Shown here in pieces: positions 1-50,955 of a DNA stretch of 50,955 nt. The translations under genes and the position numbers were made by a program. The stretch covers positions 29,859 to 80,813 of the forward strand of contig MFER01000006.1 of NCBI GenBank assembly GCA_001777655.1, read 5' to 3'. The DNA comes from Candidatus Doudnabacteria bacterium RIFCSPHIGHO2_02_FULL_43_13b (lineage in GTDB: Bacteria; Patescibacteriota; Doudnabacteria; UBA920; O2-02-FULL-48-8). Under the pieces are notes generated by a model. That model saw only the letters and a list, made by a program, of their open reading frames with translations. It searched no databases and was not told where the DNA came from. How positions within the stretch are numbered: position 1 is the first letter of the stretch; every line of letters begins with the position of its first letter.

Positions 1-628
1 GGCCTCGATTAAAAATAATATCTATTATGGGTCGATCTCGGTATTGCGGCAGGAATTGGAACGAGGGAATTTGCTTGGTTGTTCTGCGGTGATGACCCAC
101 CTGGGTAGTTTTGGCGAACTATCCGATGCCCAGGGCTTCAAACGGGTAGTAGACGCATTAATCAAAGTTTTGGATGGTTATCGAGGCAAAACCCAGTTGC
201 TGCTTGAAATGTCAGCCGGCGCCGGCCGGATTATCGGCGATACTTTCTCAGAAATCGCTAAGATAATTTTTGATAAAAAACTAAAAAAGCTTGATTTAGG
301 GGTGTGTTTCGACACCTGTCACGCTTTTGCTTCTGGTTATGATCTGCGGAACAAAGGAAGCGTTGAAAAAACCCTAAAAGACTTTGATAAAACTATCGGT
401 TTGGAAAAATTGAAGTTAGTTCATGTTAATGATTCGAAAGGTGATTTAGGCAAACACCTAGACCGCCATGAGCACATCGGAAAAGGAAAGATTGGAATAG
501 GTGGATTTGCGGCATTAGCTTCGAATAAAATTTTAAGCCAACTGGATTGGATTTTGGAAACACCAAAGGACAACCCCAAGGATGATCAAAAAAACATTGC
601 CACTCTGCAAGCCTTAAGGTATACTTAA
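1..628 (+). CDS. nfo: Endonuclease IV (AP endonuclease family 2), 5' end runs off the window
   Basis: Frame is open from position 2. Motifs CFDTCHAFA, HVNDSK and DRHEHIGKGKIG are typical of Nfo metal-binding sites. Confidence 0.75.
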   Translation, partial: ASIKNNIYYGSISVLRQELERGNLLGCSAVMTHLGSFGELSDAQGFKRVVDALIKVLDGYRGKTQLLLEMSAGAGRIIGDTFSEIAKIIFDKKLKKLDLGVCFDTCHAFASGYDLRNKGSVEKTLKDFDKTIGLEKLKLVHVNDSKGDLGKHLDRHEHIGKGKIGIGGFAALASNKILSQLDWILETPKDNPKDDQKNIATLQALRYT

Positions 629-632
629 AAAT

Positions 633-1658
633 ATGGCTAATCCGCCCCAAACAATTAATATTTCCACCGTCACGATTCTGAAGGTCGTGCTGATTGGATT
701 GCTCTTGTGGTTTTTATGGGAAGCGCGTGATGTCCTTTTGATTTTATTAGGATCAGTCATAATCGCCTCAGCCATGGACCCTTTAGCCGATGCTTTATAT
801 AAACGTCGGATACCGCGAGCATTAAGTGTGCTGTTTGTTTATGTTGTGGTTTTAGGATTATTTGTTCTGGTCGGATTCCTGTTGGTCCCGGCAATTACTC
901 AACAGTTTAATGAAATCAAAAGCGCTGACGTTTATCAGACCTTTGTTTCCAAGATTGGGGGATTTAGGGAGACCTTGAGCCATTCTGATTTTGGAGTCAC
1001 GATTGAGAATAAAATAAAAGAATTCGCCAGCAGTTTTAGCAATACAGTATTTCAAACCACGAAAGGAGTGGCTTCTGGTATTGTCTCGTTTATTACCATC
1101 TTGGTTATTTCTTTTTATCTGACAGTGGAAGAGAACGGCATGAAAAATTTTATCAAATACTTGACCCCTTTTAAGCACCAAGCTTATATTACGATTTTAG
1201 TCAATAAAATTCAGAAAAAAATGGGGGCCTGGGTTTTGGGTCAGGTAATTTTATCCGCGGTGATTTTTGGTTTGGTATTTATCGGCCTGACCGCCCTGAA
1301 TGTCAAATACGCCTTAGTCTTAGCTTTGTTGGCCGGGCTTTTGGAAATCGTGCCATATATCGGACCATTTGTTTCAGGAGCGATTGCGACCTTTTTTGCT
1401 TTTTTACAAAGCCCAACACTGGCCGTCGCCGTGATAATTTTATGGGTAGTGACCCAACAGTTGGAAAGCAACGTCATAGTCCCGATTGTTATGAGCAGAA
1501 GCGTGGGATTAAATCCCGTCATGGTCATCTTAGGTATTTTGACCGGCGCTACTTTGGGTGGGATTATCGGGATATTATTGGCAGTGCCGGTTATGAGTGC
1601 GTTCTCGGTTTTTATCTCTGATGTGATAGAAGGACGCGAAGCCAGTGAAGAAGGCTAG
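633..1658 (+). CDS. AI-2E family (PerM/UPF0118) membrane transporter
   Basis: 341 aa with multiple TM segments. C-terminal LLEIVPYIGP and ESNVIVP motifs are typical of the family. Confidence 0.7.
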   Translation: MANPPQTINISTVTILKVVLIGLLLWFLWEARDVLLILLGSVIIASAMDPLADALYKRRIPRALSVLFVYVVVLGLFVLVGFLLVPAITQQFNEIKSADVYQTFVSKIGGFRETLSHSDFGVTIENKIKEFASSFSNTVFQTTKGVASGIVSFITILVISFYLTVEENGMKNFIKYLTPFKHQAYITILVNKIQKKMGAWVLGQVILSAVIFGLVFIGLTALNVKYALVLALLAGLLEIVPYIGPFVSGAIATFFAFLQSPTLAVAVIILWVVTQQLESNVIVPIVMSRSVGLNPVMVILGILTGATLGGIIGILLAVPVMSAFSVFISDVIEGREASEEG

Positions 1659-1721
1659 GCCAAAATTTAGCAATTTATGCTATAATACATTGGCCGAGAA
1701 GGCCATTTTTGTTATCAATTT

Positions 1722-3155
1722 ATGACTAAAGATCAAAAAAAATTCTATATCACGACCCCGATATATTATGTGAATGACAAGCCTCACATTGGCACTGCTT
1801 ATACTACTATCGCAGCCGATGTTTTGGCCAGACTCCACCGGCAACTGGGAGAAGAAGTTTTTTTCTTAACCGGCACAGACGAACACGGCGCGAAGATTGC
1901 CGCCGCCGCAGAAACCGCGGGAAAGAAACCCCAGGAGTTTGTCGATGAAATTTCGGCGAAATTTTCCTTGGCCTGGGATCAGCTTGGCATTGCGCCAGAT
2001 AAGTTTATTCGAACGACCGACCAGGAGCATATATCCGCCGTCGAAAAGTTTTTAAATCAACTGAAGGATTCGGGGAAAATTTATGAAGGCGAATATCAAG
2101 GCTTATATTGCGTCGGCCATGAAGCTTTCATCAAAGAATCTGAATTAGTCAACGGAGTTTGTCCGGATCATAAAACCAAGCCGCAACTTTTGAAAGAACA
2201 AAACTGGTTTTTTAAACTTTCTGAATATCAAAGTTTTTTGCAAGAGCAAATTACCAATCGAGATTTCGATATTCAGCCAGAAGCAAGAAAAAACGAAGTC
2301 CTATCTTTCATCAAACAAGGATTGGAAGATATTGCGATCTCTCGGCCGAACGTAAAATGGGGAATCCCGCTGCCCTGGGATAAAAATCAAACTGTTTACG
2401 TTTGGGTGGAAGCTTTGTTTAACTACTGCTCAGCCATCGGATATGGCCAGGATGATGAAAATTTTAAGAAATTTTGGCCGGCTGATGTGCAATTGATGGG
2501 GAAAGACATCATCAAGTTTCATTGTGTCATTTGGCCGGCGCTTTTGACAGCGATCGGTGAAAAAATTCCGAAAAAAGTTTTTGCTCATGGGTTTTTTACG
2601 GTGGCTGGGGAGAAAATGAGCAAGTCTTTAGGCAATGTGATTGATCCTAATGACTGGGTCGCTGGATATGGAGCTGATGCGGTTCGCTATTTCTTGCTGC
2701 GCGAAGTACCGTTTGGCCAAGACGGGGATGTTTCGGAGGATAAATTGAAAGTGCGATTCAACGGTGATTTAGCCAATGGTTTGGGTAATCTTTTTTCTCG
2801 CACCACCAACATGATTGAAAAATATTTAGACGGACAAATCGATAATTTTTACAAATCCCCCAAAGATCTTTCCGAAGCAAGCGAAGCTTTATATAATCTT
2901 GATTTTGCCCACGGTCTGGTCAAAATTTGGGAAGAGGTGGCGTGGGCGAATCAGTTGATTGATAAAGCGAAGCCTTGGGAACTTTATAAAACTGATCCGG
3001 GTAAAGTAAAAGAATTGCTGCTTAATTTAGCCGCCTTGCTGTTGGATATTGCGCTTAAACTTTCGCCAGTCATGCCGGAAACTGCCAATAAAATTCGGTC
3101 GACCTTAGAAGGTGGTGACATTAAGAAAGCGAAACCACTGTTTTTAAAAATATGA
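1722..3155 (+). CDS. metG: Methionyl-tRNA synthetase (short form, no C-terminal tRNA-binding domain)
   Basis: HIGH-like PHIGTAY and KMSKSLGN motifs. 477 aa. Confidence 0.9.
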   Translation: MTKDQKKFYITTPIYYVNDKPHIGTAYTTIAADVLARLHRQLGEEVFFLTGTDEHGAKIAAAAETAGKKPQEFVDEISAKFSLAWDQLGIAPDKFIRTTDQEHISAVEKFLNQLKDSGKIYEGEYQGLYCVGHEAFIKESELVNGVCPDHKTKPQLLKEQNWFFKLSEYQSFLQEQITNRDFDIQPEARKNEVLSFIKQGLEDIAISRPNVKWGIPLPWDKNQTVYVWVEALFNYCSAIGYGQDDENFKKFWPADVQLMGKDIIKFHCVIWPALLTAIGEKIPKKVFAHGFFTVAGEKMSKSLGNVIDPNDWVAGYGADAVRYFLLREVPFGQDGDVSEDKLKVRFNGDLANGLGNLFSRTTNMIEKYLDGQIDNFYKSPKDLSEASEALYNLDFAHGLVKIWEEVAWANQLIDKAKPWELYKTDPGKVKELLLNLAALLLDIALKLSPVMPETANKIRSTLEGGDIKKAKPLFLKI

Positions 3156-3173
3156 TCGAATAGATACCCAAAA

Positions 3174-3272
3174 GACCATCCCCGAGGCAAAGAATTAGCT
3201 AAGTAATCGGGGATCTATATAAAGCTTAATTAAGATTTCCGCTCACTCGTCTAGAGCTCGATGCGGGAATGG
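3174..3272 (+). repeat. Dual-hairpin intergenic repeat, long form, copy A
   Basis: catccccga..tcggggat hairpin, ctatataaagcttaattaagat linker, then ttccgc..gcgggaa hairpin. Near-identical to 7316-7415. Confidence 0.8.
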
Positions 3273-3280
3273 AGTCCCTT

Positions 3281-4114
3281 ATGTACTTCGACACTCATAC
3301 TCATGTTAACTTTGCGGCATTCAAAGATGACCGCGAGGAAACTATCCAGCGCGCCCTAGATGCGAAAACTTGGATGGTGAATGTTGGTACCCAAATCGAC
3401 ACCTCGAAAGCCGCGGTTGATTTGGCTTCAAAATATGCTCAAGGAGTTTATGCCGCGATTGGTCTGCACCCGATCCACACTTGGCAGCAAATGGTGGATG
3501 AGGAAGAAAGTCATTTTCAAACTAGAGCCGAATACTTCGATACTATCTTGTATCATAGTATGATTACGGATAAAGTTGTGGCAGTGGGCGAGTGCGGGTT
3601 GGATTACTTTCGATTGCCAAAAGAAGATCAGCAAACAACAATCAGTAAACAGAAGACAGAATTTATTAAGCAAATCGATTTTGCAAAAAAGCACGATCTG
3701 GCCCTGATTGTTCACTGTCGGGATGCTTATGAGGATGTCCTGGAAATATTGCGGGCAAATTACGCCGATGGCCGAGGGATTATTCATTCGTTTACTGATA
3801 CTTGGGATACCGCAAAGAAATTTTTGGACTTTGGTTTCTATGTGGCGTTGAATGGCATCTTGACCTTTGACAAAACAGGTAAGCTTGCCGAAGTTGCTAA
3901 TAATACGCCTTTGGATCGATTGCTGATTGAAACTGACGCGCCTTACCTAACCCCGCCACCATATCGCGGGAAACGAAATGAACCAAGCTTTGTGCAATAT
4001 GTGGCCAAAAAAATCGCGGAGATTAAAAAAGTAAGCCTAGAAGAGGCAGGCGAGCAAACTTTTCAAAATGCTTGTAAATTGTTTAAGATTAATCCAGTGC
4101 CACTTTTAAAATAG
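3281..4114 (+). CDS. tatD: TatD family metal-dependent hydrolase/DNase
   Basis: MYFDTHTHVN start, GECGLDY, and HCRDA..IIHSF..ETDAPYL motifs. The ATG at 3269 lies inside the repeat hairpin, so 3281 is preferred. Confidence 0.85.
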   Translation: MYFDTHTHVNFAAFKDDREETIQRALDAKTWMVNVGTQIDTSKAAVDLASKYAQGVYAAIGLHPIHTWQQMVDEEESHFQTRAEYFDTILYHSMITDKVVAVGECGLDYFRLPKEDQQTTISKQKTEFIKQIDFAKKHDLALIVHCRDAYEDVLEILRANYADGRGIIHSFTDTWDTAKKFLDFGFYVALNGILTFDKTGKLAEVANNTPLDRLLIETDAPYLTPPPYRGKRNEPSFVQYVAKKIAEIKKVSLEEAGEQTFQNACKLFKINPVPLLK

Positions 4115-4206
4115 CTAATAATTACAAAGAATGATAATTGTTGAAATAATTAAATTTATACTATACAGATAATTCCACAAAAGTGGTGCTGGATAAAAGC
4201 ATAAAC

Positions 4207-7185
4207 ATGGAACTTTACGACCACCAAAAAATAGAAAAGAAGTGGCAGAAGGCCTGGGAGAAGGACGGGTTATATAAAACCCCGGACCTGCCTGGCCGGC
4301 AGGCAGGGAAGCCCAAAAAGAAAAAATATATTTTAGATATGTTTCCGTATATATCTGGAGCCGGACTGCATGTAGGCCATCCGGAAGGATATACTGCCAC
4401 GGATATTTATAGTCGCTTTTTAAGAATGCAGGGTTATGATGTCTTACACCCAATCGGTTGGGATGCTTTTGGCTTGCCCACTGAGAACTTCGCGATTAAA
4501 TCGGGGATTCCGCCCCAGGAATCAGTAAAGAAATATGCCGATCGTTTCGAAGAACAGATTAGGTCGTTTGGCTTTTCTTATGACTGGGATCGATTGATTA
4601 ATACTTCGGATCCGAAATATTACCGCTGGACGCAGTGGCTATTTTTACAATTATATAAACATGGTTTGGCCTATAAAAAAGAGGCCTACGTCAACTGGTG
4701 CCCGAAGGATCAAACCGTGCTGGCCAACGAGCAGGTCGTGGATGGCTGTTGCGAACGCTGTGGGACAAAAGTCGAGCAAAAACTTTTGAATCAGTGGTTT
4801 TTCAAGATAACAGATTATGCGGACCGACTGCTCGCGGACTTAGACGGACTGGATTGGCCAGAGCCGATTAAGGCGATGCAGAGAAATTGGATCGGCAAAA
4901 GCGAGGGCGCGGAGATTGAGTTTGAGATCTCCGATTCCAAGGTGAAGCGGTTTGTTATTTTACACGGTAAGCACGGAACTTCTAAATTAAATTTTATCCC
5001 ATGGTTGAAATCTAGTCTTGAGAAACAGGGATACGAGGTCCAAGCACCCGATATGCCAGGTACAGAAGAGCCGAATGATTTAGAGCAGGCGGATTTTGTG
5101 CAGAAAAATTGCAAATTAGATAAAAATACTGTCATTCTCGGTCATTCCTTTGGAGGAATTGTGGCATTGCGACTGTTAGAAAGAGGTATTGGGGTTCATG
5201 GCGTAGTTTTTGCCGCAACTCCGATGTCGAGTACGTTTTTAGATGGCAAAGTTCGGCGAACTGTGGCTGAGGCTATCAACCGCGGGTTTGATTTCGAAAA
5301 AATTAAACGGCAAACTGATTATGTTAAAATTTTAGTGGATTCAACTGATACGGTTGTACGACTTCAAGATGGCGATATTTTGGCCGATAAATTAAATTCG
5401 TTGAAGCAGCTGTTTGCGGGCACAGTACCGCATTTTTGTGGAAAAGAGGAACCAGCACTTTTAGAAGCGCTTACGTCAAAAATTAAAGTCTTCACCACCC
5501 GAGTTGATACTTTATTTGGCGCCACTTATTTAGTTTTGGCGCCGGAACACCCTCTGGTGGATCAAATCACAACTGCTGATCAGAAAAATTACGTAATTAA
5601 TTACGTAATTAAATCCAAAGAGAAAACCGAACTGCAAAGAACCGCGCTGGAAAAAGAAAAAACTGGGGTGTTTACCGGTGGTTTCGCCATCAACCCCGCA
5701 ACCAAAGAAAAAATTCCAGTCTGGATCGCGGATTATGTGCTTATGGGTTATGGCACCGGCGCGATCATGGCTGTACCGGCTCATGATGAAAGGGATTTTG
5801 AGTTTGCGAAAAAATACAAACTGCCGATCAGACAAGTGATAGAGCCGCCAAAGGTTATAAATGCCCTAACGGATATTTCCCCTGCTCCTGATGGGATTTT
5901 CGGCGTCCTGCCCACAGATTTAGAAAGCGATTGCTGGATTGGCGATGGGACGCTTATTAATTCTGGTGACTATGATGGACATAAATCAGAAAAAGTCAGA
6001 ATGCAGATGACAAAAGAATTTGGCCAACTTAAAATCCAATACAAACTCCGCGATTGGCTGGTTTCCCGCCAAAGATACTGGGGCGCACCGATCCCGATTA
6101 TTTATTGCGATGATTGCGGGAAGCAGGCAGTGCCAGAAAAAGATCTACCGGTGTTATTGCCGACCGATGTGGACTTTCTGCCAACAGGCGAATCGCCGAT
6201 TGCTCGATCTAAATCTTTCCACCAAGTGAAATGTCCAAACTGCGGCCAGGCGGCGCGGCGGGATTCGGATACCATGGATACGTTCGTAGATTCCGCTTGG
6301 TATTTTTACCGGTTTACTGATCCGCATAATGACAAACAATGGGCCGATAAAAAACAGATTAAACAGTGGCTGCCAGTGGACGTGTATGTGGGCGGGGCCG
6401 AGCATGCGGTGTTGCATTTACTTTACGCCAGGTTTATTACCAAGGCTTTTCGAGATTTTAAATTGATAGATTTTGAGGAACCATTTTCGAAATTACGCAA
6501 CCAAGGCCTAATTTTGGGGCCGGATGGCGAAAAGATGAGTAAGTCTCGAGGTAACGTGATTAACCCAGACGAGGTGATTGCCGAATGGGGCGCCGATGCC
6601 TTCCGGCTATACGAAATGTTCATGGGGCCCTTGGAAGACAGCAAGCCTTGGAACACTACAGGTATCGTTGGTCTGAGCAGGTTTTTGGAAAAAGTTTGGA
6701 GACATGGCACGCGTCATCCTGAACTTGATTCAGGATCCAGCATAAAGATTCACAAGCTTATCAAAAAAATCGGGTCAGACATCGAATTTTTTAAATTCAA
6801 TACGGGGATTGCGGCGTTCATGCAGTTTTTGAACGAAAACAAATCACTGTCAAAACAAGATCTGGAAGTATTTTTGGTCTTGTTAGCGCCATTTGCACCG
6901 CATATTACCGAAGAGCTTTGGCACAATTTCGGTCATAAAGATTCGATTCATCAGCAACCGTGGCCAAAATTTGACGAGAAACTGATCGAGGATAAAAACG
7001 TGACAATAGTAGTCCAAATTTTGGGCCGAGTCCGCGCTTCGTTTGAATTGCCAGCAGGCACAAGCCAGCAGGCAGTAAAAGATAAAGCCATTAGCAATGC
7101 CAATGTCAAAAAATATCTGGACGGAAAACAAATCATCAAAGAAATTTTCGTGCCGGATAAGTTGATTAATTTTGTGGTGAAATAA
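4207..7185 (+). CDS. leuS: Leucyl-tRNA synthetase with an inserted alpha/beta-hydrolase domain
   Basis: HVGHPEGY (HIGH), KMSKSRGN, CP1 editing motif TTRVDTLFGATY, and the YGTGAIMAVPAHDERDFEFA block. The track ORF starts at GTG 4183; ATG 4207 (MELYDHQKIEKKWQ) fits family N-termini better. Confidence 0.9.
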   Translation: MELYDHQKIEKKWQKAWEKDGLYKTPDLPGRQAGKPKKKKYILDMFPYISGAGLHVGHPEGYTATDIYSRFLRMQGYDVLHPIGWDAFGLPTENFAIKSGIPPQESVKKYADRFEEQIRSFGFSYDWDRLINTSDPKYYRWTQWLFLQLYKHGLAYKKEAYVNWCPKDQTVLANEQVVDGCCERCGTKVEQKLLNQWFFKITDYADRLLADLDGLDWPEPIKAMQRNWIGKSEGAEIEFEISDSKVKRFVILHGKHGTSKLNFIPWLKSSLEKQGYEVQAPDMPGTEEPNDLEQADFVQKNCKLDKNTVILGHSFGGIVALRLLERGIGVHGVVFAATPMSSTFLDGKVRRTVAEAINRGFDFEKIKRQTDYVKILVDSTDTVVRLQDGDILADKLNSLKQLFAGTVPHFCGKEEPALLEALTSKIKVFTTRVDTLFGATYLVLAPEHPLVDQITTADQKNYVINYVIKSKEKTELQRTALEKEKTGVFTGGFAINPATKEKIPVWIADYVLMGYGTGAIMAVPAHDERDFEFAKKYKLPIRQVIEPPKVINALTDISPAPDGIFGVLPTDLESDCWIGDGTLINSGDYDGHKSEKVRMQMTKEFGQLKIQYKLRDWLVSRQRYWGAPIPIIYCDDCGKQAVPEKDLPVLLPTDVDFLPTGESPIARSKSFHQVKCPNCGQAARRDSDTMDTFVDSAWYFYRFTDPHNDKQWADKKQIKQWLPVDVYVGGAEHAVLHLLYARFITKAFRDFKLIDFEEPFSKLRNQGLILGPDGEKMSKSRGNVINPDEVIAEWGADAFRLYEMFMGPLEDSKPWNTTGIVGLSRFLEKVWRHGTRHPELDSGSSIKIHKLIKKIGSDIEFFKFNTGIAAFMQFLNENKSLSKQDLEVFLVLLAPFAPHITEELWHNFGHKDSIHQQPWPKFDEKLIEDKNVTIVVQILGRVRASFELPAGTSQQAVKDKAISNANVKKYLDGKQIIKEIFVPDKLINFVVK

Positions 7186-7193
7186 CTCTTTCA

Positions 7194-7290
7194 ATGAGAG
7201 ATTTAAGAAAAAAGCAAACTCCTCAAGAAAAAAGACTTTGGTTTTTGATTAAAGATCGATAGCTTCGATGCAAATTCAGAAGACAAGTAA
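7194..7290 (+). pseudogene. DUF559 (Vsr-like endonuclease domain) N-terminal remnant with an in-frame stop
   Basis: Translates MRDLRKKQTPQEKRLWFLIKDR*LRCKFRRQ, matching the recalled DUF559 N-terminal signature (LRKNxTxxEkxLWxxLrnr..gxKFRRQ). It is truncated afterwards. Confidence 0.5.
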
Positions 7291-7315
7291 AAAAAGTTAT
7301 AAAATCCTTTCCTTT

Positions 7316-7415
7316 AGACCCATCCCCGAGGCAAGAATTAGCTAAGCGATCGGGGATCTATATAAAGCTTAATCAAGATCCCCGCTCACAATAGGAAAGC
7401 CAAAGTGCGGGGATG
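7316..7415 (+). repeat. Dual-hairpin intergenic repeat, long form, copy B
   Basis: Same architecture and near-identical sequence to 3174-3272. Confidence 0.8.
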
Positions 7416-7427
7416 GAACTCTATTTT

Positions 7428-8063
7428 ATGATTCAATTAGAGAAAGCTGTCCAAGTTCTCAAAGCTGGTGGGATTGTTGTTTATCCCACGGACACGGCTT
7501 ATGGTTTGGCCGCGGATGCAATGAATCCTAGTGCGGTCAAAAAACTCTATGCGCTCAAAGGCCGAGATTTTAAAAAACCAATTCATGTCATTTGTCCGAG
7601 CAAATACTACCATACTTCGAATGATGGTAGTGTTTGCCCAGTAAGGATCAACCAACCGGCCCGGAAGTTAATAAAGAAATTTTGGCCGGGGCCGCTGACA
7701 ATTGTTTTGCCGCTTAGGGCGAAAGGCAAATCATGGCAAATGCTTTCGGCTGGAACCAAAACTCTCGGGGTGCGCATGCCAAATAACCAGACAGCCTTGG
7801 CATTAGTTGAACGATTTGGCAAACCGATCACGACCACTTCGGCGAATCTAGCGGGTCAGTCGGCCTGTTATTCAGTAGAAGAAGTTAGAAAGCAATTCGG
7901 CTCACGTATATATGCGCGTATATATGGACGTATATACGTGTTAGATGGCGGAAAATTGCCAAAAACTAAACCATCTACCATTGTATCTTTATTAAACGGA
8001 CGTGTTAGAATATTAAGAGTAGGACCAATCAGCGAAAAACAGATAAAAAAAGCGTTAAACTAA
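7428..8063 (+). CDS. tsaC: L-threonylcarbamoyladenylate synthase (TsaC/YwlC/Sua5 family)
   Basis: GGIVVYPTDTAYGLAADA, KGRDFKKP, TTTSANLAGQ motifs. The track start 7413 lies inside the repeat hairpin. Confidence 0.8.
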   Translation: MIQLEKAVQVLKAGGIVVYPTDTAYGLAADAMNPSAVKKLYALKGRDFKKPIHVICPSKYYHTSNDGSVCPVRINQPARKLIKKFWPGPLTIVLPLRAKGKSWQMLSAGTKTLGVRMPNNQTALALVERFGKPITTTSANLAGQSACYSVEEVRKQFGSRIYARIYGRIYVLDGGKLPKTKPSTIVSLLNGRVRILRVGPISEKQIKKALN

Positions 8064-8072
8064 AAAGCAAAA

Positions 8073-9242
8073 ATGTTCATCTCAAGTCATCTTCCGCATT
8101 ATTTTTCCTTTCGAATTAATCGCGAGGTCAGAGAAATTTATTGGCACACGGCCATATATAATTTGGCCTTGGCCATAGTATATATTTTCGAGCCAATTTA
8201 CCTGTATAAACTTGGTTACAGTTTGGCCGATATTTTAGCGTTCTTTTGTGAAATTTATGTTGCTTATGCGATTTTAGTTTTTTTAGGCGCCAAGATTGCC
8301 AGCAAAATTGGATATAAACACTCAATATTAATTTCCTCGGTTTTTTATATTTGTTATTGGCTGACCTTGGTTGGCATTGCAAAGATAGGCTGGTTGTTTT
8401 ATCTCTCTCCGGTAATGTTTGCTTTGCAAAAATCTTTCTTTTGGCCGGCGTATCACGCGGATATCGCCATCAACTCCCTTCATCAGCAGCGGGGCAGAGA
8501 GGTGGGTGTTTTGTTTTCTTTAATTGAGCTGGCCATGATTGCCGGACCGCTGATCGGCGGCCTCGTCTCCTACATCTTTGGTTTTTGGATTTTATTTGCC
8601 ACCGGATCAATCTTGTTGTTATCATCTCTAATCCCGTTGTTTCGGTCAGCGGACATTCATAACCACCACGAATTTAGATTGAAAGATTTTTTACTGGTGT
8701 TAAAACGGCACAAAACTAATTTTTTCGGCTATTGGGGTTATGCGGAAGATCTGATGTTAGGCACACTGTGGCCAGTTTACATTTTTCTGGTGGTGCCGTA
8801 TTTTGTTTTAGTCGGGGCGGTCACGACAGTTGCCAGTTTGGTTGGTAGCGTGTTAATGTTGTACTTAGGTAAATTGGCTGATAAAATAAAACGGACGTTG
8901 CTCATAAAAATAAGCTCCGTCTTCTATGGGTTTACTTGGATGTTTAGGTTTTTGGCCGCAACCCCGCCACTTGTTGTAGTATTTGATGTTTTAACTAGAA
9001 TCGGCAAAGGGATGGTCAATATTCCCATGGTTTCGCTAACTTATGATTTGGCCGGCAGCAGAACGACTGATTACGCGATAGCTTATAGTGTTTTTTACGA
9101 ATTTAGTTTATCTATCGCAAAAATTTTCACGACCTTGGTTGGCATCTGGATTCTGACTAAAACAGGAAATGTGCAATACGTCTTCATTCTAGCCGGAGTC
9201 CTCACCATGTTTTACGGATTTTTGAAAGATAAGAAGAAATAA
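8073..9242 (+). CDS. Polytopic membrane protein, MFS-like transporter
   Basis: 389 aa with about 10-12 hydrophobic segments and no sharp motif recognised. Confidence 0.45.
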   Translation: MFISSHLPHYFSFRINREVREIYWHTAIYNLALAIVYIFEPIYLYKLGYSLADILAFFCEIYVAYAILVFLGAKIASKIGYKHSILISSVFYICYWLTLVGIAKIGWLFYLSPVMFALQKSFFWPAYHADIAINSLHQQRGREVGVLFSLIELAMIAGPLIGGLVSYIFGFWILFATGSILLLSSLIPLFRSADIHNHHEFRLKDFLLVLKRHKTNFFGYWGYAEDLMLGTLWPVYIFLVVPYFVLVGAVTTVASLVGSVLMLYLGKLADKIKRTLLIKISSVFYGFTWMFRFLAATPPLVVVFDVLTRIGKGMVNIPMVSLTYDLAGSRTTDYAIAYSVFYEFSLSIAKIFTTLVGIWILTKTGNVQYVFILAGVLTMFYGFLKDKKK

Positions 9243-9246
9243 TATT

Positions 9247-10482
9247 ATGAGCCTAAAATTAAACGATCCACAACTCTACGATTTGATCGAAAAAGAACGG
9301 AAGCGCCAGGTGGAAGTTTTGGAATTGATTGCTTCGGAAAATTATGTTTCCGACGAAGTTTTAGAGGCGCTTGGGTCTGTTTTGACGAACAAATATGCCG
9401 AAGGATATCCGCGCAAGCGATATTATGCCGGCAATGAAGTAATTGATCAAGTGGAAGAGCTTGCGATTGAGCGAGTGAAAGAAGCTTTTAATCTGCCGAT
9501 TGATTGGCATGTAAACGTCCAGCCTTATTCGGGTAGCCCCGCTAACGTCGAAGCCTATTTCGCCCTGTTACAGCCGAGCGATACCGTGATGGCCATGGAT
9601 TTGGCAAACGGCGGGCACTTAACCCACGGCTCGAAAGTGAATGTCACGGGAAAAACTTATAACTTTGTTCATTATGGGGTTTCGGAAAAAACCGGCAAGT
9701 TAGATTACTTGGAAATTTTAAAGATGGCGGATCGAGTCAAGCCGAAAATGATTGTGTCCGGATTTACCGCTTACCCTCGCGAGATTGATTTTAAAAAATT
9801 TAAAGAGATTGCCGACAAGGTTGGGGCGATCAGCATGGCTGACATTTCCCACATTGGCGGGTTAATCGCGGCTGGCGTGCATCCCTCGCCAATTCCTTTC
9901 TTTGATGTGGTTACCACCACTACTCACAAAACCTTGCGGGGACCGCGAGGAGCAATAATTATGTGCAAAGATAAATATGCCACCGCAATCGATAAAGCCG
10001 TGTTTCCGGGCATGCAAGGGGGACCGCATGAAAACGCAATTGCCGGGATTGCTACGGCCATGAAAGAGGTCAAAACTAATTCATTTCGAAAATATGCCGA
10101 ACAGGTGGTAAAAAACTGCAGAGCCCTAGCCCATGCTTTGCAAGATTTTGGTTTTAAATTAGTATCTGGGGGTACAGATAACCATTTGATATTGATTGAT
10201 TTGACGAATAAAAATATTGGAGGTAAAGATGCTCAAAAACTTTTGGAAAGCGCGGGAATTGTTTTGAATATGAATATGGTCCCGTTCGATAAGCGTTCAC
10301 CATTTGATCCATCGGGAGTCCGGTTAGGGACGGCCGCGATTACTTCGCGGGGGATGAAAGAAAAGGAAATGAGCAAGATTGCCTCCTGGATGGCGGCAGT
10401 AATTACTGATCCTTCGGTTGCCGAAAAAGTTCGCGGTGAGATCAAAAGGTTTACGAAGAATTTCCCCGCCCCTGGACTATGA
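9247..10482 (+). CDS. glyA: Serine hydroxymethyltransferase
   Basis: LIASENYVS, GYPRKRYYAG and TTTTHKTLRGPRG (PLP lysine) motifs. Confidence 0.93.
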   Translation: MSLKLNDPQLYDLIEKERKRQVEVLELIASENYVSDEVLEALGSVLTNKYAEGYPRKRYYAGNEVIDQVEELAIERVKEAFNLPIDWHVNVQPYSGSPANVEAYFALLQPSDTVMAMDLANGGHLTHGSKVNVTGKTYNFVHYGVSEKTGKLDYLEILKMADRVKPKMIVSGFTAYPREIDFKKFKEIADKVGAISMADISHIGGLIAAGVHPSPIPFFDVVTTTTHKTLRGPRGAIIMCKDKYATAIDKAVFPGMQGGPHENAIAGIATAMKEVKTNSFRKYAEQVVKNCRALAHALQDFGFKLVSGGTDNHLILIDLTNKNIGGKDAQKLLESAGIVLNMNMVPFDKRSPFDPSGVRLGTAAITSRGMKEKEMSKIASWMAAVITDPSVAEKVRGEIKRFTKNFPAPGL

Positions 10483-10985
10483 ATTTAGCAATATTTCAGG
10501 CGATTAATAATTCGGCTGGGCAGTGGTCCTGGCTTGATTGGGCCGGAAAATTTTTGGCCCGTGATTTTTTGTTTATTTTTATTGCGATCGTATTAATCTT
10601 GTGGTTTAAGCGAAATCTTCGCTGGCGGGTTTACCTCGCCTTGGCCGCGGCGCTGATTTCTCGTTTTGTGATCGTGGAGTTACTAAAAAAGTGGCTGGAT
10701 CAACCACGACCTTTCGAAGTAGTTTCGAATATTCATCAGCTGTTGGTAGACGAAAAATCAGGATTTTCTTTTCCCTCTGGACATACAGCGATTTTTTTTA
10801 GTTTAGCGTTTGCTTTTTATGGGACAAAATATTTCTGGCCATTTATAGTTTTAGCAATAATTGGATCCTTAGCTCGAATTTTTGTCGGTGTGCATTTTCC
10901 GCTGGATATCGTCGCCAGTGTTTTTATCGCAATGATTGTGGTTTGGTCCCTTAAAAGACTTTTCAAACCTAAGATTTTGGGTTAA
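10479..10985 (+). CDS. PAP2 family phosphatase (undecaprenyl-diphosphatase-like)
   Basis: SFPSGHTA and GVHFPLD acid-phosphatase motifs in a membrane protein. Start overlaps the glyA stop. Confidence 0.7.
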   Translation: MNLAIFQAINNSAGQWSWLDWAGKFLARDFLFIFIAIVLILWFKRNLRWRVYLALAAALISRFVIVELLKKWLDQPRPFEVVSNIHQLLVDEKSGFSFPSGHTAIFFSLAFAFYGTKYFWPFIVLAIIGSLARIFVGVHFPLDIVASVFIAMIVVWSLKRLFKPKILG

Positions 10986-11010
10986 AATAAACTCCATGCC
11001 GTTGAATGAT

Positions 11011-11096
11011 GGCCGAGTGGCGGAATGGCAGACGCAGTGGACTCAAAATCCACCGATCGCAAGATCATGTGGGTTCGACTCCCTCCTCGGCCACCA
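11011..11096 (+). tRNA. tRNA-Leu (anticodon CAA), CCA encoded
   Basis: Acceptor ggccgag/ctcggcc. Anticodon stem gtgga/tccac with loop ctCAAaa. Long variable arm gatc-gcaa-gatc. T-loop ttcgact. Confidence 0.85.
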
Positions 11097-11102
11097 AAAA
11101 AT

Positions 11103-11957
11103 ATGGAAGAAAACAAACAATCACCAACTGAATCAAAATTCGTCCCCCCGCCAGAAAATTTGCCTGTGGTGAAATTGGCGGAAATTTCGATTGATCTGAT
11201 CAAACCGAATCCCTGGCAGCCTCGAAAGACTTTCAACGAACAATCCCTGCAGGAACTTTCAGCTTCGATCAAAGAACACGGGATATTGCAACCACTGGTG
11301 GTTGTGCCCCTAGTCGACGGATTCTATCAGTTGATTATTGGCGAAAGACGGTTGCGGGCGGCTAAACTCGCCGGCTTAACCTTGGTCCCTGCCGTGATTC
11401 ATGATTACATTGAGGAACAGAAAAAGCTGGAGCTGGCTTTGATTGAAAATATCCAACGACATAATCTTGATCCGATCGAAGAAGCTACCGCTTACCAACA
11501 GTTGATTGATCAATATAAATTAACCCAAGAAGAAGTCGCCAGGAAAGTTGGCAAAGGCAGAACCACGATCACGAACATGTTGCGTCTGCTTCACCTGCCT
11601 TTAAAAATCCAAAACGCCCTGTCAGAAGGAACCATCTCCGAAGGACATGCTCGCGCGATATTGGGCCTGACTGGCATGGAAAAGCAAATTGCTTTGTATG
11701 AAATGGTGATTGCTCAGAATATGACAGTCAGAGACGTGGAGGAAAAAGTGCGGGAACTTTTGGAGCGCGCCAAAATAGTCCGAGCGCCGCGTGTCAGCAC
11801 TGATCCGGCAATTCTGGCGCTTGAATCGGAATTGCGCGGCAAGCTGGGTACGAAGGTGCGAGTGCAGAAATCCGGGGAGTCTGGCAAGATCACCATCGAA
11901 TTTTATTCACAGGAAGAGCTAAATAGTTTTTTGGATAAGATTAATAAACTTGACTGA
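11103..11957 (+). CDS. parB: ParB/Spo0J chromosome-partitioning protein
   Basis: NPWQPRK, GILQPLVV, GERRLRAAKLAGL and an HTH (QEEVARKVGKGRTTITN). The track ORF start 11025 overlaps the tRNA; ATG 11103 is preferred. Confidence 0.85.
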   Translation: MEENKQSPTESKFVPPPENLPVVKLAEISIDLIKPNPWQPRKTFNEQSLQELSASIKEHGILQPLVVVPLVDGFYQLIIGERRLRAAKLAGLTLVPAVIHDYIEEQKKLELALIENIQRHNLDPIEEATAYQQLIDQYKLTQEEVARKVGKGRTTITNMLRLLHLPLKIQNALSEGTISEGHARAILGLTGMEKQIALYEMVIAQNMTVRDVEEKVRELLERAKIVRAPRVSTDPAILALESELRGKLGTKVRVQKSGESGKITIEFYSQEELNSFLDKINKLD

Positions 11958-12072
11958 AATAAAGCTTTCGTATACACTATGTTTACGATGAATTTAAGCC
12001 TAACCCAATCATCTTATTGGTTTACCACCGGTCACCGGTGGTAGGTTTGAGTTTGTAGCAAGTTACGAACGA

Positions 12073-12101
12073 ACCCGACCATCGCGGTCGGTGTTTTTTT
12101 T
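12073..12101 (+). terminator. Intrinsic terminator-like hairpin plus T8
   Basis: ccgacc-atcgc-ggtcgg followed by tttttttt. Preceded by a perfect 9-bp hairpin at 12023-12043. Confidence 0.6.
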
Positions 12102-12123
12102 GTCTATTTCCACGGAGGATGTT

Positions 12124-12354
12124 ATGAGTGGACAATTGGTTAGCGATGAGCGGATGCAGATAGAGACGGTTGGTTGCCATGAGACGGTTGAGGTGCACTC
12201 CAGCAACGGCCGACTCATTCGGGTCACGTGCCGAAAATGTCAAGTGAGTTCCACCAACAGAGAGGGGCTGGCGGCTGTTGAAATCTGCAATGCCGCGCCA
12301 GTTGCTTCCGCACCGGTGGCCTCGTCAGGTCGCCGGCCCGGTTGGGCCTTCTGA
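12124..12354 (+). CDS. Hypothetical 76-aa Cys-containing protein (high-GC island)
   Basis: ggagga RBS 5 nt upstream of the ATG. MSGQLVSDERMQ...CHETVEV...CRKC. Confidence 0.45.
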   Translation: MSGQLVSDERMQIETVGCHETVEVHSSNGRLIRVTCRKCQVSSTNREGLAAVEICNAAPVASAPVASSGRRPGWAF

Positions 12355-12360
12355 ATCAGA

Positions 12361-12439
12361 GCGGTCGTAGCTTAAAGGCAGAGCGCTTGCGTCTCACCTG
12401 CGCAGGAGGTTGTGGGTTCGAATCCCATCGTCCGCTCCA
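12361..12439 (+). tRNA. Atypical tRNA / tRNA-like gene with a 4-nt-expanded anticodon arm (Val-CAC or Glu-CTC reading ambiguous)
   Basis: Acceptor gcggtcg/cgtccgc (one T:T). D arm gctt-aaaggca-gagc. T arm gtggg-ttcgaat-cccat. CCA encoded. The anticodon arm cttgcgt-ctcacct-gcgcagg is 2 bp longer than canonical. Confidence 0.5.
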
Positions 12440-12446
12440 TCTTTAC

Positions 12447-12488
12447 GGGTCGGGTTTGCTGTAAGGCAAACCCGACCCTCTTCTTTAT
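12447..12488 (+). terminator. Intrinsic terminator-like hairpin
   Basis: gggtcgggtttgc-tgtaag-gcaaacccgaccc followed by a T-rich tract. Confidence 0.6.
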
Positions 12489-12494
12489 ATAGGG

Positions 12495-12523
12495 TTGACA
12501 CAATTTTTATTTCCTGATAAACT
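12495..12523 (+). promoter_or_regulatory. Sigma70-type promoter (TTGACA-17-TAAACT)
   Basis: ttgaca at 12495-12500, 17-nt spacer, taaact at 12518-12523. Confidence 0.5.
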
Positions 12524-12796
12524 ATTTTCTATGCATAGAGCAATTTGGCACATCTGCGATAAGCATCAGAACTCTCCCAAGTTTTTGGTCATGATTAATA
12601 TTGACCAAGATATTGCAGCTGTTGGCTCATATCATGCATAAGTTTTAACAAAACTAGAAGCAGAGATGAGCCGACCAAGCAGGTCGGATTTTTGTTAGTC
12701 GCAGGCCAACAGGATTGAGAATCGGATTCAGGGCGCAACAGTTGCGCTTTGAAATCGGGGATCAACCCCCACTTCACAACTTTCATGGAGGAATGC

Positions 12797-12997
12797 ATGT
12801 TGGTAAGGATTAATCAGATTGAGTTGGCAGAAGAGGTGGCGCAGTTGCGCTTTCTGCAGCGATCATTGCGGGCAAGGTTGAATTCGCTGTGGATTTCCAG
12901 GCAGCAGCGCCGCGACATTCGCCGTCAGCTGGCGACCATCAGTCCCACTCTCGAGACCAAGGCGGATATTTTGAAAGCTTTTCAAGGAGACTCATAA
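12797..12997 (+). CDS. Hypothetical 66-aa Arg-rich helical protein (high-GC island)
   Basis: ggagga RBS before ATG 12797. The stop overlaps the next start (TAATG). Confidence 0.45.
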   Translation: MLVRINQIELAEEVAQLRFLQRSLRARLNSLWISRQQRRDIRRQLATISPTLETKADILKAFQGDS

Positions 12998-13215
12998 TGA
13001 GCGAGCTCAATGAAGGCTTCAGAGAAGATCCTACACTGCTGGAGGTTTCTGTCAGCGATCCGGAGTCGACACCCGTACAGATCGAGACGGCATCGGCCCA
13101 GATCGTGAGTGATCCCGCGCCGGCAACTCCAGCCAGGCCACCGTCCTTGCCATGGGAGATGGAATACGGCGGGGTCTTGCACGTCGGTCGGCACAAGGGG
13201 TCTGCCTGTGAATGA
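12997..13215 (+). CDS. Hypothetical 72-aa acidic/Pro-rich protein (high-GC island)
   Basis: ATG overlaps the upstream TAA. MSELNEGFREDPTLLEV... Confidence 0.45.
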   Translation: MSELNEGFREDPTLLEVSVSDPESTPVQIETASAQIVSDPAPATPARPPSLPWEMEYGGVLHVGRHKGSACE

Positions 13216-13369
13216 GGACCCAATCGCGGCGAATAACCGGCGGCACGAACTATTTCGCCACATCTACCAGGCCCAGCTGCTGGACCGCACCCGGCCAGCA
13301 GACGACCCTGACGCGACAGCGGCGCGAGTGTTTTTAGCTACCCTCGTGCCACTGCCCCTACACGACTAG
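13208..13369 (+). CDS. Hypothetical ~53-aa protein, putative GTG start overlapping the upstream gene end
   Basis: Open frame (track 13109-13369). GTG 13208 is preceded by aagggg. The start is uncertain. Confidence 0.3.
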   Translation: MNEDPIAANNRRHELFRHIYQAQLLDRTRPADDPDATAARVFLATLVPLPLHD

Positions 13370-13431
13370 TTTGTGCGTCAGCGCATTTCGACCCCGGAGA
13401 ATATCCGGCACCTCCTATGCGTCCGCGTACC

Positions 13432-13478
13432 CCGGACAGGTCCTCGCCCCCAGGCGAGCCTGTCCGGTTTCTTTTTTT
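13432..13478 (+). terminator. Strong intrinsic terminator closing the high-GC island
   Basis: ccggacagg..ctcgcc-ccc-aggcgag..cctgtccgg followed by tttcttttttt. Confidence 0.65.
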
Positions 13479-13535
13479 ATTCGTGAAAATTGATTATAAT
13501 GTTTAATATAGGTCGACAAGAAACGTTTGACGTTT

Positions 13536-13568
13536 CGGAGTGTAGTATAGTGGTAGTACGCGTCCATG
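13536..13568 (+). pseudogene. tRNA 5'-half fragment (paralogous to the 5' half of the adjacent tRNA-Pro)
   Basis: cggagtgtagtatagtggtagtacgcgtccatg versus cgggctgtcgtatagtggtagtacgcgcccatg in tRNA-Pro. No matching 3' half was found. Confidence 0.5.
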
Positions 13569-13586
13569 TCCCCGCACTAAATTTTT

Positions 13587-13660
13587 CGGGCTGTCGTATA
13601 GTGGTAGTACGCGCCCATGGGGTGGGTGTAGTCTGAGTTCGATTCTCAGCAGCCCGACCA
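13587..13660 (+). tRNA. tRNA-Pro (anticodon GGG), CCA encoded
   Basis: Acceptor cgggctg/cagcccg with A73. D arm gtat-agtggta-gtac. Anticodon arm cgccc-atGGGgt-gggtg (G37). T arm ctgag-ttcgatt-ctcag. Confidence 0.85.
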
Positions 13661-13718
13661 AGAAATTTGCCGAAAAATTAGTGCGGGGTATAGGTGCATG
13701 CGAAATCCCGTACTGAAG

Positions 13719-13766
13719 CGTAGCTTCTAGTATTGGGATAGTTCCGGTTCGATTCTCCCGCCACCC
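13719..13766 (+). other. tRNA-like 3' remnant (D-arm-like tagcttc.. and T-loop ggttcgattc without a pairing T stem)
   Basis: gcgtagcttctagtattgggatagttccggttcgattctcccgccaccc. I could not fold a cloverleaf. Confidence 0.3.
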
Positions 13767-14001
13767 AAATTATTATTTAGTCGACAGCGGGATCCCGCCT
13801 TCGGCGGTGACCAGCATTCCGACCAGTATATGAATAAGAAAAAAGAATTATATATTTTTCCAAGTTCGCCGTTCACTATATTTTGGAAGATATTTTTTGG
13901 AGAAGGAAGAACGAAAAAATAGACTGGCTTGAAAAAGAAATCCGGCTTTAGTTTAAAGTTTAATTTTTTAAACAGTTTTAAATAGTTTTTAGTTTTAAAT
14001 A

Positions 14002-14028
14002 GATTGATATATCTTCGCCGATCGGCTA
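14002..14028 (+). promoter_or_regulatory. 27-nt box containing palindrome GCCGATCGGC, upstream copy
   Basis: gattgatatatcttcgccgatcggcta. 25/27 identical to 14585-14611. Confidence 0.6.
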
Positions 14029-14040
14029 ATATGTATATAT

Positions 14041-14586
14041 ATGAAGAAATCGGAAGTTATGAAGGCTATCTTGTATTCTTTTGGCGCGGCAGGAATCGTC
14101 GTAATTGCCATAGCCGTACCAAATGCCGCCATAGCTTTTCAAGGATTGCATAAATCACTTGGTAAATACGAAAAAAACCAGTTTTGCCGCTCGTTTAATT
14201 ATTTGAAAAGAAAGAAAATTGTCGGCATTGGGAAGGATGGTGATCGAACTATCATCAAACTTTTAGATAAAGGAAAAGAGAGAGTAATAAAATTTCGATT
14301 GGAAGATTTAAAACTTACTCCGCAGAAAAAGTGGGACGAGAAATTCCGGTTGGTTTTTTTCGACATTCCGGAAAAATATCGGTACTCGCGGCAGATTTTT
14401 ACGAGCAAACTCCGAGAGATTGGGTTTCTTCCGATCCAGAAAAGCGCTTGGATTTGCCCGCATCCTTGCGATGATGAAATCGAATTTTTGGTTTCAATTT
14501 ACGAAATTAGGCCCTTTGTCAGGATTGTTACTTTCAGTTCTCGGGAAATTGAAAGGTACTGGCAGGAGAAGTTTAAGCTCATTTGA
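14041..14586 (+). CDS. Membrane-anchored wHTH plus Cas2-like/PaaX-like domain protein
   Basis: N-terminal hydrophobic helix. C-terminal WDEKFRLVFFDIPEKYRYSRQIFTSKLREIGFLPIQKSAWICP resembles the Cas2 beta-alpha-beta core and the PaaX family. Paralog at 47169-47720. Confidence 0.55.
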   Translation: MKKSEVMKAILYSFGAAGIVVIAIAVPNAAIAFQGLHKSLGKYEKNQFCRSFNYLKRKKIVGIGKDGDRTIIKLLDKGKERVIKFRLEDLKLTPQKKWDEKFRLVFFDIPEKYRYSRQIFTSKLREIGFLPIQKSAWICPHPCDDEIEFLVSIYEIRPFVRIVTFSSREIERYWQEKFKLI

Positions 14587-14611
14587 TTGATACATTTTCG
14601 CCGATCGGCTA
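14585..14611 (+). promoter_or_regulatory. 27-nt box containing palindrome GCCGATCGGC, downstream copy (overlaps the stop codon)
   Basis: gattgatacattttcgccgatcggcta. Confidence 0.6.
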
Positions 14612-14723
14612 TTTTGTGTTGTCGGAGTTTTTAAAATCACCTAAGATTTGCTATGATGGGAACAGTATTAACCTAATATTTATGTCACAAAAACCTTTCA
14701 ACAATTGAATAAAAATCAGCATT

Positions 14724-15353
14724 ATGAAAACTTACGCCTTTATCGATGCTTCCAACCTATTTTACGGGGGTGAGAAAAGTCTTGGTTGGAAGATAGATTA
14801 TCAGAAATTGAAAAAATACCTGGAGGATAAGTATCAAACCACTCGGGTTTTATACTTTGGCGGCGTCGAGATCCATGATTTTAGATTTGATTATTTGTCC
14901 CATGAAACTGTGACGCTTGAAGAGCTCGAACGCTATCTGTCGGATAAAATCAAAACTAAAGCGGATGAGTTGAATGAAGCGACGTTGGTCTTGCTGGGAC
15001 GCCATCTACAACGAATCAGATTTTATCTGAAACTGCAAAAGTTCGGCTACGAATTGATGCTGAAACCAGTCAAACTTTACGATCAAGAAGATGGCACCAC
15101 GAAAAGAAAAGCCAATTGTGATGTGGATATGGCTTTTTACTTGATGAAAGAAAAAGTTATTTTTGAGAGATGTATTATCTTGTCCGGAGATGGTGACTTT
15201 CTGCCAGTATTGAAGTATCTTAGGGAGCGTAAGAAAGAGGTTATTGTTTTGGCTCGTGGACCAAGGACCGCAAAAAAAATACGCCAGTTTGCTGGCGCCA
15301 ATTTTCGCGACTTTGTTCGCTTGGAGAAATACGTAAAATTTGACGAAAAATAA
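14724..15353 (+). CDS. NYN domain (LabA/DUF88-like, PIN-fold) putative RNase
   Basis: AFIDASNLFYG, CDVDMAFYLM, ILSGDGDFLPVLKYLRERKKEV motifs. Confidence 0.75.
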   Translation: MKTYAFIDASNLFYGGEKSLGWKIDYQKLKKYLEDKYQTTRVLYFGGVEIHDFRFDYLSHETVTLEELERYLSDKIKTKADELNEATLVLLGRHLQRIRFYLKLQKFGYELMLKPVKLYDQEDGTTKRKANCDVDMAFYLMKEKVIFERCIILSGDGDFLPVLKYLRERKKEVIVLARGPRTAKKIRQFAGANFRDFVRLEKYVKFDEK

Positions 15354-15419
15354 ACGGAACGGACATACGAAATATCCGTTCCACGTTTAGTAAATTAAGC
15401 ATACTCCTATTTAACGATT

Positions 15420-15890
15420 TTGTCAATATCTTCAAGAAAACCTAAAAAAGTCATGGTGTTTGGGACGTTTGATTTGCTCCATTTGGGGCATTTGAATTTT
15501 TTGATGCAGGCAAAAGAGTTAGGCGACAAATTGATTGTTTCGGTCGCCCGTGATTTGAATGTGTTTAAAGTTAAGGGCCAACGGCCGATTAATCACGAAA
15601 AATTGCGCCTCAAAAACATAAGTTTGTTGCCAGTTGTCGATAAAGCAGTCTTAGGCGGATTAAAAGATCCTTGGCCTCATATCATAAAAGTGCGACCAGA
15701 TATTATTGCCTTAGGTTATGATCAGAAAATTTATGTGACTAAAGAAAAACCCAAGGGAGCGGCAAGAGAGTTGCAACTAAAGCTGATAGAGAAAGGGTTG
15801 AAGAAAACAGAGGTCGTCCGGCTAAAACCCTTCTGGCCGCAGGTTTATAAAAGCCGGATATTGCGGAGAGAGTTAGGGAGTAAACCTTAG
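15420..15890 (+). CDS. Cytidylyl/adenylyltransferase, RibL-like FAD synthetase (FMN adenylyltransferase)
   Basis: VFGTFDLLHLGHLNFLMQAKELGDKLIVSVARD, VDKAVLG and PDIIALGYDQ resemble archaeal RibL / the glycerol-3-phosphate cytidylyltransferase fold. Start is TTG 15420 or ATG 15453. Confidence 0.6.
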   Translation: MSISSRKPKKVMVFGTFDLLHLGHLNFLMQAKELGDKLIVSVARDLNVFKVKGQRPINHEKLRLKNISLLPVVDKAVLGGLKDPWPHIIKVRPDIIALGYDQKIYVTKEKPKGAARELQLKLIEKGLKKTEVVRLKPFWPQVYKSRILRRELGSKP

Positions 15891-15926
15891 CTTCGGGATA
15901 GGTTGCAAAACGGGTCATGTGCGCTC

Positions 15927-16029
15927 GGCATGAAATTTTTAGCAACGGTTGTCGTCTCGCTAACACTCGACGCAACCTGCGTTCTCGGCCGGATAAGCCG
16001 GCCTGCGAAGGCTGCTAAAAATTTATGCC
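15927..16029 (+). ncRNA. Candidate structured RNA or MITE-like element closed by a 16-bp AT-rich helix
   Basis: ggcatgaaatttttagc pairs with gctaaaaatttatgcc. Inner hairpins are ggttg-t-cgtc..gacg-caacc and ggccgg-ataag-ccggcc. Confidence 0.3.
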
Positions 16030-16083
16030 TCGATCATTAAGTTTTAAAAGTAAAACTTATGAAGAAATTTAAAGGGGTGGTAT

Positions 16084-16449
16084 ATGAAGTTTAGCGGCAT
16101 AGTAAAAAAATATTCTGGCCGTGGGAAGAAATTAGGGTTCCCAACAGCGAACATTGAAGCGCCTAAAAGTTTAGAAGATGGGTTGTATGTTGGGTGGACG
16201 GACGGAAAACCGTCCCTAATTTTTGTTGGGGTGAATGAAACTTTCAATGAAACGGACCGGCGAGCCGAGGTTTATATTTTGGATTTCGATCAGGATCTTT
16301 ATGAAAAACAGATCCAAGTTGAAATTCTCAAAAAAATTCGAGAAGTAAGAAAATTTGACTCGAAAGGAGCGTTGATCGAGCAGATGAAACAGGATGAAGA
16401 GGTTGCTCGAGAGTTTTTTAAAAGATATAATCAAAGAAATATTGACTAA
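16084..16449 (+). CDS. Stand-alone riboflavin kinase (RibF C-terminal domain type)
   Basis: SGRGKKLGFPTANI and EVYILDFDQDLYEKQIQVEILKKIREVRKFDS motifs. Confidence 0.8.
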   Translation: MKFSGIVKKYSGRGKKLGFPTANIEAPKSLEDGLYVGWTDGKPSLIFVGVNETFNETDRRAEVYILDFDQDLYEKQIQVEILKKIREVRKFDSKGALIEQMKQDEEVAREFFKRYNQRNID

Positions 16450-17028
16450 ATGAAAAAAAACGGGTTCACTTTGATAGAATTATTGGTTGTTATCTCAATC
16501 ATTGGTTTTATGGCTGTGTTTGCCATGGTTTCTTTGAAGAGCGCCAGGGACAAAACTCGCGCCGCGAGGATGGCTGCTGATTTTTCTGCCATGCGCAACG
16601 CCTGGGCTTTGTGGCAATCAGATACGGGATCAGCGTTTGTATATGAAAATACTTATGGTAATACCAATTCAGAAGCAACCTGTCATGATGAACCAGTTCT
16701 TTCCGACACTGATTTGTTTACTAATGTCTCCGGTACCAATGGTTGGAAGGGACCTTACTTAGGTTCAGCGCCAAGGGACCCATTTGGCCGGCAATATTCT
16801 TACGATAATGACAATGACATTTGGACTTTTAGTAATAAATGGGGCGGGGTTAATATCCAAGTTCAGTGGTGTAATTCCACGGAGGGCAACCGTTACCTTC
16901 AATTAGCGCCTGAAATAGACCGGATTTATGATAGTGGCGATGGCCCAGACAGCGGTCGGTTCCGATGGGATAATGCGGCCAGCCAAGGAGGGTATGGAAT
17001 AATAGTTGCCAGAAGCAGTACGCAATAA
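16450..17028 (+). CDS. Prepilin-type N-terminal cleavage/methylation domain protein (type IV pilin/pseudopilin)
   Basis: MKKNGFTLIELLVVISIIG signature. Confidence 0.85.
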   Translation: MKKNGFTLIELLVVISIIGFMAVFAMVSLKSARDKTRAARMAADFSAMRNAWALWQSDTGSAFVYENTYGNTNSEATCHDEPVLSDTDLFTNVSGTNGWKGPYLGSAPRDPFGRQYSYDNDNDIWTFSNKWGGVNIQVQWCNSTEGNRYLQLAPEIDRIYDSGDGPDSGRFRWDNAASQGGYGIIVARSSTQ

Positions 17029-17058
17029 TTAAATTTAAGGTATAATACAAATAATATT

Positions 17059-17973
17059 ATGACAAATTATCGTTTGGGCCCTTGGTTGGTTACTATCGCG
17101 GCGCTGTTGTGGGCAGTAGATGCGCCTTTTCGTAAATTTTTAACCGGCGATTTGCCATCGAGCACAATTGTGCTGATGGAGCATATTTTAATCGCGGTTT
17201 TGGTCTTGGTTTTTTTGTTCAAATATCTTGCCGAACTTAAAAATTTGCAATGGAAAGAATGGTTGGCTGTCGTGTTTATCGGGCTGGGTGGATCGGCGTT
17301 GGCGACGGTATTTTTCACCCAAAGTTTTCATTATCTGAATCCGACGGTTGCGATTTTGCTGCAGAAACTTCAACCTCTGATTGCTATTGGACTCGCTGCT
17401 TGGATTCTCAAAGAAAATTTATCAAAAAAGTTTTGGCTTTGGACTATCGTGGCGATCTTTGGCGCGTATGTCGTTTCTTTTCCCAATCTTCAACCAACTG
17501 GATTGACTTTGAACGCGAATGGTCTGGGAGTAGCGCTAGCTTTAGGCGCTGCTTTTCTCTGGGGCGGCTCCACTGTGTTTGGCCGACTGGTCTTGAGAAA
17601 AGTAAGTTTTCAGAGTATGACCGCGATCCGCTTTCTTTCGGCGTTAGTGTTTCTACTACTATTAAATTTGTTTAACGGCGATCTAAGCCAGGTTGGATCG
17701 GCATCAAGTAAAGATTGGTTTTATGTTTTTATCATTGCCGTTTTGGCCGGATTTGTTTCTTTGTTTGTTTATTACAAAGGCTTGCAATCAACTAAAGCCA
17801 GCATTGCCACGCTTTGTGAATTAGCTTTCCCAGTCGCTGCCGTGGTTGTGAATTGGATATTTTTGGATGCGGTGCTTACCCCGATGCAAATTTTGGGTGG
17901 CTTGATTTTACTTTTTGCGATTACCAGGCTTACGATCGTCAACGAAACTGAAGCAAAAGAAAAGGCCGTCTAG
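17059..17973 (+). CDS. EamA/DMT family transporter
   Basis: 304 aa, about 10 TM segments, duplicated EamA-like halves. Confidence 0.7.
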   Translation: MTNYRLGPWLVTIAALLWAVDAPFRKFLTGDLPSSTIVLMEHILIAVLVLVFLFKYLAELKNLQWKEWLAVVFIGLGGSALATVFFTQSFHYLNPTVAILLQKLQPLIAIGLAAWILKENLSKKFWLWTIVAIFGAYVVSFPNLQPTGLTLNANGLGVALALGAAFLWGGSTVFGRLVLRKVSFQSMTAIRFLSALVFLLLLNLFNGDLSQVGSASSKDWFYVFIIAVLAGFVSLFVYYKGLQSTKASIATLCELAFPVAAVVVNWIFLDAVLTPMQILGGLILLFAITRLTIVNETEAKEKAV

Positions 17974-17977
17974 CTTG

Positions 17978-17997
17978 ATCCCCGCTTTCGCGGGGAT
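17978..17997. repeat. Single hairpin of the atccccgc/gcggggat family between convergent genes
   Basis: atccccgc-tttc-gcggggat. Confidence 0.6.
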
Positions 17998-18000
17998 GGG

Positions 18001-19491
18001 CTATGCACTTTCTTCGTAACCTGGAAAATAATCGCGGACGATGTTCGCCTCTTTAATTCCCATAGAAGCGAGCATTTTTTCAAATGACTCGACCATTGGT
18101 TCTGGCCCTGACACGTAAAAAATTCTATCTTGCCAATCTGGCACTTCTTTTTTGATCATATCAGGGTTGATGTAGCCTACCTGGTCAGAAATAACAAAAA
18201 TTGGTTTAATGCCAAAACTTTTGGCTTGCTCGAAAAGTTGTTTAAACGCAACATCAGCTTCGGTTTTGCACGAATAAAGCAAAATTATATCGCGGTTAAG
18301 CTTTTTATCAACCATATATTTAACCATGCTGCGAAATGGCGTAATCCCAATCCCGCCGGCAATAAAAACTAATTTTTTCGATTCATCTTTCGGCAGCACA
18401 AAGTCTCCATCTGGGGGCACGGTGTTAAGTTCGTCTCCGGGTTTGAGCTGTAGCAGTGCTTGCTTAAAACTACTGCTTTTTTCTGAAAATTTGGTCGCCA
18501 GCATAATTTCTTTTTCCGTCGGAGACGCGGCGATGGTAAACCAACGCCTTATGCCTCGATTGTCTGCCTTTTCATGAGGCAGCATCCACTCCAGAAATTG
18601 TCCGGGGTTGAATGTGAATTGTTTAAGCGGTTTGAAGAAAAAAGATCTGATATTGGCAGCTACTTCCTCTGTTCGAATAAATTTGAATATCAACCTCGGG
18701 GTTGGGTTTAAGATTTTCGAAAAAATATTGCCGATTAATAATGACAGTTCCAAAGAATAAGAAATGCTGGAAAATTTTTGGAGCAAAATTAACAGTACCG
18801 CCACAAAGAGCCCGTAATAAATTCGTATTTTTCTGCCAGCTGGAGCTGTGAGAGGTTCAACTAACATCACGAATGAAAAAAACAGTAAGGGGGCCAACAG
18901 TGTTAGGGTGGGTTTGATTTGGAAAGCTGCTGTAAACAAAACTAGATAAGCCACCAAGAAACTTATGGGCAAATGCCACCACCGAAGTTTATTTATCATC
19001 AAAATTCCGATAATCAGAATAACTGGAATTAAATAAACACTACCAACCCACCAAGACGCACCCAGGTCGAGGAACAAGGCGCCAAACAAGACGCCTGCGG
19101 CAGCTGGGTTGAAAATATGTCGGCCCCTGAAAACAAAAATATATTTAGAGGCCTGGGCGATTAACGCGATTAGGATTAAATTGAGAATATTTGAAAAGGG
19201 ATCGAACGGCCCGACAATCAAAGTTATGATATTGGCGGTGATTATTTGGGATTCGAAGTTGGGCCTAACTTTAAAAATTTTCCCCAGCAGTTGATTGGAG
19301 AGGTAACTTGTGACCATCATCAATAACCAGGTGGCCAAAATATGCCACCAGACAAAGGGCAGAATATTAAACAAGCTGAAAACCGTGGCCGAAAGAATCA
19401 GAGCCCAAAGACTATAGTTCATCAACCGATGCATGGTGATATTTTTGAACTTTTGAATTATTTGATTGATCATGCAAATATTATATCCCAT
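18001..19491 (-). CDS. Fusion protein: RnfD/NqrB-like membrane domain plus FNR-type FAD/NAD(P)-binding reductase domain
   Basis: The N-terminal polytopic part has RHIFNPAAAG. The C-terminal part has RWFTIAASP and FIAGGIGITPFRSM. An alternative start is ATG 19473 (MINQ..). Confidence 0.6.
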   Translation of the reverse strand: MGYNICMINQIIQKFKNITMHRLMNYSLWALILSATVFSLFNILPFVWWHILATWLLMMVTSYLSNQLLGKIFKVRPNFESQIITANIITLIVGPFDPFSNILNLILIALIAQASKYIFVFRGRHIFNPAAAGVLFGALFLDLGASWWVGSVYLIPVILIIGILMINKLRWWHLPISFLVAYLVLFTAAFQIKPTLTLLAPLLFFSFVMLVEPLTAPAGRKIRIYYGLFVAVLLILLQKFSSISYSLELSLLIGNIFSKILNPTPRLIFKFIRTEEVAANIRSFFFKPLKQFTFNPGQFLEWMLPHEKADNRGIRRWFTIAASPTEKEIMLATKFSEKSSSFKQALLQLKPGDELNTVPPDGDFVLPKDESKKLVFIAGGIGITPFRSMVKYMVDKKLNRDIILLYSCKTEADVAFKQLFEQAKSFGIKPIFVISDQVGYINPDMIKKEVPDWQDRIFYVSGPEPMVESFEKMLASMGIKEANIVRDYFPGYEESA

Positions 19492-19553
19492 TCCCGCGAA
19501 AGCGGGAATCTAAATAAAGCATAATCAAGATCCTCGATCAGGTCGGGGATGGG
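19487..19553 (+). repeat. Dual-hairpin intergenic repeat, compact form
   Basis: cccattcccgc-gaaa-gcgggaat, linker ctaaataaagcataatcaagat, then cctcga-tcag-gtcggggatggg. Confidence 0.7.
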
Positions 19554-19590
19554 AAAATAAAAAATCTCTGGTAAATAAACCAGGGATTTT

Positions 19591-19776
19591 TTATGCGGCG
19601 ATAAGCATCTTTTTACTATGGGTTCTCATGCATTTGGTACAAGCCTTAACTCGTTGTCCGTGGTCTAGTTTTAACCACTGGAGGTTGGGATAAAGCCGGA
19701 CCTTGGTTTTTCTCATGGAGTGAGATCTTGTAAAGGTAGAAAGATAGCCCTTGCCGCAAATTGTGCATTTGCGCAT
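19591..19776 (-). CDS. rpmB: 50S ribosomal protein L28
   Basis: MRKCTICGKG...SHSMRKTKVRLYPNLQ. Confidence 0.85.
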   Translation of the reverse strand: MRKCTICGKGYLSTFTRSHSMRKTKVRLYPNLQWLKLDHGQRVKACTKCMRTHSKKMLIAA

Positions 19777-19834
19777 ATAATTTGTTAAACTTAAGGCACT
19801 CGTAAAAGTTTATCAAAAATTAAGAAAAAAGTCA

Positions 19835-20476
19835 ATGGATCCGATAAGTATCGTCATTTTTATTTTTATTCTGCTGTTTTCTGTAATTTTTCATGAAGTG
19901 GCGCACGGGTTGACGGCAGAAAAATTAGGAGATCCAACCGCTCGATACGCGGGTCGTTTAACGCTAAATCCGATTTCACACATTGATTTGTTCGGTTCGA
20001 TCCTCCTGCCGGTATTTTTGCTATTGATCAATTCGCCAATTTTGTTCGGGGCAGCCAAACCCGTCCCCGTGGATTATCGTAATCTTCGAAATGTTAAGCG
20101 CGATATGATTTTGGTTTCATTTGCCGGACCGCTTACCAACCTGATTTTGGCAGCGCTGGCTGCGGCAGTGTTTCGAATTTTGCCGAATATTTCGGATTTG
20201 GGACAAGGCCTGCTGATACAAACTGTGAGTTTGAATTTAGTGTTGGCGTTATTTAACCTAATTCCCATCCCACCACTGGATGGCTCAAAAATTTTGGCCA
20301 GCCTGTTTGGCTTTTTAGACCGGGGATGGATGTACGCGATTTTGTCCCTGGAACGGTTCGGTTTTATCCTTTTGATCTTATTTCTTTACACTGGATTGAT
20401 TCAGACAATTCTTGGCCCACCATTGATTTTTTTCATGAAATTATTCTTAGGGCCGGAGGTTGGAAACATTTTTTAA
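19835..20476 (+). CDS. Site-2 protease family (peptidase M50) membrane metalloprotease
   Basis: HEVAHGLTA zinc motif and NLIPIPPLDGSK. Confidence 0.75.
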   Translation: MDPISIVIFIFILLFSVIFHEVAHGLTAEKLGDPTARYAGRLTLNPISHIDLFGSILLPVFLLLINSPILFGAAKPVPVDYRNLRNVKRDMILVSFAGPLTNLILAALAAAVFRILPNISDLGQGLLIQTVSLNLVLALFNLIPIPPLDGSKILASLFGFLDRGWMYAILSLERFGFILLILFLYTGLIQTILGPPLIFFMKLFLGPEVGNIF

Positions 20477-20478
20477 TC

Positions 20479-20507
20479 TTGACATAAGTAATAAAAGCTG
20501 TTAATAT
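20479..20507 (+). promoter_or_regulatory. Sigma70-type promoter of the str operon (TTGACA-17-TAATAT)
   Basis: ttgaca 20479-20484, 17-nt spacer, taatat 20502-20507. Confidence 0.55.
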
Positions 20508-20587
20508 TCGGCAGTAAAAAGAATTAATTGGTTTTAGTTAATTTACCTTGTTTCAGAGTTGCGGCAAGGAGAAACTGCCGTTTTTAT

Positions 20588-21004
20588 ATGCCTACCATCA
20601 ATCAATTAGTCCGCAAAGGACGAACCAAAGAAATATATAAGTCCAAGACGCCTGCCCTGGATCGGGGTTTTAATTTGCTGCGCGGCGAACCTTATCCATT
20701 GCCGAAAGGCTCTCCCTTCAAGCGCGGGGTTTGCATTAAAGTCACCACCACGACCCCGAAGAAACCAAACTCGGCTCTGCGAAAAATTGCTCGGGTCCGT
20801 CTCTCAAACGGTATGGAAGTCACCGCCTATATTCCGGGCATTGGTCATAATTTACAAGAACACTCGGTCGTCATGATCCGCGGCGGCCGGGTTAAGGATT
20901 TACCAGGCGTTCGATACCATATAGTTCGCGGCAAACTGGACGCATCAGGAGTGGAAGGACGAAAACGAGGACGATCTAAATATGGAGCCAAGAGAAGTGA
21001 ATAA
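20588..21004 (+). CDS. rpsL: 30S ribosomal protein S12
   Basis: [12 protein letters not shown]...[11 protein letters not shown]. Confidence 0.96.
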
Positions 21005-21118
21005 TTTTGAATGTTGATTTTCGAATTTCGAATCAATTTTGAGTAATCTAATATTTATTAAATAATCTAATAATCTAATTTCAATCAAAATTTTAAATTC
21101 TTAATTCAAATTTCATTT

Positions 21119-21604
21119 ATGCCTCGAAAAGCAAGAAGTTACAAACGACACCCAATTCATTCTGATTATAAATACAACAGTATTAAAATCGGGAAATTTA
21201 TCAATTACATCATGGAGCGCGGTAAAAAAACCGTGGCAAGCAAGATTGTCTATGATGCGTTTGATTTGATTGAGAAACAAACAAAATCTGATCCCAAGGC
21301 CGTTTTTGAACAAGCGGTGCGCAATGTCTCGCCGATTTTGGAAGTCAAAGGACGCCGGATTGGAGGCGCGAATTATCAAGTTCCGATGGAAGTCCAGGAA
21401 CCGCGCAAAACAACTCTGGGCATGAAATGGATTATTGATGCCGCTCGAACAAAGAAGGGTAGACCTATGGCGGAAAAATTAGCAACCGAGCTTACTGAAG
21501 CTTATAACAAAACCGGCGCCGCGATTAAGAAGCGGGAAGATGTCCATAGGATGGCTGAGGCAAATAAAGCCTTCGCGCACTTTGCTCGATTCCAACGCAG
21601 GTAA
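21119..21604 (+). CDS. rpsG: 30S ribosomal protein S7
   Basis: [10 protein letters not shown]... and [10 protein letters not shown]. Confidence 0.95.
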
Positions 21605-21608
21605 ATTT

Positions 21609-23708
21609 ATGCCCAGGGAGTATAGTTTAGAAAAAACCAGAAATATCGGAATTATTGCCCATATCGATGCGGGTAAAACGACCAGCACCGAGTCGATTTT
21701 GTTTTACACGGGAAAAATTCACAAAATTGGGGAAGTCCATGAGGGCAACACGGCCATGGATTGGATGGAACAGGAACGCGAACGTGGTATCACCATCACC
21801 GCGGCCGCCACGACTTGTTTTTGGCATAACCATCGCATCAATATTATTGACACACCCGGACACGTGGACTTTACAGTCGAAGTTGAACGATCGCTGCGCG
21901 TCCTCGACGGTGCGGTCGTGGTGTTCGATGGCAAAATGGGAGTGGAACCGCAATCCGAAACTGTTTGGCGTCAAGCCGACAAATACTCGGTTCCCCGGAT
22001 GTGTTTTATTAACAAGATCAACCAAACCGGCGGCGATTTTTATAAATCTTTAGACGCCATTCATAAGCGCTTATCACCCAATGCGTTCGCAATCCAGCTT
22101 CCCGTGGGATTTGAAAAAGATATTATCGGTATCGTTGATTTAGTGAAAATGAAATCCTATACATATAAAGATCATAAAGACAAAGCGCTGATGGAAGGCG
22201 AAGTTCCTGCTGATATGCTGGATCGGGCCAAAGAATTTCGACATAAACTCATGGAAAAAGTGGTTGAATCTGACGATGCGCTCATGGAAAAATATTTGGT
22301 CGGCAATGAACTTTCAGAGTCAGAATTCCGCTCCGCGATTCGAACAGCGACCTTAACCGGTAACTTCTTTCCGGTTTTGGGCGGAGACGGTCGCGGCTTG
22401 ATCGTTACCACGATTTTAGACGCAGTCGTAAATTATCTGCCGAGTCCGCTCGATAAACCGTCGGTCAAGGCGATTCATTTGAAAACTAAAGAAGAGTTGC
22501 AGCTTAAGCCGAATGATGATGACAAGTTCGTGGCGTTAGCTTTTAAAATTGCCACTGATCCGTTTGTCGGTAAATTGGCGTTCTTTCGAGTTTATACCGG
22601 CACATTGCAAACCGGTTCATATATTTTAAATGCCAGATCAGGCAACAAAGAACGGGTCGGCAGACTGGTTCGGCTGCATGCTGATTCGCGGGAAGAAGTG
22701 AAAGAAGTTTATTCCGGCGACATCGCCGCTTTGGTTGGTCCGAAAGATACTTTTACAGGGGATACGCTTTGCGACGCGGATTTTCCGGTGGTCTTGGAAC
22801 GGATTAAATTCCCAGAACCGGTTATTTCTGTGGCGATTGAACCGAAAACCAAACAAGACCAGGAAAAAATGGGCTTGGCCTTGCAAAAACTAGGAGAGGA
22901 AGACCCAACCTTTAGGATTCGAAGCGATGAGGAAACCAATCAAACCCTAATTTCTGGGATGGGTGAATTACATTTGGAAATTATCGTCGATCGCATGAAG
23001 CGAGAATTTAAAGTCGAGGCCAATGTCGGCCGACCGCAGGTTGCTTATAAAGAAACAATCAAGGGTCACGCGGAAGCGGAAGGAAAATACATCCGTCAGA
23101 CCGGTGGTCGGGGACAATACGGTCATGTGTTAATCAAAGTAGAACCCCAAGACGATCCGGCTAAGGGCAATGAATTTATAAATGAAATCGTGGGCGGCAC
23201 TATTCCACGGGAGTATGTCCCGGCAGTGGATAAAGGAATTCGGGAAGCTCAAGATCGAGGCGTAATCGCTGGCTTTCCGGTGATCAATATCAAAACCACC
23301 CTCTTTGATGGTTCTTATCACGAGGTTGATTCTTCAGAAATTGCTTTTAAAATCGCCGGCTCTATGGCTTTCCAAGATGGAGTCAAAAAAGCGCAACCAA
23401 TCCTGCTTGAACCGATTATGAAAGTGGAAGTGATCTCACCTGAATCATCGCTGGGGGACGTGATTGGAGATCTAAACGCCAAGCGGGGTAAAATCGAAGA
23501 GATGACAGAAAAAGGACATTTAAAAATTGTCGACGCCTTGGTTCCACTGGCAGAAATGTTTGGCTATGCCACACAAATTAGATCCATGTCTCAAGGACAA
23601 GCATCATACACTATGGAATTTCATCACTATGAGGAAGTGCCAAGGAATGTTGCGGAGAAGATAATTGGCGAAACAGGCAAGATTAGGGTTGGGCAAGTAG
23701 GAAAGTAA
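21609..23708 (+). CDS. fusA: Elongation factor G
   Basis: [22 protein letters not shown] and full-length domain order. ATG 21609 is preferred over the track start 21540. Confidence 0.96.
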
Positions 23709-23779
23709 AAGTTCGGACAGCCGTTTGAAAAAGACACAAAAAAAGCCGCCGGAGCTTACTAAGCTTAGGCGGGGGTTGT

Positions 23780-23953
23780 CTACTTTCCTCGTCCTCCAGG
23801 TAGCACCCGGAACTGCTTCCGAGCCTCCCGGGCCTTTTCGTCGTCCCAACTTCTGTCGACGATTTCCTGGATCTCCTCAAGCTCGCTTCGAGTGATCTTC
23901 TTGCGGGAACGCTTGAAGATGCGCGGGAGCCGAGACTGTTTTACGATTGGCAT
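23780..23953 (-). CDS. Hypothetical 57-aa basic protein (second high-GC island)
   Basis: gggagga RBS. MPIVKQSRLPRIFKRSRKKITRSELEEIQ... Followed by a hairpin plus T7 on the minus strand. Confidence 0.45.
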   Translation of the reverse strand: MPIVKQSRLPRIFKRSRKKITRSELEEIQEIVDRSWDDEKAREARKQFRVLPGGRGK

Positions 23954-23985
23954 GGGTTCCTCCCTTCACATCTCGTTGGCTGCCG

Positions 23986-24216
23986 CTAGAAAACCACGGG
24001 CGGGTCGGGGGGAGTTGGGCCGTCAGGCTTGTGTTTGGCTGCTTCCACGATGGTTCGGAGGTTCTTCTTCGCTTCTTCCCGAGCCTCCGGTCGTCTTGAT
24101 CGAGGCGGTTCGGCCGCAACCGATGACACAGTGTTGTTCTTTCTGCGGCTTAGGATCAGGAATACGACAACGGCCGCGACAATCATCAATAATCCTATAC
24201 CCAGGTTGAAATCCAT
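23986..24216 (-). CDS. Hypothetical 76-aa single-pass membrane protein (second high-GC island)
   Basis: aggaga RBS before the internal ATG. MDFNLGIGLLMIVAAVVVFLIL then a charged Pro-rich tail. Confidence 0.45.
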   Translation of the reverse strand: MDFNLGIGLLMIVAAVVVFLILSRRKNNTVSSVAAEPPRSRRPEAREEAKKNLRTIVEAAKHKPDGPTPPDPPVVF

Positions 24217-24255
24217 GTTTGCACTCTCCTGTTTTGTCGTCCTCCGTTTGGCCCT

Positions 24256-24284
24256 AGTATAACTATTATTAGGTTCCAGGACAA
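24256..24284 (-). promoter_or_regulatory. Sigma70-type promoter on the minus strand (TTGTCC-17-TATACT)
   Basis: The reverse complement reads ttgtcc, a 17-nt spacer, then tatact, upstream of the 24216 start. Confidence 0.4.
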
Positions 24285-24336
24285 GCGAAACTGGCTCGGT
24301 CTGGTAAGTGTTACTTATCCCCAGGCAAAAGGGGAC

Positions 24337-24365
24337 TTTACAAGTAGCCATAAATCCTATATAAT
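24337..24365 (+). promoter_or_regulatory. Sigma70-type promoter of tuf (TTTACA-17-TATAAT)
   Basis: tttaca 24337-24342, 17-nt spacer, tataat 24360-24365. Confidence 0.55.
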
Positions 24366-24396
24366 CTTGAGGCAATTAAATTAATCAAAAAATTTT

Positions 24397-25584
24397 ATGG
24401 CAGGTAAATTCGATAGATCGAAGCCACACGTCAACATCGGAACCATTGGGCACGTCGACCATGGGAAGACCACTTTGACTGCGGCTATCACCTCGGTTCT
24501 GGCTAAATCAGGCAAAGCCAAGGCCCGTGCTTATGATTCAATAGATAACGCACCAGAAGAAAAAGCCCGGGGGATTACGATTAATACCACTCACGTGGAA
24601 TATGAGTCTGACAAGCGTCACTATGCCCACGTTGATTGTCCGGGACATGCAGACTATATCAAGAACATGATTACCGGGGCCGCCCAGATGGACGGCGCGA
24701 TTTTGGTGGTGTCCGCGGCTGATGGCCCGATGCCCCAAACTCGCGAACACATTTTGTTGGCCCGTCAGGTCGGTGTTCCATATATCGTGGTCTATTTAAA
24801 TAAAGTTGACATGGTTGATGACAAAGAACTTCTGGATTTGGTGGAAGAAGAAGTGCGTGATCTGCTGACTAAATATCAATTTCCAGGCAAAGATACCCCA
24901 ATTATCCGTGGTAGCGCGCTAAAGGCATTAGAAGGAGATACTTCAGAAATTGGTGAACCGTCAATTTTAAAACTCGTCGAAGCGCTCGATACTTATATCC
25001 CGGATCCAGTTAGAGATGTTGATAAACCGTACTTGATGCCAATCGAAGACATTTTTTCTATCGAGGGCCGAGGTACCGTAGTGACCGGTCGGATTGAAAG
25101 AGGAATTGTAAAGTTGAACGAGGAAGTAGAGATCGTAGGCATTCGCCCAACTTCAAAGACAGTTGTAACAGGAATTGAAATGTTTAATAAACAATTGGAT
25201 GAAGGGCGCGCAGGCGACAATGCCGGAGTATTGCTTCGAGGTACTAAGAAAGACGAAGTGGAGCGCGGGCAAGTACTTTGTAAGCCAGGATCTATCACTC
25301 CTCATACAGAATTTGATGCTGAAGTGTATATCTTAACCAAAGAAGAAGGCGGTCGTCATACCCCGTTCTTTAAGGGATATAAGCCCCAATTCTACATTCG
25401 AACCACTGATGTAACCGGAGAAGTTGAATTGCCAGCTGGCCAAGAAATGATTATGCCAGGAGATACCGTGACTTTGAAAATTAAATTAATCACCCCGGTG
25501 GCGATGGAAGAGAAGATGCGTTTCGCTATTCGCGAAGGTGGCCATACTGTAGGAGCTGGAGTTGTGCTCAAGATTAACAAATAA
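24397..25584 (+). CDS. tuf: Elongation factor Tu
   Basis: [22 protein letters not shown]. 395 aa. Confidence 0.97.
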
Positions 25585-25591
25585 CTAAGAA

Positions 25592-25642
25592 GGGCCGCCC
25601 CCTGCCTGCCGGCAGGCAGGCTTGACCGGGGTGGTCCTTTTT
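25592..25642 (+). terminator. Compound terminator hairpin after tuf
   Basis: Perfect 20-nt palindrome cctgcctgccggcaggcagg nested in an outer stem, followed by ttttt. Confidence 0.65.
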
Positions 25643-25650
25643 GGTACAAT
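25622..25650 (+). promoter_or_regulatory. Promoter of the S10 operon (TTGACC-17-TACAAT with TG extension)
   Basis: ttgacc 25622-25627, tacaat 25645-25650 preceded by tgg. Confidence 0.5.
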
Positions 25651-25695
25651 GCTTTGGTGTCAATTAACAATTTTTTAAGAACTTTATAAATCGAA

Positions 25696-26019
25696 ATGCC
25701 GCAAGAAAGCACCGAATCAGGAAGAATTCGAATTAAGATTAGAGCTTACGATCATAAGTTAATCGATCAGTCCGCTCGATCGATCGTCGAAACAGCTAAA
25801 CGCACCGGAGCGTCTGTTATCGGTCCGGTGCCACTTCCTACTGAAAAGACTAAGTATACTGTTAACCGTTCTACTTTCGTTCACAAAAACGCTCGCGAAC
25901 AATTCGAGATGCGCATTCATAAAAGATTAATTGACATCACTACGCCAACACCCAAGACTATTGATGCATTATCAAATCTTAATTTACCAGCAGGCGTAGA
26001 CGTCGAAATTAAAATGTGA
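25696..26019 (+). CDS. rpsJ: 30S ribosomal protein S10
   Basis: [16 protein letters not shown]...RLIDI. Confidence 0.95.
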
Positions 26020-26245
26020 CGCGAAGCATCAGCGAAGCGTCATCCTGAGCGAGGCCTTACATGGCCGAGTCGAAGGATCTAAAAAATTACTGGTCGATTG
26101 GATTGATCCTCTCGGATATCGCCAATCGAAAGAAGAACTGCTTAGGTTTCTGAAGTTTTCCGAGATCTAAGCGGTTTTTTTTCAGCCTTCGCTAAAGCTA
26201 CGGCGGATTCGTCGAAGCCTTGCGCGTAGGCGAAAAGCCAAGAAT

Positions 26246-26791
26246 ATGACCAAGTTTATACTCGCTGAAAAATTGAATATGTCGCAGATGTTTCTTGCCG
26301 ACGGACGAGTCGTTCCGGTGACGATTCTTAAGGCTGGGCCGGTTAAAATTACCCAAGTAAAATCAGAAGATAAGGATAAATACCAGGCAGTACAAGTAGG
26401 ATTCGGTAAGAAAAAAGCCGAATTTCGAGTGGGGAATGTAAAAGATTATACTTCTGGACAGGAGATTAAGGTTGATTCGTTTGTTATCGGCGACAAAGTT
26501 AAAGTGACCGCACAGATGAAAGGCCGGGGGTTTGCCGGACCGATTAAACGCTACGGATTTAAAGGCGCGCCCGCTTCACACGGCCATGATCACCCCAGAG
26601 CAGTCGGTGCGATTGGCGGCCGTTTTCCCCAGCATGTGCGCAAGGGTTTGCGTATGGCCGGCCGCATGGGCGGAGTTCGAACCGTGAAAAATTTGGAAGT
26701 AATTGATGTTGATGTTGAACGAAACCTGATCGCAGTAAAAGGCGCCGTGCCAGGAGCGCGTGGCGGATTGGTAAAAATTCAATCGATATAG
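26246..26791 (+). CDS. rplC: 50S ribosomal protein L3
   Basis: Position in the operon, and FKGAPASHGH. Confidence 0.9.
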   Translation: MTKFILAEKLNMSQMFLADGRVVPVTILKAGPVKITQVKSEDKDKYQAVQVGFGKKKAEFRVGNVKDYTSGQEIKVDSFVIGDKVKVTAQMKGRGFAGPIKRYGFKGAPASHGHDHPRAVGAIGGRFPQHVRKGLRMAGRMGGVRTVKNLEVIDVDVERNLIAVKGAVPGARGGLVKIQSI

Positions 26792-26793
26792 TT

Positions 26794-27435
26794 ATGCTTA
26801 AAGTAAATGTTTACAATCAGGCCGGTGAAAAAGTTTCAGATTTGGATTTAAACCCAAAGATTTTTGGTTTGGAAAAAATTGATGCCAATTTGGTTCATGC
26901 GGCTGTTCGCACTCAGCGCAATAATATTCGCGGTCCTTGGGCCCACACCAAAATGATGGGTGAAGTCTCAGGTAGTGGCAAGAAACCATGGAAGCAAAAG
27001 GGGACGGGCCGAGCGAGAGTTGGTTCCATCCGATCTCCACTTTGGCGCGGCGGCGGGATTACTTTTGGCCCACGCAAAAACCGCGACTGGTCCTTAAAAC
27101 TAAACCAAAAAGTATTACATAAGGCTTTATTTACTATTCTTTCCGATAAGCTCAACGATAAAAAATTAATTATCGTGGATCAAATCAATGAAGCCGCAAA
27201 AACGAAGGAATTGGCGAATAGATTACGTGATTTGGCCAACAAGGCCGGGTTAGGAAAAAAATATATCCTCATAATTCCAACTCATAATAAGAATCTTGAA
27301 AAAGCCGCCAGAAACTTGGAAAATGTGAAAGTTTTATCCGCCAAACAACTTAATGTTTTAGATTTGTTGCGATACGATGTGATAATTTTAAAAGAGGCCT
27401 TGCCAGTAATTGAACAAACTTATGGCATTCTTTAG
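26794..27435 (+). CDS. rplD: 50S ribosomal protein L4
   Basis: GSGKKPWKQKGTGRARVGS. Confidence 0.92.
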   Translation: MLKVNVYNQAGEKVSDLDLNPKIFGLEKIDANLVHAAVRTQRNNIRGPWAHTKMMGEVSGSGKKPWKQKGTGRARVGSIRSPLWRGGGITFGPRKNRDWSLKLNQKVLHKALFTILSDKLNDKKLIIVDQINEAAKTKELANRLRDLANKAGLGKKYILIIPTHNKNLEKAARNLENVKVLSAKQLNVLDLLRYDVIILKEALPVIEQTYGIL

Positions 27436-27823
27436 TCGAAAAAAAGAAAAGAAGCAGGAAGGCGAGAATGTTTTAGATATGGTCAAAGAAGCACCAAAAC
27501 AGGAGAAGGCTCCGATAGTTTTAAAAGAAGACACTGGACGAGCTCACAGGATTTTATACCATCATCATTTGTCTGAAAAAACTAATCAGTTTTCACAGTC
27601 CGGCCGCTATGTGTTTCGAGTTTCCAAGAAAGCTAACAAAATCGAGGTTAAAAAAGCGATCGAATCAGTCTATGATGTCCACGTAGTCAAAGTTAATATG
27701 ATTAATACTCCCGGCAAGGTTCGTCGCCAAGGGCGGACGTTTGGCCGCACTCAAGATTGGAAAAAAGCAATAGTGACACTTAAAACAGGTGAGCAAATTT
27801 CCGGATTGGCGGAAGGAGTCTAA
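27422..27823 (+). CDS. rplW: 50S ribosomal protein L23 with an N-terminal Lys-rich extension
   Basis: The C-terminal part has KKAIESVYDVHVVKVN. Start is ATG 27422 or TTG 27410. Confidence 0.85.
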   Translation: MAFFSRKKEKKQEGENVLDMVKEAPKQEKAPIVLKEDTGRAHRILYHHHLSEKTNQFSQSGRYVFRVSKKANKIEVKKAIESVYDVHVVKVNMINTPGKVRRQGRTFGRTQDWKKAIVTLKTGEQISGLAEGV

Positions 27824-27824
27824 T

Positions 27825-28658
27825 ATGGCGATTAAGATTTACAAACCAACCTCTCCAGGCAGACGAATCCACTCGGTTACGGATTACTCGATTTTGACGA
27901 AAAACGTTCGGCCGATGAAGTCAAAGATTTTGTCGGTGAAAAAAACCGCCGGTCGAAATAATCAAGGAAAAATTACCATTCGTCATCAAGGCGGCGGGCA
28001 TAAACAAAAAATTCGAGCGCTTGATTTTAGCCGATTAGATAAAATGAATATTCCGGCGAAAGTTGAAACGTTAGAATATGATCCGGGCCGAAGCGCATTT
28101 ATTTCAAGATTAGCTTATCGTGACGGTGAGAAACGTTATATTTTGGCGCCAGACGGTATAAAATTAGGACAAATATTACTAACCGCTGAACGAACCGAGA
28201 TTAAACCCGGTAATCGGTTGACACTCAGACACATTCCGGTTGGGACTTATATCCATGACATTGAGATCAAAGGACAAGGACAAGGGCGGATGGCGAGAGC
28301 GGCCGGAACATACGCAATTGTCCAATCTCAAGAGAATGATTTTAGTAACTTAAAATTACCCTCCGGCGAGATTCGAAAAGTTTCTGGAAATGCTTATGCT
28401 ACAATCGGTCAGGTTTCCAATACAGATTGGATGTATGTTAGAATCGGTAAGGCTGGCAGATCCAGACATATGGGGATCCGACCGAGTGTTCGAGGTAAAG
28501 CCATGAATCCGATTGATCACCCGCACGGTGGCGGCGAAGGCCATAATCCGATTGGTCTGAAATATCCCAAGACCCCTTGGGGCAAACACGCCTTAGGCGT
28601 GAAAACCCGCAACAAGAAGAAGTATTCGAATAAATTTATCGTAAAGAGGAGAAAATAG
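27825..28658 (+). CDS. rplB: 50S ribosomal protein L2
   Basis: [14 protein letters not shown] and HPHGGGEG. ggaaggag RBS. Confidence 0.96.
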
Positions 28659-28659
28659 C

Positions 28660-29007
28660 ATGTCACGATCGCTTAAAAAAGGCCCATTTATAGATCCTAA
28701 ACTTTTGGAGAAAATCCAGAAAGTCCGACCTGGCCAGAAAGTTGAGATAAAAACTTGGTCTCGTGATTCCACGATTTTTCCGGAAATGGTTGGCATGACT
28801 TTTTTGGTGCACAACGGGAAAATTTTTACCACAGTGAATGTTTCGGAAAATATGGTGGGTCACAAACTGGGTGAATTTTCACCAACCAGGAAATTTATCA
28901 GGCACGGTGGCCGAATGGCTAAGGACGAAGCGTTGGCAGCCCAAGAGGCTGAAAAACGCTCACTCGAAGCGGCCAAAGCAGAACCCGCAGCAGAGGCTAA
29001 GAAATAA
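28660..29007 (+). CDS. rpsS: 30S ribosomal protein S19 with a C-terminal Ala/Glu-rich extension
   Basis: [10 protein letters not shown] and VHNGK. Confidence 0.95.
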
Positions 29008-29160
29008 TTTATGCCCAGTAGTAGAAATTTGATGTTTGTCCCGCCCCGGGCGGGACAAACAAGAAAAATCAGAGCAATGAGTCGAATTTCTACTTTTGGC
29101 GCAGTAATTGCGTTAAAGAATAATTATTATAATCATTAATCAAATTTTCACTACTTTGGT
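29008..29160 (+). mobile_element. Miniature IR-bounded element (153 nt), copy 1, rpsS-rplV spacer
   Basis: Near-identical to 30389-30542 and 32085-32238. IR agtagaaatt/aatttctact encloses the hairpin tttgtcccgc-N5-gcgggacaaa. Confidence 0.75.
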
Positions 29161-29727
29161 ATGGCACAAGAAAAGGCACAAACAAGAGAAGTTAAAGCAT
29201 TCGCGCGGTATGTTCATGTTGCCCCCAGAAAGCTGCGCCTAGTCGCTGATATAGTGCGGAGAGCACCCGTTGATGAGGCCTTGGAACAACTGCGGTTTTC
29301 TTCCAAACAGGCGGCGCTGCCATTGACTAAAGTAATAAACTCCGCGATTGCCAACGCTGTCCATAATTTTAATTTGAGAAAAGACGATTTGTTTATTAAA
29401 TCAATCACGATTGATGGAGGCCCAGTTTTCAAAAGATACGCGCCGCGGGCCCAAGGACGGGCATTTGTGGAACGAAAGCGGACAAGTCATATAAATGTAG
29501 TCCTTGAGGCGAAGACGCAAAAAGCTAAGCGCAGACGATCGATTTTTTCACTTCGTCCAAAAACCGAAAGCGCTGAAGAGATTAAAAAACCGGTTGAACA
29601 ACCGCAAGCGGGGAAAGTCCAAACCGCTAAAACGGCACCGAAGCAAGCGCCAAGATCGGTTGAAAAAATTAAACGAAATCTTGTGGATTTAAAACGTCGG
29701 TTATTTAACAGAAGGAGTGGGAGTTAA
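29161..29727 (+). CDS. rplV: 50S ribosomal protein L22 with a long Lys/Arg-rich C-terminal extension
   Basis: The L22 core is followed by about 70 extra residues. Confidence 0.9.
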   Translation: MAQEKAQTREVKAFARYVHVAPRKLRLVADIVRRAPVDEALEQLRFSSKQAALPLTKVINSAIANAVHNFNLRKDDLFIKSITIDGGPVFKRYAPRAQGRAFVERKRTSHINVVLEAKTQKAKRRRSIFSLRPKTESAEEIKKPVEQPQAGKVQTAKTAPKQAPRSVEKIKRNLVDLKRRLFNRRSGS

Positions 29728-29728
29728 A

Positions 29729-30388
29729 ATGGGACAGAAAGTAAACGCCAATAGTTTAAGATTGAACATTACCGATACCTGGAAAAGCAGATGGCTAGCC
29801 AAAACGGGATTTGCCAGGATGCTCGAAGAAGATACTAGGATTCGGGAGTTTTTGTCAAAGCAGCTGAAAAAAGCGGGTTTAGTTCGAGTTGATATTGAAC
29901 GATTTGGAACAACGATCGTGATCACAGTCAAAACCACGAAACCAGGAATGATAATTGGCAAAGGTGGCGGCGGCATCGACGATCTGAAGAAGAAAATTTT
30001 TAAACACTTAAATGTCAGCAAACTTGATTTGAAAATCAATATTGAAGAGGTGAAAGAAATTAATTTACAATCGCAGGTGATAGCGCAAAACATTGCTGAC
30101 CAGATTGAAAAACGAATTGCATTCAGACGTGCGATGAAAGGGGCAATTGAACAAGTTATGGAGTCGGGCGCTTTGGGAGTTAAAATTGAGTGCGCCGGGC
30201 GTTTGGGCGGTTCTGAAATTGCTCGATCTGAAAGGTTATTTAAAGGAAAATTGCCACTGCATACTCTCCGAGCCAACATCGATTTTGCCCGCGTTACTGC
30301 TTATACCACATACGGAACGATTGGAGTGAAGGTCTGGATTAATCGCGGCGAGATTTTCCAAGGTCAGAAGCCAAAGTTAAAAGCTTAA
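29729..30388 (+). CDS. rpsC: 30S ribosomal protein S3
   Basis: MGQKVNANSLRL and a KH domain. The track start 29717 is GTG. Confidence 0.95.
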   Translation: MGQKVNANSLRLNITDTWKSRWLAKTGFARMLEEDTRIREFLSKQLKKAGLVRVDIERFGTTIVITVKTTKPGMIIGKGGGGIDDLKKKIFKHLNVSKLDLKINIEEVKEINLQSQVIAQNIADQIEKRIAFRRAMKGAIEQVMESGALGVKIECAGRLGGSEIARSERLFKGKLPLHTLRANIDFARVTAYTTYGTIGVKVWINRGEIFQGQKPKLKA

Positions 30389-30542
30389 TTTTATGCCCAG
30401 TAGTAGAAATTTGATGTTTGTCCCGCCCGGGGCGGGACAAACAAGAAAAATCAGTGCAATGAGTCGAATTTCTACTTTTGGCGCAGTAATTGCGTTAATG
30501 AATAATTATTATAATCATTAATCAAATTTTCACTACTTTGGT
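30389..30542 (+). mobile_element. Miniature IR-bounded element (154 nt), copy 2, rpsC-rplP spacer
   Basis: See copy 1. Confidence 0.75.
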
Positions 30543-30956
30543 ATGTTAATTCCGAAAAAAGTTAAACATCGAAAGCATCATCGCGGGAAGTCATCTGGCA
30601 AAGCCATGGCCGGGAATGCTATTTCATTTGGTAGTTTTGGTTTGAAGGCAATGGAGAACAGTTGGGTGACCTCACGCCAGATCGAGGCAGCGAGACGAGC
30701 GATGACACGCTATGTTGCTCGCGGAGGAAAAATTTGGATTCGAATTTTTCCAGACAAACCGATAACTTCACACGGCAATGAGTCGCCGATGGGTTCTGGT
30801 AAAGGTGCGGTTGATCATTTTGTGGCGGTCGTGCAGAAAGGACGAATGCTATTTGAAATGGATGGAGTCACGCAGGATCAGGCTGCCGAGGCAATGCGAC
30901 TTGCGTCTCACAAGTTACCCATTAAGACAAAGTTTATAACCAAGGAGCGCGTTTAA
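30543..30956 (+). CDS. rplP: 50S ribosomal protein L16
   Basis: [15 protein letters not shown]. Confidence 0.95.
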
Positions 30957-30957
30957 T

Positions 30958-31152
30958 ATGAAAATGAAAGAGCTACGGGTTAAAAGTGAGAAAGAATTAC
31001 GCCGACAGCTTTCGAGTTTACGCGAGCAGCTTCGGGATTTATCTTTTAAAATTCACTCCAAGGAAGTTAAGAACAATCATTTACTTAAAGTGGTAAAAAA
31101 AGATATTGCCAGGATTTTAACAGTTATTAACAGTAAAACCTATGCCAAATAA
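30958..31152 (+). CDS. rpmC: 50S ribosomal protein L29
   Basis: Size, position and an L29-like helical sequence. Confidence 0.9.
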   Translation: MKMKELRVKSEKELRRQLSSLREQLRDLSFKIHSKEVKNNHLLKVVKKDIARILTVINSKTYAK

Positions 31153-31384
31153 TATTCGGAGAAAATTAGCCGGAGAGATTATTTCGAGTAAGATGAACCA
31201 CACGGTAATTGTGAAAGTAGAGGCAGTTAAGGTTCATCCCAAGTATCATAAAAGGTATAAGGTTTCGAAAAAATATCCAGCGCATACGGATACTGATGAG
31301 TTTAAAATGGGCGACAAAGTTATGATTGAAGAGAGCCGTCCTTATAGTAAGACCGTTCATTGGAAAGTAATTAGTAAAGTGTGA
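31142..31384 (+). CDS. rpsQ: 30S ribosomal protein S17
   Basis: Position, and GEIISSKMNHTVIVKVE. Confidence 0.92.
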   Translation: MPNNIRRKLAGEIISSKMNHTVIVKVEAVKVHPKYHKRYKVSKKYPAHTDTDEFKMGDKVMIEESRPYSKTVHWKVISKV

Positions 31385-31398
31385 TAAATTAAAAACGA

Positions 31399-31770
31399 AT
31401 GATTCAACTTCGAACCAGATTAACAGTTGCGGACAACACGGGGGCCAGAGAATTGGCTGTATTTGGTGTGTCTGGAAAAAATCGCCGTCGAGTAGCCCGG
31501 TTAGGAGATATCGTGGCCGCTTCGGTAAAAATCGCCACACCCAAAGGCCAGGTCAAAAAAGGGGATAAAGTTTATGCAGTGATCGTTCGGACGAGAAAAG
31601 AAGTGAGAAGAGCCGATGGTTCCTATATTCGCTTTGATGATAACGCGGCCGTTTTGGTGAATAAGGACGATCCACAGCCTCGGGGTAGTCGTATTTTTGG
31701 ACCAATCCCACGGGAACTCCGAGACCTTGGTTTTACAAAAATTATTTCATTAGCAGAGGAAGTAGTATGA
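31399..31770 (+). CDS. rplN: 50S ribosomal protein L14
   Basis: [16 protein letters not shown]. Confidence 0.96.
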
Positions 31771-32084
31771 AGATCCGTTTGAATATAAAAAAAGGCGATA
31801 ACGTCAGAGTACTATCCGGTAAAGATCGTGGGAAAAGCGGCAAGGTTTTGGATGTGTTTCCCAAAAAACACAAAGTGGTTGTGGAAGGTTTAAATATTCA
31901 TGTTCGATTTTCTAAAGCCCGCAGACAAAACGAAAAAGGCCAGCGTTTAGAATTGCCGGCTCCAATGACAGTTGCGAAATTGATGTTGATTTGTCCGTCT
32001 TGTGGTAAACTAACACGAGTTGCCCATGAAGTTATGGATAATGGGATATTTAGAAAATGTAAAAAATGTGGCAAAAGGATTTAA
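31767..32084 (+). CDS. rplX: 50S ribosomal protein L24 (with a CxxC..CxxC zinc-ribbon tail)
   Basis: [20 protein letters not shown]. Confidence 0.93.
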
Positions 32085-32238
32085 TTTTATGCCCAGTAGT
32101 AGAAATTTGATGTTTGTCCCGCTCCAGGCGGGACAAACAAGAAAAATCAGTGCAATGAGTCGAATTTCTACTTTTGGCGCAGTAATTGCGTTAATGAATA
32201 ATTATTATAATCATTAATCAAATTTTCACTACTTTGGT
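32085..32238 (+). mobile_element. Miniature IR-bounded element (154 nt), copy 3, rplX-rplE spacer
   Basis: See copy 1. Confidence 0.75.
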
Positions 32239-32778
32239 ATGAGTCTCAAGACCGTCTATAAAGAAAAAATTATTAATAATTTACGAAAAAGCCTAGGTTT
32301 AACCAACCCGCTGGCAGTGCCGCGTGTGGAAAAAGTTGTTGTCAATGTTGGCGTGGGCAAGACCCTGAAGGATCCTAAAATGTTGGAATCGATTATAGAA
32401 GATTTAAAACAGATCACTGGCCAAGCCCCGGTTAAAACATTGGCAAAAAAATCCGTTTCTGGATTTAAAATTCGCGAAGGCCAGGTTGTGGGTTTGATGG
32501 TTACACTGCGAGGAGACCGGATGTATGATTTTTTGGAAAAATTGGTAAAAATTTCCATCCCGCGGGTTCGTGATTTTCGGGGCCTGGATCCGAAGAAGTT
32601 CGATCGACATGGCAATTATAATATTGGATTTAGAGAACAAATCGTTTTTCCCGAAACCACTAGAGAGCACATGGATTATACGTTTGGTTTAGAAGTTAAC
32701 ATTCAGACGAACACTAATAATGACCACAAGGCCTTGGAACTACTCAAGTCCTTAGGGTTTCCCTTTATGAAGGAATAA
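32239..32778 (+). CDS. rplE: 50S ribosomal protein L5
   Basis: Position and L5 motifs (NPLAVPRVEKVVVN). Confidence 0.95.
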   Translation: MSLKTVYKEKIINNLRKSLGLTNPLAVPRVEKVVVNVGVGKTLKDPKMLESIIEDLKQITGQAPVKTLAKKSVSGFKIREGQVVGLMVTLRGDRMYDFLEKLVKISIPRVRDFRGLDPKKFDRHGNYNIGFREQIVFPETTREHMDYTFGLEVNIQTNTNNDHKALELLKSLGFPFMKE

Positions 32779-32784
32779 ATCAAT

Positions 32785-32979
32785 ATGGCGACAAAAGCTC
32801 AAACAATTAAATCTTTCCGGTCTCGAACTAAACCCAAATACTCTACCCGCGTAGTTCGACGTTGTTGGCGTTGCGGCCGTAAACATGGGTATATGCGCGA
32901 CTTCAACCTTTGCCGGATTTGTTTTCGAGAACTAGCAAGCAACGGCGAGATTCCTGGCATCGTAAAATCTAGTTGGTAA
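32785..32979 (+). CDS. rpsZ: 30S ribosomal protein S14 type Z (zinc-binding)
   Basis: 64 aa. CWRCGR...CRICFRE. Confidence 0.93.
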
Positions 32980-32983
32980 ATTT

Positions 32984-33382
32984 ATGACAATGACTGACAC
33001 AATTTCTGACATGTTAACCAGAATAAGGAACGCCCTGATGGCCAAAAAATCAGAGGTGGTTTTACCATATTCTAAATTCAAAGATAGTTTGGCGAAAGTC
33101 CTGGTCAGCGAAGGATGGTTAAAGAGCGTTGAAGTCAAAGACGTTGAAGGATTTAAACATTTGGCTTTAGAGCTTAAATATGACCCACAGGGATTGCCCG
33201 TGATCTCAGAGATTAAAAGGGTTAGTAAACCTGGTCAGAGAATTTATGCCTCCAGGCTTAAAGTTCCCAAAGTATTAGGTGGTATGGGAACTACGATTGT
33301 TTCGACTTCGAAAGGATTAATGACGGACAAAGAAGCGCGCAAAAATAAGGTGGGCGGCGAAGTTGTCTGCCAGATTTGGTAA
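32984..33382 (+). CDS. rpsH: 30S ribosomal protein S8
   Basis: DTISDMLTRIRNA. Confidence 0.95.
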   Translation: MTMTDTISDMLTRIRNALMAKKSEVVLPYSKFKDSLAKVLVSEGWLKSVEVKDVEGFKHLALELKYDPQGLPVISEIKRVSKPGQRIYASRLKVPKVLGGMGTTIVSTSKGLMTDKEARKNKVGGEVVCQIW

Positions 33383-33390
33383 TAATTATT

Positions 33391-33948
33391 ATGTCTAGAA
33401 TAGGTAAAAAACCAATTCATATTCCATCCAATGTTACAATGGAAACCAAAGGACAAACCCTGAAGGTTAAAGGACCTAAAGGTGAATTAACCTTGCTTAT
33501 GCACCCCCACATCAGTGTTGGGGTAACTGACGACTCGCAAATGACTGTGGCGGTTCGATCCAAAGAAAATCGAAACGACAAAGCGCTATGGGGATTGTTT
33601 CGTTCTTTGATTCAAAACATGATCAGTGGCGTAACTACTGGGTTTACCAAAGTTTTGGAAATTAACGGAGTTGGATATAAAGCGGCCATGAGTGGCAATA
33701 AATTAGTTTTAAATTTAGGATTTTCCCACCCGATTGAATTACCTCTCCCTGTCGGATTAGAAGTTAAAGTAGATAAAAATACGATTACGATTGCCGGATC
33801 AGATAAACAAATTGTTGGGCAATTTGCGGCAGTGGTCAGATCCAAAAGACCACCAGAGCCTTATAAAGGGAAAGGAATTAAGTATCAAGATGAGGTAATT
33901 CGCCGAAAAGCAGGCAAGGTCGTCAAGGCCGTTGGCGGAGGTAAATAG
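33391..33948 (+). CDS. rplF: 50S ribosomal protein L6
   Basis: MSRIGKKPI. Confidence 0.94.
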
Positions 33949-33950
33949 GG

Positions 33951-34292
33951 ATGAACAAGCAATCACTTCGACAACTAAGACACCGCCGCGTCCGGGCTCG
34001 AGTAATCGGAAAGCACGACAAACCACGTTTAAACGTCTTCCGTTCACTTAATCATATCTATGTACAATTAATAGATGATGAAGCGGGCAAGACTCTGGCC
34101 GCCGCCTCAAGCAAGGAGATTAAGACTAAGGCTAAGAAACTAGATCTGGCCGCAGGGGTTGGCAAACTTGTGGCTGAAAGAGCCTTGAAGCTTGGCATTA
34201 AAAAAGTAGTTTTTGACCGGGGCGGTTATCAGTATCATGGCCGAATTAAACAATTAGCAGACGCGGCACGAGTCGCGGGTTTGGAGTTTTAA
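33951..34292 (+). CDS. rplR: 50S ribosomal protein L18
   Basis: [20 protein letters not shown]. Confidence 0.94.
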
Positions 34293-34296
34293 TTAT

Positions 34297-34797
34297 ATGA
34301 TAAGAAGATCAGGACGAGGACGGTCCCACGGAGAGAGCGCCAAAAGAGATTTTGAACAAAAAGTCGTCGAAGTAAAACGAGTAACTCGTGTAGTTGCTGG
34401 TGGCAAACGTATGCGTTTTAGGGCGTTGGTTGTTATTGGTGACAAGAAGGGTCGGGTGGGCATGGGGCTTTGTAAAGGAGCTGACGTCTCAGAGGCGGTT
34501 AACAAGGCGGTCAATGCTGCAAAAAAAACCATGGTCAGCGTTAATTTACTCAACGATACCATTCCACACGAGGTTAAATTAAAATATAAATCGTCAGTGG
34601 TATTCTTAAAACCGGCGCAGCCAGGAACTGGAATAATCGCCGGTGGCGCGATTCGCTCAGTACTTGATTTAGTGGGAGTAAAAAATGTATTATCGAAAAT
34701 GCTCGGCTCTTCCAATAAGGTTAATAATGTAACTGCAACTTACTTGGCCTTGATGAAACTGCGGACCAAAGAAGCAATTGCCAATTTGAGGAAATAA
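34297..34797 (+). CDS. rpsE: 30S ribosomal protein S5
   Basis: VVEVKRVTRVVAGGKRMRF and GTGIIAGG. Confidence 0.95.
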   Translation: MIRRSGRGRSHGESAKRDFEQKVVEVKRVTRVVAGGKRMRFRALVVIGDKKGRVGMGLCKGADVSEAVNKAVNAAKKTMVSVNLLNDTIPHEVKLKYKSSVVFLKPAQPGTGIIAGGAIRSVLDLVGVKNVLSKMLGSSNKVNNVTATYLALMKLRTKEAIANLRK

Positions 34798-34801
34798 ATC
34801 T

Positions 34802-35002
34802 ATGCCCAGTAATACAACTTTCCGCGTGTTCTTTTATACCTACGTGCTTGAAAGTTTAACAGACGGTAACTGTTATATCGGTTATACAGAAAAAGATGCC
34901 AAACGCCGCGAGAAGTATTTAAAAACAACCCAAGGCCGTCGATTCCTGGGATTAAGATTATTAGAGTACAAACGTCAACGGGCGTTTGGCACGGAAAGTT
35001 GA
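34802..35002 (+). pseudogene. Internally deleted GIY-YIG nuclease remnant bounded by 19-nt inverted repeats
   Basis: FFYTYVLESLTDGNCYIGYTE then directly DAKRREKYLKTTQGRRFL. The middle of the domain (..RL..HN...PW.L.Y.E.F..) is missing. IRs at 34805-34823 and 34993-35011. Confidence 0.6.
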
Positions 35003-35012
35003 TATACTGGGT

Positions 35013-35453
35013 ATGCTTAAATTACATGAACTAAAACCATATAAAGGATCGACCAAAAAAAGGAAAGTTGTCGGCCGAGGAGTAGGATCAGGTCACGGAA
35101 CGTTTTCAGGCCGAGGGGCTAAAGGTCAGAAAGCCCGTTCTGGATCGTCAATGCCCCTGGGGTTTGAAGGCGGCCGGATGCCCTTGCACCGCCAGATTCC
35201 CAAAAAGCGGGGGTTTAAAAGCAGACAACCAAAGTCCATCGTGATTAATCTTGAAAGGCTCGATCGAAAATTTAAAACAGGTGAGACGGTAAATCCTAAA
35301 ATTTTACTGGCCAAGGGTTTAATTAAGTCCACAACCGAACCAATTAAAATTTTAGGAGCGGGGAAAATTAACATGGTTTTGACTTTTGAAAAAGTCATGA
35401 TTTCTAATTCTGCCAAAGAAAAAATTATCGCCGCGGGCGGAAAAATAATCTAA
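35013..35453 (+). CDS. rplO: 50S ribosomal protein L15
   Basis: MLKLHELKP...GRGVGSGHGTFSGRGAKGQKAR. Confidence 0.94.
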   Translation: MLKLHELKPYKGSTKKRKVVGRGVGSGHGTFSGRGAKGQKARSGSSMPLGFEGGRMPLHRQIPKKRGFKSRQPKSIVINLERLDRKFKTGETVNPKILLAKGLIKSTTEPIKILGAGKINMVLTFEKVMISNSAKEKIIAAGGKII

Positions 35454-35456
35454 TCT

Positions 35457-36752
35457 ATGTCAAGACTTGCTCAACTTTGGAAAGTCCGAGATTTGCGCAA
35501 CCGCATTATTATTGTGGCGTTACTTTTGGTCGCCACCAGAATTTTGGCGCATATCCCAATTCCAGGGATTGAGTTAACGAACCTGCGGTCATTGTTAAAC
35601 AGTAACCAGCTGCTTGGTCTATTTGATATTTTTTCTGGTGGAGGTTTGAGTAATTTTTCCATCATCATGCTCGGGGTTGGCCCGTATATTACCGCGACGA
35701 TTATCATTCAGCTGTTAACCATCATCGTTCCGAAATTGGCAGAATTACAAAAAGAAGGTGGGGAAGCAGGCCGAGCGAAACTGAATCAATATATGCGGGT
35801 TCTGACGGTTCCGCTGACCGCGATCCAAGCCTATGGCACAATTGTGTTGTTGAGCCGATCTGGGGGCTTGAGTGTGGTGGCTGATTTTACGGCCTTTCAG
35901 TGGTTTGTGAGCTTACTATCGATCACTACCGGGACCATGATTTTGCTTTGGCTGGGTGAAATGATCTCAGAGTTTAAGATTGGTAATGGAGTTTCTTTGA
36001 TTATTTTTGCTGGAATAGTGGCGAGAATTCCAGCCGTCGTGCAGCAAGGTTATGTTTCTTTAAGCGATGCTTCTGGTATTTCTCCGACTAATCTTGTCAC
36101 TTTATTATCATATTTGATATTGGGTCTGATCGTGATTTCCGGAGTCGTGATGATTACGGAAGCTCAGCGCAATATCCCTGTTTCTTACGCCAAACGAGTC
36201 AGAGGAAACAAAATGTATGGCGGCGTCAATACGCATCTGCCATTACGGGTCAATCAAGCCGGAGTGATCCCGATCATCTTCGCGATTTCGATTTTACTTT
36301 TTCCGGGGCTGATCGCCAACTTCTTTTCGGGGGCTAAAACCGAACTGGTGGCCAATATCGCCACGGCGATTAACAATTTTTTCCAAAACCAAACCTACAA
36401 CAGTATCATGTATTTTGTGTTAGTCGTGGCTTTTACCTATTTTTACACGGCGATCGTATTCAACCCCGATGAGATTTCTGACAATATTCAAAAACAGGGC
36501 GGGTTTATCCCGGGCCTGCGTCCGGGCAGCCAAACCGCAGATTTTCTCTACAAAGTTTTGAATCGGATTACCTTGGTGGGCGCGTTATTTTTGGGCTTGA
36601 TCGCGGTTTTGCCAAATATTGTCCAAATATTTACCCATACGCAAGCCCTGACCTTGGGCGGTACCGGGCTTTTGATCGTGGTCTCGGTCGTCATAGAAAT
36701 AATGAAACAAGTTCAAGCCCAAATGGTGATGCGGGATTACGAGGATTTTTAA
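35457..36752 (+). CDS. secY: Preprotein translocase subunit SecY
   Basis: 431 aa, 10 TM segments. GIEL...FSGG and LLWLGEMISE motifs. Confidence 0.95.
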   Translation: MSRLAQLWKVRDLRNRIIIVALLLVATRILAHIPIPGIELTNLRSLLNSNQLLGLFDIFSGGGLSNFSIIMLGVGPYITATIIIQLLTIIVPKLAELQKEGGEAGRAKLNQYMRVLTVPLTAIQAYGTIVLLSRSGGLSVVADFTAFQWFVSLLSITTGTMILLWLGEMISEFKIGNGVSLIIFAGIVARIPAVVQQGYVSLSDASGISPTNLVTLLSYLILGLIVISGVVMITEAQRNIPVSYAKRVRGNKMYGGVNTHLPLRVNQAGVIPIIFAISILLFPGLIANFFSGAKTELVANIATAINNFFQNQTYNSIMYFVLVVAFTYFYTAIVFNPDEISDNIQKQGGFIPGLRPGSQTADFLYKVLNRITLVGALFLGLIAVLPNIVQIFTHTQALTLGGTGLLIVVSVVIEIMKQVQAQMVMRDYEDF

Positions 36753-36802
36753 TTTTTTGCGAAGCAAAAAATTACCCCGACCGTAGCGTTGGGGTAATAC
36801 TT

Positions 36803-36834
36803 AACGCCTCAAGCGCTTGAGGCGTTTAAATTTT
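36803..36834 (+). terminator. Terminator-like perfect 24-nt palindrome plus T-rich tail after secY
   Basis: aacgcctcaagc/gcttgaggcgtt followed by taaatttt. Confidence 0.5.
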
Positions 36835-36859
36835 AGAGAGTTTAAGCTATAATAATAAT

Positions 36860-36968
36860 ATGAATCCCGTTAGAAGTATTGAGTTGTTTATTAAAACTCT
36901 GGATTATATTCTATCGGGTGAATTATAAAAATTATTAATATTAACTAATTGCAACTTCTAACGGGATG
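36860..36968 (+). promoter_or_regulatory. adk leader: long-range helix pairing aatcccgttagaagt with acttctaacgggat, which covers the adk ATG
   Basis: Arms at 36863-36877 and 36954-36967. The 5' arm starts with an ATG (22-codon uORF). Confidence 0.5.
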
Positions 36969-37538
36969 AAACTACAAAATATCATTGTCATTTTGGGGCC
37001 GCCTGGGAGCGGCAAGGGCACGCAAAGTAAACTTTTGGTAGAGAAATTAGGCTACGCTTATTTTAGTATGGGCGGATATTTCCGTGAGGTTGCAGCTTCG
37101 AACGAAGAAATAAAAGCCATGATTGATAAGGGCCTGATCGTGCCGGACGCACAAACTGAAGCAATTTTTCGAGCCGGTGTTGATAAAGCAATTGTTAATG
37201 CTAGTGGATTGGTGCTAGATGGATTCCCGCGAACCCTGGGTCAAATCGAAATGTTCAAGCGATTTTTAAACGATCACAGTGATCCTAGATTCCATCTTCT
37301 TTTTCTGGATGTGGATAAGCAGAAATTAATAAATCGCCTTCTGCTACGCAGTAAAATTGAAAGTCGGGTTGATGATACTGATATAAACTTGATTGGGAAA
37401 AGATTTGACGAGTATATGGCTAAAACCGTTCCTGTAAAAAGCTATTTTAGTTCCAATCAAGCCATGATTCACATCAACGGCGATCAGCCAGTCGAGGCGG
37501 TTCATCAGGAGATAATGGAAAAGCTAGGACTTCAATGA
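36966..37538 (+). CDS. adk: Adenylate kinase (short, no zinc lid)
   Basis: ILGPPGSGKGTQ P-loop and DGFPRT. Confidence 0.92.
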   Translation: MKLQNIIVILGPPGSGKGTQSKLLVEKLGYAYFSMGGYFREVAASNEEIKAMIDKGLIVPDAQTEAIFRAGVDKAIVNASGLVLDGFPRTLGQIEMFKRFLNDHSDPRFHLLFLDVDKQKLINRLLLRSKIESRVDDTDINLIGKRFDEYMAKTVPVKSYFSSNQAMIHINGDQPVEAVHQEIMEKLGLQ

Positions 37539-37645
37539 ATCCCGTTAGAAATATGACATTGCTGAAGATCAGGAAGATTTATATCCAACGGGATGATTAT
37601 AAATATATTTGTTTATTAACTAATCATTATTTCTAAACGGGATGA
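37535..37645 (+). promoter_or_regulatory. Second copy of the leader helix in front of the adk paralog
   Basis: Arms at 37538-37552 and 37629-37643. The uORF ATG overlaps the adk stop (ATGA). Confidence 0.5.
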
Positions 37646-38205
37646 AAAAAAGACTTGGCTTTGATTTGATATTACTTGGCGATTCAACTTCGGGTAAAGA
37701 CACCCAAGCTAATTTATTGGCGAAGCAGTATAGGGTCCGCCTAGCAAGATCGGGGCATTATTTAAGACAATTAAAAAGTTATAAATACCGCGGCGGGGTT
37801 CCAGCCCCGACCAGTTTAATTATTCCCTTCCTGAATTATTATTTAAAAAATTTAAGTTGGCATAGGAATATAATTTTTGTTGGCGCGGCTCGATTAAAGC
37901 ACGAAGCAGAATATCTGGTTAAACATTTGAAGCAACGAAATCGAGATTTTTTCGTTTTATATATTAAAATCCCAAAATCAGAAATTATTAAACGGTCGAA
38001 GCGCAGAGCCGAGAGGTTGGAAGATACCAGTTTAACCTTAATCAATAGCAGAATAGCTTATTATAAAACTAAGGTAAGTAAGACCGTCAAATTTTATCAA
38101 ACTTTGAAAAAAATAAAATTCATAAACGGTAACCAAAGCATAAAGGCTGTTCACCACGATATTATAAATGCCATTCATGATTATCAACGATCCAAAAGAA
38201 ATTAG
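37642..38205 (+). CDS. Divergent adenylate/nucleoside-monophosphate kinase paralog with an altered P-loop
   Basis: LLGDSTSGKDTQ in place of GPPGSGKGTQ, with the same length and overall layout. Confidence 0.6.
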   Translation: MKKRLGFDLILLGDSTSGKDTQANLLAKQYRVRLARSGHYLRQLKSYKYRGGVPAPTSLIIPFLNYYLKNLSWHRNIIFVGAARLKHEAEYLVKHLKQRNRDFFVLYIKIPKSEIIKRSKRRAERLEDTSLTLINSRIAYYKTKVSKTVKFYQTLKKIKFINGNQSIKAVHHDIINAIHDYQRSKRN

Positions 38206-38944
38206 TTTTTTGCGACAAGGTGGCAGGATTCTAGTCACTATTTTAAATTTAGTTGCCTCTCAGGCGAAAGCCGGGACGGCCTCTTACGATTTAGATTATT
38301 TGGCCGAACAGGAAATCAGAAAGTGTGGAGGCATCCCAGCTTTTAAAAATTATCGCGCGCGAAAAAGAGACCCCGCTTTTCCGTCTAGCCTTTGTGTTTC
38401 GGTCAACGACGAGGTTGTACACGGGATCCCGACTAAAAATAAAATTTTGAAGAGTGGGGATATTGTTGGCCTTGATTTAGGAGTTTTGTATCAAGGTTTT
38501 TATACAGATGCCGCGCTTACTATCCCAATTGGAGAAGTGGATCAAACTTCACTGAAACTGATTGCGGCGGCCAAAGAATGTTTGAATAAGGCTATAAAAA
38601 TTATTAAACCCGGCAAGTTTACCGGCGACATCGGCGCGATTATTGAATCAACAGCCCAAAAGTACGGGTTTGTCGTGGTTCGGGAATTGGTTGGTCACGG
38701 TGTGGGTTGGGCCGTGCACGAAGAACCGGAAATTCCTTGTTTTGGTAAAGTTGGAACCGGAACCAAATTAGTGGAAGGCATGGTAATTGCGGTCGAGCCA
38801 ATGATTAACGAAAAAGGCTGGAAAGTTATCTTTAATGAAGACCGTTGGACTATTAAAACTCAAGATGGCGGTCGGAGCGCGCATATGGAGCATACTTTGT
38901 TAGTCACAAAAAATGGTTGTGAGATACTGACGAATATGGTATAA
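38168..38944 (+). CDS. map: Methionine aminopeptidase type I
   Basis: VCHGIP-like VVHGIP, GDIVGLDLG and HGVGWAVHEEP. Confidence 0.93.
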   Translation: MPFMIINDPKEISFLRQGGRILVTILNLVASQAKAGTASYDLDYLAEQEIRKCGGIPAFKNYRARKRDPAFPSSLCVSVNDEVVHGIPTKNKILKSGDIVGLDLGVLYQGFYTDAALTIPIGEVDQTSLKLIAAAKECLNKAIKIIKPGKFTGDIGAIIESTAQKYGFVVVRELVGHGVGWAVHEEPEIPCFGKVGTGTKLVEGMVIAVEPMINEKGWKVIFNEDRWTIKTQDGGRSAHMEHTLLVTKNGCEILTNMV

Positions 38945-38959
38945 TATATTAAGAAATAT

Positions 38960-40171
38960 ATGGCAGAAACAAAAAAAGAAGAAAAAATCCTAACTTCTGA
39001 CCTCCCCGAGCAACAAGAAAAACTAAATTTTCGGCTATTAGCGCTAGTGGTGCTGTTAAGTTTTATTTTTGGGATTGCTGGGTCTATTTTTGGCGCCCAA
39101 TTCTTTAATTCGACGCCAAATCAGCAGCTGCAAGATTCCGGAGAGATTAAAACCATCCAAGTGAATGAGCAATCAGCCGTGGTGGACGTAGTTAAGCGGG
39201 CCAGCCCAGCGGTGGTTTCGATTATTGTTTCGAAAGATCTAAACAAAATTCCGGGTTTTTCAACTTCGCCATTTAATCTGGATCAATTCTTTCCTGATTC
39301 TGATTTTCAAGAAGTTGGAGGCGGCAGTGGTTTTGTTATTTCCTCTGATGGACTGATTGCTACTAATAAGCACGTGGTGGAAGATGAAAATGCCACCTAT
39401 ACCGTGTTGATGAATGATGGAAAAAAATATGACGCGGAAGTTTTGTCTCGCGATCCTGTGAATGATTTAGCTTTGGTCAAAATCCAGGCTGAAAATTTAA
39501 CTACCTTAACCCTCGGCGATTCATCAAGTTTGCAAATCGGACAAAAAGTGATTGCTATCGGGAACTCTTTGGGCCAATATCGTAACACGGTCACGACAGG
39601 GGTTGTGTCTGGGATTGGTCGGACAGTCACTGCTTCCGGCAGCGCTTCCGGATCTGAACTGTTAGAAGGAGTTATCCAAACCGACGCCGCAATAAATCCT
39701 GGGAATTCTGGGGGTCCATTGTTAGACATCGGTGGCACTGTGATTGGAATTAATACCGCAATTGATCAACTGGGCCAGTTAGTTGGTTTTGCGCTGCCGG
39801 TTAATGATTTAAAAAAGGATTGGGAAAGCTTCAAAAAATTCGGCCGGATCGTCAAACCGTTCTTAGGAGTCAGATATGTTTTAGTCAACGAAACCATAAA
39901 AGAAGAAAACGAACTAACAGTAGATTACGGTGCCTTGATCATTGGGGGAGGCAAGCCTTCCGAGCCCGCAGTAATTATAGGTTCAGCCGCGGATAAAGCA
40001 GGTTTGCGAGAAGGAGATATTATTTTGGAAGTAAACGGTATACGAGTGGATTCGGAGCATAGTTTAGCTGGGATTTTGAAGGATTATGACCCTTCTGATG
40101 TGGTTAAAATGAAAGTTTTGACGCGCGGTGAGACAAAAGAGGTAACGGTAACTTTGGGAGAAAGTAAATGA
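38960..40171 (+). CDS. HtrA/DegP-family serine protease with a PDZ domain
   Basis: TNKHVV, DLALVKI and GNSGGPL catalytic triad context. C-terminal PDZ (GLREGDIILEVNG). Confidence 0.9.
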   Translation: MAETKKEEKILTSDLPEQQEKLNFRLLALVVLLSFIFGIAGSIFGAQFFNSTPNQQLQDSGEIKTIQVNEQSAVVDVVKRASPAVVSIIVSKDLNKIPGFSTSPFNLDQFFPDSDFQEVGGGSGFVISSDGLIATNKHVVEDENATYTVLMNDGKKYDAEVLSRDPVNDLALVKIQAENLTTLTLGDSSSLQIGQKVIAIGNSLGQYRNTVTTGVVSGIGRTVTASGSASGSELLEGVIQTDAAINPGNSGGPLLDIGGTVIGINTAIDQLGQLVGFALPVNDLKKDWESFKKFGRIVKPFLGVRYVLVNETIKEENELTVDYGALIIGGGKPSEPAVIIGSAADKAGLREGDIILEVNGIRVDSEHSLAGILKDYDPSDVVKMKVLTRGETKEVTVTLGESK

Positions 40172-40572
40172 GGATCTTGGCGCTTGACTGGGGAACGGTT
40201 CGCGTCGGGGCCGCGGTTTCTGATCCGGATGGCAAAATCGCCTTCCCGCTTGATCGATTCATCGATAAACAATCGGCTGACGAGGAAATAAAAAAAATCA
40301 TACAAGAACTGGAAGTTGCCAAAATCGTGATCGGGCTGCCGAAAGGATTGAATGGGCAAGAAACGGAAAGCAGTAAACTGGCCTTACAGTTTATCGAGAA
40401 TTTGAAAGAAAAAATTGCTCAACCAATCGAAATTTTAGATGAACGATTTACGACGATCGCCGCAACCAAAAGTTTAGCTAATCAGGGGATCTCGGAAAAA
40501 GAGCAACGAGGACTTCGGGATAATCTCTCGGCCCAAATAATGTTGCAACAATACCTCGATTCACCCCGTTAG
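40168..40572 (+). CDS. ruvX: YqgF/RuvX putative pre-16S rRNA nuclease
   Basis: MRILALDWGTVRVGAAVSD. Confidence 0.9.
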   Translation: MRILALDWGTVRVGAAVSDPDGKIAFPLDRFIDKQSADEEIKKIIQELEVAKIVIGLPKGLNGQETESSKLALQFIENLKEKIAQPIEILDERFTTIAATKSLANQGISEKEQRGLRDNLSAQIMLQQYLDSPR

Positions 40573-40644
40573 AAATTTATTTTTGGTTATATTCAAGCTT
40601 CGGACATAACATTCCAAATTCAGAATTATTAAAACAAATATTCT

Positions 40645-41643
40645 TTGAGTGAATTTCGACAAGACATAGTATCCAAACACTGGGTATTGTTCGCGCCAAA
40701 CCGAGGGGGCAGACCGGAGGATTTTAAACATGCTGAGAAATCTACCGATCCGTCAAAATTTCATGAAGTTGAAAAAGATTGCGTATTTTGTCCCGGGAAT
40801 GAGAACTATAATCAGGAGATTGTAGCTTATCCTAAGAGGAGAGATTGGCAAATCAGGGTGATCCCGAATAAATTTGAAGCCTTAGGACACACCGGAGGCC
40901 GTGAGCGTTCGGATTTTTATCAGGTTAGGGAAGGAATTGGTGATCATGAGGTGGTGATTACCAGACCGCACAATGTTTTGACGGGTTTTTTGTCCGATGA
41001 TTTGATGGATTTAAATTTGAGAGTTTATCAAGACCGGATGCGAGAACTTTCGGGGCACCCGGAAGTTGAATATGTTCACGTGCTCCAAAATCACGGCCGC
41101 GAAGGCGGAGCGACACTGGTTCATCCTCACTCGCAAATTTTTGCCACCCCGTTCGTTCCGGAACATTTGCATGACGAGGTCGTTGGCAGTTATGTTTATT
41201 TTCACCAAAACGGCGCCTGTATTTACTGTGAGATGATTTATAAAGAATTACAAGATAAAGAACGAATCATTCTTGATCATAAAGATTTTTTAGTGTTTTG
41301 TCCGTTTGCCTCTCGTGTTCCCTATGCCGTAAGAATTATCGCAAAAAGCCACCGAGCGAGTTTTATTGACATTACTGCCGCGGAGCGTAGTTCTTTAGCT
41401 GTTGTATTAAAGCAGGTCCTTCAAAAAATTTATTATAAATTAAATAATGTCTCTTATAATTATTACATTCATACTATGCCAGCCACCCATTCTCTGTTAA
41501 CTCGGTATGATCCGAGGGCATATCATTGGCATCTGGAAATTTTGCCCAGACTAAATGTTTGGGGTGGGTTTGAATTAGGATCTGATGTTTATGTAAATAC
41601 GATTTTGCCGGAAAACGCGGCGGATTTTTATAGAATTCCATGA
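40645..41643 (+). CDS. galT: Galactose-1-phosphate uridylyltransferase (HIT superfamily)
   Basis: CVFCPGNE zinc site and HPHSQI active-site motif. TTG start. Confidence 0.85.
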   Translation: MSEFRQDIVSKHWVLFAPNRGGRPEDFKHAEKSTDPSKFHEVEKDCVFCPGNENYNQEIVAYPKRRDWQIRVIPNKFEALGHTGGRERSDFYQVREGIGDHEVVITRPHNVLTGFLSDDLMDLNLRVYQDRMRELSGHPEVEYVHVLQNHGREGGATLVHPHSQIFATPFVPEHLHDEVVGSYVYFHQNGACIYCEMIYKELQDKERIILDHKDFLVFCPFASRVPYAVRIIAKSHRASFIDITAAERSSLAVVLKQVLQKIYYKLNNVSYNYYIHTMPATHSLLTRYDPRAYHWHLEILPRLNVWGGFELGSDVYVNTILPENAADFYRIP

Positions 41644-42416
41644 AAAGACTAATCATTGCTAATTGGAAAATGAATCCGCAAACCCTCGAGGAAGCCAAAA
41701 AACTGATGGTTTCCTGGCAACACCGTCTGCATTTTGTCGCGGATCATGTAGAGGTTGTGATTTGTCCGCCATTTGTTTTTCTTCCCAGCCTCCACCACCA
41801 CGTTGCTGTAATAAAATTGGGTGCTCAGAATATGAGTTGGATTGAAGAAGGCGCCCTGACCGGGGAAGTATCGGCGATCCAATTGAAACACTGGAAGGTT
41901 AGTTACGTAATTTTGGGACACTCGGAACGCCGGCTATATTTGGGCGAAACCGACTCGATAGTGAATGAAAAAGTCAAACTTGCCTTATATCACAAACTGA
42001 CTCCCATTCTTTGCTTGGGCGGGGAACAGGGAGCGGATAGGGATCAAATGCAAAGTTTAGTCACCAAGCAATTTGCTGCATGCACGAAAGATGTTGAGGA
42101 TAAAAATTTGCATAAAATCGTTTACGTTTACGAACCGACCTGGGCGATTTCAACTATGAATAAATCTCGACCGGAGACCGGCGAGCATGCGGCGGAAATG
42201 GTTGATCATATATATACACTATTGGAACACCGGATTGGAAAAGCTGCCAAAACGGCAAAAGTGCTTTACGGCGGGACTGTGAATAAACTGAACGTGCACG
42301 AGTATGCAAAATTCCCTCAAATCGATGGCGCCTTGGTCGGGGCGGCTAGTCTGGACAGTGAAAATTTTTGGCAAATAATCAAGGAGTTTCATCGTGAAAG
42401 TTTACATAGGAGCTGA
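41640..42416 (+). CDS. tpiA: Triosephosphate isomerase
   Basis: IANWKMN, ILGHSERR and YEPTWAI. Confidence 0.93.
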   Translation: MKRLIIANWKMNPQTLEEAKKLMVSWQHRLHFVADHVEVVICPPFVFLPSLHHHVAVIKLGAQNMSWIEEGALTGEVSAIQLKHWKVSYVILGHSERRLYLGETDSIVNEKVKLALYHKLTPILCLGGEQGADRDQMQSLVTKQFAACTKDVEDKNLHKIVYVYEPTWAISTMNKSRPETGEHAAEMVDHIYTLLEHRIGKAAKTAKVLYGGTVNKLNVHEYAKFPQIDGALVGAASLDSENFWQIIKEFHRESLHRS

Positions 42417-42843
42417 TCATGGAGGGTTTAAATTGAAGGAAGAGATTAAAGAATGGCTGAGCGAGTGGCATATTGAATTTACCGACCTGGGAGCCAATAA
42501 TTACACCCCGGAAGACGATTATCCCGATTATGCGTGGCCAGTGGCGGTAAGGGTTGGTAATGAGCAAGGAACTTTCGGCATTTTGGCCTGCCGATCTGGT
42601 CAGGGGGAAGCGATTGTTGCCAATAAAGCTAAAGGCGCCCGCGCTGCGCTGGCCTGGAATGAAAAAACTGCTTTTGCCGCCCGTAATGATGACGATGCCA
42701 ATATTTTATGCCTACCTGCTGATTATATTACCGTGGATAATGCAAAAAAAATCGTCCACGCATTTTTAACAACGCCATTTGGCAAAGACGAACGATATCA
42801 TCGGAGAGTGGATAAAGTAAAAAAAATTGATATCAATTTGTAG
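42394..42843 (+). CDS. rpiB: Ribose-5-phosphate isomerase B
   Basis: GTG start. MKVYIGADHGGFKLKE and ILACRSGQG. Confidence 0.9.
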   Translation: MKVYIGADHGGFKLKEEIKEWLSEWHIEFTDLGANNYTPEDDYPDYAWPVAVRVGNEQGTFGILACRSGQGEAIVANKAKGARAALAWNEKTAFAARNDDDANILCLPADYITVDNAKKIVHAFLTTPFGKDERYHRRVDKVKKIDINL

Positions 42844-42864
42844 TCTCTAATATTTATAAGTATA

Positions 42865-42886
42865 ATACTCTCGTGTATTAGACTAT
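42865..42886 (+). promoter_or_regulatory. 22-nt box atactctcgtgtattagactat overlapping the start codon of the YerC-like gene
   Basis: 21/22 identical copy at 43376-43397. An inverted partial partner tagtctctaata lies at 42841-42852. Confidence 0.55.
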
Positions 42887-43376
42887 GACCAAACTCTCTA
42901 AGTTAAAACTTGACCCCGAAGACTTCGGCCATTACGTGAATAACCTCTGGTCTGCGTTTACTTTAATGGACACCAAGGAAGATATCCGGCTTTTATTTAG
43001 AGATTTGTTTACGCATACAGAATACAAAATGTTTGCAAAAAGATTGGAAATAGCTCGCAGGTTAATTGCAGGGCAGACTTATGAGGAAATAAAGAAATCG
43101 CTAAACGTTACAGCGACTACAATTTCTAATGTAAATAATATATTGTCTGAAAAAGGTGGAGGATACCGGAAGGTTCATGATAAATTAATTATAATTGAAA
43201 AATCCCGCCAAGTAGCGCAAGATAAAAGACAAAATCAATTGGAACGTCATGGAAGAAAGAAACTGTCCTCAGAAACCTTTGTATTTGATTTGGCTGTCGA
43301 AGGCTTCAAGGCGGCTAGTAAAAAAATCCAGAAAACAATAAAAGAGAAATCTGTAAGTCATGAACTAACACTCTGA
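42885..43376 (+). CDS. YerC/YecD-like TrpR-family DNA-binding protein with a C-terminal extension
   Basis: LFRDLFTHTEYKMFAKRLEIARRLIAGQTYEEIKKSLNVTATTISNV resembles the TrpR/YerC HTH. Confidence 0.65.
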   Translation: MTKLSKLKLDPEDFGHYVNNLWSAFTLMDTKEDIRLLFRDLFTHTEYKMFAKRLEIARRLIAGQTYEEIKKSLNVTATTISNVNNILSEKGGGYRKVHDKLIIIEKSRQVAQDKRQNQLERHGRKKLSSETFVFDLAVEGFKAASKKIQKTIKEKSVSHELTL

Positions 43377-43397
43377 TACTCCCGTGTATTAGACTAT
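43376..43397 (+). promoter_or_regulatory. Second copy of the 22-nt box, overlapping the stop codon and preceding the SDR gene
   Basis: atactcccgtgtattagactat. Confidence 0.55.
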
Positions 43398-43422
43398 AAC
43401 TGGTAATATTCTATGTAACTAT

Positions 43423-44121
43423 ATGAAAATATCTGAGAAAAAAGTGATAATAATAACAGGTGGGAGTGAGGGGTTAGGTAAAGCAATTGCTACCAAATTG
43501 GCTTCAGACAACCAAGTTGTGATTTGTGCATTGAATGAAGAAAAACTAAAGGCCACGTCCTCTGAAATCGGCTGTGATTATTTTATCTGTGATGTAACTA
43601 ACAATGATCAAATTGAAAGTATGGTGAAAGAAGTTGTAAAGAAATATGGACGAATTGATGTATTGATAAATAACGCGGGTTTATGGATACAAGGAGAACT
43701 GGACTCGAATGATTCAGTGCAAATAAAGCGGCTTTTTGAAGTGAATACTGTAGGGACCATTTTATATTCCCGAGCCGTTATTCCCCAAATGAAAAAACAG
43801 CAAGCGGGCTGGATTCTAAATATTATCAGTCAAGCTGGATTTTATGGGAAAGCAGAGCGCTCAATTTATAATGCTTCCAAATGGGCGATTACAGGTTTTA
43901 CCAAATCTCTAGAGCCAGAACTTTCTAAGCATGGCATAAAAGTAGTTGGTCTATACCCGGGCATGATGAAAACGGACATATTTAAAAAAATAGGAGTAGA
44001 AAAAAACACTTCTAACGGACTTGATACAGCCGATGTTGCAAAAATTATCGAATTTATTATTTCCTTCGATAACTCACCGCTGACATTTCCAGAAATCGGG
44101 TTTAAACATATTAATCAATGA
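43423..44121 (+). CDS. Short-chain dehydrogenase/reductase (SDR)
   Basis: TGGSEGLGKA, NNAG and YNASKWA. Confidence 0.88.
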   Translation: MKISEKKVIIITGGSEGLGKAIATKLASDNQVVICALNEEKLKATSSEIGCDYFICDVTNNDQIESMVKEVVKKYGRIDVLINNAGLWIQGELDSNDSVQIKRLFEVNTVGTILYSRAVIPQMKKQQAGWILNIISQAGFYGKAERSIYNASKWAITGFTKSLEPELSKHGIKVVGLYPGMMKTDIFKKIGVEKNTSNGLDTADVAKIIEFIISFDNSPLTFPEIGFKHINQ

Positions 44122-44774
44122 CAGAAATTTCGCCGGCTATTTTAACCAACGATATCGAGGATTTCCGCAAGAGGTATGCGGAGATGTTAGCGTTGACCCA
44201 ACATTTTTCGAAATTACACATTGATTTTGTGGACGGAATATTCTTGCCAAACAAAACTCTCATGCCGAAAGATTTAAAGCTTCTTCGAACCACTCCTGTT
44301 CTTTTGATCGCGCACTTCATGACGGTTAATCCGCAAAATTATTTTATTGACGCGCGAGATGCGGGTTTCAAATGGGTGCTATTTCATTATGAGGCTTTTA
44401 ATACTGATGATGAAGTACGGGAAACAATTGCTTTTGCCGAAAAATTATCCCTGCAACCCGGGCTAGTTTTAAATCCCGAAATGCCGCTGAGGCGAATTGC
44501 CAAATTTTTGCCAATCATTGGAGTTGTCCAGTTGATGGGGATCAATCCTGGCGCGCAGGGGCGGACGTTTATTCCAGAAACCCTCGATAAGATTCGTGAA
44601 TTGCGTTCTCTTTCGCCTAGTGTCATAATTTGTGTAGACGGTGGCGTAAGAGTTGGCATTGCCAGGAAATGTGCCAAGGCCGGGGCGAATATTTTGGTCG
44701 CCGGCTCCGCAATCCTACAGTCTGAAGACGAAGCCATGGCGATTGAGTCATTAAAACTAGACGTAGAAGACTAA
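44118..44774 (+). CDS. rpe: Ribulose-phosphate 3-epimerase
   Basis: HIDFVDGIFLPN, MGINPGAQG and VDGGV. Confidence 0.85.
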   Translation: MTEISPAILTNDIEDFRKRYAEMLALTQHFSKLHIDFVDGIFLPNKTLMPKDLKLLRTTPVLLIAHFMTVNPQNYFIDARDAGFKWVLFHYEAFNTDDEVRETIAFAEKLSLQPGLVLNPEMPLRRIAKFLPIIGVVQLMGINPGAQGRTFIPETLDKIRELRSLSPSVIICVDGGVRVGIARKCAKAGANILVAGSAILQSEDEAMAIESLKLDVED

Positions 44775-44776
44775 AA

Positions 44777-45658
44777 ATGCAATACACCATCAAACAATTG
44801 GAAGAGAAGGCTAACGAAATCCGTGAGGATATTATTAAGATGCTGGTTTGTGCCAAATCCGGCCATTCGGCAGGTCCTTTGGGCATGGCTGATGTTTTTA
44901 CCGCTTTGTATTTTGGCGTACTTAACTATGACCCAAAAAATATAACCAAATGGGATCGGGACAGATTTGTTTTATCCTGCGGCCATATTTGCCCGGTTTG
45001 GTATGCCACACTAGCTCATGCCGGATTTTTTCCTCACGCGGAATTAGCGACTTTAAGAAAGCTTGGCACCAGACTGCATGGCCATCCCCACAACGAAGTT
45101 TTACCTGGCTCGGAAAATTCATCCGGCCCGTTAGGTCAAGGATTGTCCCAGGCTGCTGGTATGGCCTATGTGGGGTTGAAAATGAAGAAAGAGCCTTGGC
45201 GCGTGTACTGTGTGATGTCAGATGGCGAACAACAAGAAGGCCAAATCTGGGAAGCCGCCATGTTTGCCGGAAAAAATAATCTTCGAAACCTAACCGCCTT
45301 GATTGACCGCAATAACATTCAGATTGACGGTTACACGGAAGAAGTGATGCCGCTGGAACCCTTCAGGGCGAAATGGGAGGCGATGAATTGGACCGTGTTG
45401 GAAGTTGATGGCCACAACATTCGTGAAATTATAGATGCCTGTAACAAAGCAAAGTCAATTTATGAAAACCCGACCGTAATTATTTGTCACACTATCCCGG
45501 GTAAGGGAGTAGATTTTATGGAATACCGTTATGAGTGGCACGGGGTTCCGCCAGATTCCGGCGATATCACCGGATCGCCAAAAAAAGGACTGCAAGGCCA
45601 CGAAGCCTTGAAAGAATTAAGAACTTTGGGAGGGAGAATTAGGAGCGAACATGAATAG
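44777..45658 (+). CDS. Transketolase, N-terminal (TPP-binding) subunit
   Basis: GHSAGPLG, DRFVLSCGH, GHPH and GPLGQGLSQAAGMA. Confidence 0.92.
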   Translation: MQYTIKQLEEKANEIREDIIKMLVCAKSGHSAGPLGMADVFTALYFGVLNYDPKNITKWDRDRFVLSCGHICPVWYATLAHAGFFPHAELATLRKLGTRLHGHPHNEVLPGSENSSGPLGQGLSQAAGMAYVGLKMKKEPWRVYCVMSDGEQQEGQIWEAAMFAGKNNLRNLTALIDRNNIQIDGYTEEVMPLEPFRAKWEAMNWTVLEVDGHNIREIIDACNKAKSIYENPTVIICHTIPGKGVDFMEYRYEWHGVPPDSGDITGSPKKGLQGHEALKELRTLGGRIRSEHE

Positions 45659-45878
45659 AGAACATATACCTATGGGGGCTGAAGAAATAACTAGAGCGAA
45701 GATTGTTCAACGGGCCGAGGCGGTTGATCGAAGTGTAAAATTAGCAAAAACGAAAAAAGCGATGGATGATGCAGCTAGAGAAGGCACGAAGCTGATGATT
45801 GATAACGCGCTTACCCAAGATGCGGAACGACTAACTCAAGAAAAAATTTTGAAGGATAAAGGAGACGGCTCTATCTAA
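45651..45878 (+). CDS. Hypothetical 75-aa helical charged protein
   Basis: ATG overlaps the tktN end. No recognisable motif. Confidence 0.45.
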   Translation: MNREHIPMGAEEITRAKIVQRAEAVDRSVKLAKTKKAMDDAAREGTKLMIDNALTQDAERLTQEKILKDKGDGSI

Positions 45879-46117
45879 TGATTGATGATAAACATATGGA
45901 CGAAACTGAAGCGAATAAACAGGCCGAGATCGCGGCGATCACGGACGAAATAGCTAAGTTAGAGCAGTCTTTGATTGAGAGCAAGAATCCAGAAATCCAA
46001 AAACAGATTAACCAGAGGGAAGCCGCCTTGCTTAGAAAATTGGCAATTCTGAAAGGCGAACCGATTACTCCTGCCACCACCGGGCTGGATGATTTTGATC
46101 AACATTTGCACCAATAA
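45878..46117 (+). CDS. Hypothetical 79-aa acidic coiled-coil-like protein
   Basis: ATG overlaps the upstream TAA (TAATG). No recognisable motif. Confidence 0.45.
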   Translation: MIDDKHMDETEANKQAEIAAITDEIAKLEQSLIESKNPEIQKQINQREAALLRKLAILKGEPITPATTGLDDFDQHLHQ

Positions 46118-46120
46118 ACC

Positions 46121-47095
46121 ATGGAAGTCCCATTAGTCGCCAATTTATTCGCTCAAGACATCAAACAAGTGCCGATCCGCAACGGATATGGTGAGGGCTT
46201 GTTGATATTAGGCAAAGAAAATCCGGATGTAATTGTCCTTTGTTGTGATTTAGTGGAATCCACCCGGTCCTTGGATTTTGCCAAGGCTTATCCGGATCGA
46301 TATGTCGAGGTCGGGGTTGCCGAACAAAACTTGGCTGGCTTAGGTGCTGGTATGGCCCACGAAGGTAAAATTCCATTTATCACTTCTTACGCGACGTTTT
46401 CTCCAGGACGGAACTGGGATCAGCTTCGAGTCTCAGTTTGCTATTCAGGGAACAACGTGAAGATTATTGGTTCCCACGCTGGCATTTCGGTTGGCCCGGA
46501 TGGCGCGACCCACCAAGCCATGGAAGATATTGCTATCACGCGGGTATTGCCTCGGATGACTGTACTGGTGCCCTCTGATGCCATCGAAGCTCGAAAAGCA
46601 ACCGTGGCGGCCGGAAGAATGAATGGACCGGTCTATATACGACTCGCCCGGGAAAAAACTCCCCAGTTTACGATTGAAGAGACGCCGTTTGAAATCGGCA
46701 AGGCTTTCGTTTTTCGAGAAGGAAAAGATACAACGATTGCCGCGGCCGGCCCCCAGGTTTATTACGCCCTGCAAGCGGCCAATGAGCTTTCGAAAGAAGG
46801 AATTGAATGCGAAGTGATCAATGTGGTTTCAGTCAAACCGATAGACGAACTAACTCTTTCGGCGTCAGTCAAAAAAACCGGTTGTATGGTTTCTGCCGAA
46901 GAGCATCAGATCACCGGCGGCGTGGGCGGTGCTGTGGCCGAAGTGTTGTCGCGTAATTTCCCAGTGCCTCAGGAATTTGTCGGCATGCCCGATCATTTCG
47001 GCGAATCCGGTGAGCCAGTGGAATTGATCGCGAAATGGGGGATGGACAGTCAGGCTATAATGGTGGCAGTTAGAAAGGTAATTAAACGAAAGTAA
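46121..47095 (+). CDS. Transketolase, C-terminal (pyrimidine-binding) subunit
   Basis: EVGVAEQN and GPDGATHQAMEDIA. Confidence 0.92.
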   Translation: MEVPLVANLFAQDIKQVPIRNGYGEGLLILGKENPDVIVLCCDLVESTRSLDFAKAYPDRYVEVGVAEQNLAGLGAGMAHEGKIPFITSYATFSPGRNWDQLRVSVCYSGNNVKIIGSHAGISVGPDGATHQAMEDIAITRVLPRMTVLVPSDAIEARKATVAAGRMNGPVYIRLAREKTPQFTIEETPFEIGKAFVFREGKDTTIAAAGPQVYYALQAANELSKEGIECEVINVVSVKPIDELTLSASVKKTGCMVSAEEHQITGGVGGAVAEVLSRNFPVPQEFVGMPDHFGESGEPVELIAKWGMDSQAIMVAVRKVIKRK

Positions 47096-47130
47096 CATAT
47101 TAATTAATGAATATTTTATCAGTTTTTATT

Positions 47131-47155
47131 TAACCTATTTATGCCATGGCATTTT
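47131..47155 (+). promoter_or_regulatory. 25-nt box containing the 12-bp palindrome ATGCCATGGCAT, upstream copy
   Basis: taacctatttatgccatggcatttt, identical to 47734-47758. Confidence 0.6.
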
Positions 47156-47168
47156 TAGGTAATCTTTT

Positions 47169-47720
47169 ATGAGTAATCGTCGGGGTGAAATTATTAAAGG
47201 AATTTTACTTGCAGTTGGCGCAGTAGGGTTAATTACTGTTTCTGTAGCTCTGCCGGGATTGCCGGCAGCTTTTGCGCCATTTTTTAAAAATAAAAGATAT
47301 ACGAAACAGCAAGTGAAGAGAAGCTTACGAAAATTAGAAAAAAATAAATTGATAAGCGTTAAATATAAAGATGATAAAATAGAACTAAGAATAACTAAGG
47401 GGGGTCGGGAAAAAGTGTTGCTGTATAATTTAGAAACTCTGCGAATCCCTAGTCCCAAAAAATGGGACGGCAAGTTTAGGATAGTGATTTTTGATATTCC
47501 CCAGCAGTTTAAAAAGAACAGCAGCTATTTCAGCAAAAAATTGAAAGATTTGGGTTTCTATAAATTACAGAAAAGCGTATGGGCTTATCCTTATCCTTGT
47601 GAGGATGAAATCGATTTTCTGAAAGAAATATACTTAGTTAGGCCATTCGTTAGGATGATTACAGCAGAAGAAATTGATGTGAAACAAGATTTATTGAAAA
47701 AATTTAATATTCTTTTTTGA
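47169..47720 (+). CDS. Membrane-anchored wHTH plus Cas2-like/PaaX-like domain protein (paralog of 14041-14586)
   Basis: KKWDGKFRIVIFDIPQQFKKNSSYFSKKLKDLGFYKLQKSVWAYPYPCEDEIDFL aligns by eye with the paralog. Confidence 0.55.
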   Translation: MSNRRGEIIKGILLAVGAVGLITVSVALPGLPAAFAPFFKNKRYTKQQVKRSLRKLEKNKLISVKYKDDKIELRITKGGREKVLLYNLETLRIPSPKKWDGKFRIVIFDIPQQFKKNSSYFSKKLKDLGFYKLQKSVWAYPYPCEDEIDFLKEIYLVRPFVRMITAEEIDVKQDLLKKFNILF

Positions 47721-47733
47721 TCTTGAGTTTTTT

Positions 47734-47758
47734 TAACCTATTTATGCCATGGCATTTT
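47734..47758 (+). promoter_or_regulatory. 25-nt box containing the palindrome ATGCCATGGCAT, downstream copy
   Basis: Identical 25-mer 14 nt after the stop codon. Confidence 0.6.
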
Positions 47759-47824
47759 AAGGTTAGAGGATGGTGGAAGAGACCGCAGCTGAATTTAAAG
47801 ACAAATTGATTTATAAAGAAAAAT

Positions 47825-47853
47825 TTGCCAAATCTTGACGATTTTATTATAAT
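47825..47853 (+). promoter_or_regulatory. Sigma70-type promoter (TTGCCA-17-TATAAT)
   Basis: ttgcca 47825-47830, 17-nt spacer, tataat 47848-47853. Confidence 0.5.
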
Positions 47854-47884
47854 AAAAGGGCTAAATTAAGATTTTTGAAACAAA

Positions 47885-48215
47885 CCAGGTAGTAAAAATT
47901 CGATATTTGGGGAGATGTTCCATTTTGTATATATACTGGAAAGTCAACAATATGGAGACTTATACGTCGGTTATTATCCGGATAGCGTAATAGCGTAGTA
48001 GAAGAACGTCTAAATAAGCATAACAAAAAAGGGGAAGTTTTCTCAACAAAAGCACATCGGCCGTGGAAATTAATCTTTTATGAAGCTTATTTGAATAAAA
48101 ACGACGCATTTAGAAGAGAAAAATATTTAAAGACTAACCAAGGCGCTCGAATGCTTAAACTCATGCTAAAGGAATATCGTAAATCAAATAAACATAATCG
48201 AATTTTACTACCTGG
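47885..48215 (+). mobile_element. IR-bounded GIY-YIG element (long form) carrying a frameshifted nuclease gene
   Basis: IRs ccaggtagtaaaaattcg (47885-47902) and cgaattttactacctgg (48199-48215). The IR sequence is related to the IRs of the ribosomal-operon mini elements. Confidence 0.6.
47915..48200 (+). pseudogene. GIY-YIG nuclease (UPF0213-like) disrupted by an 8-nt duplication
   Basis: MFHFVYILESQQYGDLYVGYYPDSVIA* then, in another frame, VEERLNKHNKKGEVFSTKAHRPWKLIFYEAYLNKNDAFRREKYLKTNQGARMLK. The local repeat is agcgtaat/agcgtagt. Confidence 0.65.
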
Positions 48216-48256
48216 CGAGCAAAACCGGGTAGTGAAATTTGGTCGCGAAGCGATTT

Positions 48257-49237
48257 ATGGCCAAATATGACATAGTTTCTATTGGAGACACCACCATTGA
48301 TGCTTTTATTGAGCTGCACGAAGCTTCGGTGCATTGCAATGTGGATCGGACTGATTGTGTGTTGAGTCTGTCTTACGCCAATAAAGTTCCTTACGAAAGT
48401 TTAACTTTATTGCCGGCTGGCAATTCGACTAACAATGCCGTGGGTTCGGCTCGCTTAGGTATGAAAAACGCGTTTGTGACCGCTGTCGGAGATGATGATT
48501 CGGGCAAACGGGTCATCAATGAACTGAAATCCGAAGGCATTGATACCCGATACATTTATGTAAATAAAGGGGCGCAGACGAATTTTCATTTCGTGTTGTC
48601 GTTTCAAGGTGAGAGGACGATTTTGATCAAACATAATAAGTTTCAATACAAATTACCACAACGGTTGAATACAGAATGGATTTATTTTTCTTCTATGGCC
48701 GCAGGCACGGAAAAATTTCATAAAGAAATCGAACGGTTTTTAAATCGCAACCCAAAGATTAAATTGTCATTTAATCCCGGGACGTTCCAAATGCGGATGG
48801 GAACCCATATTCTGAAAGGGATTTATAAGCGCACGGAAATTTTGTTTCTCAACCGCGAAGAGGCCCAATTGGTCCTCAAAACAACCTCTCGGAATATCAA
48901 AACCTTGCTTGCCGGCATGCATAAACTTGGCGCAAAAACCGTGGTGATTACAGATGGGCGCGACGGATCTTACGCCTCTAACGGTTCAGGTAAAGTTTGG
49001 TATTTGGATCAATTTGAAGGTCCGCACGTCGAAGCCACCGGAGCCGGTGATGCTTATGGCACGGCCTTTACCGCGGCAATTTTTTACGGCAAGTCCTTGG
49101 CGGAAGCAATCACTTGGGGCACGATCAATGGCGGGAATGTCGCGATGCATATCGGCCCACACGCTGGTTTACAAACCAAACAGCAAATAGAAAATTATAT
49201 GAAAAAGCACCCGAAGTTTAAAGCCAAGGAGATATGA
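48257..49237 (+). CDS. PfkB-family carbohydrate/nucleoside kinase
   Basis: DIVSIGDTTIDAF, and the GAGDAYGTAF ATP-site motif. Confidence 0.85.
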   Translation: MAKYDIVSIGDTTIDAFIELHEASVHCNVDRTDCVLSLSYANKVPYESLTLLPAGNSTNNAVGSARLGMKNAFVTAVGDDDSGKRVINELKSEGIDTRYIYVNKGAQTNFHFVLSFQGERTILIKHNKFQYKLPQRLNTEWIYFSSMAAGTEKFHKEIERFLNRNPKIKLSFNPGTFQMRMGTHILKGIYKRTEILFLNREEAQLVLKTTSRNIKTLLAGMHKLGAKTVVITDGRDGSYASNGSGKVWYLDQFEGPHVEATGAGDAYGTAFTAAIFYGKSLAEAITWGTINGGNVAMHIGPHAGLQTKQQIENYMKKHPKFKAKEI

Positions 49238-50202
49238 TGAAAATATTCGTCACCAGAAAAATTCCACAGGTTGGTTTAGATCTACTCAAACAAGCCGGAC
49301 ACGAAGTCGCGGTTTCCGAATTTGATCGTCCTTTGACGCGCGAGGAGTTGATGCAAAAAGTTGCCGCTGCAGACGCGATTCTCTCCCAATTGGTAGATAA
49401 AATCGATGGGGAGGTTATGGATATGGCCGGCAAGCAGCTGAAAGTGATTGCTAACTATGCCGTGGGGTATGATAATTTGAATTTGAAAGACGCCGAATCC
49501 CGCCATATTTTGGTTACCAACACACCGGATGTATTAACTGATGCCGTGGCTGATCATGCGTTCGCTCTGATGATGGCAGCCGCTCGGCGAGTTGTTGAGT
49601 CTGATCGCTTTTCTCGCGCCGGCAAATACACCGGTTGGCAGCCGTTTTTATTGCTTGGCCAAGATGTTCATGGCAAAACCATGGGGATTGTCGGCATGGG
49701 CCGGATTGGTTCCACGCTGGCTGCGCGAGCGGCAAAAGGTTTTGGCATGAAAGTTCTTTATACGGATCAGAAGGATAATGCCCAGCTCGATTCAGAAATT
49801 GGATCAAAAAGAGTAGAATTAAATGAGCTACTAAAAACCGCGGATTTTATTTCAGTCCACGTGCCACTGTTGCCAGAAACCCGCCACATGTTTTCCAGCA
49901 AGCAGTTTGAAATGATGAAAAAAACCGCGGTGTTTGTAAATACCTCGCGCGGACCGGTCGTTGACGAACAAGCCTTGCTTGATGCGTTGAAAAAAGGCGA
50001 CATCTTCGGCGCCGGTATTGATGTTTGGGAATTTGAGCCCAAACTCACACCGGGCCTGGCTGAATTGGAAAATATCGTGATTACTCCACATACTGCTTCT
50101 GCCACGATTGAAGCGCGAGATAATATGAGCCGGGTGGCGGCTGAGAATATTATCGCAGTATTAAAAGGCGAACAACCTCCTAATTTGGTTAAAATAACAT
50201 GA
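49234..50202 (+). CDS. D-isomer-specific 2-hydroxyacid dehydrogenase (glyoxylate/hydroxypyruvate reductase-like)
   Basis: GIVGMGRIGSTLA NAD motif. SVHVPL..T, NTSRGPVVDE and TPHTASAT. Confidence 0.88.
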   Translation: MMKIFVTRKIPQVGLDLLKQAGHEVAVSEFDRPLTREELMQKVAAADAILSQLVDKIDGEVMDMAGKQLKVIANYAVGYDNLNLKDAESRHILVTNTPDVLTDAVADHAFALMMAAARRVVESDRFSRAGKYTGWQPFLLLGQDVHGKTMGIVGMGRIGSTLAARAAKGFGMKVLYTDQKDNAQLDSEIGSKRVELNELLKTADFISVHVPLLPETRHMFSSKQFEMMKKTAVFVNTSRGPVVDEQALLDALKKGDIFGAGIDVWEFEPKLTPGLAELENIVITPHTASATIEARDNMSRVAAENIIAVLKGEQPPNLVKIT

Positions 50203-50756
50203 GATATAAAGTTGTTGCTTGGATATTTGTGATCATGGCGATCCTGGCCATCGCCAGCTCGATTTATAATTGGCGGGTTTCGAGACAAGTCGTGGATACC
50301 ACCCCCATCATCCACCGCGACCCAACCACTGGTTGGCAAACTTATACAAATAAGCAGTATGGGTTTAGTTTGAAATACCCGCTGGATTGGACTTTTGAGT
50401 TCCAAGAAGATTTTCTCAACCTGCACAAGATCGGGGCAACAGAATCTAACACCTCCGGCCTGTTTATTTTGATGAAAAATCAACCGGTGTCCGATCTCGT
50501 GACTGAGCTGCTGGCACGAGTTGAATTTGAAGCCGGAAGTCCAGTCCGAAGCAAGATACTATCGAATAGAAATTTTCAGCTAGTCGGGACTGATGCTACG
50601 GAAATTGATTATCAATATCACACTGAGGGCGGTGGGCCTTTTCAAACCCGATATATATTTGTAAAAAACGATGTAACTAGTTTTATTATTGGTTACTCGC
50701 CTCAAGACATTTTTTCTGAAAAAATTCTACCCACCTTTAAGTTTCTCAATAATTAA
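50199..50756 (+). CDS. Hypothetical membrane-anchored/secreted protein
   Basis: N-terminal TM helix then a beta-rich domain (YTNKQYGFSLKYPLDW), common in small extracytoplasmic proteins. Confidence 0.5.
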   Translation: MRYKVVAWIFVIMAILAIASSIYNWRVSRQVVDTTPIIHRDPTTGWQTYTNKQYGFSLKYPLDWTFEFQEDFLNLHKIGATESNTSGLFILMKNQPVSDLVTELLARVEFEAGSPVRSKILSNRNFQLVGTDATEIDYQYHTEGGGPFQTRYIFVKNDVTSFIIGYSPQDIFSEKILPTFKFLNN

Positions 50757-50765
50757 TTACTGAGC

Positions 50766-50924
50766 ATGGTCATGAGCAAAAATAATATTAGAAAAATCAC
50801 TAGAGTCGGCCGATCCAGATCAATGTCCGTGGTAATTCCGGCGGATGCAATCCGTTCGCTGGGTTGGCGGGAGAAGTCCCGATTTATTGAAAATTTTAAT
50901 CAATGTATTATACATATATCCTAA
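50766..50924 (+). CDS. AbrB/MazE/SpoVT-type small DNA-binding protein (antitoxin-like), 52 aa
   Basis: IRKITRVGRSRSMSVVIPADAIRSLGW matches the swapped-hairpin barrel signature. Not in the track (under 60 aa). Confidence 0.45.
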   Translation: MVMSKNNIRKITRVGRSRSMSVVIPADAIRSLGWREKSRFIENFNQCIIHIS

Positions 50925-50955
50925 AATCAATGAATAATAAATATTATATAGGATA

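What the first reader, a model, noticed from the sequence alone, without database searches (positions are those of the whole stretch)
4939..5478. LeuRS carries an in-frame YdeN-like alpha/beta serine-hydrolase domain at the mouth of the CP1 editing domain
In canonical bacterial LeuRS, roughly a dozen residues separate the WIG(K/R)SEG-x-EIxF strand from the editing-domain T-rich motif (TTRPDT). Here about 180 extra residues sit between ..GAEIEFEISDS and KIKVFTTRVDTLFGATY.

The insert reads KRFVILHGKHGTSKLNFIPWLKSSLEKQGYEV..NTVILGHSFGGIVALRLL..ILVDSTDTVV..GTVPHFCGKEEP. From memory this matches the small YdeN/RBBP9 serine-hydrolase family. It has a GxSxG nucleophile elbow (GHSFG), the Asp strand (DSTDTVV) and the terminal His (PHF), so the catalytic triad looks intact.

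HIGH, KMSKS and the CP1 editing motifs are all preserved, so this looks like a functional synthetase with an added esterase-type module right next to the hydrolytic editing site. An extra deacylase/esterase activity on mischarged tRNA or an aminoacyl-adenylate is a plausible hypothesis. I am not aware of a described LeuRS with this architecture.
Basis: partly seen in the sequence, partly recalled or inferred. Interest (0 to 1): 0.8.

Follow-up and report, generated by a model that had tools for sequence, protein, structure and literature searches.

The report
Serine hydrolase nested inside leucyl-tRNA synthetase
This bacterium's leucyl-tRNA synthetase has a complete small serine hydrolase spliced into a surface hairpin, and across many uncultivated bacteria the same hydrolase is either built into this enzyme or encoded right beside it, which points to an undescribed helper of the protein-synthesis machinery.

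Summary
ORF 4183-7185 (+) is an intact bacterial-type LeuRS. Nucleotides 4939-5478 (aa 253-432) add 178 residues at the tip of the first CP1 hairpin, five residues before the T-rich editing motif.

The insert is a YdeN/RBBP9-type (PF06821) alpha/beta serine hydrolase with Ser322, Asp389 and His417. It is not a chimera: 92 of the 120 closest LeuRS homologues, from independent assemblies, carry it at the same site. Ser and His are invariant, the acid is Asp or Glu, and the CP1 editing residues are invariant.

The same hydrolase clade sits at four or more different LeuRS loops. It is gained, lost and swapped between close relatives, and syntenic relatives lack it.

The functional link to LeuRS is strengthened. 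Six of seven free-standing clade members examined lie directly beside leuS, one of them in an operon with a YbaK-like deacylase and an archaeal-type LeuRS.

Best reading (about 0.45): a LeuRS-tethered hydrolase of alpha-aminoacyl (thio)esters that clears LeuRS error products or by-products. I found no paper describing it. Related LeuRS genes also host NUDIX, GNAT and HAD inserts.

The parts
4183..7185 (+). Leucyl-tRNA synthetase gene, bacterial type, 1000 aa as called; the probable true start is ATG at 4207
   Evidence: (TIGR00396, 1022 bits). AF2 with a 120-sequence alignment gives pLDDT 90.7 and pTM 0.84. Foldseek top hits are T. thermophilus and E. coli LeuRS.
4939..5478 (+). Nested YdeN/RBBP9-type (PF06821) alpha/beta serine-hydrolase domain, aa 253-432, inserted in the turn of the first CP1 beta-hairpin
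   Evidence: In the model it is a compact alpha/beta domain with six beta-strands (five of the listed minimum length, plus a short one at 285-287), pLDDT 93-98, joined by linkers of about 5 and 2 residues.
4963..4968 (+). His261-Gly262, the HG oxyanion-hole motif at the end of strand beta1
   Evidence: Present in 88 of 92 nested homologues; coordinates checked.
5140..5154 (+). GHSFG nucleophile elbow; Ser322 is at nt 5146-5148
   Evidence: Ser present in 92 of 92. Aligns with RBBP9 Ser75.
5236..5256 (+). F352-x-D354-x3-R358 loop, conserved only in the LeuRS-associated clade. It is homologous to the RBBP9 102-108 loop that carries the alpha-amine anchor Glu108
   Evidence: alignment; RBBP9 data from PMC8866121.
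5347..5349 (+). Catalytic Asp389
   Evidence: 87 Asp and 5 Glu among 92. Aligns with RBBP9 Asp138.
5431..5433 (+). Catalytic His417
   Evidence: Present in 92 of 92. Aligns with RBBP9 His165.
5494..5511 (+). CP1 T-rich editing motif TTRVDT (aa 438-443), starting six residues after the insert ends
   Evidence: T, T, R, D and T are invariant in the 92 insert-bearing LeuRS. Equivalent to T. thermophilus 247-252.
5782..5796 (+). CP1 HDERD motif (aa 534-538), containing the universally conserved editing Asp
   Evidence: H, D, R and D are invariant in all 120 homologues.
5866..5916 (+). Low-confidence CP1 loop (aa 562-578). About a third of homologues carry a roughly 160-aa NUDIX domain here; the window has none
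   Evidence: pLDDT below 50. NUDIX site mapped.
4369..4380 (+). HIGH signature (HVGH)
6532..6546 (+). KMSKS signature

Best explanation
The window encodes a working LeuRS that carries, in the turn of the first CP1 hairpin, an independently folding and catalytically competent YdeN/RBBP9-type serine hydrolase.

The hydrolase belongs to a clade that is a dedicated partner of LeuRS in Patescibacteria (CPR). It is either nested in one of several LeuRS surface loops or encoded by the gene next to leuS.

The most likely mechanism is as follows. Like its characterised relative RBBP9, which needs a free alpha-amine and removes an N-terminal aminoacyl group, the domain uses Ser322/His417/Asp389 to hydrolyse an alpha-aminoacyl ester, thioester or amide. 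Being tethered to LeuRS, it would clear an error product or by-product of that enzyme. Candidates are released non-cognate aminoacyl-adenylate, mis-acylated tRNA(Leu) or aminoacyl-adenosine esters, and homocysteine thiolactone made by synthetic-site editing.

It acts beside the intact CP1 editing site, not in place of it, and does not depend on an exact position relative to CP1.

Shown: the fold family, the conserved triad, recurrence, the LeuRS-specific linkage and the variable attachment site.

Inferred: the chemistry (aminoacyl (thio)ester or amide hydrolysis) and the identity of the substrate.
For: Family and catalytic residues:
- Family assignment rests.
- Ser is 92/92, His 92/92 and the acid is Asp or Glu in 92/92, across inserts that are only 20-93% identical to each other.
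- The LeuRS-associated clade also conserves polar residues absent from ordinary free-standing YdeN-like proteins: E301, Q302, D354, R358, D386 and E423. D354 and R358 lie in the loop that carries the alpha-amine anchor Glu108 in RBBP9 (PMC8866121).

Recurrence:
- 92 of the 120 nearest LeuRS homologues carry the insert.
- All 20 CPR genomes recovered from GTDB have the domain inside LeuRS.

LeuRS-specific linkage in every genetic configuration:
- Nested at the CP1 hairpin, the ZN-2 loop (L001, L024, P0105, P0155 and others), the NUDIX site (P0120) and an anticodon-domain loop (L026).
- Encoded as the gene directly upstream of an insert-free leuS in L002, L090/91, L092 and L095/96.
- Encoded directly downstream in L094.
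- In L093, part of a hydrolase-hydrolase-YbaK-like deacylase-Ham1-archaeal-type LeuRS operon.
- Two more distant free-standing homologues used as controls have no leuS nearby.

Chemistry of characterised enzymes:
- RBBP9 is an aminopeptidase that requires a free alpha-amine (PMC8866121). It is also cited as a valacyclovir (valyl ester) hydrolase (reference list of PMC7730578).
- The other valacyclovirase, BPHL, is an efficient homocysteine thiolactonase (PMC4198189). BPHL's relationship to this insert was not tested here.

The CP1 editing residues are invariant with or without the insert, so the domain adds to editing and does not replace it.
Against: - No activity has been measured and no substrate is identified.
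- The insert is dispensable. Close relatives with the same MetRS-TatD-LeuRS-Sua5-MFS-SHMT synteny have no insert and no hydrolase gene within 10 kb.
- The states (hydrolase, hydrolase+NUDIX, NUDIX only, none) are interleaved at the tips of the LeuRS tree.
- Hydrolase identity hardly tracks LeuRS identity (Spearman 0.12). For example P0018 and P0035 have 84% identical cores but 22% identical inserts. This fits an accessory, frequently exchanged function better than a core proofreading step.
- Rare members of the clade sit in Der, TsaD, SecA, AlaRS and ValRS.
- More distant relatives are fused to peptidase S51, adenylate kinase, Ham1, NUDIX or an aminoglycoside nucleotidyltransferase.
Confidence: 0.45

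Rival explanations
1. The hydrolase is a positioned second editing site: it faces the CP1 pocket and receives the tRNA 3' end or the adenylate directly from it.
For: The insert ends six residues before the T-rich editing peptide. It is held by very short linkers with high pLDDT. The CP1 hairpin is by far the commonest site, at 92 of 120.
Against: The same clade works from the ZN-2 loop, the NUDIX site, an anticodon-domain loop, or as a separate polypeptide. The N-terminal strand of an alpha/beta hydrolase enters from the side of the sheet opposite the catalytic Ser, so the active site should point away from the hairpin; this is inference, not measured. CP1 itself is fully intact.
Confidence: 0.1
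2. Target-tethered detoxification. The hydrolase, and in relatives the GNAT, NUDIX and HAD inserts, destroys aminoacyl-nucleotide-type inhibitors of LeuRS. These would be leucyl-adenylate mimics, by analogy with the MccF peptidase and MccE/RimL acetyltransferase immunity to processed microcin C. That analogy is from my own knowledge.
For: The distribution is patchy and cassette-like, as is typical of defence and resistance functions. In P0224 a GNAT sits together with the hydrolase at the same hairpin. NCBIfam has an 'IleRS with GNAT domain' family, NF040702. P0233 fuses a related hydrolase to an aminoglycoside 2''-nucleotidyltransferase domain. The attachment site is flexible.
Against: No LeuRS-directed natural product is known from these habitats. 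The linkage is almost exclusive to LeuRS and does not spread over the several synthetases that antibiotics target. The operon partner YbaK-like deacylase points to aminoacyl-tRNA, not to antibiotics.
Confidence: 0.15
3. Substrate supply. The domain is an aminopeptidase or dipeptidase that releases leucine from scavenged peptides next to LeuRS in an amino-acid auxotroph.
For: RBBP9 is an aminopeptidase (PMC8866121). More distant free-standing relatives are fused to, or adjacent to, peptidase S51. The conserved Asp and Arg in the substrate loop could bind the amine and carboxylate of a dipeptide.
Against: It does not explain the accompanying NUDIX and Ham1 domains or the YbaK-like partner. Channelling of a freely diffusing amino acid gives little obvious benefit. 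Close relatives lack the domain altogether.
Confidence: 0.15
4. Passenger. The hydrolase has its own housekeeping role unrelated to LeuRS and merely rides in permissive loops of essential, constitutively expressed genes in streamlined genomes.
For: It also occurs inside SecA, Der, TsaD, UvrB, AlaRS and ValRS. Gain, loss and replacement are frequent. The triad would be conserved under this model too.
Against: LeuRS accounts for the great majority of nested cases. In the list of 150 representatives, about 60 are in LeuRS and the other hosts are singletons. At least four different LeuRS loops are used. Free-standing members keep leuS as their only constant neighbour while the rest of the gene context differs.
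Confidence: 0.1
5. Assembly or gene-calling artefact (chimeric contig).
For: None beyond the fact that the source is probably a metagenome-assembled genome.
Against: The reading frame is continuous. The identical architecture occurs in more than 100 sequences from NCBI, JGI, ENA and Logan assemblies. The junctions are precise. The model is confident across both junctions.
Confidence: 0.01

Closest known systems
Bacterial LeuRS with CP1 editing domain (T. thermophilus 1H3N/2BYT, E. coli 4AQ7/4ARC)
   Same: All catalytic and editing motifs and the ZN-1/ZN-2 cysteines are shared, as is the overall fold. TMt is 0.75-0.84 and sequence identity 30-37%.
   Different: A 178-aa hydrolase replaces the turn of the hairpin at T. 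thermophilus residues 237-241. The leucine-specific domain (T. thermophilus about 581-636) is absent.
YdeN (B. subtilis, 1UXO) and RBBP9 (human, 2QS9/7OEX); Pfam PF06821 Ser_hydrolase
   Same: The minimal alpha/beta-hydrolase fold of about 180 aa, the HG, GHSxG, Asp and His motifs, and the PWLK and FDF-x-KIK motifs.
   Different: It is nested inside another enzyme. It has clade-specific E301, Q302, F-x-D-x3-R, D386 and E423. The window's own sequence scores 19.1 bits against PF06821, below the cutoff of 22, although 22 of 24 relatives match at E <= 0.001.
Free-standing and fused aminoacyl-tRNA editing factors (YbaK/ProXp/INS, AlaX, DTD)
   Same: The proposed role is a hydrolase attached to, or encoded with, a synthetase that removes wrongly made aminoacyl esters. 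A YbaK-like gene shares an operon with this hydrolase and LeuRS in L093.
   Different: The fold and chemistry are unrelated: a Ser-His-Asp alpha/beta hydrolase that forms an acyl-enzyme intermediate. No deacylase activity has been shown.
BPHL valacyclovirase / homocysteine thiolactonase
   Same: According to the title and abstract listed (PMC4198189), it hydrolyses a valyl-ester prodrug and homocysteine thiolactone, which synthetases produce when they reject homocysteine (abstract of PMC11312131). From my own knowledge it is also an alpha/beta serine hydrolase.
   Different: It belongs to a different alpha/beta-hydrolase family, is eukaryotic, and is not linked to a synthetase. The parallel is by chemistry only and homology was not tested here.
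IleRS with a GNAT domain (NCBIfam NF040702)
   Same: A class Ia synthetase that carries an extra small-molecule-modifying enzyme domain (family listed).
   Different: The synthetase, the added domain and, presumably, the site all differ. I did not examine members of that family.

Membership tests
Bacterial-type leucine--tRNA ligase (TIGR00396) | Whole-protein score above the curated cutoff | tested here: met
   1022 bits against a cutoff of 548.
Bacterial-type leucine--tRNA ligase (TIGR00396) | HIGH and KMSKS class I signatures | tested here: met
   HVGH at aa 63-66 and KMSKS at aa 784-788.
Bacterial-type leucine--tRNA ligase (TIGR00396) | CP1 editing domain with the T-rich, GTG and HDxRD motifs | tested here: met
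   PF13603 at 6.6e-63. TTRVDT, GTG and HDERD are present and invariant in homologues.
Bacterial-type leucine--tRNA ligase (TIGR00396) | LeuRS three-dimensional fold | tested here: met
   AF2 pLDDT 90.7. Foldseek E about 1e-80 to T. thermophilus and E. coli LeuRS.
Bacterial-type leucine--tRNA ligase (TIGR00396) | Leucylation and editing activity | not testable with these tools
   Needs biochemistry.
YdeN/RBBP9 serine hydrolases (Pfam PF06821) | Significant sequence similarity to the family and its solved members | tested here: met
   With phmmer, RBBP9 scores 1.7e-8 and YdeN 1.4e-6. With a profile, YdeN scores 1.8e-26 and RBBP9 1e-19, and the next hit is 5e-6. 22 of 24 relatives hit PF06821.
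YdeN/RBBP9 serine hydrolases (Pfam PF06821) | Pfam gathering score reached by the window's own sequence | tested here: not met
   19.1 bits against a cutoff of 22 (E 0.0014). The broader Abhydrolase_1 and Abhydrolase_6 models do pass.
YdeN/RBBP9 serine hydrolases (Pfam PF06821) | Ser-Asp-His triad and HG oxyanion motif in the family positions | tested here: met
   Ser322, Asp389, His417 and HG261-262 align with RBBP9 Ser75, Asp138 and His165 and are conserved.
YdeN/RBBP9 serine hydrolases (Pfam PF06821) | Compact lid-less alpha/beta fold of about 180 aa | tested here: met
   In the model, alternating beta/alpha elements span 256-430 with pLDDT 93-98. The isolated domain was not searched separately against the PDB.
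YdeN/RBBP9 serine hydrolases (Pfam PF06821) | Serine-hydrolase activity | not testable with these tools
   Needs fluorophosphonate labelling or substrate assays.
Aminoacyl-tRNA trans-editing factors (YbaK/AlaX/DTD) | Homology to a known editing fold | tested here: not met
   The insert gives only alpha/beta-hydrolase hits. This bears on membership only, not on whether it works like such a factor.
Aminoacyl-tRNA trans-editing factors (YbaK/AlaX/DTD) | Genomic or physical association with a synthetase | tested here: met
   Nested in LeuRS at four or more sites, or encoded adjacent to leuS.
Aminoacyl-tRNA trans-editing factors (YbaK/AlaX/DTD) | Deacylation of mischarged tRNA | not testable with these tools
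   Needs biochemistry.
Intein or other self-excising insertion | Splice-junction residues (N-terminal Cys/Ser, C-terminal His-Asn followed by Cys/Ser/Thr) or flanking repeats | tested here: not met
   The junctions read ...SDS|KVKRF... and ...ALTS|KIKVF.... No flanking direct or inverted repeats were found.

The most novel reading that the evidence does not exclude
The clade defines a previously unrecognised, LeuRS-dedicated proofreading or clean-up factor based on a Ser-His-Asp alpha/beta hydrolase. It would be a new fold and a new chemistry for synthetase quality control. It exists interchangeably as a nested domain at several loops or as a neighbouring gene.

It would be one module of a wider system in CPR, and possibly in DPANN-like lineages, in which LeuRS serves as a scaffold for small damage-control enzymes (serine hydrolase, NUDIX, GNAT, HAD, with Ham1 and YbaK-like genes alongside) that are swapped like cassettes between lineages.
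Probability: 0.35. Interest if true: 0.85.

Novelty: new variant of a known kind. Interest (0 to 1): 0.72.

Why it matters
Synthetase proofreading is thought to rest on a small, well-catalogued set of editing folds: CP1, INS/YbaK, the AlaX/ThrRS N2 domain, DTD and PheRS B3/B4. A serine hydrolase that acts through an acyl-enzyme intermediate and is tied to LeuRS in every possible genetic arrangement across a large bacterial radiation would add a new player.

It gives a directly testable question, because one point mutant (S322A) and a handful of substrates would settle it.

It also exposes an unusual evolutionary behaviour. Whole enzyme domains are inserted, relocated, exchanged and deleted in surface loops of an essential synthetase, and the synthetase and its own editing site stay intact throughout.

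For CPR biology it may show how organisms with minimal genomes deal with non-cognate amino acids or reactive by-products that they cannot metabolise.

Tried and rejected
- Single-sequence AlphaFold of the whole protein was useless for LeuRS (pLDDT 36.6), although the hydrolase segment folded on its own. I repeated it with a 120-sequence alignment.
- Model coordinates are not exposed to the script environment. The distance and orientation between Ser322 and the CP1 pocket therefore could not be measured. Foldseek of the whole model returns only LeuRS structures.
Only 20 true relatives were recovered and the other 60 loci are unrelated hydrolases. It is not a census.
- A search for flanking repeats or a target-site duplication around the insert found nothing meaningful.
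- An intein-like element was rejected from the junction residues.
- I tested the idea that the hydrolase replaces a decayed CP1. It is rejected as a general explanation because the CP1 residues are invariant in all 92 carriers. One lineage (P0105, L002) does have a degenerate T-rich motif, but P0105 also lacks the catalytic Asp.
- The first protein search, with the insert alone, returned only 6 hits because of the word-index limit. The exhaustive representative search and the full-length search were needed.
- Four literature searches for LeuRS or aaRS combined with hydrolase, NUDIX, CPR or Patescibacteria found no description.
- The NJ trees are quick distance trees. I use them only for close pairs and broad clustering.


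Full report
**What is in the window.** A single uninterrupted ORF at 4183..7185 (+) encodes a 1000-aa protein. It scores 1022 bits against the bacterial LeuRS equivalog TIGR00396, whose cutoff is 548. Pfam finds the class I catalytic domain, the LeuRS editing domain PF13603 and the anticodon-binding domain, plus alpha/beta-hydrolase models over aa 256-356. Homologues and T. thermophilus LeuRS align from Met9, so the real start is probably ATG 4207. HVGH, KMSKS, the CP1 motifs TTRVDT, GTG and HDERD, and the ZN-2 CDDC are all present. The gene lies in a housekeeping row, MetRS-TatD-LeuRS-Sua5/YrdC-MFS-SHMT.

**The insert.** Aligned to T. thermophilus LeuRS, the window matches up to residue 240 (...SEGAEILFPVEGKEV) and resumes at 241 (RIPVFTTRPDT...). 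Insert-free close relatives have 41 residues between MQxNW and GATY where the window has 219. So 178 residues, nt 4939-5478 exactly as reported, replace only the turn of the first CP1 beta-hairpin, and the insert ends five residues before the T-rich editing peptide begins.

- On its own the segment passes the Abhydrolase_1 and Abhydrolase_6 cutoffs.
- Its best solved relatives are RBBP9 (1.7e-8) and B. subtilis YdeN (1.4e-6).
- A profile of 24 such inserts raises these to 1e-19 and 1.8e-26, with the next PDB hit at 5e-6.
- 22 of the 24 inserts hit PF06821.
- The window's own sequence is just under the PF06821 cutoff, at 19.1 against 22 bits.
- GHSFG Ser322, Asp389 in the TDT strand and His417 align with RBBP9 Ser75, Asp138 and His165.

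**Structure.** With a 120-sequence alignment AlphaFold gives pLDDT 90.7 and pTM 0.84. The insert is a compact alpha/beta domain of six strands (five listed, plus a short one at 285-287) with pLDDT 93-98. It is joined to the hairpin strands by about five residues on one side and two on the other. The whole model superposes on T. thermophilus and E. coli LeuRS. I could not obtain coordinates, so the mutual orientation of the two hydrolytic pockets is unknown. From alpha/beta-hydrolase topology, the first strand enters at the edge of the sheet opposite the catalytic serine. I therefore expect the pocket to point away from the attachment point, but this is inference.

**It is not an artefact, and it is common.**

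- The 120 best LeuRS homologues come from NCBI, JGI, ENA and Logan assemblies. They are named Doudna-, Sung-, Komeili-, Kerfeld-, Uhr- and Kaiserbacteria, Parcubacteria and Paceibacterota.
- 92 of them carry a hydrolase at exactly this hairpin.
- In these 92, Ser and His are invariant, the acid is Asp in 87 and Glu in 5, and HG is present in 88. The inserts themselves are only 20-93% identical to one another.
- The CP1 residues T438, T439, R440, D442, T443, G524, G526, H534, D535, R537 and D538 are invariant in all 92. They are also invariant in 27 of the 28 homologues with no insert at this hairpin.
- All 20 true relatives recovered from a scan of GTDB species genomes are CPR genomes with the domain inside LeuRS.

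**The position is not fixed.** In the syntenic but frameshift-ridden contig L001, a 65%-identical hydrolase sits after the first CxxC of the ZN-2 module, at window aa about 658, and the CP1 hairpin is unoccupied.

- The ZN-2 site recurs in P0093, P0105, P0155, P0173, P0176, P0179, P0230 and L024.
- P0120 has the hydrolase at the CP1 site that normally holds NUDIX.
- L026 has it in an anticodon-domain loop, between window aa 839 and 855.
- ZN-2-site domains keep Ser and His but vary at the acid column.

**It is an accessory, exchangeable module.** On a distance tree of 740 core LeuRS columns, the states are interleaved at the tips. The states are hydrolase only (59), hydrolase plus NUDIX (32), NUDIX only by insert length (6, one of which, P0120, actually holds a hydrolase segment at that site), none (20), ZN-2-site hydrolase only (2), and one sequence (P0107) with the CP1 hydrolase, NUDIX and an unidentified ZN-2-site insert. 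Examples of close pairs in different states are P0018 (hydrolase) with P0045 (NUDIX), P0012 (hydrolase) with P0038 (none), and P0029 (hydrolase) with P0032 (both).

Hydrolase identity barely follows LeuRS-core identity (Spearman 0.12). At least two divergent hydrolase types, of 56 and 25 members, are scattered over the tree. P0018 and P0035 are 84% identical in the core but 22% in the insert.

Two insert-free relatives with the same gene order as the window have no hydrolase gene within 10 kb: L008 (a Doudnabacteria genome) and L009.

**Yet it is specifically tied to LeuRS.** An exhaustive HMMER scan of 1.84 billion representatives found 1107 relatives. Among the best 150, roughly 60 are LeuRS or LeuRS fragments. 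In a domain tree, the nested LeuRS copies of all sites form one broad clade, separate from the ordinary free-standing YdeN-like proteins. This clade shares polar residues that the others lack: E301, Q302, F352-x-D354-x3-R358, D386 and E423.

A few free-standing proteins fall inside the clade. I looked at the genomic context of seven:

| Protein | Locus | Position relative to leuS |
|---|---|---|
| P0001 | L002 | 2 nt upstream |
| P0143 | L090/91 | 6 nt upstream of an 809-aa LeuRS |
| P0153 | L092 | 36 nt upstream of an 801-aa LeuRS |
| P0172 | L095/96 | 24 nt upstream of a NUDIX-only LeuRS |
| P0157 | L094 | 2 nt downstream of an 806-aa LeuRS, in the window's own synteny |
| P0139 | L093 | in the row hydrolase-hydrolase-YbaK-like deacylase-Ham1-archaeal-type LeuRS (TIGR00395, 784 bits) |
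| P0130 | L003 | no leuS on its 3-kb contig |

Apart from LeuRS, the neighbouring genes differ between these loci. Two more distant free-standing homologues used as controls have no leuS nearby; one is next to a peptidase S51 gene. This is a small sample, but fusion at several sites together with conserved adjacency on both sides is the classic signature of a functional partnership.

**Exceptions and wider context.**

- Single representatives of the clade are nested in Der/EngA, TsaD, SecA, AlaRS and ValRS.
- More distant relatives are nested in UvrB or fused to Ham1, adenylate kinase, NUDIX, peptidase S51 or an aminoglycoside 2''-nucleotidyltransferase domain.
- LeuRS in this radiation also hosts other small enzymes. 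These are a NUDIX domain with an intact NUDIX box between window aa about 555 and 585, whose weak best PDB hit is an Ap4A hydrolase; a GNAT next to the hydrolase in P0224; and a HAD domain in P0109.
- The window has only a 17-residue low-confidence loop at the NUDIX site.

**Mechanism.** What is known about the family fits an aminoacyl substrate.

- RBBP9 removes an N-terminal residue only if the alpha-amine is free. The amine is anchored by Glu108 in a loop (PMC8866121). That loop aligns with the clade-specific F-x-D-x3-R loop here.
- RBBP9 is also cited as a valacyclovir (valyl ester) hydrolase.
- The other valacyclovirase, BPHL, is an efficient homocysteine thiolactonase (PMC4198189). Homocysteine thiolactone is what synthetases make when they reject homocysteine (PMC11312131 abstract).

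I therefore favour, at about 0.45, a LeuRS-tethered hydrolase of alpha-aminoacyl esters, thioesters or amides. It would clear something LeuRS makes in error or as a by-product, and it would act alongside an intact CP1. The variable attachment site and the free-standing forms argue that the substrate is released or flexible, not handed over inside a fixed channel.

The rivals are:

- detoxification of aminoacyl-nucleotide inhibitors, supported by the patchy cassette-like pattern and the GNAT co-insert (0.15);
- a leucine-releasing aminopeptidase (0.15);
- an unrelated passenger function (0.10).

None can be excluded without biochemistry.

**Novelty.** The sequences are in public databases, labelled simply 'leucine--tRNA ligase' or 'class I tRNA ligase family protein'. 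Four full-text searches found no paper describing a LeuRS with a hydrolase or NUDIX insert, or an alpha/beta-hydrolase partner of LeuRS. A 2026 survey of domain insertions treats the LeuRS editing domain purely as an inserted module and does not mention this case. I rate it a new variant of a known kind: a synthetase with an added hydrolytic module. The fold, the insertion behaviour and the evolutionary dynamics are all unusual.

Noticed in passing
window 5866-5916 (aa 562-578); homologues such as P0032, P0009 and P0024: By insert length, about a third of related LeuRS (39 of 120) carry a 150-200-aa insert at this CP1 loop; Pfam confirmed it as a NUDIX domain with an intact NUDIX box in P0032, and the precomputed Pfam column lists PF00293 for most of the others. 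They carry it with or without the hydrolase. The window has only a low-confidence loop there. The best PDB hit of the NUDIX insert is a weak match to an Ap4A hydrolase.
   Followed up: partly
P0224, P0109, P0107, P0186, P0134 (LeuRS homologues): Other enzymes are nested in CPR LeuRS. P0224 has a GNAT acetyltransferase beside the hydrolase at the CP1 hairpin. P0109 has a HAD-type hydrolase near window aa 693. P0107 has an unidentified 130-aa insert at ZN-2. P0186 and P0134 have one or two NUDIX-box-containing segments (identified by eye from the sequence, not scanned against Pfam) ahead of the NWIGKSEG strand.
   Followed up: partly
P0165, P0181, P0182, P0195, P0164, P0241, P0207, P0211, P0233, P0200/P0249: The same PF06821 domain is nested in or fused to SecA, Der/EngA, TsaD, AlaRS, ValRS, UvrB, Ham1, adenylate kinase, an aminoglycoside 2''-nucleotidyltransferase domain and peptidase S51.
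   Followed up: partly
L093:5001-9882 (assembly GCA_020049755.1): A gene row of hydrolase, hydrolase, YbaK-like Cys-tRNA(Pro)-deacylase-family protein, Ham1/ITPase and archaeal-type LeuRS, with 0-1 nt between stop and start or overlapping by 4 nt. The organism was not determined.
   Followed up: partly
L002:2831-4558 and P0105: One LeuRS lineage has a degenerate CP1 T-rich motif (YDSVPQT in place of TTRPDT) while keeping HDxRD. In L002 the hydrolase is a separate upstream gene. In P0105 it sits at ZN-2 but lacks the catalytic Asp.
   Followed up: partly
L001 (JGI 3300077760, Ga0645786_1124): A contig syntenic with the window in which TatD, LeuRS and SHMT are each split into several ORFs by frameshifts. 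This is either a low-accuracy assembly or a decaying genome. It is the clearest example of the hydrolase at the ZN-2 site.
   Followed up: no
window 4183-4209: The ORF is called from GTG 4183, but homologues and T. thermophilus LeuRS align from Met9, so ATG 4207 is the likelier start.
   Followed up: partly
window 6520-6535 (around aa 780-784): The window LeuRS lacks the leucine-specific domain (T. thermophilus residues about 581-636). The alignment jumps directly from residue 580 to 637.
   Followed up: no
window 11011-11096 and 11025-11957: A tRNA-Leu(CAA) gene overlaps the start of a 310-aa ORF on the same strand, so that ORF's start is probably miscalled. tRNA-Val(CAC) and tRNA-Pro(GGG) follow at 12361 and 13587.
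   Followed up: no
L094:717-1250 and L094:2045-2568: In the locus where the hydrolase follows leuS, a Ham1 gene lies 1.3 kb upstream of leuS (3.7 kb upstream of the hydrolase gene) and a RelB/ParE-type toxin-antitoxin pair lies immediately upstream of leuS.
   Followed up: no

Follow-up and report, generated by a model that had tools for sequence, protein, structure and literature searches.

A lineage-conserved locus with predicted ribosome-sensing attenuators, orphan small genes and a non-canonical tRNA in a Doudnabacteria-like CPR clade

In the 50,955-nt stretch of Candidatus Doudnabacteria DNA analyzed here (the window), the region following parB is probably a lineage-conserved locus in which ribosome-sensing attenuators gate fast-turnover orphan small genes and a non-canonical tRNA, with a native scaffold and a cargo that was probably acquired. 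It would be specific to a Doudnabacteria-like CPR clade and would comprise two tandem modules. In each, a promoter of the sigma-70 type would precede a short, near-leaderless ORF and an intrinsic terminator, behind which lie RBS-led, translationally coupled, GC-rich small genes. Module 1 (11950-12478) would carry ORF1 and the co-transcribed non-canonical tRNA, and module 2 (12495-13478) would carry ORF2 to ORF4. We propose that control is exerted by ribosome-dependent transcription attenuation; promoters, terminators, and leader translation were predicted from the sequence. The features are the following.

11950-11978, plus strand: promoter-like sequence P1, TTGACT-17-TACACT (9/12 matches), overlapping the last parB codons
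11988-12044, plus strand: leader ORF type 1 (MNLSLTQSSYWFTTGHRW, then stop), containing the hairpin 12024-12042
12075-12101, plus strand: intrinsic terminator T1, CCGACC-ATCGC-GGTCGG then T8, between leader ORF 1 and the RBS of ORF1
12124-12354, plus strand: cargo ORF1, 76 aa, Cys/His-containing, with GGAGGA 5 nt upstream
12361-12439, plus strand: non-canonical tRNA with encoded CCA, called by ARAGORN; 50.2 bits with the Rfam tRNA model (gathering score 29)
12447-12478, plus strand: terminator T2, a 14-bp hairpin closing module 1; a recurrent contig/scaffold break point
12495-12523, plus strand: promoter-like sequence P2, TTGACA-17-TAAACT with extended TG (10/12 matches)
12531-12641, plus strand: leader ORF type 2 (MHRAIWHICDKHQNSPKFLVMINIDQDIAAVGSYHA, then stop), starting 7 nt past the -10 box
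12666-12675, plus strand: antiterminator 3' arm (ATGAGCCGAC), overlapping terminator T-att
12671-12693, plus strand: terminator T-att, CCGACC (12671-12676) and GGTCGG (12682-12687), then T5 (91.7% paired)
12715-12772, plus strand: conserved 5'-UTR hairpin element, a 14-bp stem (GAUUCAGGGCGCAAC..) followed by a GGGG-AUCAA-CCCC hairpin, recognized by comparison with the relative L003
12797-12997, plus strand: cargo ORF2, 66 aa, Arg-rich, helical, with GGAGGA 5 nt upstream; alternative start at 12785
12997-13215, plus strand: cargo ORF3, 72 aa, acidic, Pro-rich; its start overlaps the ORF2 stop (TAATG)
13208-13369, plus strand: cargo ORF4, 53 aa, GTG start, 8-nt overlap with ORF3, weak RBS; the least certain gene
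13432-13478, plus strand: terminator T3, a hairpin of -29.6 kcal/mol then a T-run, closing module 2

The first-pass annotation had described positions 12015-13480 as a high-GC foreign island. Its counts of 40/60 G+C in 13081-13140 and 26/60 in 14041-14100 were reproduced exactly, and no other part of the 51-kb window has so strong an excess: mean GC of the window is 0.431 (sd 0.05), and the 300-nt peak (0.64) lies at 13051, inside that interval. The shift holds at synonymous sites: GC3 of ORF1 to ORF4 is 0.61-0.70, compared to 0.44 +/- 0.04 (maximum 0.52) for 29 long host ORFs. By segment, GC was 0.587 in 12124-12440, 0.427 (host-like) in 12441-12784, and 0.582 in 12785-13480. The "island" is two GC-rich cargo blocks, the first and the third of these segments, split by an AT-rich, host-like regulatory segment. 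The elements that the annotation had placed in it were all recovered: the entry hairpin (12024-12042), the CCGACC..GGTCGG hairpin (12075-12091) with its T8, the RBS-led 76-aa ORF1, the tRNA-like gene 6 nt 3' of it and the terminator hairpin behind that gene, the TTGACA-17-TAAACT promoter-like sequence, the coupling of the small ORFs (TAATG at 12995-12999; GTG at 13208 inside ORF3), and the strong terminator within 13432-13478.

In both modules, a terminator separates the leader ORF from the first gene, and no later promoter follows: a promoter-like site was found neither between T1 and ORF1 nor between T-att and ORF2. In type 2, the antiterminator and the terminator exclude each other, and the former extends into the leader ORF. 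The last codons of leader ORF 2 (12621-12630, GTTGGCTCAT) are its 5' arm, and its 3' arm doubles as the 5' arm of T-att. Across eight leaders, the 9-bp antiterminator was 91.7% paired, with both sides changed in 4 of the 9 pairs; this value was equaled by none of 500 shuffles, and pairing in slid controls was at most 49%. The RNAalifold consensus structure of the type-2 leaders is this antiterminator, as is the MFE fold of six free leaders. When a ribosome was simulated on the last codons of leader 2 of the window, the fold switched to the terminator. The corresponding covariance model, R1, scored 69 bits at this leader and, among 81 sources, detected it in the window and in the relatives L001 to L005 only, while type-1 leaders were matched weakly.

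The eight type-2 leader peptides (six species) share the C-terminal end ..VGS(Y/N)RKR before the stop; this end and the antiterminator arm share nucleotides, and conservation of the peptide and of the RNA are not separable there. Their codons vary synonymously, and no regulatory-codon run is obvious. We propose that the last leader codons of module 2 serve as the 5' arm of an antiterminator of 9-13 bp. A ribosome at the end of the leader ORF would mask this arm, the terminator would form, and the cargo would be off. If ribosomes were absent, slow, or stalled earlier, the antiterminator would form and the cargo would be transcribed.

Between T-att and ORF2, the 5'-UTR element is 91% identical to positions 16147-16201 of L003, where it lies in another genomic context, 7 kb from parB. 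One pair of its long stem is changed on both sides (G-C to A-U) and one on one side. The likeness ends abruptly approximately 25 nt before the RBS.

In module 1, the start of leader ORF 1 is located 9 nt past the -10 box, and the mRNA is therefore probably near-leaderless. P1 was assigned by its match to the consensus; promoter-like sequences, also read from the sequence, precede the leader-1 ORF in L002, L003, and L006. Type-1 leader peptides of 16-20 aa, encoded directly after parB in seven species, have an invariant M1 and an invariant W11 flanked by F/Y, and their genes differ synonymously at L (TTA/CTA/TTG) and at Y/F. The pattern CCGACC N3-7 GGTCGG is present twice in the window, both times at this locus, compared to 0.01 expected. 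A comparison of the seven species revealed no consistent helix as an alternative pairing of the type-1 leader, and the leader of the window gave an antiterminator-like fold at just one simulated ribosome position. Module 1 would probably act similarly to module 2, with the (F/Y)-W-(F/Y) codons just before the internal hairpin resembling a trp or phe leader. If the attenuation model applies, translational stress or a shortage of aromatic amino acids would induce the cargo.

It could be argued that the leaders and hairpins are independent small-protein or sRNA genes, that the GC-rich stretches are spacer or structured RNA, and that the micro-ORFs arose by chance. Indeed, GC-rich DNA yields long ORFs in many frames, and 12889-13369 contains ORFs of 86-108 aa on both strands. 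ORF1 lacks codon-position periodicity, and its AlphaFold model is of low confidence (pLDDT 56; a single beta-hairpin at residues 15-42, too poor for a fold search). However, correctly spaced GGAGG-type motifs are present 5-7 nt 5' of the starts of ORF1 to ORF3 and also precede the cargo ORFs of every relative, stops and starts overlap, and ORF2 and ORF4 show coding-type periodicity (GC1/2/3 of 0.52/0.40/0.63 and 0.76/0.41/0.70, respectively). Structured RNA is disfavored as well, since the cargo had no excess folding energy (z = -0.76 and -1.13) and no Rfam family was detected other than three tRNAs (locus at E<=1; whole window at gathering scores). A subthreshold match to the L20 leader was rejected; it overlaps the tRNA and the terminator. 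Judged by these signals, the cargo is coding rather than structural RNA, and we consider the chance-ORF explanation very doubtful.

ORF1 was called in independent assemblies by several gene callers, at least 23 contigs of this organism carry ORF3, and ORF4 was not called in public assemblies. All population copies of the cargo were identical. In agreement with the initial impression that the four proteins resemble no recognizable family, Pfam, PHROGs, PADLOC, and NCBIfam gave no match to ORF1 to ORF4. ORF1, ORF2, and ORF3 retrieved only themselves from 5.8 billion proteins or 1.84 billion representatives (for ORF2, 1.84 billion representatives), and the search for ORF4 homologues gave no candidate whatsoever. 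The lack of a protein homologue would also suit chance ORFs; by these homologue and family searches, the four ORFs are orphans. Ten cargo ORFs of relatives were likewise without a Pfam match, and comparing cargo with cargo (BLASTP, phmmer, pairwise) revealed nothing significant (best score, 10 bits). A "C-H..LIRV..CxxC" likeness between ORF1 and an ORF of L001 was dropped; the comparison gave no support for it.

L001, L004, and L005 share the order parB, leader 1, cargo, leader 2, cargo. In L002, a single type-1 module is combined with two of type 2. In L003 and L006, parB is followed by leader 1, and L003 has a type-2 module at a distance of 7 kb. Relatives with this layout have ParB identities of 64-75%, the leaders occupy the same post-parB site in six related species, and the promoters, leader ORFs, and terminators framing the cargo are host-like in composition. 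These comparisons show that the scaffold of regulatory elements is native to the lineage and has been conserved by vertical descent. The cargo of the relatives (GC3 of 0.47-0.74), in contrast, has no significant similarity to that of the window or mutually. Since the cargo differs completely between sister species and its GC3 is far above that of the host, the most likely explanation is repeated replacement from an external gene pool of higher GC. Neither a donor of the cargo nor a mechanism for its replacement was found. Alternatively, selection rather than import could keep cargo GC persistently high.

The first-pass annotation had interpreted the whole interval as the remnant of an integrated phage, plasmid, or satellite that came from a donor of much higher GC, lay next to tRNA genes, and possibly carried an addiction, defense, or hijacking cassette. 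Part of this view held: the GC3 shift, the orphan ORFs, and the insert-free site in the more distant relative L008 (58% ParB identity), in which tRNA-Pro follows parB after 52 nt with nothing between, make the cargo look acquired or rapidly replaced. Moreover, the 5' half of tRNA-Pro is duplicated at 13533-13568, contig breaks cluster at 12463-12488 and 13606-13612, and one contig, L130, joins the DNA from 12482 onward to a different left flank with an rfbB-like gene. The foreign origin did not extend to the framing scaffold, and an island self-contained from 12015 was contradicted by the left part of the interval (to 12103), which aligns with L001 and L003 as core DNA. L008 may represent an empty parB-tRNA site, but the six relatives closer than L008 carry equivalent modules at the parB site, and att borders were not found.

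A mobile remnant is further disfavored by the neighborhood. No recombinase or integrase family was matched by the genes called within 4 kb on either side (PAP2, ParB, PaaX_M, NYN, and cytidylyltransferase were among the neighbors tested). The sole tRNA-derived repeat pair, 13533-13568 and 13584-13619, is 51 nt apart and located entirely to the right of the island, and no such att repeats flank it. Two viral-contig scans and a BLAST comparison with fetched viral loci retrieved nothing related, and the terminator hairpin pattern identified viral contigs with at most approximately 33 nt of similarity to the modules. PADLOC supported no known defense system, PHROGs was empty, and no result pointed to addiction, defense, or hijacking, although such a role might exist. 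A search for a split tRNA in the nested tRNA-Pro region (ARAGORN intron mode) gave no credible candidate. Altogether, we regard integration of the whole interval as one element as unlikely.

Several contigs end at the island borders, as would be expected if the DNA of two organisms had been joined during assembly. This possibility is effectively refuted. Positions 9000-17000 are reproduced without a difference in the independent assembly L124, and L123 spans the same region apart from two scaffold gaps. Both junctions that the annotation had proposed to check are thus supported by assemblies from different samples and assemblers: in addition to L124, the left (parB-side) junction is crossed by L123 and by L127 to L129, which end inside the island or in tRNA-Pro, and the right junction by L125 and L126. 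The break points also fall at a perfect 13-bp inverted repeat and at the repeated tRNA segment.

Since no promoter separates the tRNA of module 1 from ORF1, the two are probably co-transcribed. The tRNA's acceptor stem (7 bp), D arm with GG, 5-bp T stem, T loop (UUCGAAU), and CCA end are those of a normal cloverleaf. Its anticodon stem, however, departs from the canonical 5 bp and has 7 bp (CUUGCGU/GCGCAGG), closing a 7-nt loop, CUCACCU, with the formal anticodon CAC; U33 is present, but position 37 is a C instead of a purine. Since this stem is combined with standard 7/5 acceptor and T arms, the distance from anticodon to CCA should be too long for normal decoding. The acceptor end (G1-C72, C2-G71, G3-C70, U73) is one that we take to be of glycine type; its likeness to tRNA-Gly(UCC), judged by identity elements and sequence, is a lead only. 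BLAST for the isotype gave no match among E. coli genomes and phage tRNA matches of mixed isotypes.

The tRNA could be a functionless, decaying duplicate from an old integration or duplication, and the cargo ORFs neutral junk. The copy in the window has a U5-U68 mismatch in the acceptor stem, that of L001 has a C-C mismatch in the anticodon stem, L009 has a partial tRNA-like piece only, and the family was found in very few species in the searches made. Nevertheless, the L001 orthologue (85% identity) has identical loops, 10 of its 12 substitutions are at stem positions, and both sides are changed in one anticodon-stem pair and one D-stem pair, while the cargo flanking the tRNA is unalignable between the two species. 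Both have kept the 7-bp stem and the CUCACCU loop, and the Rfam score is well over the gathering score. In addition, CPR genomes are small and usually purge junk. We find decay very unlikely and conclude on comparative grounds that the tRNA, with its invariant loops and compensatorily changed stems next to unalignable cargo, is probably functional.

In L002, a variant has an anticodon arm of standard length (4 bp plus a G-A mismatch) and the loop ACCCACC without U33. The Rfam tRNA model detected no additional copy in L004, L005, L006, or L009, a viral scan gave unrelated tRNA fragments only, and one metagenome scan retrieved copies from the L001 species and unrelated sequences sharing the pattern, nothing else. 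Two ideas on its role were dropped: a cis pairing partner of the CUCACC loop, because neither GGTGAG nor AGGTGA is present in the locus of the window or in L001, and a supply for a rare codon, because GUG accounts for 31% of the host Val codons. A speculative extension, to which we give a small chance, is that the long-stemmed tRNA does not decode but is a tRNA-shaped effector or regulator induced by stress. RNase P/Z would cut it out of a transcript that is gated by the attenuator and also encodes a small Zn-ribbon-like protein, and the locus as a whole would be a new translation-surveillance system of CPR bacteria. In that case, the conserved leaders, by sensing ribosomes, would turn on exchangeable small-gene cargo, for instance as protection from attack on tRNAs or ribosomes.

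To our knowledge, CPR bacteria (Patescibacteria) are uncultivated, and their gene regulation is almost wholly uncharted. The locus probably offers a concrete, testable case of ribosome-dependent regulation in this group, with two lineage-specific families of putative leader-peptide attenuators that are absent from Rfam, one of them with covariation support. Its evolution appears unusual in that a conserved regulatory scaffold is combined with wholly non-homologous, persistently GC-rich cargo. The locus further provides a natural, conserved tRNA whose anticodon stem has 7 bp. Such tRNAs have been counted in surveys and not studied; if functional, this one bears on the range of tRNA geometry that is tolerated by translation or by non-translational users of tRNA. 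Our literature search retrieved nothing on such loci or on attenuators of Patescibacteria; for 7-bp anticodon stems, it yielded a count and nothing more.

Several known systems resemble the locus in part. Like tRNA-associated islands and integrative elements, it is atypical in composition, carries orphan genes, lies between tRNA genes and close to a partial tRNA duplicate, and is missing from one relative. Unlike them, it lacks an integrase and flanking att sites, its scaffold is shared across species, and modules also occur away from tRNA genes (L003, 16.0-16.8 kb). With respect to an integron cassette array, which would have an IntI integrase and attC sites bounding each cassette, no tyrosine recombinase is nearby, and the hairpins bounding the cargo have terminator-like T-runs. 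In the E. coli operon thrU-tyrU-glyT-thrT-tufB, tRNAs are co-transcribed with an mRNA. There, too, tRNA and protein gene form one unit that needs RNase P/Z processing, whereas the tRNA described here is located 3' of the ORF, is non-canonical, and would be gated by a terminator.

Among 1.7 million bacterial tRNAs surveyed, anticodon stems of 2, 3, 6, or 7 bp together accounted for 0.2% and were not analyzed (PMC13092985), and a review covers 6-bp cases only (PMC7609411). As in tRNASec and tRNAPyl (6-bp stems) and in bacterial tRNAs with 4-bp stems, the anticodon stem alone has an odd length in an otherwise normal cloverleaf. The differences are the 7-bp stem with standard 7/5 arms, C37, the combination of a presumably glycine-type acceptor with a formal valine anticodon, and the co-transcription with a small ORF behind a predicted attenuator.

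The predicted control most resembles transcription attenuation. With trpL, pheL, and hisL, the modules share a short 5'-leader ORF, an intrinsic terminator before the structural genes, and, in type 2, an exclusive antiterminator whose formation would be set by the ribosome position; type 1 has the conserved aromatic triplet around an invariant Trp. In contrast to these attenuators, the cargo consists of orphan mini-genes and a tRNA instead of a biosynthetic operon, single-codon runs are lacking, the mRNAs look near-leaderless, and no Rfam family matches. Type 2 also has no obvious anti-antiterminator (region 1), so the absence of translation would switch its cargo on. The logic predicted here also matches that of the antibiotic- or translation-stress-responsive attenuators (ermC/cat type, bmrCD, mef/mel, and ABC-F genes), in which impaired or stalled translation of a short ORF lifts the termination behind it and thereby turns on the genes that follow (PMC4191407, PMC4335068). 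The differences are that the downstream genes of our locus belong to no known resistance family and that its elements are confined to a small CPR clade.

The window is part of a CPR/Patescibacteria genome with a background GC of 0.43. Its ParB (about 11100-11957) shares 72% identity with the proteins of two Candidatus Doudnabacteria MAGs and 75% with that of an unclassified Patescibacteria MAG, and identical DNA is contained in many Rifle groundwater assemblies. Core genes lie upstream (SHMT, PAP2, tRNA-Leu and ParB) and downstream (PaaX_M/Cas2-like, NYN and cytidylyltransferase) of two tandem modules, each with a short leader ORF ahead of a terminator and GC-rich small ORFs, here called cargo, behind it:

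12124-12354, ORF1, cargo of module 1
12361-12439, tRNA-like gene, 3' of ORF1
12531-12641, type-2 leader, module 2
12797-12997, ORF2, cargo of module 2
12997-13215, ORF3, cargo of module 2
13208-13369, ORF4, cargo of module 2

A chimeric assembly was considered, and the locus is no artefact. Among the contigs of other assemblies, L124 is identical to the window across 9000-17000 and spans the whole locus, four others (L123, L127, L128, and L129) cross the parB-side junction, and two (L125 and L126) cross the tRNA-Pro/PaaX-side junction. Contig ends cluster at 12463-12488, where the terminator behind the tRNA-like gene forms a perfect inverted repeat of 13 bp, and at 13606-13612, within tRNA-Pro, where 18 nt of a tRNA 5' half are exactly repeated. 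Three short contigs cover only about 12471-13612 or about 12482/12488-13610. In the 1.3-kb contig L130, residues 1-197 are joined to window positions 12482-13610; this left flank carries a dTDP-glucose-dehydratase-like gene with no credible match within the 51-kb window. Module 2 may thus also exist in another strain or another genomic context; alternatively, L130 may be chimeric.

The first-pass annotation had described 12015-13480 as a self-contained high-GC foreign island between parB and a tRNA cluster. All the features it listed were found in place, and its 60-nt counts (40 and 26 G+C) were exact. The highest 300-nt GC of the window, 0.64 at 13051-13350, is about four standard deviations over the mean. 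The excess is split into two blocks, 12124-12440 (0.587) and 12785-13480 (0.582), separated by 344 nt of host-like GC (0.427). The composition shift extends to synonymous sites: GC3 is 0.61, 0.63, 0.64, and 0.70 in ORF1 to ORF4, compared to 0.44 ± 0.04 (maximum, 0.52) in 29 long host ORFs. Of the four terminators, two were recovered by a signal scan, as were the promoter-like sites; the terminator at 13432-13478 has a folding energy of -29.6 kcal/mol. The entry hairpin plus T8 terminator, previously taken for the insert edge, is core DNA, because the related loci L001 and L003 align with the window through parB to 12103. A search for a recombinase (in genes up to 4 kb away on each side), for flanking att repeats, and for viral relatives found none. 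What stands of the island reading is that the cargo looks foreign and orphan; a single integrated remnant does not describe the interval.

A ParB scan of the genome collection yielded 80 loci. Nucleotide alignment showed conserved synteny upstream of parB. Past 12103, few elements align: the tRNA-like gene (L001, 85%), tRNA-Pro, a 31-nt terminator hairpin, and a 55-nt stretch at 12715-12768, which matches L003 at 91%, the L003 copy being located 7 kb from parB. The latter corresponds to a 5'-UTR hairpin element (12715-12772; 16147-16201 in L003) with compensatory changes, found in different genomic contexts in the two species and without an Rfam family match. GC profiles revealed GC-rich patches after parB also in L001, L002, L003, L006, and L009, and the relatives' loci follow a common plan. 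A promoter-like site precedes a short ORF, usually beginning with ATGAAy, whose start is mostly 7 to 11 nt past the -10 box, and 16 nt past it in L001-2. It is followed by a hairpin, CCGACC/GGTCGG or CCGGCC/GGCCGG, with a T-run, and then by GGAGG-led small ORFs, overlapping or abutting, and a last terminator. In the window, the exact hairpin pattern is present solely at the two leaders (0.01 expected).

Two leader families were distinguished. Type 1 is located directly after parB in the window and in L001 to L006 and specifies a peptide of 16 to 20 aa (consensus MNLxxSQxxFWFxxxxG), in which M1 and one Trp, with Phe/Tyr on both sides of it, are invariant. The Leu and Tyr/Phe codons vary synonymously among species, which suggests that this leader is translated. 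The type-2 peptide has 25 to 38 aa, mostly with the C terminus ..VGS(Y/N)RKR*; there is one copy in the window, two each in L001 and L002, and one each in L003, L004, and L005. These eight leaders scored 55 to 87 bits with a covariance model of the type-2 leader 3' part. The type-1 leaders and a further L003 candidate matched it less strongly (17 to 30 bits), and it gave nothing credible in the remainder of the window or in the other 70 loci, which belong to more distant Patescibacteria.

In all type-2 leaders, the VGSY codons (GGTCGGTTCA or a variant) are complementary to a sequence ending in the terminator 5' arm (TGAACCGACC), and RNAalifold returned this long-range antiterminator helix as the consensus structure. 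Across the eight leaders the helix is 91.7% paired, with both sides changed in four of nine pairs; the observed covariation was reached by 0 of 500 shuffles, and pairing fell to 8 to 49% when the partner was slid. The arms are GTTGGCTC / GAGCCGAC in the window and GGTCGGTTC / GAACCGACC in L003, the two differing by a compensatory change that lies beyond the stem of the terminator. The same CCGACC serves as the 5' arm of the terminator, which is itself 91.7% paired. The minimum free energy (MFE) fold is the antiterminator in six complete leaders. With a simulated 28-nt ribosome footprint on the last codons or the stop of the window type-2 leader ORF, the terminator became the MFE fold, while a footprint further upstream left the antiterminator in place. 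We conclude from this competition that the type-2 leader encodes a predicted switch between terminator and antiterminator, and we infer that it operates in cells. Completed leader translation would favor termination, and missing or delayed translation would favor read-through.

The evidence for attenuation is weaker for the type-1 leader. An internal hairpin (12024-12042) is followed by the terminator, an antiterminator-like alternative appeared at one simulated ribosome position only, and no common alternative helix was found among seven species. The aromatic triplet directly 5' of the hairpin recalls the trp and phe leaders, as an analogy only. Since no promoter fits in between, ORF1 and the tRNA-like gene would be transcribed only via read-through of the T8 terminator.

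GGAGG-type motifs are located 5 to 7 nt upstream of the starts of ORF1, ORF2, and ORF3; ORF2 and ORF3 overlap in TAATG, and ORF3 and ORF4 overlap in GTGAATGA. ORF2 and ORF4 display the GC1>GC2<GC3 coding pattern, the folding energy of the GC-rich stretches is not unusual (z = -0.76 and -1.13), and these stretches match no RNA family in Rfam. For these reasons, ORF1 to ORF3 are probable genes and ORF4 is a possible one. No protein family or homologue was found for any of the four. The relatives' cargo ORFs are equally without an assignable family and have no significant similarity to the window cargo or among themselves. This holds even behind homologous leaders: the 5' UTRs of the window and L003 share 91% identity until about 25 nt ahead of the ribosome-binding site, and past that point they are unrelated. 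Only a general character is shared, with an Arg/Glu/Leu-rich helical protein usually first after the type-2 leader, and often a small Cys/His protein and an acidic, Pro-rich protein. In every relative examined, cargo GC3 (0.47 to 0.74) exceeds the background GC of the surrounding locus. A single old insertion should have ameliorated; the better fit is cargo that has been replaced repeatedly from an external pool, because the AT-rich scaffold is conserved and the GC-rich cargo is non-homologous. Selection for GC is a possible alternative to import of high-GC cargo.

On the minus strand at 23740-24240, between fusA and the next gene (probably tuf), there is another GC-rich (0.58) small-ORF cassette, with a promoter-like site, a ribosome-binding-site-led 76-aa membrane-anchored ORF, a 57-aa basic ORF, and an end terminator; no leader, attenuator, or family match was detected in it. 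GC-rich orphan mini-genes are therefore not confined to the parB locus in this genome.

The tRNA-like gene scored 50 bits with the Rfam tRNA model. Its acceptor stem (7 bp), D arm (containing GG), variable loop (5 nt), T arm (containing UUCGAAU), and encoded CCA are normal, but its anticodon arm is 4 nucleotides too long: RNAfold and manual pairing gave a 7-bp stem (C-G, U.G, U-A, G-C, C-G, G-C, U.G) and the loop CUCACCU. The ARAGORN assignment, Val(CAC), is a formal reading; U33 is present and position 37 is C. Judged by established identity elements, the acceptor end (G1-C72, C2-G71, G3-C70, and U73) would be of the bacterial glycine type. Compared with the L001 orthologue, 12 of 79 positions differ, 10 of them in stems, and all loops are identical. 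Paired changes include, in the anticodon stem, U-A to A-U and U.G to C-G and, in the D stem, C-G to U-A; 128 of 500 shuffles matched the observed covariation, and two sequences preclude statistics. Because the adjoining cargo is unalignable, the tRNA, including its long stem and loop, appears to be under purifying selection. At the same relative place, L002 has a tRNA-like gene with a standard-length arm and the loop ACCCACC, which lacks U33. In L009, a Zn-ribbon ORF is followed by a partial tRNA-like piece whose loop contains CUCACC. The motif CACC is shared. No site complementary to the loop was found nearby, and GUG is not rare in the host. Ordinary decoding is doubtful, because two extra pairs in the stem should displace the anticodon with respect to the CCA end. 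In a 2026 survey, bacterial tRNAs with 2-, 3-, 6-, or 7-bp stems made up 0.2% in total and were not studied (PMC13092985).

On the downstream side, at 13533-13775, tRNA-Pro(GGG) (13587-13660) is nested in an apparent second, split tRNA-Pro-like gene. The 5' half of the latter (13536-13568) ends in the anticodon loop, the intact tRNA lies between the arms of a 16- to 17-nt inverted repeat (13570-13585 / 13673-13688), and a conserved block, GGTGCATGCGAAATCCC ... TTGGGATAG, and a decayed 3' half, TTCCGGTTCGATTCTCCCGCCACCCA, follow. L009 has the same layout at 10497-10860, with an outer acceptor stem able to pair. Rfam revealed no group I intron in the nested region, and the ARAGORN intron mode revealed no credible split tRNA. 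Two 99.9% identical assemblies of the L001 species (L001, 10447-10651, and L096) differ by a 205-nt indel starting at the tRNA-Pro 3' end, about two bases past the annotated CCA, and contig L102 ends at the same position; in this species, the tRNA-Pro 3' end is a strain-variable junction. Further downstream, a 33-nt direct repeat (88% identical; 14002-14034 and 14585-14617) with the palindrome GCCGATCGGC flanks the PaaX_M/Cas2-like gene (14041-14586) on both sides, which places the second copy ahead of the NYN gene. The repeat may serve as an operator for this regulator.

In summary, the evidence best supports a clade-specific locus made up of mini-gene cassettes that turn over fast and are gated by attenuators; one cassette includes a conserved non-canonical tRNA. 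The regulatory part is solid and open to testing; what the cargo and the tRNA do could prove mundane or notable. Leader-peptide attenuation is a known form of regulation; what is new here are the variants, namely the leader families, their cargo, and the tRNA.
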